Shown piece by piece: positions 1 through 64,000 of a stretch of 64,000 nt of DNA (position 1 is the stretch's first letter; each line of letters starts with the position of its first letter). The stretch covers positions 20,336,001 to 20,400,000 of the forward strand of contig OZ024761.1 of the NCBI GenBank assembly GCA_964016885.1. The letters run 5' to 3'. The notes below the pieces were generated by a model that saw nothing but the letters and a program-made list of their open reading frames with translations, was not told where the DNA came from and searched no databases. Both the position numbers and the translations under genes were made by a program. Source of the stretch: Eledone cirrhosa. Taxonomy: Eukaryota.

Positions 1-800
1 CTATAACGCCAAAATGGAAAAATAATTAACGTAAGATGTGGGAAAATAGTTCAAACTCAATTTTTTAAAAATCAAGACAGATTTGTCCACGGTTTTGTGA
101 AATCCAGGGAAAACTCAATAGAGCCTTAATTCTGAATAAAATAAAGTTTAAATACTCATCCTTCAATTTGGAAAAACTACAAATGCTCTATATAGTCTTA
201 AAAAGACTATTTCACGAAACTTTCAGTGGGGATGGTCACGGTTGTAGTCGTTCATCAGTAGAGCTGAAACACAATAACCCTAGTACCACTGCTACATACA
301 TACAATCATATATATATATATATTGTAACCATTTTCTGAATAATGGTCGAACGAGGATTCTGAACTCACCGACGTCACATCTTCACAATGACAAACATGG
401 ACATACAGCATCATTAGTGCAAATATCCATTACCTGGAATCGAAAAGAGAACGCAGACTGTAAAATGCCGGAAAAATACTACAGACTATATTCTCAGACA
501 CTCTACCGTTCCTGGCAGTGCTAGACGTCCTTTAATTATGATAATGAAACACAAGACATTTGTGTCAAATTGTTTTCACCTTTTCAAGTTGTCGTTGACA
601 GTTTGGATTGCTTCTGCGGGAAATATCTTGTCATCATTTCCCCACACCAGGTGAGGCTAGCAGCACTATATATATGAATATATATATATATGAATATATA
701 TATATATGAATATATATATATATGAATATATATATATATGAATATATATGAATATATATATATATGAATATATATGAATATATATATATATGAATATATA

Positions 801-968
<168 letters not shown>

Positions 969-1027
969 ATATATATAAATATGTATATATATGTATATAT
1001 ATATATTTATATATATGTGTGTATATT

Positions 1028-1092
<65 letters not shown>

Positions 1093-1542
1093 ATATATGT
1101 GTATGTTTGTATATATATTTATATATGTATATATATATATGTGTATATATATATATATGTGTGTGTGTATATATGTATATATATATGAGTGTGTGTGTAT
1201 ATATATATGTATGTATGTGTATATATATTTGTATATGTATGTTTGTGTGTATATATATATATGGGGAGTTATGTATTTATATATATATGTGTGTGTGTAT
1301 GTGTATATGTATGTATATATATGTGTGTGTGTATGTCTATGTGTATATATATATGTGTGTGTGTGTGTGTGTAAATGATTCAATTGTGTTTTTCTTATGT
1401 TTTTGTCGTTTTTCTCTTCTCCCTTGACTCTGCCTCTATATTGATCGATAAATCAATTATCTATCATTGTTGTCAATAGATCGACGCCAATTGAAAGTAT
1501 GCTTGTAAAGCCTGGTGTTTCATCTCTCTCTCATCTGCATGG

Positions 1543-1581
<39 letters not shown>

Positions 1582-1585
1582 CATA

Positions 1586-1704
<119 letters not shown>

Positions 1705-1927
1705 ACATGATTATATGTATATACACAGAAACCAGTTATTGAGTGTGACTGTGGCCTGATTACGTTCGTCTTCTTAGTTCCAATAGATTATACATCTATC
1801 TATCTATCTATATATATATATGTATCTGTCTATATATCTATCTCTCTCTCTCCATATATATATAAATATATATATATACATATATATATATACATACATA
1901 TACAAATATATATATACATATATATAC

Positions 1928-2018
<91 letters not shown>

Positions 2019-2095
2019 TATATAGACATATATATACATATATATATATACATATATATACATATCTATATATACATATATACATATGTATATAC

Positions 2096-2154
<59 letters not shown>

Positions 2155-2161
2155 ATATGTA

Positions 2162-2308
<147 letters not shown>

Positions 2309-2330
2309 TATATCTATCTATATCTATGTA

Positions 2331-2430
<100 letters not shown>

Positions 2431-2472
2431 ATATATATGTATATATATATATATATATATATACATATATAC

Positions 2473-2553
<81 letters not shown>

Positions 2554-2833
2554 AAAATATATAAACAGACAAAGACTGGAAAACACATGTATACACAATC
2601 TACAGGTGTTGCAGAACAAGTTGGCAGGCTGTAAGACAGGTAGACAAGGTAATCAGATAAAGAGGTAGGTAGGTAGGTAGGTAGGTAGGTAGGTAGGTAG
2701 GTAGGCAGTTAGGCAAGTGTGCCAAGTCAAACCCATTACTAGAGTAAACTCTTACCAGGCATTATTCTTTTCCTGTTCTACGAAACATTTACGTAAAGGC
2801 AAAAGAAATGTTTCTAGAGTTTAAGAGAGAGAA

Positions 2834-2902
<69 letters not shown>

Positions 2903-3208
2903 GATATATATGATATCAAAAACAAAAACAATACTGACTTGCCTTGCTTCAGTCTAGAAAAATATCAATAGATTATCAATGAAATATCGATTAAAATATT
3001 ATCTAATAGCGAGGAAGCTTGTCTGAATATCATCTTACCGAAGCTACGTAGATGCTGAGTTATAGTAAAGACAGAATCAATCATGGCTACTTTATTTAGA
3101 CATTCCATTATTGAAAGATGTCGTCTGCTTTAAACAAACGTACGTGATGGCAGTAATGGCTGAAGCTATACCTCTTCCGATATATATATATATATGTATA
3201 TATATACG

Positions 3209-3239
<31 letters not shown>

Positions 3240-3249
3240 ATATATATAC

Positions 3250-3320
<71 letters not shown>

Positions 3321-3353
3321 CATATATATGTATATATATATATATATATATAC

Positions 3354-3424
<71 letters not shown>

Positions 3425-3538
3425 TATATATATATGTATATATATATATGTATATATATATGTATGTGTGTATGCGTATATATATTTAAAGAGAGGGACT
3501 TAGAAGACGTATAATATGAAAACATTGTTTGTTTGAGA

Positions 3539-3573
<35 letters not shown>

Positions 3574-4869
3574 TGTGTGTGTGTGTGTGTGTGTGTGTGA
3601 ATGTGTGTGTGTATGTGGTGATGTGCATATGTATTTATATATATCACATGTGTGTGTCATCTATGTGTGATCAAATGCGACCTAAACAGACCTGCTTTTA
3701 CTCAAGGAATTGTTTTTCCTTTCTGGCGCTGCTCACTCTCCTCTTTCTTTCTTCTCCAAGGGGTAGCGTCTGGTAGTTTATTGAGCGACCCCGGGAAGGC
3801 CTAGAATTGCTTGGTACTTTATTTTAGAACGGACTGTAGCTATGTGAAATAAGGTGTCTTGCTCAAGTACACAGTGGACTGGAGCTATGCGAAATAAAGT
3901 ATCTTGCCCCCGCACCAACACATACTAACACCAACACACACACACACGGGCCAGTACACACACACCAACACACATACATACACACACCAACACACACACA
4001 CACGCCAATACATACACACACCAACACATACACACACGCACCAACACACACACACACACCAACACACACACACACGCACCAACACACACACACACGCACC
4101 AACACACACACACAAACCAACACACACCAACACACACACACCAACACACACAAACCAACACACACCAACACACGCCAACACCAACACAAACAAGTTTGTA
4201 GCCAGTTAATAAATTTTAACAATTATAAAAGACCACACTTCTGCTTTTCTAAAATTCATTTTCTTCCTCCTAATAATAAACATTTCTTTTACAATATCTT
4301 CACGTTATAATCTGTAGAATATTGATGTAGAAATGTCTTTTGACGAATATATTTTTTTATGTCTAAGCTACATTCAGACTCCGTGTGATGTATTCACGAG
4401 AAATCAAAATATTTCAGCCAGACATTGAACAGAATTAATTTAGAAGACATAAAATGGTAAAAAATATTTTCTTGGTCTCTGTGATATATTTTTTTAAAAT
4501 TTCTTTAATGTATTACAAAAAAAAAAAAAAAGCTTGCAAAGAAACAAAATATAAATTACGTATCGTTTGCAAGACACGAATTGAATATATTTATTTTTTT
4601 AGCCTACTCTCAAACATCGTGGGATACGAGGTATCAGCTGAGAAGTTCATGGGCTAACTATAAAGAAGTGATGCTAGAGCTGTGAAATATTGCATGTATT
4701 AATTTCAAATTCTTCTTATTAATAATAACTGCAATGTTTCTTTCCATGGGATTATGTAGAAAAATAAACCTCATTTGGTCATTCCATGAGAGTACTTTGG
4801 GAAAAGTCAGACTATGAAGGAGTGATGCTAGAGCTGTGAAGTATTTCATGCATTAATTTCAAACTTCAA

Positions 4870-5040
4870 GGGTGGTGGATTGGCAGTATCGGTAGAGGGT
4901 CGGACGCCATGCTTTCCAGCATAGCTACGTCCCTTTACAGTCTGAGTTCAAATACCGCCGAGGTTAACTTTGCCTTTCATCCATTAAGGTGTCGATAAAA
5001 CAAAGTACCAGTAATGTACTGGGTAATTGCTGGCCTCTAT
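4870..5040 (+). mobile_element. tRNA-derived SINE, family 1 (CORE-like central block)
   Basis: Head GGTGGATTGGCAGTATCGGTAGAG, B-box-like GAGTTCAAATAC, block GCCGAGGTTAACTTTGCCTTTCATCC..GTCGATAAAA..AGTACCAG. Homologous copies at 7060, 54060, 54257 and 59203. Confidence 0.8.
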
Positions 5041-5226
5041 GCGTCGAAGCATGGCGTCCGACCCTCTACCGATACTGCCAATCCACCATAATAATAATAA
5101 TACAGTAATGTTTCCCTATAGTTATGTGTTGGTAGTTGCTACTTAAGAGTTTTACAATAGAATCAATGTTGGAAGAGGCACACCTTGTCAGACGTCTATA
5201 TTCCGTTAATAATAAATATCAAAAAT

Positions 5227-5260
<34 letters not shown>

Positions 5261-5261
5261 A

Positions 5262-5292
<31 letters not shown>

Positions 5293-5982
5293 TGTATGTG
5301 TGTGTATGTGTGTGTGTATGTGTACACATATTTCTAGCACCCTCCCTCCCTCTCTTTCTCTCTCGCTCACTCTCTCTATCTCTCTCCTTTGCTCTCTCTC
5401 CCTCTATCTCCTTCGCCCTCTCTCTCTCTCTCTCTGTTTCCCTCTCTCTCCCCCTCTCGCCCCCTCTCTCTCCCACACTCCCTAATTTTCGATACAAAAT
5501 TCTGGCCTTGTATCAACGAGGGGAGAACACGAGATGATTGTAGTGAAGAAGAAGAAGAAGAAGAAGAAGAAGAAGAAGAAGAAGAAGAAGAAGATACGAA
5601 ATACAAAAAAAACTTAAACATTACAAATACAATAATAATAATAATTGGTACCTCTTCACATTTATCTCACGTTACAGAGTTCGAATTTCATTTGTACTGA
5701 TCTTGTCTAGCGTTCATTGGTTGCAGCCATTTTGAAATTGATAGCAGAACAAACAACAAACAACGTGAGAAACAAGATGGAGGAAATATAGAAATCGATA
5801 AACCGGAAGTGGATTTGGTACATTTTCCCCCCGATTCATGTGAAATATGTTCACTTTCAATATCGAATTTATCATCAAAATCTATGTAATGTTGCATAAT
5901 AACGAAAATCGATATGTGTATAAATGTATATATATATATGTATGTATATGTATATAAATATATTTACATATGTATATAAATA

Positions 5983-6069
<87 letters not shown>

Positions 6070-6175
6070 ATATATATATATGTATACACACACATATATA
6101 TATATATATGTATATGTATATATATATGTATATATATGTATATATATATATATATATATATAAATATATATGTAT

Positions 6176-6307
<132 letters not shown>

Positions 6308-6588
6308 ATACATTTATGCGTGTTTGTATATACTTGTATAAATGTGTTTATAGGTGTGTGTACATATGTGTATATATGTATATATTTATTCATTTATATA
6401 TGTATGTAAGTTATGTAAAATTAACATTACACTCACACGAACAAGTATGTATATATATATATAATATGTGTGTATGTGTGTGTTGTGTGTATTATGTAAT
6501 ATATCATGTAATGTAATACGTAATAACAAAATTATATACATGCGCACTCATACACACAAACACGCATATGTTTATATTTTTATGTTTT

Positions 6589-6630
<42 letters not shown>

Positions 6631-6959
6631 TGTGTGAAGTCTAAAACACATTGCGTGTTAAGTGATTGCGCGTATATATGTGTGTATATATGTGTGTATA
6701 TATATGTATATATGTAAGTATATATCTACCTATATACATACACACATATGTGTTGTTTTGTGGTTAAGCAGCATCTGTCAAATGGTCGCATTTTAATGGC
6801 TGAGAATGCGATTAAAACTGGTTCCGACATAAAGAGACAAGCTCTGACCATCGACTGCATTCTGCTGTACATTGAAACAATCTAAACCAGGGGTTCTCAA
6901 TATGGGCGCAATATTGGTGGGTGAGAAGGTCCACTGGGGCGCTAGAGATGATATAATAG

Positions 6960-7610
6960 TATATTAAATATCAAATAATACATATATATATAAATATTGT
7001 AAAATAAATATCAAATAATACATATTATATATAAATATAGTAAAATAAATATCAAATAATTGTTTCTACTTTAGGCACAAGGCCAGCACCTACCCAGTGC
7101 ATTACTGGTACTTTATTTTATCGACCCTGTAAGGATGAAAGGCAAAGTCAACCTCGGCGGGATTAATATCAAATAAAACATTATATATAATAAAATAAAT
7201 ATCAAATAATACATATTATATATAAATATAGTAAAATAAATATCAAATAATACATATTATATATAAATATAGTAAAATAAATATCAAATAATACATATTA
7301 TATATAAATATAGTAAAATAAATATCAAATAATACATATTATATATAAATATAGTAAAATAAATATCAAATAATATATATTATATATAAATATAGTAAAA
7401 TAAATATCAAATAGTACATATTATATATAAATATAGTAAAATAAATATCAAATAGTACATATTATATATAAATATAGTAAAATAAATATCAAATAGTACA
7501 TATTATATATAAATATAGTAAAATAAATATCAAATAGTACATATTATATATAAATATAGTAAAATAAATATCAAATAATACATATTATATATAAATATAG
7601 TAAAATATAA
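6960..7610. repeat. 41-bp AT-rich minisatellite
   Basis: Unit AAATAAATATCAAATAATACATATTATATATAAATATAGTA, about 12 copies, interrupted at 7060-7164. Confidence 0.9.
7060..7164 (-). mobile_element. SINE family 1 fragment
   Basis: Reverse complement of the CORE-like block of the 4870 SINE. Confidence 0.75.
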
Positions 7611-8055
7611 AATATATAATATTTATTTATACAAAGTATATATTACGTTACTTATTATATATATATTAACGATTTTATTTATTATATATCATTTTCAATT
7701 TACAGGTAGGCAGGTATCTCTGGAAATAGGGTTGGGGGGACTGAGGGTATTACCTGGCCGTGAGGGGGACCAAAGAGGTTTCAAAACCTCTGATATATAC
7801 CCTGAAAGAACCAGCCCGAAACCAACTAGGCTGAGGACAGCCACCGAAATTCTTTGTATATATGTATATATATATATATCCAGGAATATATATATATATA
7901 CATACATATATATATATACGTACACTACAGAGATCCGAAGAGCTTTTGATTCCAGAGTCGGGACAGATTGAAACAGATCGAACCTTTAGCTGATCAATAT
8001 CGAAACGCATGTTACCAATCAATAAACGTAATGAAGGAGTAACCATTCGTCCTTG

Positions 8056-8105
<50 letters not shown>

Positions 8106-8282
8106 AATGAATAAAAACAAAGAAACAGTTCCTTATATTAAAAAATTCATCATTTTACGATCGTTTCTAGGATATATATGTGTGTGTTGGTATGTATATC
8201 ATAGAGATCTATGTAAACACTTTACAAACTATCAGAGGGAATATACATACCTACACATATATATGCTGTCTTCAGAAATAAA

Positions 8283-8413
<131 letters not shown>

Positions 8414-8609
8414 TATTTACGTATCGAGAGAGAGAAAAAAAGGAGGGATAGGGGATACATGTAGTTATTTGCCAAGTAGCGTATGCAGAAGGTGCTCAAT
8501 ACTAGTGCCGGCAGTATTAAATATTAGAAGTGTTAATATTTAGTGGGCGAGAGAGTTAGCAGAGTGTAAGCAAGTGGAAAAGTAAGAAATCGGAGAACAG
8601 ACCGTTAAT

Positions 8610-8815
8610 ACATGTTTATTCAAAACATCACCTACGTACGTTTCGCCCGGTTGGGCTTCTCAAGGACATAAATAACCAAAAGTGTTCCTTAGATGGCCCG
8701 GAAAGTATTTTTGAGGGTAAGTTCACGTCATAGTTCATTCTTCGCAAAAAAAAACGAGAGAATAGGATGACCGTGGAGGTGCTAGTTAGGGTAGCCTTAA
8801 ATAAAATAAAAAAGG
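8610..8815 (-). repeat. Dispersed repeat abutting (GAA)n, with a variant hammerhead-like motif
   Basis: Second copy at 26150-26320, also abutting (GAA)n. Minus strand 8631-8665 reads CC-UUGAGAA-GCCC aacc GGGC-GAAA-CGUACG-UA-GG. Confidence 0.6.
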
Positions 8816-9518
8816 AAGAAGAAGAAGAAGAAGAAGAAGAAGAAGAAGAAGAAGAAGAAGAAGAAGAAGAAGAAGAAGAAGAAGAAGAAGAAGAAGAAGA
8901 TACAATCTATGTATTATATGAATATATACACTGCAAGGTACTTATGTTATCAATCCATTCTCTCAACATTCAACTTCGATGGAGTTCCAATCAGAATCTT
9001 CAGAATACTGGACATTACTTAAAAGAGCGCCAGGTCTAATGTCCACTTTATCGATCTCTTCTTCCACTACAACCAAGACCACAGCCACCACACCCACCCA
9101 CCACTACCATAGCCACTTCTATGACCACCACCACCACCACCACCCCAAGCTAACACCACATCCCCCCCCCCTCTCCCCACCACCACCACCGCCACCACTT
9201 TCTTAATTCTATTGTCTTTCTTATAATTAACAATAGATGAAACAACAGCTGCGCACTTAAGATAATAACTGTGGAATAGGAGTAAAACTAACACACACAC
9301 ACACATATATATATACATATACACACATACACACAGACACACATATATATACACACCCACACACACACATATATATATACATATACACACATACACACAG
9401 ACACACATATATATATACACACCCACACACACACATATATATATATATATATACATATACACACAGACACATATATATATACATATACACACAGACACAC
9501 ATATATATATATATATAT

Positions 9519-9612
<94 letters not shown>

Positions 9613-9794
9613 GATTTGTAAGGAAGCTAAAAAAATGTCTTTCTTCCGTTTCTTCTTTTTCGTTTCGGGGGGGGGGGGGAGAAGGGAGGGGGAGTTATTT
9701 TCTTTTTTTTTTATTTATTTGTTAATATTACCTTTTTGTTTTATCTTCATCATCATCATCATCATCATCCTCATCATCATCATCATTATCATTA

Positions 9795-9829
<35 letters not shown>

Positions 9830-10157
9830 GTAATTATTATTGTTATTATTTAATGGTTTATTCAATTAAGTTATCTCTTTCATATATCTCTTCTCCGGTA
9901 AAAGATCGTTAAGTTTGTAGAGTCGGTTTCCATGAGAGCAGAAGAGGTGATAAGCGCTAAGTTACGGTACGTTTCGTCTACGACAGTGTTTTTAGTATGC
10001 CCCCTAGAAATATCCCGCTCAATATGGCGGCTATAGGAATTAAGGGGAAAAAGAGCTACAATGACTATATATATATATGTTTTGTTTTCTTTCTCCTATT
10101 TCTCACTCACTTCTTACCTCGAGATTTCCCATCTGCATTGTTGTGGCTTTCTAAACT

Positions 10158-10234
<77 letters not shown>

Positions 10235-10395
10235 TATGTGTGTGTGTGTGTGTATGTGTGTGTATATATATATATATAAATGAAGGGTATAGAAAGTATT
10301 GCAGCGAGAAGCCAACAGTATTCCATAATATATATATATATATATATAGTTCCTTATGTCTATATGTCTGTAGGCATATACATACACATACATAG

Positions 10396-10483
<88 letters not shown>

Positions 10484-10604
10484 TATGTATGTGTACGTAT
10501 ATGCCTAGAGATATATAGACTTATGGAACTATATATATATATATATATATACGTATGCTTTTACACATATATATATATATATATATATATACGTATGCTT
10601 TTAC

Positions 10605-10646
<42 letters not shown>

Positions 10647-11027
10647 GTACATATATTTATATCCATATATCCATATATGTGTGTGTATGTCAGTGTGTCT
10701 GTGTGTGTGGTTGTGCGTGTGTCAGTGTGTGTGTGTGTGTGCGTGTCAGTGTGTGTGTCAGTGTGTGTGTCAATGTGTGTGTGTCAGTGTGTGTGTGTAA
10801 AGAGTAAAAGAGAGTGTGTGTGTGTGTGTGTGTAAGAAAGATGATAACATTAATGTGGCATATTAGTTTACGTAACTGTTAGTGGTAGAGAGAGAGGGGG
10901 AGTGGGAGAGAGAGGGAGAAGGATAGATAGAGAGAGAGAGAGTGAGAGAGAGCGAGGGAAAGAGGGAGTAAGGGAGACAGACAGATGGATAGAGAGAGAG
11001 GGAGGGAGAGTGATAGATACAGACAGC

Positions 11028-11124
<97 letters not shown>

Positions 11125-11411
11125 TGCATGAAAATATATATATATATATGTATGTATATATATATATATATCAAGCGGAAAGGAGATATTATAAACGGAG
11201 TATCAGAGTGAAGTGAAACAACTCAAAATGGCGGTTTTAATTTCATGACTTCCAGTATATAGCGAAGGAAAAAAAATACAAGATGGCTGAAAAAGAATGA
11301 AAGGAGCTTTTGGCGATTGGAATAAAAGTAAATATTTGAGACTGAAAGACGGAATGGAAAAGAAAAAAAGTGAAGAATAAAAGAAAGAAAAAGAATGAAA
11401 AATTATCGATA

Positions 11412-11497
<86 letters not shown>

Positions 11498-11549
11498 ACA
11501 TTAATACAGTATAGTACTCGCATACACCAATATACACTGTATATTTGTG

Positions 11550-11581
<32 letters not shown>

Positions 11582-11591
11582 CATATATATA

Positions 11592-11674
<83 letters not shown>

Positions 11675-11698
11675 TATATACATATACACACACACACT

Positions 11699-11767
<69 letters not shown>

Positions 11768-11778
11768 TATATATACAT

Positions 11779-11864
<86 letters not shown>

Positions 11865-12218
11865 GCATGCATACATATATAAATATATTTGTTTTTGAAG
11901 AACCATTTCTGTATATCTTTTGAAGTGGCACAATCGGTAGAGCGTCGGACAAAATGGCATGTTACATTGGTCGAACACCTAGATCGCTCTTCGTCGAAAC
12001 TGATGGATGTCCATTCTATCTAAATATATTCACTTCGTTATACCTTCGTGTTAAAATCATTAAATTATGCGTCCATCTACTTAGTGAAGTAGTAACATCT
12101 CTCTCTCTCTCTCCCCCCGTCTCTCTCTCTCTCTCTCTCTCAGTAGTATAATGTATATATAAATGTATATATATATAATGTATATATATAAATATATATA
12201 TATATGTATATATATATA

Positions 12219-12283
<65 letters not shown>

Positions 12284-12353
12284 CATATATGTATATATAT
12301 AATATACATATATATATATATAATATACATACATATACATATATATATATATA

Positions 12354-12399
<46 letters not shown>

Positions 12400-13124
12400 A
12401 TATATACATATATATATATATACATATATATATATACAATATATGCATATATAATATATATATATACATATATACATATATACACACACAACACACACAA
12501 CAGTTAGCAAATCCTGCAGACGTCAAAAACGAGCAAAAATAAAAAATATAAAATATTTTCTTTTAGAAATATTTTTCTTTTTAAAGCGGGATTTTTTGGG
12601 GTTTTTCTTAGTTTTTTTGACAATTTTATATATTTTGGTCTTATTTTGTTTTTTAATTCTCCGTCTGAAGGTGAACGGTGGTAAATCATTAAGGAAGAAA
12701 TATAGAGATGTCTGTATATGTATGTGTGTGTGTCTATGTATGTGTGTGTATGTATATGTGTGTGTATGTATGTATGTGTGTGTGTATGTATATGTGTGTG
12801 TATATATGTATGTGCGTATGTGTGTGTGTATGTATATGTGTGTGTATGTATGTGTGCGTATGTATGTGTGTGTGTGTATGTATATGTGTGTGTATGTGTG
12901 TATGTATGTGTGTGTGTGTGTATGTATATGTGTATATGCGTTTCTGTGTTTGTGCATGTGTGTGTAAGAATATATATTTACATACATATATACATATATA
13001 TGTACATATACGTACACATATACATATATTCATATATATATATATATACACATACATATATAAATAGATAGATAGATAGATACATCCATATATACATATA
13101 TATAGATACATATATATACATATG

Positions 13125-13157
<33 letters not shown>

Positions 13158-13233
13158 GCATACATATATATATATATACATATATATATGTATATATATA
13201 TATATGCATACATATATATATATACATATATAC

Positions 13234-13264
<31 letters not shown>

Positions 13265-13794
13265 CATATATACATATATACATATATATATATATACATA
13301 CATACATACATATATATATAGTATGATAGGTTTATTAGTTAATAGCGGTTATTTCGTCTTTTTACTACTACCACCACTACTACTACTATTACTACCACCA
13401 CCACCACCACCACTACCACTACCACCACCACAACCACTACTACTACCACCACCACCACCACCACCACCACCACTACCACCACCACCACCGCCACCACTAC
13501 TACTACTACCACCACCACCACCACTACCACCTTCACTACTACTATTTCTAATATTATGATTGAGAAAGAATCTCCAGATAGGAAATAAAAGCGGTGAATG
13601 CGTTATAATGAGTGAGACGGGGAGTTGTAATGGGAGGTAAGAAGAGAGAGAAAGGTGAAGTAAGTAGACCACGTGACCTGTAAGTATCTCTGTTAAAGAC
13701 TGAAAGAATTAGTCTTCAGAATGTCTATAAAAGGAATGTCTCAAAGAAATAAAACTAAAAGGTAAATATCGTCTGATCTGATCAAGGAAGTTAT

Positions 13795-14290
13795 ATTTCC
13801 ATTGTTGGTACTATCTGTCGGTCATAACTCCTGATAGAACCAATGTAAGGAATTAGCCATCAGATAAGACCCAGGTTTCCCTTGGTCTTCCCATTGTTGA
13901 TACTATCTGTCGGTCATAACTCCTGATAGAACCAATGTAAGGAATTAGCCATCAGATAAGACGAATGTTTCCATTGGTCTTTCCATGGTTGATACTATCT
14001 GTCGGTCATAACTCCTAGTAGAACAAAAGTAAGGAATTAGCCATCAGATAAGACCCAGGTTTGCAGTGGTCTTTCCATTGTTGGTACTATCTGTTGGTCA
14101 TAACTCCTGGCAGAATAAAAGTAAGGAGTTAGCCAACAGATAAGACCCAGGTTTCCATTGTTGATACTATCTGTCAGCCATAACTCCTGACAAAAGTAAG
14201 GGAATTAGAAAGGAGCCCAAACTTGAGATGGAACCAAGTAAAATATGTTACCCTTCGTCTTCCTATTGGTGAAAGTGTCTGTCGGTCTCA
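13795..14290. repeat. About 92-bp tandem repeat, about 5 copies
   Basis: TTCCATTGTTGRTACTATCTGTCGGTCATAACTCCTG recurs at about 13797, 13888, 13981, 14073 and 14153. A related monomer lies near 59535. Confidence 0.85.
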
Positions 14291-14509
14291 ACTGGGAGCC
14301 AATCAAATATATATATACATATATATGTGTGTGTGTGTGTGCGTGTGTGTCTGGAATGCTCGGCCACTTTCGCAATAATACACCACCCTAATTTACCACC
14401 ATTTAATAGTAGAGTCTGCGGGGAGGGAGGTTACTTATCTACAACATTAAAATATGACATTTTAAAAAGATGTCTCTTGTTTGTTCACACACAACATATA
14501 CAGACCTGA

Positions 14510-14547
<38 letters not shown>

Positions 14548-14565
14548 GTACACACACTCATGCAT

Positions 14566-14620
<55 letters not shown>

Positions 14621-14662
14621 CACACACACATATATATGTACACACGCACACATATTTATATG

Positions 14663-14764
<102 letters not shown>

Positions 14765-15388
14765 CAAATTTTAGTACAGCATCAACGAAGCTTTTGGCGG
14801 CGGCCAAGCTAACGAATGCAGATTCGGAATGCAGCTTAGCACTCGATGGAGAATAATACCCCAGAGTTATAACAATACGTTTAGACAGCTTTGCAAATCA
14901 AATATAGCGACCGGTAGTCTGGCCGCATTGCCATAGCAACGAAAAAAACTGAACTCAGGAAAAGATTTTGACTGACCTGGACCATCGAATGGACATCGAA
15001 TGCAACACATAACGCATAACGTATAGCATACGATATACATCGCATATAACATACAACATCCACACTAGGTTTCCGTAAATCCGAGATCGACTAATTCCGC
15101 TTGCAAGAGTCTGCAAGTTAATGGCCTTTGACGACAGAACAAAGGATTTACTTCGTCAACAAGTCTTGCTTTCTATAGCCTCGACGGGTGTGTTTTCTAG
15201 CAGTAATTTTCTCTATAGACACGTGGTTTTCCCAAAGGGAGGTAACCGCCGTTTTGGCGGTCAATTCGAAATTTGGGACCGTTAAGGTTGGAGCTTCCTG
15301 GAGAGTTGGAGCTTCTATCCAGGAAGCTCCAACCGTTAAGGTTGTCTTTTTTCCGGGTAGGTCAATATTTATTTATAAAACAAATCTG

Positions 15389-15454
15389 TATTTTATCTGA
15401 TGAAAGCGCACCATAATTTGCCTTGGTGGCCCATGAAATATGTATAATAAAATA
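15389..15454 (+). ncRNA. Minimal type I hammerhead ribozyme motif
   Basis: TATTTTAT-CTGATGA-stem II (CACCA/TGGTG)-GAAA-T ATGT A-TA-ATAAAATA; 8-bp stem I. Confidence 0.7.
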
Positions 15455-15584
15455 AATATGGTTTTATAAATATAGTTTCCATTTATTAATATATTGTGTA
15501 TTTACTCCACTAACTGTTGAGTGCTTTATATCAGTTATAAAAATGTTTAAGCTTGTTGAATCCCAACAAATTAAATATAACCTC

Positions 15585-15674
<90 letters not shown>

Positions 15675-15995
15675 GTGAGTGAGTGAGAGAGAGAGAACGT
15701 GATGCGTGTTTTATAACCTGAAAATCACCTTTACACCCCACCCTCCACCCATTCCACTCTCCAGTCTTTCAATTTTTTCTCCTTCATCTCTTCTACCTGT
15801 TAATCCTCTCCCCCACCACCCTGTCTGTTACTCTCTCTCTTTCTCTCTCTTTCTTTCTTTTCCTTTCTCTTTCTTTCTCTCTCTCTATCTATCTCCCTAT
15901 GTATCTATCTATCTACTTATTTATCGAACTCTCTATCAATCTCTCTATCTCTCTATATATCTAAATATCTATCTATCTATCTATCTATCTATATA

Positions 15996-16071
15996 ACACG
16001 TTTTTATTGTATGTAAACTTCCCCCTTTGTATTTGTCCCCTTCTTTTGTGCCCCTGTGGCTAATAAAGAAA
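15996..16071 (+). mobile_element. Truncated 3' end of a Tx1-family LINE (fragment 1)
   Basis: Matches the 3'UTR end of the full element (TGTAAACT..CCCTTTGTA..TGCCC..GTGGC.AATAAA), followed by ATATCTAT. Confidence 0.85.
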
Positions 16072-16075
16072 TATA

Positions 16076-16120
<45 letters not shown>

Positions 16121-16125
<5 letters not shown>

Positions 16126-16379
16126 GGGTGAAAGTGGCGAGAATGGCCCGAGTGAATGGGCCTTCTCTCTATATCAGCCTGTAGGTTGAGGAAAAAGAGG
16201 AAGAGAGGAAGGGGTACTCACTCTTCGTACTCCTGGGGATGAGGGTTGCACATTTTTTCGGGGAAAATCGATTAATTTTTAAATTGCATTTGTGATAGTA
16301 TTTTAACTGTTTTTGTTGTATGTAAACTTCCCCTTTGTATTTGTCCCCTTCTTTTGTGCCCCTGTGGCTAATAAAGAAA
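16121..16379 (+). mobile_element. Truncated 3' end of a Tx1-family LINE (fragment 2)
   Basis: Encodes RWVKVARMARVNGPSLYISL*, nearly identical to the ORF2 C-terminus, plus 3'UTR and AATAAA, then (TATC)n. Confidence 0.9.
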
Positions 16380-16685
16380 CATATCTATCTCTTTATCTGT
16401 CTATCCTAACCTATCCTATCATATCTATCTATTTATCTATCTATCTATTTATCTATCTACCTGTCTATCTCTGGGATGGACACACGCGTATAACTTGCTG
16501 AGTAAGTTCTGTTTAAATTTCTATAGAAATTCTTGTCTGATAACTTTAATTTTTGTACCATTTTGTAGAGGGACTGCCAGGTCAAACTTTGATCTGGTCA
16601 GTCTCTCAAAATATTCTACGCCTTTAGGCGAAATAGTTAAACAAAAAAAAAGTTTTTTCTTGTTGAAAAGTCAATATTTTTTTAA

Positions 16686-18464
16686 ATGGCCGAAGCTTCT
16701 TCACCAAAATTCGAAGGAGGAAAGGGGAAGATGAACTTACAGCTTCCCCCTGCCACTGTCACAGTAGCAGAGGTCAAGAAGAAAGGTCAGCCAGAGGAAG
16801 AATTCTCTCCACCTGTTAACCGACAACTTGACGTTGCCATGGTAACAACTCAAAGAACCAGCGGCAACAGCAACAACAACAATGCGACGGACGAAAACAA
16901 CACCAATAACAATAACAACAACAAGACCAATAACGGTGACAACAACAACAATGATAACAACAACACCACCAACGACAACAACAACACAAACAAACAAAAT
17001 TTCTCCTTCGCCGAGACGACAAGGAAAACCCTCGACTATCTGCCAGTAGATATAACAAAAGCGAAGGAGCTACTGGCGGATGCGAAAAAATATATAGTGT
17101 ACGGGGAAAATGGTTCATTCACAATCCATTCCCCCCCGGAACTAAAAAGCCAGAGACTCCTAAACACGGTCATGTTTAGGACAATCTCGAACAAAAGTAA
17201 AAAACCAGCTCAACCATCACAGAGCGAGATAGAGCTGGTTTTAAAAGACGTCATGAAGGACATCACCTTCATTCAGAAGGATAGACTCTACGGGAGTCTA
17301 TCCATTCTCATGAAGGACAGGGACACAGCAGTGAAACTGTCCATCAAACCAATCACATCCACCGCATACACCTTCTACCCTACGTACATGGGTAGAAGAA
17401 CACAAAAAATAAAAATCCACACCATCCTGCCGATTATGGACATATGGTGGGTTTTGACAGGTTTTCTGGACCTGGAGGATGACATGCTGGTGTCCATGGG
17501 AAAGGCATCGGGTGACGCGTTCAGTGGAACGAGCCTCGAACTTGTAGTTCAAATGAGGCCCGAAAGGATCGCCCAGATCCCTGAACGCGTCATACTGGAT
17601 GATCTAACCTTCATCAACATTACCGTTGAGGGTAGACGGCCCTCGTGTTACCTCTGCGGAACCAGAGGTCACCTGAGGGCTGTCTGTCCCCAACTTAATA
17701 AGAAAACCCCAATCCTGCCTACACCACCAACAGCTGCACAACCAACACAATCACCACAACTACCACTACAAAAACAACCACCACAGCTCAAACCAAAACA
17801 AAACAATGTCCAACCCATCCCCTCCACTCAAAAAACAAAAACAATTTCCAAAACACCCGTACCGCAAACACAACCCGAAAATATACCCCTCCCCTCCAAC
17901 GCGGAAGATGACCCTAGTTCGTCGTCAGACGAGGAGGAGCACTTCCACACAATCAAAAGAAAAAAAAGAAAACACACCTCAGACACACAAATGAAAAAAA
18001 ACCCTCCCCAAAACATAACACTGACACCAACACAAAAGAGCTCACAACAGCAAACAAAAAACACCACACAAAAACAAAAACATGCATACACATACATAAA
18101 TACAAGAAACAAAAAACTGTTAAACATTGTGTACAACAACAATCTAATAAAAACACAAGGGCCTAACTTCACCCAGGCAGGGGATTTCCCCCACCTCAAA
18201 ATGATTAAGGCCCCACAGGACACCTATAAAACTTTAAAAAACAATTTTAAAGAGGACGTGGGTCCCCCCTGCGTCGGGCCCATTAACCGCGTCCTCCTAA
18301 AAAACTATCCCACCCCCTCCCCAAACACCCACACAACTCCAAGCTCCCCAACCACACAACACACTGATGCCCCCACACTTCCACAAACCACCACCCCACC
18401 CAACAACCCATCCCCCACCCTAATGGAAATTGTGCAGCCCGATACCCGGGACGCAGAGAGGTAA
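16686..18464 (+). CDS. LINE ORF1 (gag-like, CCHC zinc knuckle)
   Basis: 592 aa; CYLCGTRGHLRAVC knuckle, poly-Asn tract, Pro/Gln-rich region and basic KRKKRK patch. Confidence 0.88.
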   Translation: MAEASSPKFEGGKGKMNLQLPPATVTVAEVKKKGQPEEEFSPPVNRQLDVAMVTTQRTSGNSNNNNATDENNTNNNNNNKTNNGDNNNNDNNNTTNDNNNTNKQNFSFAETTRKTLDYLPVDITKAKELLADAKKYIVYGENGSFTIHSPPELKSQRLLNTVMFRTISNKSKKPAQPSQSEIELVLKDVMKDITFIQKDRLYGSLSILMKDRDTAVKLSIKPITSTAYTFYPTYMGRRTQKIKIHTILPIMDIWWVLTGFLDLEDDMLVSMGKASGDAFSGTSLELVVQMRPERIAQIPERVILDDLTFINITVEGRRPSCYLCGTRGHLRAVCPQLNKKTPILPTPPTAAQPTQSPQLPLQKQPPQLKPKQNNVQPIPSTQKTKTISKTPVPQTQPENIPLPSNAEDDPSSSSDEEEHFHTIKRKKRKHTSDTQMKKNPPQNITLTPTQKSSQQQTKNTTQKQKHAYTYINTRNKKLLNIVYNNNLIKTQGPNFTQAGDFPHLKMIKAPQDTYKTLKNNFKEDVGPPCVGPINRVLLKNYPTPSPNTHTTPSSPTTQHTDAPTLPQTTTPPNNPSPTLMEIVQPDTRDAER

Positions 18465-18488
18465 GTGCCTTTTCTCTTCACCACCAAC

Positions 18489-21400
18489 ATGGCTATGCTA
18501 AGAGTAGGCTGTTTAAACGCGCGTGGCCTGGGCTCAACTTGGAAGCAAGCAATGCTTCTAAATGACCTCAGGTCACAACGTATAGATGTGATGGTTATTT
18601 GCGAGGCCCGGATCAGCAACGTGCGACAGCTGGCCCCCACCTTTGATGACTTTGAGATGCACGCATCTCTCTGTCAGCCCGGAGGTGGGGGTGGAGTTGT
18701 CGTTCTGCTGCAAAAACATCTGGGTCTCGCAACACAGATGGTACATTTGGACCCGGAGGGTCGACTAGTGGTTCTGGACCTTGGCAGTGGTAAAGGCGGA
18801 GCGTTTAGGTTGGTAGCCGCCTACGGCCCTTTCGGGTCAATGCGGCCGGACTTCTTCCATCGTCTGGAGACTTTTCTAGGGACGTCCCGCTCCTTGCTAT
18901 TAGTGGGGGACTGGAATGGTATCCTAGATGCACGCTGGGACTACGTAGGGGCCTGCCCCGATAGAGAGGGGTGTAATAGCCTCAAAGGGTTAATCGGTCG
19001 ATTTGACCTGGCCGATAGATATCGACTAGATTTTCCGACTGCGCCAACCTGGACTTGGGCAAATCGTAGCGGATCATCTAGGTCGTACCTAGATAGGTTC
19101 TTAGTTAGAATTAAGGATAAGGACTTTTTAAGTTGTCCAAAAATGCGCATTGTTGGCTATTCAGACCACAAATTAGTGACCTGCATGGTCAACCTTGACA
19201 GAACTCATAGACAGGGCCCCGGTTACTGGAAGCTCAACTTGTCCTTGCCGGCAAGTAGAGCCTACAGGAATCGGATTAGTACGTTAGTTAAGGAACGGTT
19301 GACTGGAGCGATCGTCAACAGCAGGTGGTGGGTATCTCTAAAGAGAGAGATTAGAGTAGTCTCGATAGAATTTAGTAAGGTTCTAGCTGCGGATAGGAAT
19401 AGGAAGGAAAGGGAGCTAATAGATAGAGTAGAAGAGGCAATTAGAAGCGGCGACGTGGCCAGAGTGCTAGCGTCGAGAACGGCTTTGAGCCAGTTTTTCG
19501 ACGCGAAGCACGAAGGCTGCGTTGTCCGAAGTAAAATACGTGCTCTAGGGAACGAGGGGACCAAAGCTGTTAGCTGGGCCCGCGTGACAGAGGCCAACAG
19601 TGGAACTAAATCCACCATCCGGTCTTTGCGAGACCTGGATGGACGGGCGATTCTTGAGCCTAAGCAGATGTGTGAGGCCTTTCAAAGGCACTTTGCCCGA
19701 CTGTTCGGGAGGGGCGGGGAGCCGGTTGGGAACGTGGACTTCGGTCCATACCTCGACGGCCTGCCGCGCCTCTCGGACAGGGAGGCGAAGTCCTGCGAAG
19801 AGCCGATTTCGGCCGCTGAGATAGAGGACGTGCTGAGCCAATGCGGCAAACGCAAATCCCCGGGTCTCGATGGTCTTCCTTACGAATTATATCTAGCTAT
19901 GCCGGACTTGTTCCCCGATCTCCTCGAGGCGGTCTACTGCAACTGGCAACAGAACGGGAGAATTCCCTGTACTGTGACCAAGGGCGTAGTCACGCTAGTG
20001 AGGAAGGACGAGAACAAGGGGGACGAAATAAGTAACTTCAGGCCCATAACACTGCTAAATACAGAGTTACAGATTTTGGCCAAGGTGCTAGCAAAGAGGT
20101 TGGCGCTTGTCGTGGGCAACCTGGTGGGAGATGCGCAGACATGCGCTATCCCGTCCAGGTCCATCCATGACAACCTCCACCTCATGCGATACATCATAGA
20201 GAGGGTTGGGAACGAACCCGGCTTTGGTGGGGCTCTGATCAACTTGGATCAATCTAAGGCGTTCGATAGGGTCGACCATGGTTACCTGGATGCGGTGCTA
20301 GCGGCGGCAGGCTTCGGACCCGTTTTCAGGGGCTGGATCACTGCTATGCACAGCAGCCGCATCTGCTCTAGGGTCAAGGTGAACGGCTACCTCTCGGAGC
20401 CGTTCAAAATCGCGCGGTCCATCCGACAAGGGTGCCCTCTCTCCTCCCTTCTGTATGTGTTGACTCTCGAGCCACTACTGCGGAAGTTGGAGTTGTTGCA
20501 GGGCATCCCTTTGGAACCGGGATTGCGGAAAGCGGTGTCGGCCTACGCCGATGACGTGACAGTAATGGTGTCGACGGCCTCCGAAATCGAGGCGGTCGGC
20601 ACCTTACTGGAGGAGTACGAAAAGTTCACAGGGGCTAAGCTGAACCGGGACAAGTCGATCGGTTTGCAACTCGGCACGTGGAGGGGCAGACCGATGCCCT
20701 CCGATAGCGTCGTCGGACGCTGGACGGAGGGCCCGGTGAAGTTGCTCGGGGTCTGGTTCGGACCGGACCTCCAGGTGGAGAAAAACTGGGCGGAGGTTAC
20801 GAACAGGGTGTTTGCACTGACCCAGAAGTGGGCCAGTTGCAAACTATCCCTGAAAGGCCGGGCGGAGGTGGCGAACACCTACATAGCGTCCGTCATCTAC
20901 TACCGCCTGACCGTAGTGCCCTGCCCAAGGGAAACCCTCACCAAGATGGAGCGCGCGCTCTTCCAATTCCTTTGGAAGAGGCGGGCTCCTATGGTGAGGA
21001 GATCCATCTGCTGTCAACACCCTTCGAAAGGAGGGCTGGGGATGCCGTGGCTAATGATGCGTAAACACGCATTAAGGCTACGGCACCTCTACGTATTCCT
21101 CACCGGACAACCGGTGTGGGCCTCGTTTGTGAGACGAACCTTTCCCAGACTCGTCTCACTCACCGAGCTGCAATCCTGGGTCAAGCAAAGACCGAGAAAA
21201 CTGGGCGCCTGGCACACTGAGTGTGCCCAGGCGCTCACCGCCCTCTGGCAGGCGGATCCGGTTATCAGTGGAGACTCCACCGCAACATTCTATAGAGGGC
21301 TAGTACGCAGCAGGTGCGACGACGCCCTCGGAGAAGCCCTAGACATGGAGGAGGACGAACTGGCCAGCCTGTTCGGTAGGACATTCAGCCCGGGACCTAT

Positions 21401-21926
21401 GGACAACTTCCAGAAGTCCCTGGCCTGGCAGTGCTACCGAGGGGCTTTACCCGTTCGAGAAAGGCTCTACAGACACGGGCGCCCGGGTAGGGACCCCGCC
21501 AAAAAGATCTGTCCCAGATGCGTGTGCGACGAGGAAACCGTTGCACACGCATTAGTACACTGCTCGGGCGTAGCCGATCTGTGGGGCTATGTCGAACAAC
21601 TGCTGTCAAGGGTGGGACCGATCCGGTTGACCACCGAGTCTATTGTAATGATCAAGCCGCCTCCCCCCTTCAAAGATGAAGCAGAGGCGGTGTTTCTGTG
21701 CGTAATAGCCATGGCGAAAGAGGTTGTATGGTGGACGCGTCTGAAAGGACTGAGGTCGGGCACCTTTCTCTCTGGCCAACAACTGGTCCGTTTCTTCCGA
21801 TATCATTTCGGAAGAAGGATCAGGATGGAGAGAGAGGTGCTGCACCCCAGCCGTTTCTATGAAAGATGGGTGAAAGTGGCGAGAATGGCCCGTGTGAATG
21901 GGCCTTCACTCTACATCAGACTATAG
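18489..21926 (+). CDS. LINE ORF2: AP endonuclease + reverse transcriptase + C-terminal CCHC
   Basis: LNARG, GDWN, YLDR and SDH (APE); PGLDG, FRPITLLN, KAFDRV, IRQGCPLS and AYADD (RT); CPRC..ETVAHALVHC. The frame is open from 18465 and the first ATG is at 18489. Confidence 0.97.
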   Translation: MAMLRVGCLNARGLGSTWKQAMLLNDLRSQRIDVMVICEARISNVRQLAPTFDDFEMHASLCQPGGGGGVVVLLQKHLGLATQMVHLDPEGRLVVLDLGSGKGGAFRLVAAYGPFGSMRPDFFHRLETFLGTSRSLLLVGDWNGILDARWDYVGACPDREGCNSLKGLIGRFDLADRYRLDFPTAPTWTWANRSGSSRSYLDRFLVRIKDKDFLSCPKMRIVGYSDHKLVTCMVNLDRTHRQGPGYWKLNLSLPASRAYRNRISTLVKERLTGAIVNSRWWVSLKREIRVVSIEFSKVLAADRNRKERELIDRVEEAIRSGDVARVLASRTALSQFFDAKHEGCVVRSKIRALGNEGTKAVSWARVTEANSGTKSTIRSLRDLDGRAILEPKQMCEAFQRHFARLFGRGGEPVGNVDFGPYLDGLPRLSDREAKSCEEPISAAEIEDVLSQCGKRKSPGLDGLPYELYLAMPDLFPDLLEAVYCNWQQNGRIPCTVTKGVVTLVRKDENKGDEISNFRPITLLNTELQILAKVLAKRLALVVGNLVGDAQTCAIPSRSIHDNLHLMRYIIERVGNEPGFGGALINLDQSKAFDRVDHGYLDAVLAAAGFGPVFRGWITAMHSSRICSRVKVNGYLSEPFKIARSIRQGCPLSSLLYVLTLEPLLRKLELLQGIPLEPGLRKAVSAYADDVTVMVSTASEIEAVGTLLEEYEKFTGAKLNRDKSIGLQLGTWRGRPMPSDSVVGRWTEGPVKLLGVWFGPDLQVEKNWAEVTNRVFALTQKWASCKLSLKGRAEVANTYIASVIYYRLTVVPCPRETLTKMERALFQFLWKRRAPMVRRSICCQHPSKGGLGMPWLMMRKHALRLRHLYVFLTGQPVWASFVRRTFPRLVSLTELQSWVKQRPRKLGAWHTECAQALTALWQADPVISGDSTATFYRGLVRSRCDDALGEALDMEEDELASLFGRTFSPGPMDNFQKSLAWQCYRGALPVRERLYRHGRPGRDPAKKICPRCVCDEETVAHALVHCSGVADLWGYVEQLLSRVGPIRLTTESIVMIKPPPPFKDEAEAVFLCVIAMAKEVVWWTRLKGLRSGTFLSGQQLVRFFRYHFGRRIRMEREVLHPSRFYERWVKVARMARVNGPSLYIRL

Positions 21927-22645
21927 GTGAGGAAGATGAAAGACCAAGGGAGCACCCCTTCTCTGTGCTCCTGAGGAGAAGGGTTGCACACTTTTTTCGG
22001 GGGTGTGTGCGACCCCCCAAGGCGCCTCCTCTCTATTGAGGATTTTGTTAAAAATTTTATTTTTTGTTATATCTTATTTTATTTTTATATTTTGTTATTG
22101 CCTCCTCCTTATTGAGGACGCCTTTTTGTGTAAACTCCCCCCTTTGTACTTGTCCCACTTTTGATGCCCTAGTGGCAAATAAAAGAAATATATCTATCTA
22201 TATATCTAATAAAAAACATATCTATATATCTATCCATCTACCTATATATATATATATATCCCACCATTACACTCCCGGAACTTTTCAGCAAGAAATTAAT
22301 TCTATGCGTTTCTAATCAATTATTAAAAGTATTCACCATTGATCGATTTTTCATGGCAAATAACAGAGGTTTTTTATTATGTTTGGACACATATTGATGA
22401 ATACGAGGCTAATAGTGAATTATTGATTCTGTTTAATCCATTATCGCCGAGAGATGTCACTATTTTACATGGAACATCACTAGTGTTGATAGCAGCAGGA
22501 AGTTCGTTAGAGATTACGCTGGAAAACAGTTTCCGTCGGCCATTTTTCTAACGCCTTATTTTCGTATTTATCTTTTCTTTTTATTTTATTTAAACAAAAT
22601 ACTTTATTGTTTGTTTGTTGTTTATAAATGTTATACTCACACACA

Positions 22646-22695
<50 letters not shown>

Positions 22696-22747
22696 TTTGT
22701 ATACACACACACACACACACACACACGCACATATATATATATATATG

Positions 22748-22858
<111 letters not shown>

Positions 22859-22902
22859 ATGTATATATATATATTTATATGTATATATATATATATATAT
22901 GA

Positions 22903-23095
22903 AACAAGTAAGACCCCGACAGCTGAGCTCAAGCCGTTTCGACGGCTAATTCTGGACTCGTCCAGAATTAGCCGTCGAAACGGCTTGAGCTCAGCCGTCG
23001 GGGTCTTACTTGTTCCTATTACCCACTCTACTACTCTAAGTATTGAGTACTTTGGTGCGTTATGGTCCACCTGGTTCCTTACCACATTTCCTTCG

Positions 23096-23097
<2 letters not shown>
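22903..23097 (+). repeat. Palindromic dispersed element (half-hammerhead family), copy 1
   Basis: Near-perfect 112-bp palindrome at 22903-23014 plus a tail; homologous to 57972-58197 in the opposite orientation. Confidence 0.85.
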
Positions 23098-23142
<45 letters not shown>

Positions 23143-23147
<5 letters not shown>

Positions 23148-23652
23148 TAGCGAGAATCGTATTTCAGCTTTGGAAATTAGCGAAAAACAACTTCCGAGAT
23201 ATGTGGCAAGCGCTCAATAGATTCTAACGAACCAGAGCTACAACATACGTTAAAAGGCCAAACACACTGAGACGATGGTTAAACCGTCATCCGCACAGCC
23301 ATAGAAACGACCAAGTAATTTGGGTCAAACAAATAAAAAAATATGTGATTGAAAAATTTACCCGGACCCCTGGATGGTTGGTGAAAATCGAACATTTTTG
23401 TTTCTGCGACTCCTAAATCAAGTACTGTCCGCTTAGACAAATAATGTTAGGCTTCTGGTAAGATGATTGAACAAGGAAGTCACTTTCTCAACAGGCTTTT
23501 AGTTCAAGTGCCAGGCCAAGGATTGACCGTTACCAATACCCACGTGGGGCTCGACAAGGGAGGCAACCCTTATTTTTGGCGGATGAATTCAGTATGTGTA
23601 TATTATTGCAAAATTGCAAAATATCACAAAACGAATTAAGTTCTCAACAGAA
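23143..23652 (+). repeat. Unclassified ~500-bp element embedded in (TA)n
   Basis: Homologous to 52800-53285 (+), 28255-29100 (-, rearranged) and more distantly 14765-15275. Confidence 0.75.
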
Positions 23653-24423
23653 TATATATATATATGTATATATAAATATGCACATATGTACATGAATATT
23701 TATACACTCATGCTCATATATTCATAAACTCATACGTATATACATATATACATACATATGCACATATAGATATATACATATACATATATATACATACATA
23801 CACATACACATACATACACATACACATACATACACACATACATACATACACATACATACACACATACATACATATATACATACACATACACATACATACA
23901 CATACATACACACATACATACACATACATACATACACACATACATATATACATACACATACATACATATATACATATATACATATATACATACATACATA
24001 CATATATACATATATACATACATACATACACACACACATATATACATACATACATACATACACACATATACATACGTACATACATACATATGTACATATA
24101 TACATACATAAAAACACATATATACATACATATATACATGTATACATACATACTCACACATATATACATGCATACATACATACATACATACATACATACA
24201 TACATACATACATACATACATACATACATACATACATACATACACATATATACATGCATACATCCACACACGTTTCTACTAGCTTCATGAGCAGAAATCT
24301 AAAGAGAAATTGGCTCGAAGTGGATTAATTTATACACACATGCATACATACACATACATATTTATATATAGGTGTGTGTGTGTGTGTGTGTATGTGTATG
24401 TTTGCGTGTGTGTGTGTGTGTGT

Positions 24424-24470
<47 letters not shown>

Positions 24471-24481
24471 TGTGTGTGTGT

Positions 24482-24562
<81 letters not shown>

Positions 24563-24829
24563 TGTGTGTGTGTGAGTGTGTGAGTGTGTGTGTGTGTGTG
24601 AATACATGTATTTTACAGTATATGCAAGTGAGAATCTCCCACCGATGTTTCATATGCACAAAGCATATAAGATATAATGTAGTCTTGTCTCAAAACCGAT
24701 TGGTTAAACGTCACTGATGACGGATAGAAACCCTGAAGTACGTGTTTGGCATCCTCACCTATTAATGAGATAGTTGTGCCATGATCACACCTTCAAGAAT
24801 TCATAGCGAGACTATATATATATATATAT

Positions 24830-24872
<43 letters not shown>

Positions 24873-24921
24873 TATATATATACACATATATAGATATATA
24901 ATGCACATTTATACACATATT

Positions 24922-24991
<70 letters not shown>

Positions 24992-25481
24992 TTATAGTTA
25001 TACATATAAATATATGTATATACATATATTTATAATACATATTTATACACATACACTCACATATATACCATATATATATATATATATAATATATATATTT
25101 ATATATAATCTGTCATAATGTGATTATGTATTTATTTTCAAGATAGTAAAGTGAATAGATAGATAATTAATAAAATAGATAGATAATTAATTCAGACTAA
25201 TTAAATAAGGAAATAATTTCTAACTTGATAAACAAGGAGAGGAAATTTAACTTAACAAACTGGAGAACGGTGTAATGTGGTGTGGTGGAGTGTGGTGGAG
25301 TGTGGTGTGGTTTGGTGTGGTTTGGTGTGGTGGTGTAATGTGGTGTGGTGAAGTGTGGTGTGGTTTGGTGTGGTGGTGTGTGGTGGTGTAATGTGGTGTG
25401 GTGGAGTGTGGTGGAGCAATGTGGTGTGGTGGAGTGTGGTGTGGTGGAGTGTGGTGGAGTGTGGTGGTGTAATGTGGTGTG

Positions 25482-26033
25482 AACTTCAGATTAGGATCTC
25501 ACCATCTCTGATACTTCCCACTAAGCCACCGAGACTGCTACAAAAATCTACTGAAAATTCATACTTACAAACCTACTTTCAAAATAAAATGAAATTAACT
25601 AAATTAAATTGATTTAAATTAAATTAAAGGAATTAAAATAAAGTAAAATAAAATAAAATAAATAGACATTGGGTTAAAACCAAAGTTTCTCAGTTTTTTT
25701 GTAAGAGATGTGAAAGAAAAATTGAAAGAAATTAATTGGACCTGACTGAATACCCAGAGCAGATTTGAACCTCCAGACCAGGATCTCACTATCTCTCGTA
25801 CTTCCCACTAAGCCACCGAAACTGCTACAACGATCTATAGAAAATTAATATTTATAAACTTACTTTCTAAATTAAATTAATTAAATTAAATTAAATTAAA
25901 ATTAATTAAATAAACAGACATTGGAGTTCTCACGAAACCTTTTCAGTTTTTTTCTAAGAGATGTAAAAGGAAAATTGAAAAAGATTAATAGGACACCCTA
26001 CATGTATCTCCCAGCAAGGACTGAACCCTCAGA
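25482..26033 (-). repeat. About 285-bp direct tandem duplication with a tRNA-like (Pol III) head
   Basis: Units start near 25482 and 25768. The minus strand has A-box TGGCTTAGTGG and B-box GGTTCAAATC at about 25755-25830; no convincing cloverleaf. Confidence 0.55.
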
Positions 26034-26429
26034 AATTTCAGTAAAATATCCGTCACGTCCTAGTTGGTCGATTTAATCAAGGACCCATCTTGATGGTCCC
26101 TAAACAAGCTCGAAACAACAGCAACAGCACACCCCTCATTTAACAATTAGTTGGGCTTCTCAAGGACATAAATAACCAAAAGTGTTCCTTATATGGCCCG
26201 GAAAGTGTTTTGGGGGGTAAGTTCACGTCATAGTTCATTCTTCGCAAAAAAAACAAGAGAATAGGATGGCCGTGTAGGTGCTAGTCAGGGTAGCCTTAAA
26301 AAAAATAAAAGGAAGAAAAAGAAGAAGAAGAAGAAGAAGAAGAAGAAGAAGAAGAAGAAGAAGAAGAAGAAGAAGAAGAAGAAGAAGAAGAACGGTGACA
26401 ACTACAACAAGAACAACAGCAGCAATAAT

Positions 26430-26472
<43 letters not shown>

Positions 26473-27298
26473 CCAGCAACAACAATAACAACAGCAGCAA
26501 TAACGACAATAAAAACCATCAGGAAATAATATAATTAATTTAAGTGATTGTCTTTTAATATGATTAAGAATAGACCCTCCCCTTATTCCACCCCCACACC
26601 CACCCCACCCCACTGATTGACACCCACACACCCCACCCCTAGTGTACCATGTCCCCCCTCTCACCACTGATTGACACAAACTGAAGCGTGACTCTATCGA
26701 TTAGTGGCTTTCAGTGAATTTCAGTTGTATCGATCATATATTGTCAGTTCGAATTCCGCCCAGGAGATCCTTTCATCTGATTGGTGGCGCAGTGGACGGG
26801 GAGATGGGGTGTAGTGATCGATAAAATAAAGTCCCAGAAAAATATATACACCGCTGGATAAGGTGTCCCCCAAAAATGTTAGTGGTGGTGGTGGTGGTGG
26901 TGATGGTGGTGGTGACGGTGGTGGTGGTGGTTGGTGCTCGTGGTGGTGTTAGTGGCGGTGGTGATGGCGGTAGTGGTGGTAGTGGTGATGGTGGTGGTGG
27001 TTGGTGGTGGTGGTGGTGGTGGTGGTAGTGGTGGTGGTGGTGGTAGTGGTGGTGGTGGTGGTGGTGGTGGTGGTGGTGGTGGTGGTGGTGGTGATGGTGG
27101 TGTTGGTGGCCGTGGTGGTGTTAGTGGCGGTGGTGTTAGTAGTGGTGGTGGTGATGGTAGTGGCGGAGGTGTTAGTGGTAGTGGTGGAGTTGTTTCCCTT
27201 ACAATTATCAAGTTTTATTGAAGTTACTTCCCTTGCATATTCGAAATTCTATATTACATTTTATGTATGTGATCACCAACTCCTACAGCCGCAAGAGG

Positions 27299-27365
<67 letters not shown>

Positions 27366-27630
27366 GCGGTCATTCTGGCACGGAGGGGTACCATCGCTGA
27401 ACATTAATATCGGTAAGGTTTTTTTTATATCGATATTTGTCGGGCATCCACGGATGATTTATAAGTGCCCACCTACATATATTCCTACGGACTATGTGTA
27501 GGCTTCTACATAACCGGGACATTATTTTCCCAATTTGTAGAAAACTTATAATGAAACGATCGTTTGGAAAGAGAGATGTATTTTAATTATGTCTCATATA
27601 AAATAATACAACTGGCTATCCGCAAAATAC

Positions 27631-27715
<85 letters not shown>

Positions 27716-27716
27716 C

Positions 27717-27749
<33 letters not shown>

Positions 27750-27750
27750 C

Positions 27751-27884
<134 letters not shown>

Positions 27885-27885
27885 G

Positions 27886-28263
<378 letters not shown>

Positions 28264-29238
28264 ATGCTTTCATATATTTTTATATCTGTATATCTGTTTG
28301 ACCCGAAATAGGAGATCGAATCTTCGCTGTGTGGATAGTTAGTTTAACCACCATCTCAGTGTGTTTGGCCTTTAACGTAAGTTGTAAGCTCTAATTATTT
28401 TGAATTATTGAGCGCTTACCTCACAATTCGAAAGTGTATTTTCGTTATTTCATAGGCTGAAATTCGATTCTCGCTAATTTTTACTTGTATTAATCTCCAG
28501 AGTCTAGCTATTGGCCAGTTAATTTTATTGACTGGTTTTGGTCTATTCTATTGACTGCTGAATAGCTTTGTTATATTTAACCACTCTGTCGAGAGCTTCA
28601 TTCGATTTGTGATATTTTTCATTTTCGCAATATTATACACAGATGATTTCATTCGCCTAATTTAGGTGTTGCCTCCCTTGCTGAACCCCACGTGGGGTCA
28701 GTTACAGACACATCTATGTGGTCTTTAGAACTGAATCCCGTTGATAACGCGCACTCCTAGTTCAGTCAGGATACGAGAAACTTAACATCCTTTATGTAAG
28801 TGGACAGTAAATGATTTATAGAGCCGCAGAAACCCCAACACTGGACTTTACCATCATTCCAGGGGTCCGGTGAGTATAAAACATTTATGCTTTCATATAT
28901 TTGTATATCTGTTTGACCCGAAATAGGAGATCGAATCTTCGCTGTGTGGATAATTAGTTTAACCACCATTTCAGTGTGTTTGGCCTTTAACGTAAGTTGT
29001 AAGCTCTAATTCTTTTGAATTATTGAGCGCTTGCCTCACAATTCGAAAGTGTTTTTTCGTTATTTCATAGGCTGAAATTCGATTCTCGCTAGTTTTTACT
29101 TGTATATATATATATATATATATTTATGTATATATATATATATTTATGTATATATATATATATATTCATGTATATATATATATATATATATATATTTATG
29201 TATATATAAGATCAAAAGATGGTTAAAAGAGCTCCAAG

Positions 29239-29309
29239 TATTTTATTATGCGCATTTCAAAAACAAATATCATCATGGGATGATATCTGTGTTTTCATCA
29301 GATAAAATA
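29239..29309 (-). ncRNA. Minimal hammerhead ribozyme motif (palindromic stem III UGCGCA)
   Basis: TATTTTAT-CTGATGA-long stem II-GAAA-TGCGCA-TA-ATAAAATA; paralog at 39143. Confidence 0.8.
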
Positions 29310-29677
29310 GGGATACATGATATGAAGCTTAAAAAACACTTGTGAATAGTGAAGTTTTAAATCAACATATGAAAAATAATTTAAGATTGATGTATGAGAT
29401 TGGTGAGGGGTGGGGTAAGGAAGAGGAGGAGATGAGAGTAAAGAATGGTGGGGGGGAGGAGTATAAGAAGGAAGGATGAGAGATGGGTGATAGAGAGAGA
29501 GAGATAACCTTTACAACTGAGAAAAATATATATATATTGTCTCACAGAGAGAAGTTAAAAAGCCGTTGGAAGATAATAGATAATTTAAAAGAATTTGAAA
29601 TACAAGTTATATATATATATATCATATATATATTAATTCAAAATATTAACAAAAATAGACATTCATGTGATCAAGTA

Positions 29678-29744
29678 TATTTTATTATATATATTTCAGA
29701 GGTACTGAGCTAACTTCAACAGTACGTCTTCATCAGATAAAATA
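29678..29744 (-). ncRNA. Minimal hammerhead ribozyme motif (stem III UAUAUA)
   Basis: TATTTTAT-CTGATGA-AGAcGTACTG..CAGTACcTCT-GAAA-TATATA-TA-ATAAAATA; paralog at 51842. Confidence 0.78.
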
Positions 29745-30284
29745 AGATGATGCATGACATACCCTGACATAGTAGATGGTTAAGATTCAGTCATGGTAGT
29801 GAGTGCTTCCAATCTATTGTAAAACTCATTTTTTGATTTATTCATTGAACCTTGTTTAACCTTTAAATATATATATATATATATATATAGCGTATATATA
29901 TAATCAACGAAATTGATGAAAGAGAAGCTAGCCGTTTAAACATATTTATAAGAACCTTTTACACATATTACGCCCTCAGAGGCTTACAAGAAAATAAAGG
30001 AATTAATAAAGAACCCTGAATGGGTGTGAGTAGGATTTTAACATCGAAATTCATACCTCAGTGTGACAAAGTTAAGTGTTTATGTTTGTGAACACTTAAC
30101 TTTGTATATATGTATGTATATGTGTATGTATGTATGTATATGTGTGTTTACATGTAAACTATTTTCACTGTCATTGTATTAGTCTCACTGTCTCTATTAT
30201 CAATAGGAAACAACAGCAACAACAACACTTTGATTCAATGTATATTTATTGGTGACATTCCTTTACACATAACAGTTTCAATAT

Positions 30285-30420
30285 ATTTTACAAGTTACTA
30301 TTGATCCAGTTCCAATATATCTTACTAGTTACTATTGATCCAGTTCCAATATATCTTACAAGTTACTATTGATCCAGTTCCAATATATCTTACAAGTTAC
30401 TATTGATCCAGTTTCTGAAA
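30285..30420 (-). repeat. 34-bp tandem repeat spanning the stop codon of copy A
   Basis: Unit AACTGGATCAATAGTAACTTGTAAGATATATTGG, 4 copies here and 5 in copy B (36662-36832). Confidence 0.9.
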
Positions 30421-32958
30421 TATCCGACATCACTGAAGGCACTGATTTCTCTATCACATTGGTTTCCGAATGAGGTAACTCCTGCTAACACCATTTGACC
30501 ATTTGAACTAGGACAGTAAAGTGGACCACCAGAATCACCCTGTAACAACAACAACAAACAATATACAAATATATGTAACTGAAATCAATAGACATTATAT
30601 AAACCTTGTTATATTTAGAGATTATTTCACACAAACAAGACTATCATCTCCGCAATATAATTTTCTTGGGCTACCTTTGGTGTTACAGCCCTCACTGAGC
30701 CCCAAACGGCCCTTTATACAGAACAAACACCTTCTAACACTGCAATAGAAACCTTTTATAAACTACTATGAAACATTCTTTTGCTAATCCGGTTGGTCAA
30801 AGTCATCACCATCCCCATCATCATCAGACCTAGTCAAGTTTTCTTTTCAGTTGGAACTCCCCTCTCACTTTCACACAGAGATATCTGGGAAGTAGATATC
30901 AGATAGATATCAATATAATTATATTATTATTAGTAGCGTTATATCAATATTAACATACCTGGCAAGTTGATGCTCCACCTTGTCTGAAATCTCCGGCACA
31001 AAGAATTCCCTCAGAAATTGTCATCCTGGAACTCCTCTGACATTGACTAAGAGGGACAGCTGGAAGGGCCACCTTGTATAGTTTGTTAGGGCTGTTTCCT
31101 TGGACTGAAAATTACACAACAGAATGGTGGTTAATCAATCAATGAGAGATGTATATATAGAGATTGAGGTATTAGGAACAATTGATGATGTTTTATAGAT
31201 ACTTACAGCTGAAGTCTCCCCACCCAGCAGCCATACATCTTCTTGTACCAAATGTTTCTCCTTGTCTGGCCATTGTTGCAAATTTGACGCATCTAGCTTG
31301 ACGGACTGGTTTGTCCAGGGTCAATATGGCAATGTCGTTCTCTTTAAAGGTAAAATATAAAATATATATGTCAGGCCTACATATATGTATAAATATTTAT
31401 ATATATATAAGTAAGGCATGCTTTGTATACATGCAAATTTATATATATACACATATATATATAATAATATTGAAAAACAGGAATAACTAAGCAAGAAGAA
31501 TGTAAGAAAATATATGAAGAAATCTTAAGAGTTATACTTACTAATGACATATTTAGTATGTATGTAATTACCATGTTTCAGAATTCGGCTTACCATTCTT
31601 GATTGGGGACCAAGATCCCATTTTTGGTTGGATCCAATATTTACTTTAACTTTTCTTACATTTCCTTCCCTAAAATCAAACACAATATATTACAGTATAG
31701 ATTATATTGATCTCAATAATTGACTGGTACATTATTTTATTGATCCTGATAAGATGAAAGACAAATTTCAACAGGGAACCTAAAGAACCAGAACAAATTC
31801 CACCATAGCATTTTATCTGGCACTCTATAAATGGTAGAATATTAAGATGTGATATCTGTTACATATATATGATATACTTACAGACAATGAGCTGCTGTTA
31901 ATACATGTGTAGCATCAATCAAAGTACCTCCACACATACCAATCATGTCATCAGTAGGTTGGTTAAATACTTGGAGGTGAACAATTGATGGAAATTCACA
32001 GTTTTGAGCTGGAGAGCCATCAACAATTTGGGTGTCAGGATCTGAAAGTAATTCACAAAAGTAAAATATTGTTTATTTGTAGATAAAATATTTGTTAGTG
32101 TCTATATTCAAATGATAGCATTAGATGGGAAATAATGTTTAACCCTTTAGCATTTAAACCAGCCGTATCTGGCTAGAATTCTCTTTCTGGTCAAACCGGC
32201 TGTAACTGACCACTCATACTGATATTAAGGTATTGTTCTCAAAATAAATAATATCAAAATCTCGTAGATTCGATATTATGTGAGGTAGAGCCTTTATTAT
32301 GAAAATACAATAGTATATATAGAGTAATGTAAATGTTATGTGAGATATTATGTGAGGTAAAGCCTTTACTGTGAAAATACAATAGTATATATAGAGTAAT
32401 GTAAATGTTATGTGAGATATTATGTGAGGTAAAGCCTTTACTGTGAAAATACAATAGTATATATAGAGTAATGTAAATGTTATGTGAGATATTATGTGAG
32501 GTAAAGCCTTTACTGTGAAAATACAATAGTATATATAGAGTAATGTAAATGTTATGTGAGATATTATGTGAGGTAAAGCCTTTACTGTGAAAATACAATA
32601 GTATATATAGAGTAATGTAAATGTTATGTGAGATATTATGTGAGGTAAAGCCTTTACTGTGAAAATACAATAGTATATATAGAGTAATGTAAATGTTATG
32701 TGAGATATTATGTGAGGTAAAGCCTTTACTGTGTAAATACAATAGTATATATAGAGTAATGTAAATGGTAACGGGTTAATTGAATCTAAATTATTTGATA
32801 AAATAATTTAGATAAAATCTACTTTATATAACATCAACTGTGATATATTGTGAAGAGCTGAAGTGATACAATTATTTGTTTATCGACAGAAGACATCAAC
32901 ATCACCTACCAGCAAAAGCTGAAGCAATCGTAAGAAGAAGGCAACACAGAGACAACAT
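30390..32958 (-). CDS. Secreted S1 serine protease, copy A (255 aa, 6 exons)
   Basis: Exons 32958-32910, 32041-31882, 31669-31542, 31341-31207, 31104-30959 and 30539-30390; all GT-AG and frame-consistent (768 nt). Signal MLSLCCLLLTIASAFA, DPDTQ|IVDG, TAAHC, NDIA, STCQGDSGGP. Confidence 0.93.
32143..32775. mobile_element. piggyBac-like MITE with an internal 72-bp tandem array (intron 1 of A)
   Basis: TTAA|CCCTTTAGCATTTA ... TAAATGGTAACGGG|TTAA, about 7 internal units. Copies at 34590-34933 (about 3 units) and 49449-49804 (about 3 units). Confidence 0.75.
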
Positions 32959-32996
32959 GGTGTTAATAGATGTGAAACTGTTTGTGTAGAAACACT

Positions 32997-33033
32997 AACT
33001 GATATCAGAGCTAAGGACAGTGGGGTTTTTATA
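32997..33033 (-). promoter_or_regulatory. TATA box + Inr of copy A
   Basis: TATAAAA about 33 nt upstream of TCAGTT; conserved in all four complete 5' ends. Confidence 0.7.
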
Positions 33034-33654
33034 AGCAAGAGTTCTTAGGGAAGACATAGGTTGTGAAAGAACAGCTGAAATTTTCCCTCATTATTTTAAC
33101 AATATAAGGAATCTTGATCGATAAATGTTTCATTGTAAACTAAATTTTGTTGTCTACAAAAGATACATAATCAATATAATTTTTTCAATATGTCTTTAAA
33201 GTGTTTATCTAATTTCTATTGAATGAATTTTGCTGACTTTTTAGTGGAATTACATATTTTACATTAATGAAATTAGTGGAGTTTTTGTAAGAATTCTACA
33301 ATGAAAGCCTTCAGATATTGAATACCTCCATATCATTTCATTATGAAAGTATCTCAACAGATGAGAAAATGTTCATATGTTAACTTCAGTCACAATAACT
33401 TAATTTTCATGTGTTGCAATCTCACCAGCGATGGTTTATTAATCAATTCTCCCATACAAATTACACAAGAGTGATTTTCATGTCTGCTACTTCTTTCATC
33501 GATCTTTGTTTACTGAAGCGTTAAGTCTTAAAAGGTATACAAATACTAAATGTAAATACACACAGACACACACATATACACACATATATACATACACACA
33601 CACATATATATATATAATATACATATATATATATATACATATATATAATAAATG

Positions 33655-33685
<31 letters not shown>

Positions 33686-33727
33686 GTATATATATATGTA
33701 TATATATATATATACATATATATATAC

Positions 33728-33790
<63 letters not shown>

Positions 33791-34093
33791 TATATATATA
33801 TATGCAACATCAACAAACATGTGAATATTTTCCCATCTATAATAAATACAATAAACAATTGGATTTAACATAGAACTCTTAGAAAAACTACACACAAACG
33901 TTTTATTAATGTAAAATATGTGGTGACTCTCAAAAGATGGTCATCTTCATTCAATAGAAATTAGATCAGCACTTTAGGGGTATAATGTAGCTTACAATGA
34001 AACAATTTGCAGTACTTTTCTTATATTGTTAGAATATTAATGGATAATTTCAGCTGTTCATCTACCAAAGAGGTTTTCCAAAGTACTCTTGCC

Positions 34094-34130
34094 TATAAAA
34101 ACCCCACTGTCCTTAGCTCTGGTATCAGTT
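34094..34130 (+). promoter_or_regulatory. TATA box + Inr of copy B
   Basis: TATAAAA 34094-34100, TCAGTT 34125-34130, ATG 34169. Confidence 0.72.
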
Positions 34131-34168
34131 AGTGTTTCTACACAAACAGTTTCACATCTATTCACACC

Positions 34169-36686
34169 ATGTTGTCTCTGTGTTGCCTTCTTCTTACAAT
34201 TGCTTCAGCTTTTGCTGGTAGGTGATGTTGATGTCTTCTGTTGATAAACAAAGAATTATATATCAGAAATAGAAGCTTTCACCGTATTTTTTGACTATAG
34301 AAATTTTAACCTGATAGTGGGGTTTAGAACCCTCTAAGAAATGGAAAAAGATGAGTATTGACATTAATACTCATCTTTTTCCATTTCTTAGAGGGTTCTA
34401 AACCCCACTATCAGGTTAAAATTTCTTTAATAAAAAAAAATACAGTGAAAGCTTCTATTTCTAATTTCAAGCTCACTTGCTGTTTCAAAACAAAGAATTG
34501 TATCACTTCAGCTCTTCACAATATATCACAGTTGATGTTATATAAAGTAGATTTATAATAATTTTATCAAATAATTTAGATTAAATTAGTCCTTTACCAT
34601 TTACATTACTCTATATAAACTATTGTATTTTCACAGTAAAGGCTTTACCTCACATAATATCTCACATAACATTTACATTACTCTATATATACTATTGTAT
34701 TTACACAGTAAAGGCTTTACCTCACATAATATCTCACATAACATTTACATTACTCTATATATACTATTGTATTTTCATAATAAAGGCTTACCTCACATAA
34801 TATCGAATCTACGAGATTTTGATATTATTTATTTTGAGAACAATACCTTAATATCAGTATGAGTGGTCAGTTACAGCCGGTTTGACCAGAAAGAGAATTC
34901 TAGCCAGATATGGCTGGTTTAAATGCTAAAGGGTTAAACATTATTTCCCATCTAATGCTATCATTTGAATATAGACACTAACAAATATTTTATCTACAAA
35001 TAAACAATATTTTACTTTTGTGAATTACTTTCAGATCCTGACACCCAAATTGTTGATGGCTCTCCAGCTCAAAACTGTGAATTTCCATCAATTGTTCACC
35101 TCCAAGTATTTAACCAACCTACTGATGACATGATTGGTATGTGTGGAGGTACTTTGATTGATGCTACACATGTATTAACAGCAGCTCATTGTCTGTAAGT
35201 ATATCATATATATGTAACTGATATCACATCTTAATATTCTACCATTTATAGAGTGCCAGATAAAATGCTATGGCGGAATTTGTTCTGGTTCTTTAGGTTC
35301 CCTGTTGAAATTTGTCTTTCATCTTATCAGGATCAATAAAATAATGTACCAGTCAATTATTGAGATCAATATAATCTATACTGTAATATATTGTGTTTGA
35401 TTTTAGGGAAGGAAATGTAAGAAAAGTTAAAGTAAATATTGGATCCAACCAAAAATGGGATCTTGGTCCCCAATCAAGAATGGTAAGCCGAATTCTGAAA
35501 CATGGTAATTACATACATACTAAATATGTCATTAGTAAGTATAACTCTTAAGATTTCTTCATATATTTTCTTACATTCTTCTTGCTTAGTTATTCCTGTT
35601 TTTCAATATTATTATATATATATGTGTATATATATAAATTTGCATGTATACAAAGCATGCCTTACTTATGTATATATAAATATTTATACATATATGTAGG
35701 CCTGACATATATATTTTATATTTTACCTTTAAAGAGAACGACATTGCCATATTGACCCTGGACAAACCAGTCCGTCAAGCTAGATGCGTCAAATTTGCAA
35801 CAATGGCCAGACAAGGAGAAACATTTGGTACTAGAAGATGTATGGCTGCTGGGTGGGGAGACTTCAGCTGTAAGTATCTATAAAACATCATCAATTGTTC
35901 CTAATACCTCAATCTCTATATATACACCTCTGATTGATTGATTAACCACCATTCTGTTGTGTAATTTTCAGTCCAAGGAAACAGCCCTAACAAACTATAC
36001 AAGGTGGCCCTTCCAGCTGTCCCTCTTAGTCAATGTCAGAGGAGTTCCAGGATGACAATTTCTGAGGGAATTCTTTGTGCCGGAGATTTCAGACAAGGTG
36101 GAGCATCAACTTGCCAGGTATGTTAATATTGATATAACGCTACTAATAATAATATAATTATATTGATATCTATCTGATATCTACTTCCCAGATATCTCTG
36201 TGTGAAAGTGAGAGGGGAGTTCCAACTGAAAAGAAAACTTGACTAGGTCTGATGATGATGGGGATGGTGATGACTTTGACCAACCGGATTAGCAAAAGAA
36301 TGTTTCATAGTAGTTTATAAAAGGTTTCTATTGCAGTGTTAGAAGGTGTTTGTTCTGTATAAAGGGCCGTTTGGGGCTCAGTGAGGGCTGTAACACCAAA
36401 GGTAGCCCAAGAAAAATATATTGCGGAGATGATAGTCTTGTTTGTGTGAAATAATCTCTAAATATAACAAGGTTTATATAATGTCTATTGATTTCAGTTA
36501 CATATATTTGTATATTGTTTGTTGTTGTTGTTACAGGGTGATTCTGGTGGTCCACTTTACTGTCCTAGTTCAAATGGTCAAATGGTGTTAGCAGGAGTTA
36601 CCTCATTCGGAAACCAATGTGATAGAGAAATCAGTGCCTTCAGTGATGTCGGATATTTCAGAAACTGGATCAATAGTAACTTGTAA
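34169..36686 (+). CDS. Secreted S1 serine protease, copy B (255 aa; protein apparently identical to A)
   Basis: Exons 34169-34217, 35035-35194, 35407-35534, 35735-35869, 35972-36117 and 36537-36686. Catalytic His/Asp/Ser intact; AATAAA at 36860. Confidence 0.94.
34258..34499. mobile_element. Fold-back insertion in intron 1 of B
   Basis: Palindrome 34265-34462 with a perfect inner stem of about 60 bp. Absent from A. Flanked by a 12-bp direct repeat AAACAAAGAATT. Confidence 0.75.
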
Positions 36687-36889
36687 GATATATTGGAACT
36701 GGATCAATAGTAACTTGTAAGATATATTGGAACTGGATCAATAGTAACTAGTAAGATATATTGGAACTGGATCAATAGTAACTAGTAAGATATATTGGAA
36801 CTGGATCAATAGTCACTTGTAAGATATATTGAAACTGTTATGTGTAAAGGAATGTCGCCAATAAATATACATTGAATCGAAGTGTTGAT

Positions 36890-36920
<31 letters not shown>

Positions 36921-37112
36921 TTGAATCATTTTTATACCTCGTAAATTTTGTTATAACGGAATTTCACCACACAGCACAAATATATAAAACAAAGAATACA
37001 GGATGAACGAGGCATGAAAATGTATAATACATTACGTATCTCCGTGGCCTGGGTAATTATGTATTATCTCTGTATGTGTATGTTTATATATAAATACTAT
37101 GTATACATATAC

Positions 37113-37169
<57 letters not shown>

Positions 37170-37183
<14 letters not shown>

Positions 37184-37780
37184 GTGAGATTTTCTTTACA
37201 AAATGAAAAATAACCGAGGTGTCCTACACGAGTGAAAGTATAAAGAAAAAAGATGAAATCGAAAATGCAACTGGAGTCTTATTTTTTTTTAAATATATAT
37301 ATTTATTTGGTTCCTTTACCGGTTTCGCAGTTCTTCTGCTTTTCAAAAGTAGAGTTGAGATGGAGGGTCTGTGGTTTTTCTCACATCTGTGAGAATCGAA
37401 TTAGAGAACGACAACCTGTGATGCTCTAACATGGTTCACCAGGCACCCTTTGTTGAATCATCGTGGATTGTGTGATGGACATGTAGTCTATAGATTGCGT
37501 TTCCTGGATTCTGAGAGTTGTGGTGTGTGCGAGGACAGTGGTGCTGTTTTGCTTCTCATTTGTAATATTTTTGATATTTTTGGTGTTTCTCTACACACGG
37601 GCTTCTATATCGTACAGGTGTGTGTGAAAAATGCTTTACCAGTACAGCCCTCATGATGCTCGTGATTGCCTGCTTTGACTGCTTGTTTTACATGTAACAA
37701 TCTGCCGCACTATAATCTTGTATAAATAGGACACGCGTGCATGCCTCACGTGTGACTGTTGCATACACTGGCTACTCCAA
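37170..37780 (-). mobile_element. Degenerate Penelope-like 3' remnant with a variant hammerhead
   Basis: Broken peptide traces (CN..CP, EGCTGKAF, EKQNSTTVL), then CUUU-UGAAAA-GCAG/CUGC-GAAA-CCGG-UA-AAGG at 37313-37349. The terminal part recurs at about 59893-60092 (+). Confidence 0.45.
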
Positions 37781-38005
37781 ACTATCCTCTTGCTTTATCT
37801 TCGTAAACTGCCAATGTTTTATTTTTATTTTAATTTTAATTTTAACTTGAATTTTGTCCTTTAATATGACTGTAATTTTGTATGTAAATTGCCATGCTAT
37901 ATTATTATAATGGATGTCAACCCACTGTGAGTCAATATATACATATGTTTCTATATGTCTCTTGTGTTGAAAAGGAAGTCAAGTATGTAAAAAATCACTG
38001 AATAA

Positions 38006-38054
38006 TTGCTCCGAAGACTCCAAACCTCGGTTTGGAAGAAACAATTGTAAGCAA
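38006..38054 (+). ncRNA. Hammerhead variant (CCGAAGA core, palindromic CAAUUG stem III)
   Basis: TTGCT-CCGAAGA-cTCCAAACC tc GGTTTGGAa-GAAA-CAATTG-TA-AGCAA. Confidence 0.65.
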
Positions 38055-39142
38055 ATAAATGATTTAAACAGAACTTTGATTCATGTACTTTCTATATAAC
38101 TGCTCTGTAAAACAACTGATGTTGTTACATTTAGCTATTTATCTTACTAGTAATAAGATAGTAATAAATTACTGTCTTTCACTATTTAGGGTTTAAAATA
38201 TATATAACTATAAAAGTTTTAGTATATACATAACCATAAATAGTATCCTTAATACTATACATATATATATATATTTATTAAAATAAAAATAACAGATTAA
38301 AGTTTAAGCAAAGAATCACTGCTCTCAAACTGATTTTGGCTCAGTTTCTACAGATGGATGCCCTTCCTGACGCCAATCACATTTACAGTGTGTGCTGGGT
38401 GCTTTTTGCCATGTCGCCTACACAACCACTTTACAGTGTGATTATATGAGAAGATATACATGGTTGTATATGGCTGTGTATAAGTAGATACCTGCGTATA
38501 TATATGTAACTATATGTCTCTCTGCCCTATGTATTTATGTATGTATCTCTGTGTGTGTATGCCTGTGCTTATGTAAATCTGTAGACACACACATGTGATT
38601 GAATATATCTGTGTGGATATATGTAGCTACTTCTGTGTGCATGTATGTATGAGTGTATATATGTATGACTGTATGAATGAATATACATATGTTTGATATG
38701 TGTGTATGTATGTGTGTATATATATGTATGATGGTATGTATGAATGAATGTATACGTTTGATGTGTGTGTACATATAAACACATTTGTATACTTTACGAG
38801 AGTCCATGTATATATATATATTTACATATATATATATATTTACATATATATATATATTTACATATACATATATATTTACATATATATATATATATATATT
38901 TACATATACATATATATTTACATATATATATATATTTACATATATATATATATTTACATATATATATATATTTACATATATATATATACATATATATATA
39001 TTTACATATATATATATTTACATATATATATATATTTACATATGTAGGAGGTGAGTTTTATTGTAGCAGAATAAAGCAATATTATGTTGATTTAAAACTT
39101 CACTATTCACAAGTGTTTTTTAACCTTCATATCATGTATCCC

Positions 39143-39213
39143 TATTTTATCTGATGAAAACGCAGATGTCATCTCATGATGATATTTGTTTTTGAAATGC
39201 GCATAATAAAATA
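39143..39213 (+). ncRNA. Minimal hammerhead ribozyme motif (stem III UGCGCA)
   Basis: TATTTTAT-CTGATGA-AAAcGCAGATGTCATC..GATGATATTTGTTTTT-GAAA-TGCGCA-TA-ATAAAATA. Confidence 0.8.
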
Positions 39214-40053
39214 CTTGGAACTCTTTTAACCATCTTTTGATCTTATATTATATATTTACATATATATATATATTTACATTTACATATATATTTACATATA
39301 TATATATATTTACATATATATATATTTCCAATACAATATGTTGAAAAGGTAACACACTAGAGATATACAGTGCGCTATCAATAAAACAGGGAAAAAACCA
39401 CCAGTGTATGGAATCTATAATCTATGAAAGGCAGACTATAGACACGATAATTAAAAATATAAATTAAAGCGTAAATAAATACCTCTATAACTATATAACA
39501 CGTACAAATCCAAAGAGATCTGTTTCGTCAGTCATTTGTTGACAGAAATGGAATAACCTCGGTTCCTCAGCATGTGTAAGGCTATACATTTCAGACAACA
39601 CTAAGAGAATTTTAAAAATGACTGTCCAGCTACACGTGGGAGAGAGAAGTCACAGCGTGTTTAAGGGCAGTGAACCGGTGGCCTCTGAGGGACGGGCTGC
39701 TAGAAAGGGCAGCCCAAAACCACTCAGAGAAGTGTGCTCAACCAAACAGAGACAGAAAAGACTGTTATAAGGAGCGAAATATCACGATAAATTAACGGAG
39801 CCATAGAGCCTCGCCATTGCCTGTAAATAATGTGCTCAAAGGAGAAGAAATCCTGAGCTCTTTAAAATACAATATATAAATATATTTACATATAATATTA
39901 AGGATACTATTTATGGTTATGTATATACTAAAACTTTTTATAGTTATATATATTTTAAACCCTAAACAGTGAAGGTCAGTAATTTATTACTACCTTATTA
40001 CCAGTAAGATAAATAGCTCAATGTAATAACATTAGTTGTTCTACAGAGCAGTT

Positions 40054-40653
40054 ATATAGAATTCACAAGAATGAAAGCTATGTTCAAAGCATTTATTCAC
40101 TTACACTTGTTTCATCCAAACCTAGGCTTGGAGTCTTCGGAGCATTTTTCAATGTTTGTACACATAATTGACCTCCTTTCCAACGCAAGAGACATACGGA
40201 TACATATGTATATATTGATGTACAGTGGAGTGACATATATTATATTATATTATTTCTGTATAGTAATTTAAATTCAAAATCAAAATCACATTAAAACAAA
40301 GCAAAATTAAAATATAAAATCAAAGTTAAAATAGAAAATATCCACTTGCATTATCTATGTTAACTGCCGATTGTATTTTAACTTTGATTTTATATTTTAA
40401 TTTTGCTTTGTTTTAATGTGATTTTGATTTTGAATTTAAATTACTATACAGAAATAATATAATATAATATATGTCACTCCACTGTACATCAATATATACA
40501 TATGTATCTGTATGTCTCTTGCGTTGGAAAGGAGGTCAATTATGTGTACAAACATTGAAAAATGCTCCGAAGACTCCAAGCTTAGGTTTGGATGAAACAA
40601 TTGTAAGTGAATAAATGCTTTGAACATAGCTTTCATTCTTGTGAATTCTATAT
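40054..40653. repeat. About 280-bp-arm inverted repeat, each arm carrying a CCGAAGA hammerhead variant (pseudo-LTR-like)
   Basis: Arms 40054-40331 and 40376-40653; motifs at 40098-40144 (-) and 40563-40609 (+). Diverged paralog at 37830-38290. Confidence 0.85.
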
Positions 40654-40894
40654 TTACATATATATATATTTACATATATATATATTTACATATATATATA
40701 TATTTATATATATATATATATTTACATATATATATATATGTGTGCCTGTGTATGTGTGTGTTTATATGTGTATGTGTTTATGTATTTATGCAAGTGTGTG
40801 TATGTTTATATGTGTATGTCACAGACACAATATCCATATACAGATCCTGTGTCAAACAATACAGGAGTGAATGTGACATGTTGTCGTTCTAGTG

Positions 40895-41190
40895 ACACTC
40901 CATCAGTTACAGCGGTGACTATTCCAGTTGATACAATAAACAGAACAGCCTGGTCATGAAATTAACCTGCAAGTGGCTGAGCATTCCACAAACACGTGTA
41001 CCCTTAACAAAGTTCTCAGGGAGATTCTGTGTGACACAGAATGTGACAAAGGTGTCCCTTTATTATTGCCAGCTGAGTGGACTGGAGAAACGTAAGATAA
41101 AGTGTCTTGCTCAAGGACAGTGCACTCCTGGGAATTAAACTCATGACCTTATGATCGTGAGCTGAATACCCTAACCACAAAACCATGATT
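40895..41190 (-). mobile_element. tRNA-derived SINE, family 2
   Basis: Shares the TAAAGTGTCTTGCTCAAGG block and tRNA-like head with the 56560 copy. Confidence 0.7.
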
Positions 41191-42216
41191 TGAAATAAAA
41201 GAAACAACAAAACATATAATGGGCCTATAAGGTTATAACGAGAAGGTTGAACAGCTGGCTACTCTGTGTCAAATACTGGCGGCCCTCAAGAGGTTAATAA
41301 GGTTATATCGAGAAGATTGAACACCTGGCAACCCTGTGTCACATACTGGCAGGCCGCAAGAGATGAATAAGTTTATATCTAGGCGCCACAGAAAAAAAGC
41401 CCCCAGCACTCACTATAAATGAGGTTGGTGTCAGGAAGGGCATCCAGCTGTAGAAATCAAGCCAGAATCAGTTCCTGTATGAGCAAGACAAGGTCAGATG
41501 ACTGGACACTGCCCACAACAGGACAACCCGTCTAACCCATGCGAGCGTGGAAGAATGGGCGTAAAACGGTGATGATGGTCAAGAAGGTTGAACACCTGGC
41601 TACTGTGTGTCAAATACTTGTGGGCCTCAAAGGACACTTGTGACAACCACAAGACTAAAGTTGATGTCTTTACACGAAATAACAATAACCACAATTTCAA
41701 TAATTTATTTGATAGATTTATTAGTTTCTTAATACATCATAGATGATATTTTGTTAATATTTCTACATAAACAGAAAATGTTCAATAAAGTTCTTCTTAC
41801 AAGTGACTATAGATCCAATTTCTGAAATATCCAACATCAGTAAAGGCACTGATTTCCTTGGCACATTGGTTTCCGAATGAGGTTACTCCAGCTAACACCA
41901 TTTGACCATTTGAACTAGGACAGTAAAGTGGACCACCAGAATCACCCTGTAACAACAACAACAAACAATATACAACTATATGTAACTGAAATCAATAGAC
42001 ATTATATAAACCTTGTTATATTTAGAGACTATATCACATAAACAAGACAGTCATTCTATATCTATAAGACAGAAGGAATTTTTTTGTAAATTTAAATAAT
42101 TGTTTTTACAGAGAATTTGCTGACACTATGTATATTTTATATTAATGCCCCAACATGGCCTCAATCAGTCTGCAGGAACACGTGATAGGATAATAGAGAA
42201 ATAGTTATTTATTATT

Positions 42217-43335
42217 TCGTTTCTGAATTTGTTTAGCAAGATTCTTTATCTGAAATCGTGTGTTGAAACCGATATTGTTATACTTTGGGAGGGTCATGTT
42301 GCCAATAAGAAACACATGCACCAGTTGCTTTCACTTCAATTTATTATATATTTATAAATTTATAAATTTACAAATTTACAAACTTATAAATTTCTGGTTG
42401 GTTGGTTGGTTCCACAACCAGATAGTTGTTTATATATAGTCATAGTCCTTTCGTCACACACTCTGTGACCTCTTCAGTGACTGGGGATTCCTTTCTTTGT
42501 TTCTGTGCCTTTCCTTTCTTCTATCCTACGCCATTTTGTTTCTGTGTGTGTGTTGTGTGCTCAGTTTGCGCATGCGCCACATCCGGGTGTCTGTGTGTGT
42601 TTGTGTTCATTTATCTATTTGTTTATTTATTTATTTATTTATTTATTGTTGGTTGGTTGTTTGTTCTATGTGTGTGTGTGTTTTCATTTTGTCCTGTGTG
42701 TGCTTTCATTTTGTCCTTAATTGTAAGTTGTTTGTTTTATGTGTGTGTGTGTTTTCATTTTGTCCTGTGTGTGTTTTCATTCTGTCCTTAATTGTAAGTT
42801 GTGATGTTGCTGTTCCACTCATATTTTCTATTTAATTTTGGTTGTAATTCTTTTATGCTTACTGCCTCTGTAATTTGCCTAAACATTGCATCTTTTCTGT
42901 GTGTGGATTCTATTTTTATTTCTATGTTCTCTAATCTACCCCTGTGTTCTATCTTGGCATGTTGGTAGAGCACAGATGATTCTTTATTATCTTGGAGGTC
43001 TCGCCAGTGTTCATTTATTCGTTCCCCTATACTACGAGCTGTCTCACCTATGTACACTATATTTTTGTTTCTACATTGTCCTTCAGTACATCTTATGCTA
43101 TACACTACATTTCTAGTTTTACAGTTAATATGGGGGCTTATTTTACAGGTTATACATTTCTTATCTATACATGAGGGTCTTTGAAAAGGGGTATGTCTTG
43201 CTAATAAGTGTTTTTACGGAGGTACCTGGTCTTTCTACTATCTTAATATTGAGTTTATGTTTATTTAGGGCCCTTCTAAATGTGTAGGCTAGTTCGCCTC
43301 TAGGGGTTGTATTTATTATTCGCCTCTAGGGGTTG
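42217..43335 (-). mobile_element. 5'-truncated Penelope-like element (GIY-YIG) in intron 5 of copy C
   Basis: ORF 43105-42788 reads VYSIRC..VYIGETARSIGERINEH..EAVSIKELQPKLN. 11-bp TSD TATTTATTATT at 42206-42216 and 43336-43346. Empty site in copy D. Confidence 0.9.
42438..42482 (-). ncRNA. Hammerhead ribozyme in the Penelope 3' region
   Basis: AGTCA-CTGAAGA-gGTCAC..GTGAC-GAAA-GGAC-TA-TGACT, on the same strand as the GIY-YIG ORF. Confidence 0.8.
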
Positions 43336-57133: not shown

Positions 57134-59716
57134 GTAGGAGCCCCTGCATGGACACACTGGAGGAGGAAGACCGAGGTTAACATATGTTGATGTCCTAAGG
57201 AGAGACACTGGTCGCTTGGAGACACAGGACATGGCAGCAATAATGAGGGACAGAGACCGCTGGGGAGAACTCGTCCATGGATCTCGTGAATTTTACCTGT
57301 CCTAGATATATATATATATATACATATACATATTAAGAGTCTTAAAGTTTCAGACGCTAGTCCTTCATCAGAAGAAACAATGAGAAATTAAAGAAGATAG
57401 ATAGATAGATTGAAGTAATCAAGACAATTGTTGATGTTCTATTGATACTTACTTTCAAAATCTCCCCATCCAGCAGCCATACATCTTTTTCTATCAAAGT
57501 TTTCTCCTTCTTTGGCCATTGGTGCAAATTTGACGCATTTATTTTGTTGGACTGGTTTGTCCAGGGTCAACATGGCAATGTCTTTCTCTTTAAAGGTAAA
57601 ATATAAATGGAAAGTAATTATGTATATATATATCATCATCATCATCATTTTACGTCCGCTTTTCTCTGCTTGCAAGGGTGGGACGGGAACTGATTCTGGC
57701 TTGATTTCTACAGCTGGATGCCCTTCCTAACACCAACCTCATTTACAGTGAGTGCTGGGTGCTTTTTTGCCGTGGCACCTCCACGACCACTTTGCAGTGG
57801 AATGATAGGGACCCCAGTCCCTATCATCTCATTTTTACAGCTGAGTAAACTGGAGCAATGTGAAATAAAGTGTCTTGCTCAAGGAAACAACACATCACCT
57901 GGTCTGAGAATTGAACTCACAACCTTTCAATTGCAAGGCTCTAACAACTAAGCCATATATATATATATATAAAACGAAGGAGTTGTGGTAAGGAACCAGG
58001 TGGACCATAACGCACCAGAGTACTTGATACTTTGGGTAGTTGAGTGGGTAATAGGGAAAGAGTCAGGACCCCGACGGCTGAGCTCCGGCCGTTTCGACAG
58101 CTATTTCTGGACTAAATTAAATTGAATTTAATTTAGGTCAGAAATAGCTGTCAAAACAGCTTGAGCTCAGCCGTTGGGGTTCTGACTCTTTTCCTATGTA
58201 TATATATATATATAATCATCATCATCATCATCATCAAATATATATAGATGGATGTGTAATAGTAATGTGCGCGAAAGGCGAAGCATAAACAAACTAAGAG
58301 GGAAACTAAGCATAAGAGGTATCCAATGTTGTGTTCTGGAGAGGAGATTGCGTTGGTATGGACATGTGATGCGTATGAAGGACGACAGCTGTATAAAAAA
58401 GTGCAGGGTAATGAAAATTGATGGAAGCTGCGGAGTGGGTAGACCAAGAAAAACCTGGGCCGAGGTGATAAAAACTGACCTTGCCCACCTACACCTCTCT
58501 AACACAATGACACTGGATCGAGACCTTTGGCACCATGCAGTCGTACAGAAGACCCGACTACCATTGCACACAAACCTACAGGCAGTAGGCACCTCTTCAC
58601 TCAATGTACACCCCACCCCACACACCCTACCCCCTCCTTCCTCTCCCGTTCCGTCCACTGTGTCGATGACACAACAGTCCACACTGTAAGGTGGCCGTGT
58701 AGGAGACACAGTGAAAAGGCTCCCAGTCCACACTGTAAATGTGGTTGGTGTTAGGAAGGACATCCAGCTGTAGAAAACCTGCCAGATAGTCCTATATGAG
58801 TGAGACACAGTCACCCGATCAACCTTGCCTCAAGTGGGGCAACGTCCGTCTAACCCATGCTAGCGTGGAAGATAGACGTTAAATGATGATGGTGATGATG
58901 ATGATGATATCAAATGAATATATATATAATAAAGATATAATAATTGTGATACTTACTAATAACTCGTGCACCATCTACATAGCCACTATGTTTCACAATA
59001 GTGCTTACCATTCTTGACTGTTGACCAAAATTCCATTTAAGGTTGGAACCAACATTTACAGAAACCTTTCTTACATTTCCTTCCCTAAAATAAAATACAA
59101 TATATTAGAGGTTAGCTGGGAGATGTTGAGAGGATATTAAAGTGGTTGTCTTCTGACAAGATGAGACAATCATTATATATATATATATATATATAGAGAG
59201 AGATGGTGGATTGGCAGTATCGGTAGAGGGTCGGACACCATGCTTTCCAGCACAGTTACGTCCCTTTACGATCTGAGTTCAAATCCCGCCGAGGTTGACT
59301 TTGCCTTTATCCTTACGGGGTCGATAAAATAAAGTGCCAGTAATGCACTGGGTAATTGCTGAACTTGTGCCTAAAGTAGAAACAATTATGTCTATATATA
59401 TACGGTTTTTTTTTTAAAGTCTATATATTATATATACATATATCTTATATATATTATATATACATATATCTTATATATTGACAGTCGATTGACTTTCGTC
59501 AAATCAGACCGAGGAAACAATACTTCCATCGGTCTTTCCAATTGCTAATACTATCTATCGGTCACAACTACAGGTAGAAGGAGAAACATGAAATAAAGTG
59601 TCTTGCTCAAGGACACAACGTATCGCCCGGACCAGGAATCAAACTCACAATCTCACGATTGCGAATCCAATTCTCTAACAACTCAGCCACACGCCTTCAC
59701 ATGTGTATATGTATGT

Positions 59717-59780
<64 letters not shown>

Positions 59781-59819
59781 TATATATATCATCATCATCA
59801 TCATCATCTATATATATCA

Positions 59820-59850
<31 letters not shown>

Positions 59851-60641
59851 TATATATTTATCTATATATATTTATATATATATATTTATATAGAGAAAAA
59901 CCACAGACCCTCCATCTCAACTCACCTTTTGAAGAACTGCGAAACCGGTAAAGGAACCAAATAAATATATATATATTTTTTTTAAATAAGACTCCAGTTG
60001 CATTTTCGATTTCATCTCTTTTTCTTTATACTTTCACTCGTGTAGGACACCTCGGTTATTTTTCATTTTGTAAAAAAAACCTCACTTTCTAATATATATA
60101 TTTATATATAATCATCATCATCATATATATATATTTATATATATATTTATATATATTTATATATATATATGTATATTTATATATATATAATCATCATCAT
60201 TTCATTTTACGTCCGCTTTTCCCTGCTTGCAAGGGTGGGACGGGAACTGATTCTGGCTTGATTTCTGCAGCTGGATGCCCTTCCTAACACCAACCTCATT
60301 TACAGTGAGTGCTGGGTGCTTTTTTTTTTGCAGTGGAATGATATGGACCCCAGTCCCTATCATCTCATTTCTACAGCTGAGTAAACTGGAGCAATGTGAA
60401 AATAAAGTGTCTTGCTCAAGGAAACAACACATCACCCGGTCTGAGAATTGAACTCACAACCTTTCGATTGCAAGGCCAATGCTCTAACCACTAAGCCATG
60501 TGCCTCCACTATATATATATTTATATATATATATTTATATATATAGCCAGAATCAGTTCCCGTCCCACCCTTGCAAGCAGGGAAAATGATGATGATGATG
60601 ATATATATATTTATATATATATATTTATATATATATATATT

Positions 60642-60672
<31 letters not shown>

Positions 60673-60737
60673 ATTTATATATGTATATATATTTATATAT
60701 GTATATATATTTATATATGTATATATGTATATATATT

Positions 60738-60768
<31 letters not shown>

Positions 60769-61352
60769 GTATATATATTTATATATGTATATATATTTAT
60801 ATATGTATATATATTTATATATGTATATATATTTATATATGTATATATATTTATATATATATATTTATATATATATTTATATATGTTTATATATATTTAT
60901 ATATGTATATATATTTATATATATATATTTATATATGTTTATATATATTTATATATGTATATATATTTATATATGTATATATATTTATATATGTATATAT
61001 ATATTTATATATGTATATATATTTATATATTTATATATGTATATATATTTATATATTTATATATGTATATATATATTTATATATGTATATATATTTATAT
61101 ATTTATATATGTATATATATTTATATATTTATATATGTATATATATTTATATTGGGCCTTTTAATATTATTATTATTATCATTATCAATTATATTATATT
61201 GTATTATATTATATTATATATCGTACTGTAATTCTCGCTTTATATCACCACTTGTGTTTAGTTTTAGTTTTTGCATTGGACTATATTTGTAATATGGGTT
61301 CAAAATGTTATTCACTTCCTTAGAAATGTTTACTTGATAATTTTCCTATGCT

Positions 61353-61389
<37 letters not shown>

Positions 61390-61712
61390 AATTATTGTGT
61401 AAAGTGCTCAGGTGCACTACAACTCGTCAATATAGTACATAGAATATGTATGTATACTCCATATTCTTCTGAGTTTTTGGCTTGTATTGGCCGATAGTGC
61501 TTCTTATAGCTTTACTTGCCCTGATGAGTCCTTAATAGGACGAAACATTGTTGGCTAATAAAGACTTTTGATGTATTGAAGGCTTCTTTGGTTTATTTTC
61601 ATAATTCTTCGGCTCTGTTTAATTACATTGAGCTATACCTTTACTGTCATTTCTATAATACGAAGAGGGTGTTTAACTCCAACACACTCTAGTATTTTAA
61701 TTCTTATATATT

Positions 61713-61743
<31 letters not shown>

Positions 61744-61756
61744 GTATATATATATG

Positions 61757-61788
<32 letters not shown>

Positions 61789-63149
61789 TATATACACATG
61801 TATGTAAAAGGTAAACAGAAATAACAACACAATTGGTACAGTATATAAAAGGAATATATTAGTTTTAAATACCAGGAAGAGGGTCTTAACGTTTCAGATG
61901 TTAGTCTTTCATCAGAAGAAAGAATGAGATTTTAGAAAGATTGGAGGAACGGGCAGGGCGAAATCGGTGTTTAAGTATGTATGTATATGCATGTCTGTCT
62001 ATAAGTATTTATGTATATATGTATATATGATTTTCTGGTTTTATAATTTTATAAATTTTTACCGATAGAGAGAGAGCTGTTTTGAAACTAGACACAAAAC
62101 TGTTTTATTGGAGTTTAAACAATATCAACTAGGTAGATATGTATGTATGTCTGCATGTGTATGTGTGTGTGCAGGTATGGATGTTAATGTATGTGTGGAT
62201 GTGTATGTTTTGAGTTATATGTGTGCATGTGCATATGCTTTACATCTGTATATATATATGTACATGCAGTTATTAGATGCAGAATTTTTGGTATGTATGT
62301 ATGTGTATATATGTATGTATGTATGTGTATATATGTATGTATGTATATATATGTATGTATATGTGTATGTATGTATATATATGTATGTATATGTGTATGT
62401 ATGTATATATATGTATGTATATGTGTATGTATGTATATATATGTATGTATATGTGTATGTATGCATATATATATACGTATGTATGTATATATGTAGGTAT
62501 GTATATGTATGTATGTATATATGTAGGTATGTATATATACATATGTATATATGTAAGTATATATATGTATTGACTTGTTCTTCTTTTTGGTAAATATCAT
62601 CTTGGTTAAGAGAGTGGGACTGGCTTTGTGCAGTGCCTTTGCTCACTATAAAAGCTTCACGGCACAGGCATTGCTTTATATCTGGAGATCTCTCTGCACT
62701 TGTCATCACATGGTACCATGGGCCCAGCACTATGTGTCAGTAATTATCACAAGTGTAGTGTTTGTACCAGAGTTTTCAAGTCGCTGGCTGGACTAAAAAG
62801 TCACACTCGTTCAGCACATCGGTAGGGGTTCTCCTACATGGATATAAAGTAGTGGCCGTTCTCGAAAACGAGTTGGCAGCCACCATATATATGTATGTAT
62901 ATATGTATGCTGTTCTAATGATTCTGCCAACTGATCACCAAATGAAATATTAAGATGTGATATCAGTTACATATATATGATATACTTACAGACAATGAGC
63001 TGCTGTCAATACATGTGTAGCATCAATCAAAGTACCTCCACACATACTGATCATGTCATCGGTTGGTTGGTTATAAACTTGGAGATGGACAATGGAAGGA
63101 TATTCACAGGTTTGAGCTGGGGCTCCTTCTACAATATGAGTATCAGGTT
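53842..63149 (-). CDS. S1 serine protease copy E (exons 2-6; exon 1 not seen, presumably beyond the window)
   Basis: Exons 63149-62990, 59084-58957, 57587-57453, 54585-54440 and 53991-53842, with the same sizes and phases as A-D. PDTH|IVEG, TAAHC, KDIA, GTCQGDSGGP. Confidence 0.9.
54060..54420 (+). mobile_element. Two tandem SINE family 1 copies in intron 5 of E
   Basis: Copies 54060-54241 and 54257-54420 match 4870 and 59203. Confidence 0.82.
54648..55350 (+). mobile_element. Penelope-like 3' remnant with an inverted 5' copy and a hammerhead variant
   Basis: Palindrome 54648-54855 whose arm encodes [21 protein letters not shown] (GIY-YIG C-terminus-like). TCCCT-CCGAAGA-aGAGAT att ATCTC-GAAA-ATT-AAGGA at 55212-55249. 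Confidence 0.65.
56560..56903 (-). mobile_element. tRNA-derived SINE family 2 with an RTE-type tail (young)
   Basis: A-box TGGCTTAGTGG, B-box GAGTTCAATTC, tail ..AGGGCATCCAGCTGTAGAAA..GGACGTAAAATGA(TGA)n. Near-identical copies at 57632-57956 and 60191-60508. Confidence 0.85.
57135..57303 (+). mobile_element. RTE-like LINE 3' fragment
   Basis: Translates to [32 protein letters not shown]. Confidence 0.6.
57340..57375 (-). ncRNA. Minimal hammerhead motif (stem III mutated)
   Basis: TCTT-CTGATGA-aGGAC tagc GTCT-GAAACTTT-AAGA; paralog at 61884. Confidence 0.6.
57972..58197 (-). repeat. Palindromic half-hammerhead family, copy 2
   Basis: Palindrome 58051-58197 plus the same tail as the 22903 copy. 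Confidence 0.82.
58245..58910 (+). mobile_element. RTE-clade LINE 3' end
   Basis: [30 protein letters not shown]. The 3'UTR shares its tail and (GAT)n with SINE family 2. Confidence 0.85.
59203..59389 (+). mobile_element. SINE family 1
   Basis: Matches the 4870 copy. Confidence 0.82.
61510..61563 (+). ncRNA. Type I hammerhead ribozyme motif with canonical core
   Basis: ..GCC-CTGATGA-GTCC ttaata GGAC-GAAA-C ATT G-TT-GGC.., with an extended imperfect stem I. Confidence 0.8.
61884..61919 (-). ncRNA. Minimal hammerhead motif (palindromic AACGUU)
   Basis: TCTT-CTGATGA-aAGA..TCT-GAAACGTT-AAGA. Confidence 0.68.
62600..62900 (+). mobile_element. Degenerate LINE 3' end with a C2H2 finger
   Basis: [25 protein letters not shown] at about 62745-62825, resembling the C-terminal fingers of some RTE-type ORFs. 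Confidence 0.4.
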
Positions 63150-63484
63150 CTGAAAGAAATTGTATAGTGAATAGTTACTTCCATAATTATAAGCTTTCTG
63201 ATGAAGTGTGATAAATAATTAAGTATTACATATGATTGAACAATATGTATTGTAGTCAGCATATGTAGACTATTATAATAGACACAGAAACATATGTTAA
63301 ACCAAATAAATTGCTGATCTCATTTCTCGTTGACATTTATATTTTTCTTGTGGAAGTGACTTTCCACAACGCAGTAGAATTCAGCATTTATTCCTGATAT
63401 CATCATCATCATCATCACCATCATTTTATGTCCGCTTTTCCCTGCTTGCAAGAGTGGGACATATACAAAAACCTTATCTACCCT

Positions 63485-63581
<97 letters not shown>

Positions 63582-63583
<2 letters not shown>

Positions 63584-63863
63584 GGAAAAAATGAAATTGT
63601 AATTTCATTTCTCACTCTCAGTACGGCTGATACTTAAATATAAGTATGTATACGTACGTACATATATGTATTTACAAACAAACCGAACATTATAATAAAT
63701 GTTCGGTAAACCCATACGTACATATATATATGTGTACATGTATGTATATATATACATACGACTGTACGTCTGTATACATATATGTATGTACGTATACATA
63801 CTTATATTTAAGTATCAGCCGTACTAAGAGTGAGAAATGAAATTTCAATTTCATTTTTTCCAT
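63582..63863. mobile_element. Fold-back/MITE-like element with ~90-bp inverted arms
   Basis: ATGGAAAAAATGAAATTG..CATATATGTAT versus its reverse complement ending TTTTTTCCAT; internal hairpin ACCGAACATT/AATGTTCGGT. Confidence 0.7.
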
Positions 63864-64000
63864 TTATCGTTTTCTGTGCACCCGGCCGACTAACTCACTC
63901 GATATGCAAATTAGGCTACTCAGCCGTTAATATGCATAAGGAAAGTATATACTTTCAAACGTTCAATCGACTGACAGGACGGTATACAGTGCTGATGACA

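Follow-up and report, generated by a model that had tools for sequence, protein, structure and literature searches.

A palindromic repeat with half a hammerhead in Eledone cirrhosa as a probable twin-priming by-product of a Hydra-clade Penelope-like retroelement

The palindrome at 22903-23014 of the window (the 64,000-nt stretch of Eledone cirrhosa DNA analysed here, contig OZ024761.1, positions 20,336,001 to 20,400,000) probably consists of two head-to-head, 5'-truncated pLTR copies of a Hydra-clade Penelope-like retroelement (PLE) lying in (TA)n, which were likely twin-primed on one sense RNA and both copied to its 5' end. Taken by itself, the window element is an unremarkable dead by-product of a known element class and not a new ribozyme element. 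The family is young and intact, and its approximately 14,000 short junctions provide counts that separate twin priming from fold-back and two-RNA models. The exact sites +1, +42, +61 and +141 can be named, and the value of the family lies in this junction record for PLE integration and hammerhead function; PLE by-product palindromes can also be misfiled as MITEs. The origin of the PLE inverted repeat with its one-sided tail, and hammerhead cutting in vivo, are left open in the accessible text of PMC3846280, PMC8557442, PMC4209133 and PMC11167929. No report of these junction signatures was found in the literature searched, and subscription journals, Repbase entries or supplements may hold one.

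Structure of the window palindrome and of a second copy

Sequence inspection showed that 22903-23014 forms a palindrome of two 54-bp arms with one mismatch around a 4-nt centre, followed by a unique tail, which bears out the 112-bp palindrome of the original prediction. It is bordered by (TA)n on the left and right. The features, numbered on the pLTR of the parent element described below, were as follows:

22650..22900, no strand: left (TA)n-rich microsatellite target, read from the sequence; nearly all family copies are flanked likewise
22903..22958, - strand: short arm, parent pLTR +1 to +56, 98% identical to parent copy L107
22959..22959, - strand: one additional junction base, G on the - strand before +1, absent from the parent
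22960..23099, + strand: long arm, parent pLTR +2 to +141 (putative priming site 2), 96% identity over 143 columns
22970..23004, + strand: hammerhead 3' half, with stem II 3' strand, GAAA, stem III, GUC and stem I' GGGGU
23020..23099, + strand: 80-nt "tail" between the two putative priming sites, on one arm only
23098..23145, no strand: right (TA)n target, with TAT microhomology to putative priming site 2
57973..58197, - strand: second insertion, of an older subfamily; tail arm 58113-57973 (87% to parent), site-1 arm 58139-58197

The last 5 bases of the window short arm are altered, and family members extend to +61 (putative priming site 1). The tail named at the outset was real but differently bounded: the left arm has lost its last 5 bases, and the proper tail is the stretch of about 80 nt at 23020-23099, which continues in the parent into the 5' UTR. 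The extra base at 22959 was likely copied from an RNA cap. In the hammerhead half, GAAA lies at 22977-22980, GUC at 22997-22999 and GGGGU at 23000-23004, and the predicted ribozyme cut in this copy falls at 22999/23000. Since the parent has the matching 5' half, the claimed 3' half, stem III included, is a genuine half of a hammerhead. The window copy itself starts at +1/+2, downstream of the core, and has no 5' core box in cis, while the "stem-II-like hairpin" and upstream GACCCC that had been described are merely the mirror image of the right arm. An Rfam scan of the window returned 0 families at threshold. The diverged copy noted earlier was found to have the same build (77% identity to the window copy over 208 columns), and each of its arms extends about 10 bases upstream of +1.

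Parent element

Using the second copy as query, we recovered longer non-palindromic copies and walked upstream to reverse transcriptase (RT) and nuclease coding sequence. These longer copies continue upstream of the right arm into the stem I strand and the hammerhead core. The protein search revealed a parent of 3,531-bp tandem units with an open 784-codon frame, one of many such frames in a young family, and its pLTR matched window 22960-23097 at 96%. The parent has the features of EN+ PLEs, namely a single ORF with RT and C-terminal GIY-YIG motifs, tandem pLTRs, an inverted 5'-truncated copy and a tail at one end. Since Pfam searches (parent and 37 aligned proteins) and PDB profile searches did not recognise the parent protein, the RT/GIY-YIG assignment rests on motifs. 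Its 2,049 homologues are nearly all unnamed.

According to the part of PMC8557442 available to us, the Hydra clade is defined by DKT, CxCX5C, CxxC and CxH, RWK, and (TA)n targeting. The parent protein contains DKT, GLYRDDGL, CxCX5C (CNCPDRSIC), VIY...YIG, CxxC (CNLC) and CxH (CKH), targets (TA)n, and has RWR where the Hydra clade has RWK. By eye, it matches the Hydra alignment in the supplement of PMC8557442, as far as that was available, motif for motif. On these motifs, read by eye, we place the parent in the Hydra clade. Neptune was also considered as the clade and dropped; the motifs fit Hydra.

Locus L082 contains, between (TA)n borders, a 198-bp inverted arm without tail and a 2.3-kb 5'-truncated, RT-containing body ending in the tail, which is the window architecture at larger scale. 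Inverted copies were seen in L081, L082, L085 and L113-L118. Coverage of the parent pLTR was highest from about +1 to +141 in X1 and X4 of four contig sets; depth is not copy number, X1 is possibly the source sample, and coverage was not counted as support.

Hammerhead of the parent

The parent pLTR is predicted to fold as a complete type I hammerhead with a U3-A8 core, in the order stem I (5 bp), UUGAGAA, G10.1, stem II, a loop of about 35 nt, GAAA, a 5-bp stem III, GUC and stem I'. The type I features, that is the core boxes, G10.1-C11.1, three stems and an NUH site, are all present. U3-A8 cores are known from PLE hammerheads, as described in the part of PMC4209133 available. In the unconstrained fold, the three-way junction appeared in 2 of 4 parent variants (L107 and L153); folding z-scores were unremarkable in 3 of 4 parents. 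Across 19 variants, 92% of cells were paired. Structural support is modest, because 26 of 500 shuffles reached the covariation score; two-sided changes are seen in three pairs, each of them in stem II. With a helix III of 5 bp and a self-complementary loop, the RNA is predicted to fold as a monomer.

The core pattern detected 3,066 parent hammerhead cores in the genome. Among the first 100 of these listed, TTGAGAA was the commonest, followed by TTGAAAA, CTGAGAA, TTGATAA, TTGAAGA, CTGAAAA and one TTGAGGA, while CTGANGA occurred in 0; some cores have C3-A8 or U3-G8 mismatches. CTGANGA as such gave 27 matches in the genome, and the 20 of these that were inspected were variable centre fillers or junctions with other elements. 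The expectation of intact relatives was thus right as to hammerhead-complete copies and wrong as to their GACCCC-CUGANGA form, the cores being mostly of the UUGANAA type.

Size and variety of the genomic family

One exact pattern across the centre detected 13,869 short-centre palindromes in the 3.0-Gb genome, compared with a control count of 0, so the palindrome is not a product of chance. A genome search with the window element yielded at least 40 scored full-length copies at 93-100% identity, and 718 candidates. Exact-match patterns favour young copies, and the patterns used differ in stringency.

Forty-seven junction classes were present among 51 palindromes. The identical junction recurs across haplotypes and with the tail on either side, and the common short haplotypes each have long read-through parents. 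These classes, shared haplotypes and read-through parents together indicate that the palindrome formed anew at most insertions; it had been proposed instead that the form propagated or arose twice. The same build was seen with arms from about 20 bp up to kilobases.

Arm ends, pairing and haplotypes

To define the arm ends, 94 arms were measured in genome order from the start of contig C1; of the first 100 rows listed, 70 called for further sequence, which was taken as 40 stretches with three places left out. The samples in this work are the first-listed rows of contigs C1-C3 and not random draws. The first 30 loci, biased to the query's own centre, were excluded from junction counts; for pairing and junction counts, 10 overlapping loci were removed as duplicates, the tandem duplicate L146 was kept, and arms of the older subfamily are under-extended. 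Of the 3' ends, 47 lay at +61, 35 at +141 to +147 and 12 elsewhere, and the +61 and +141 sites each share TAT with the (TA)n target. The 5' ends fell between -7 and +8 in 77 arms (mode +1/+2), at -12 in one and far upstream in 16, with none of the 94 from -13 to -37. Some ends at -1 to -4 are oligo-T fillers.

One tail arm (+141) was joined to one site-1 arm (+61) in 51 of 54 short palindromes, three being unclassified; tail/tail or site-1/site-1 palindromes numbered 0 of 54. The two arms shared a four-site haplotype in 48 of 54 palindromes, compared with 16.0 ± 2.8 in 20,000 shuffles. The tail arm reached further 5' in 19 of 51, the site-1 arm in 26 (as it also does in the window copy), and the reach was equal in 6. 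Microhomology of 1-2 nt was found at 14 of 51 junctions. A later deletion at a palindrome centre looks the same as trimming at insertion.

The 5' boundaries at +1 and +42

Position +1 is the A of an initiator-like TTAGTC inside hammerhead loop II. In arms starting there, the preceding base was G in 56, C in 36 and A in 8 of the first 100 rows listed (hand count; T was excluded by the pattern, and many loci appear on both strands), whereas in 46 read-through copies the parent base at -1 was T in 39, C in 7 and G in 0. Some of the C before +1 (36/100) comes from a parent variant, and some from reading the same inserted pair on the opposite strand. Often both arms carry the extra G, separated by 0-1 nt. 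When a cap is reverse-transcribed, an untemplated G is the expected remnant, and here it stands at an initiator-like TYAGT. From these junctions we place the putative transcript start inside loop II, 231 nt ahead of the first ATG. Only the substrate half would survive because such a capped start leaves GAAA, stem III and GUC and not the core. The +1 position also reads as a splice acceptor (TTTAG/TTCAG), and the transcript may instead have a very short first exon. An internal initiator (Inr) promoter has been described for Penelope in the available part of PMC2377424.

The second boundary, +42, is the first base after GUC. Tail arms starting at +42/+43 made up about 5 of the first 100 rows listed. 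A pattern count detected 327 palindromes with both arms near the predicted cut. By hand count of the first 50, both arms were at +42 in 34 (23 with non-parent filler, often one A, and 11 blunt), 8 were at +42/+43 and 8 extended past the cut, though the pattern allowed 12 more bases; the 11 blunt joins could equally be +41/+41 joins through CG microhomology. All 9 loci of this class that were inspected lie in (TA)n and join a site-1 arm to a tail arm; three haplotypes are represented. Mixed loci, with one arm near +1 and the other at +41/+42, numbered 17 among the first 100 of 342 listed, or about 60 in total, whereas some 2,700-3,900 are calculated if the arms came from independent RNAs; about 275 loci had both arms at +42/+43. 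Since mixed loci are this rare, the 5' end appears to be a property of the RNA shared by both arms. The pile-up at +42 likely records self-cleavage in the animal; for the cleavage, as for the start site and the cap, the source is DNA junctions. Stalling of the RT at stem III was judged an unlikely cause of the +42 class, given that independent stalls would make mixed loci the majority.

Models for the formation of the palindrome

Among the alternatives to twin priming, the one deserving most attention is fold-back, in which a single cDNA begun at the tail end reaches the end of the RNA, folds back on itself and is extended as far as +61, or self-primes on an antisense template, as was proposed for rotifer Penelope elements in the part of PMC3846280 available. 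Besides this precedent, fold-back accounts for the shared haplotype (48/54) and the coupling of both arms at +42, and is consistent with the microhomology at 14 of 51 junctions. Nevertheless, we consider it unlikely: in 26 of 51 palindromes it is the site-1 arm that lies further 5', as it does in the window copy, the extra G often stands on both arms with 0-1 nt between, and foreign sequence of 200-300 bp lies between the arms in L055 and L063. Moreover, the +1 and +42 boundaries are features of the sense RNA, and no tail/tail palindrome was present among 54. An origin from two RNA molecules of one source locus, with each subunit priming once on its own RNA, would explain the arm overlap without strand displacement, and the haplotype concordance if one locus dominates per cell; the strict use of one site of each kind is then left unexplained, and the coupling of cut-site ends (about 275 both-arm loci against about 60 mixed, with thousands expected) makes this origin improbable.

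A non-autonomous unit of SINE or MITE type, in which the 195-bp palindrome is mobilised in one piece by transcription or excision and its centre decays later, fits the fixed ends, the high copy number and the recurrent centres among the best query matches; sequence downstream of the inferred start is kept in each arm, and some copies could be transcribed. Against it stand the 47 junction classes in 51 loci, identical junctions in different haplotypes with the tail on either side, long parents for every common short haplotype and arm lengths continuous to kilobases, and we give such a unit very little weight. Unlike in a MITE, the inversion is sub-terminal, the ends are not mutual inverted repeats, the tail is one-sided and the centres vary; target duplications are unreadable within (TA)n. 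An ordinary MITE with a transposase, which had been named as the finding that would overturn the original prediction, was not what we found, the partner being a reverse transcriptase, with no linked transposase. In that prediction, quasi-palindrome correction had replaced the CUGANGA strand of an intact hammerhead element, and the parent hammerhead is indeed itself a partial inverted repeat (stems I and II). However, what the left arm repeats is 56-61 bases of the right arm and not a 7-base core, nothing upstream of +1 is kept (parent stem I, core, loop II and 3' UTR), and the element begins in (TA)n at the putative priming site. The left arm is an inverted, 5'-truncated second Penelope pLTR copy, and the structure of the parent refutes the correction model, which we regard as hardly credible.

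Proposed mechanism of twin priming

The following twin-priming scheme combines what was established above: the parent, its predicted hammerhead fold, the fixed 3' ends, the one-of-each pairing, the shared haplotype and the two sharp 5' boundaries. Transcription would start at the initiator-like A in loop II, giving a capped RNA that begins with the substrate half only, and a GIY-YIG/RT dimer would cut (TA)n. TAT microhomology would let the two target 3' ends prime, one at +61 and one at +141. Both cDNAs would then be extended to the 5' end of the RNA, which would be either capped (+1) or cleaved (+42), with strand displacement for the second cDNA. The cDNAs may gain a cap-derived C or an untemplated A before their ends are joined by end-joining with slight trimming, microhomology or filler. 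Priming at the cap-near sites would yield the 195-bp by-product. On a read-through tandem RNA, use of the downstream pLTR would yield the long copies with the whole hammerhead, and priming on ribozyme-cut RNA the class with 20-bp arms stopping at +42.

With somewhat less confidence than for the window element, we lean towards a broader reading, in which twin priming at two fixed positions of a single RNA is how PLEs integrate, and the insertions in this genome are its fossil record: thousands of them would mark the capped start within the hammerhead and hundreds the cut. The PLE hammerhead would then cleave in the germ line, the cleaved RNA would still serve as template, and the cut would part the coding RNA from the priming sites, limiting full-length copies. 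Two in vitro results of Frangieh 2024 count against twin priming, as given in the available part of PMC11167929: no priming-site difference between the two strands, and, for the Poseidon element, no RNA reads ending at the cut site. In other respects the scheme agrees with the in vitro behaviour of that element, PAc.

Other elements in the window and genome

A different Penelope-like fragment lies at window 42435-43213 (-), with a GIY-YIG frame (Pfam PF01541, E 5.5e-5) followed at 42477 by a minimal type I hammerhead with a CTGAAGA core; in L035, a fusion point within stem II links the core of this fragment's family with the 3' half from the studied family. A hammerhead-like motif at 61510-61575 (+) has a CTGATGA core, a 5-bp stem II and GAAAC (fold z -2.45), and was not recovered by the stricter stem I test. 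A repeat family with CTGATGA...TGAAA, found at 39151 (+), 29301 (-), 15397, 51501 (+), 29736 and 51896 (-), resembles Hydra-type hammerhead ends, and two copies pass the type I test.

The window also contains an apparently young LINE at 16686-21926 (+), with open frames of 592 and 1153 codons and AP endonuclease and RT motifs by eye, and a 2-kb inverted duplication (30273-32287 and 34789-36803, 99% alike). An exon in this duplication has what we take to be a trypsin-like TAAHC motif, with a presumed GDSGGP exon near 41930. Arms of 532 bp at 44986-45517 and 45579-46110, 98% complementary around a 61-nt spacer, are outside the studied family and have no long frame.

Elsewhere in the genome, L034, L046 and L047 are unrelated short palindromic repeats with CTGATGA-like cores, which suggests the same by-product from other PLE families. 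Different Penelope-like RT/GIY-YIG types occur near studied copies (L081 3916-5881; L086 3724-5774). Foreign or distant sequence is caught between or beside the arms in L055, L063, L237, L220 and L232, as in template capture at the junction. In L244 (G000:C1:27008000-27010600), an inverted arm is followed by three 257-bp units in head-to-tail order that start near +1, pass the ATG and return, which may reflect template jumping or a circular, retrozyme-like template.

Comparison with known systems

In L1 twin priming, both target strands prime on one RNA and an inversion results, with a variable second site and pieces that barely overlap. The two-strand priming proposed here is the same, but neither site varies and the overlap of the pieces is complete, which makes a palindrome.

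The Hydra clade, as described in the available part of PMC8557442, shares with the parent a C-terminal GIY-YIG-type domain, DKT, the CxCX5C linker, CxxC, CxH, (TA)n targeting and a hammerhead in the pLTR. The inverted 5'-truncated copy with a tail is given there as a PLE trait, and such a copy is noted for Penelope-13_HM. The unit here is 3.5 kb, whereas most of those listed are below 3 kb, and the tail is 80 nt instead of 30-40. All 26 of the 26 hammerheads listed have a CTGANGA core and a short loop II, in contrast to U3-A8, a loop II of about 35 nt and a 9-nt loop III here; the octopus family Hydra-1_Obim likewise has a different hammerhead from the studied family (PMC8557442). The minimal PLE hammerheads of Schistosoma (Cervera and De la Pena 2014, PMC4209133, seen in part) share the U3-A8 core, the 5-bp helix I, a long helix II with an unpaired base near its start, and occurrence as pairs on opposite strands; they differ from the hammerhead here in its 5-bp helix III with a self-complementary loop and in the putative transcription start inside loop II.

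Non-LTR retrozymes (bioRxiv 10.64898/2026.07.22.740005, seen in part) are also short non-coding PLE-derived repeats tied to type I hammerheads. They are head-to-tail tandems with whole ribozymes, whereas the window build is head-to-head with half a ribozyme and falls outside that group. Poseidon PAc of Anolis (Frangieh et al. 2024, PMC11167929, in the part available) shares two internal priming sites bounding the tail, an AT-rich target, cutting and extension of both strands, and a predicted dimer. Priming there is neither target-homologous nor strand-specific and no RNA ends at the cut site are reported, whereas here both sites share TAT with the target, one of each is used per insertion, and an insertion class lies at the predicted cut.
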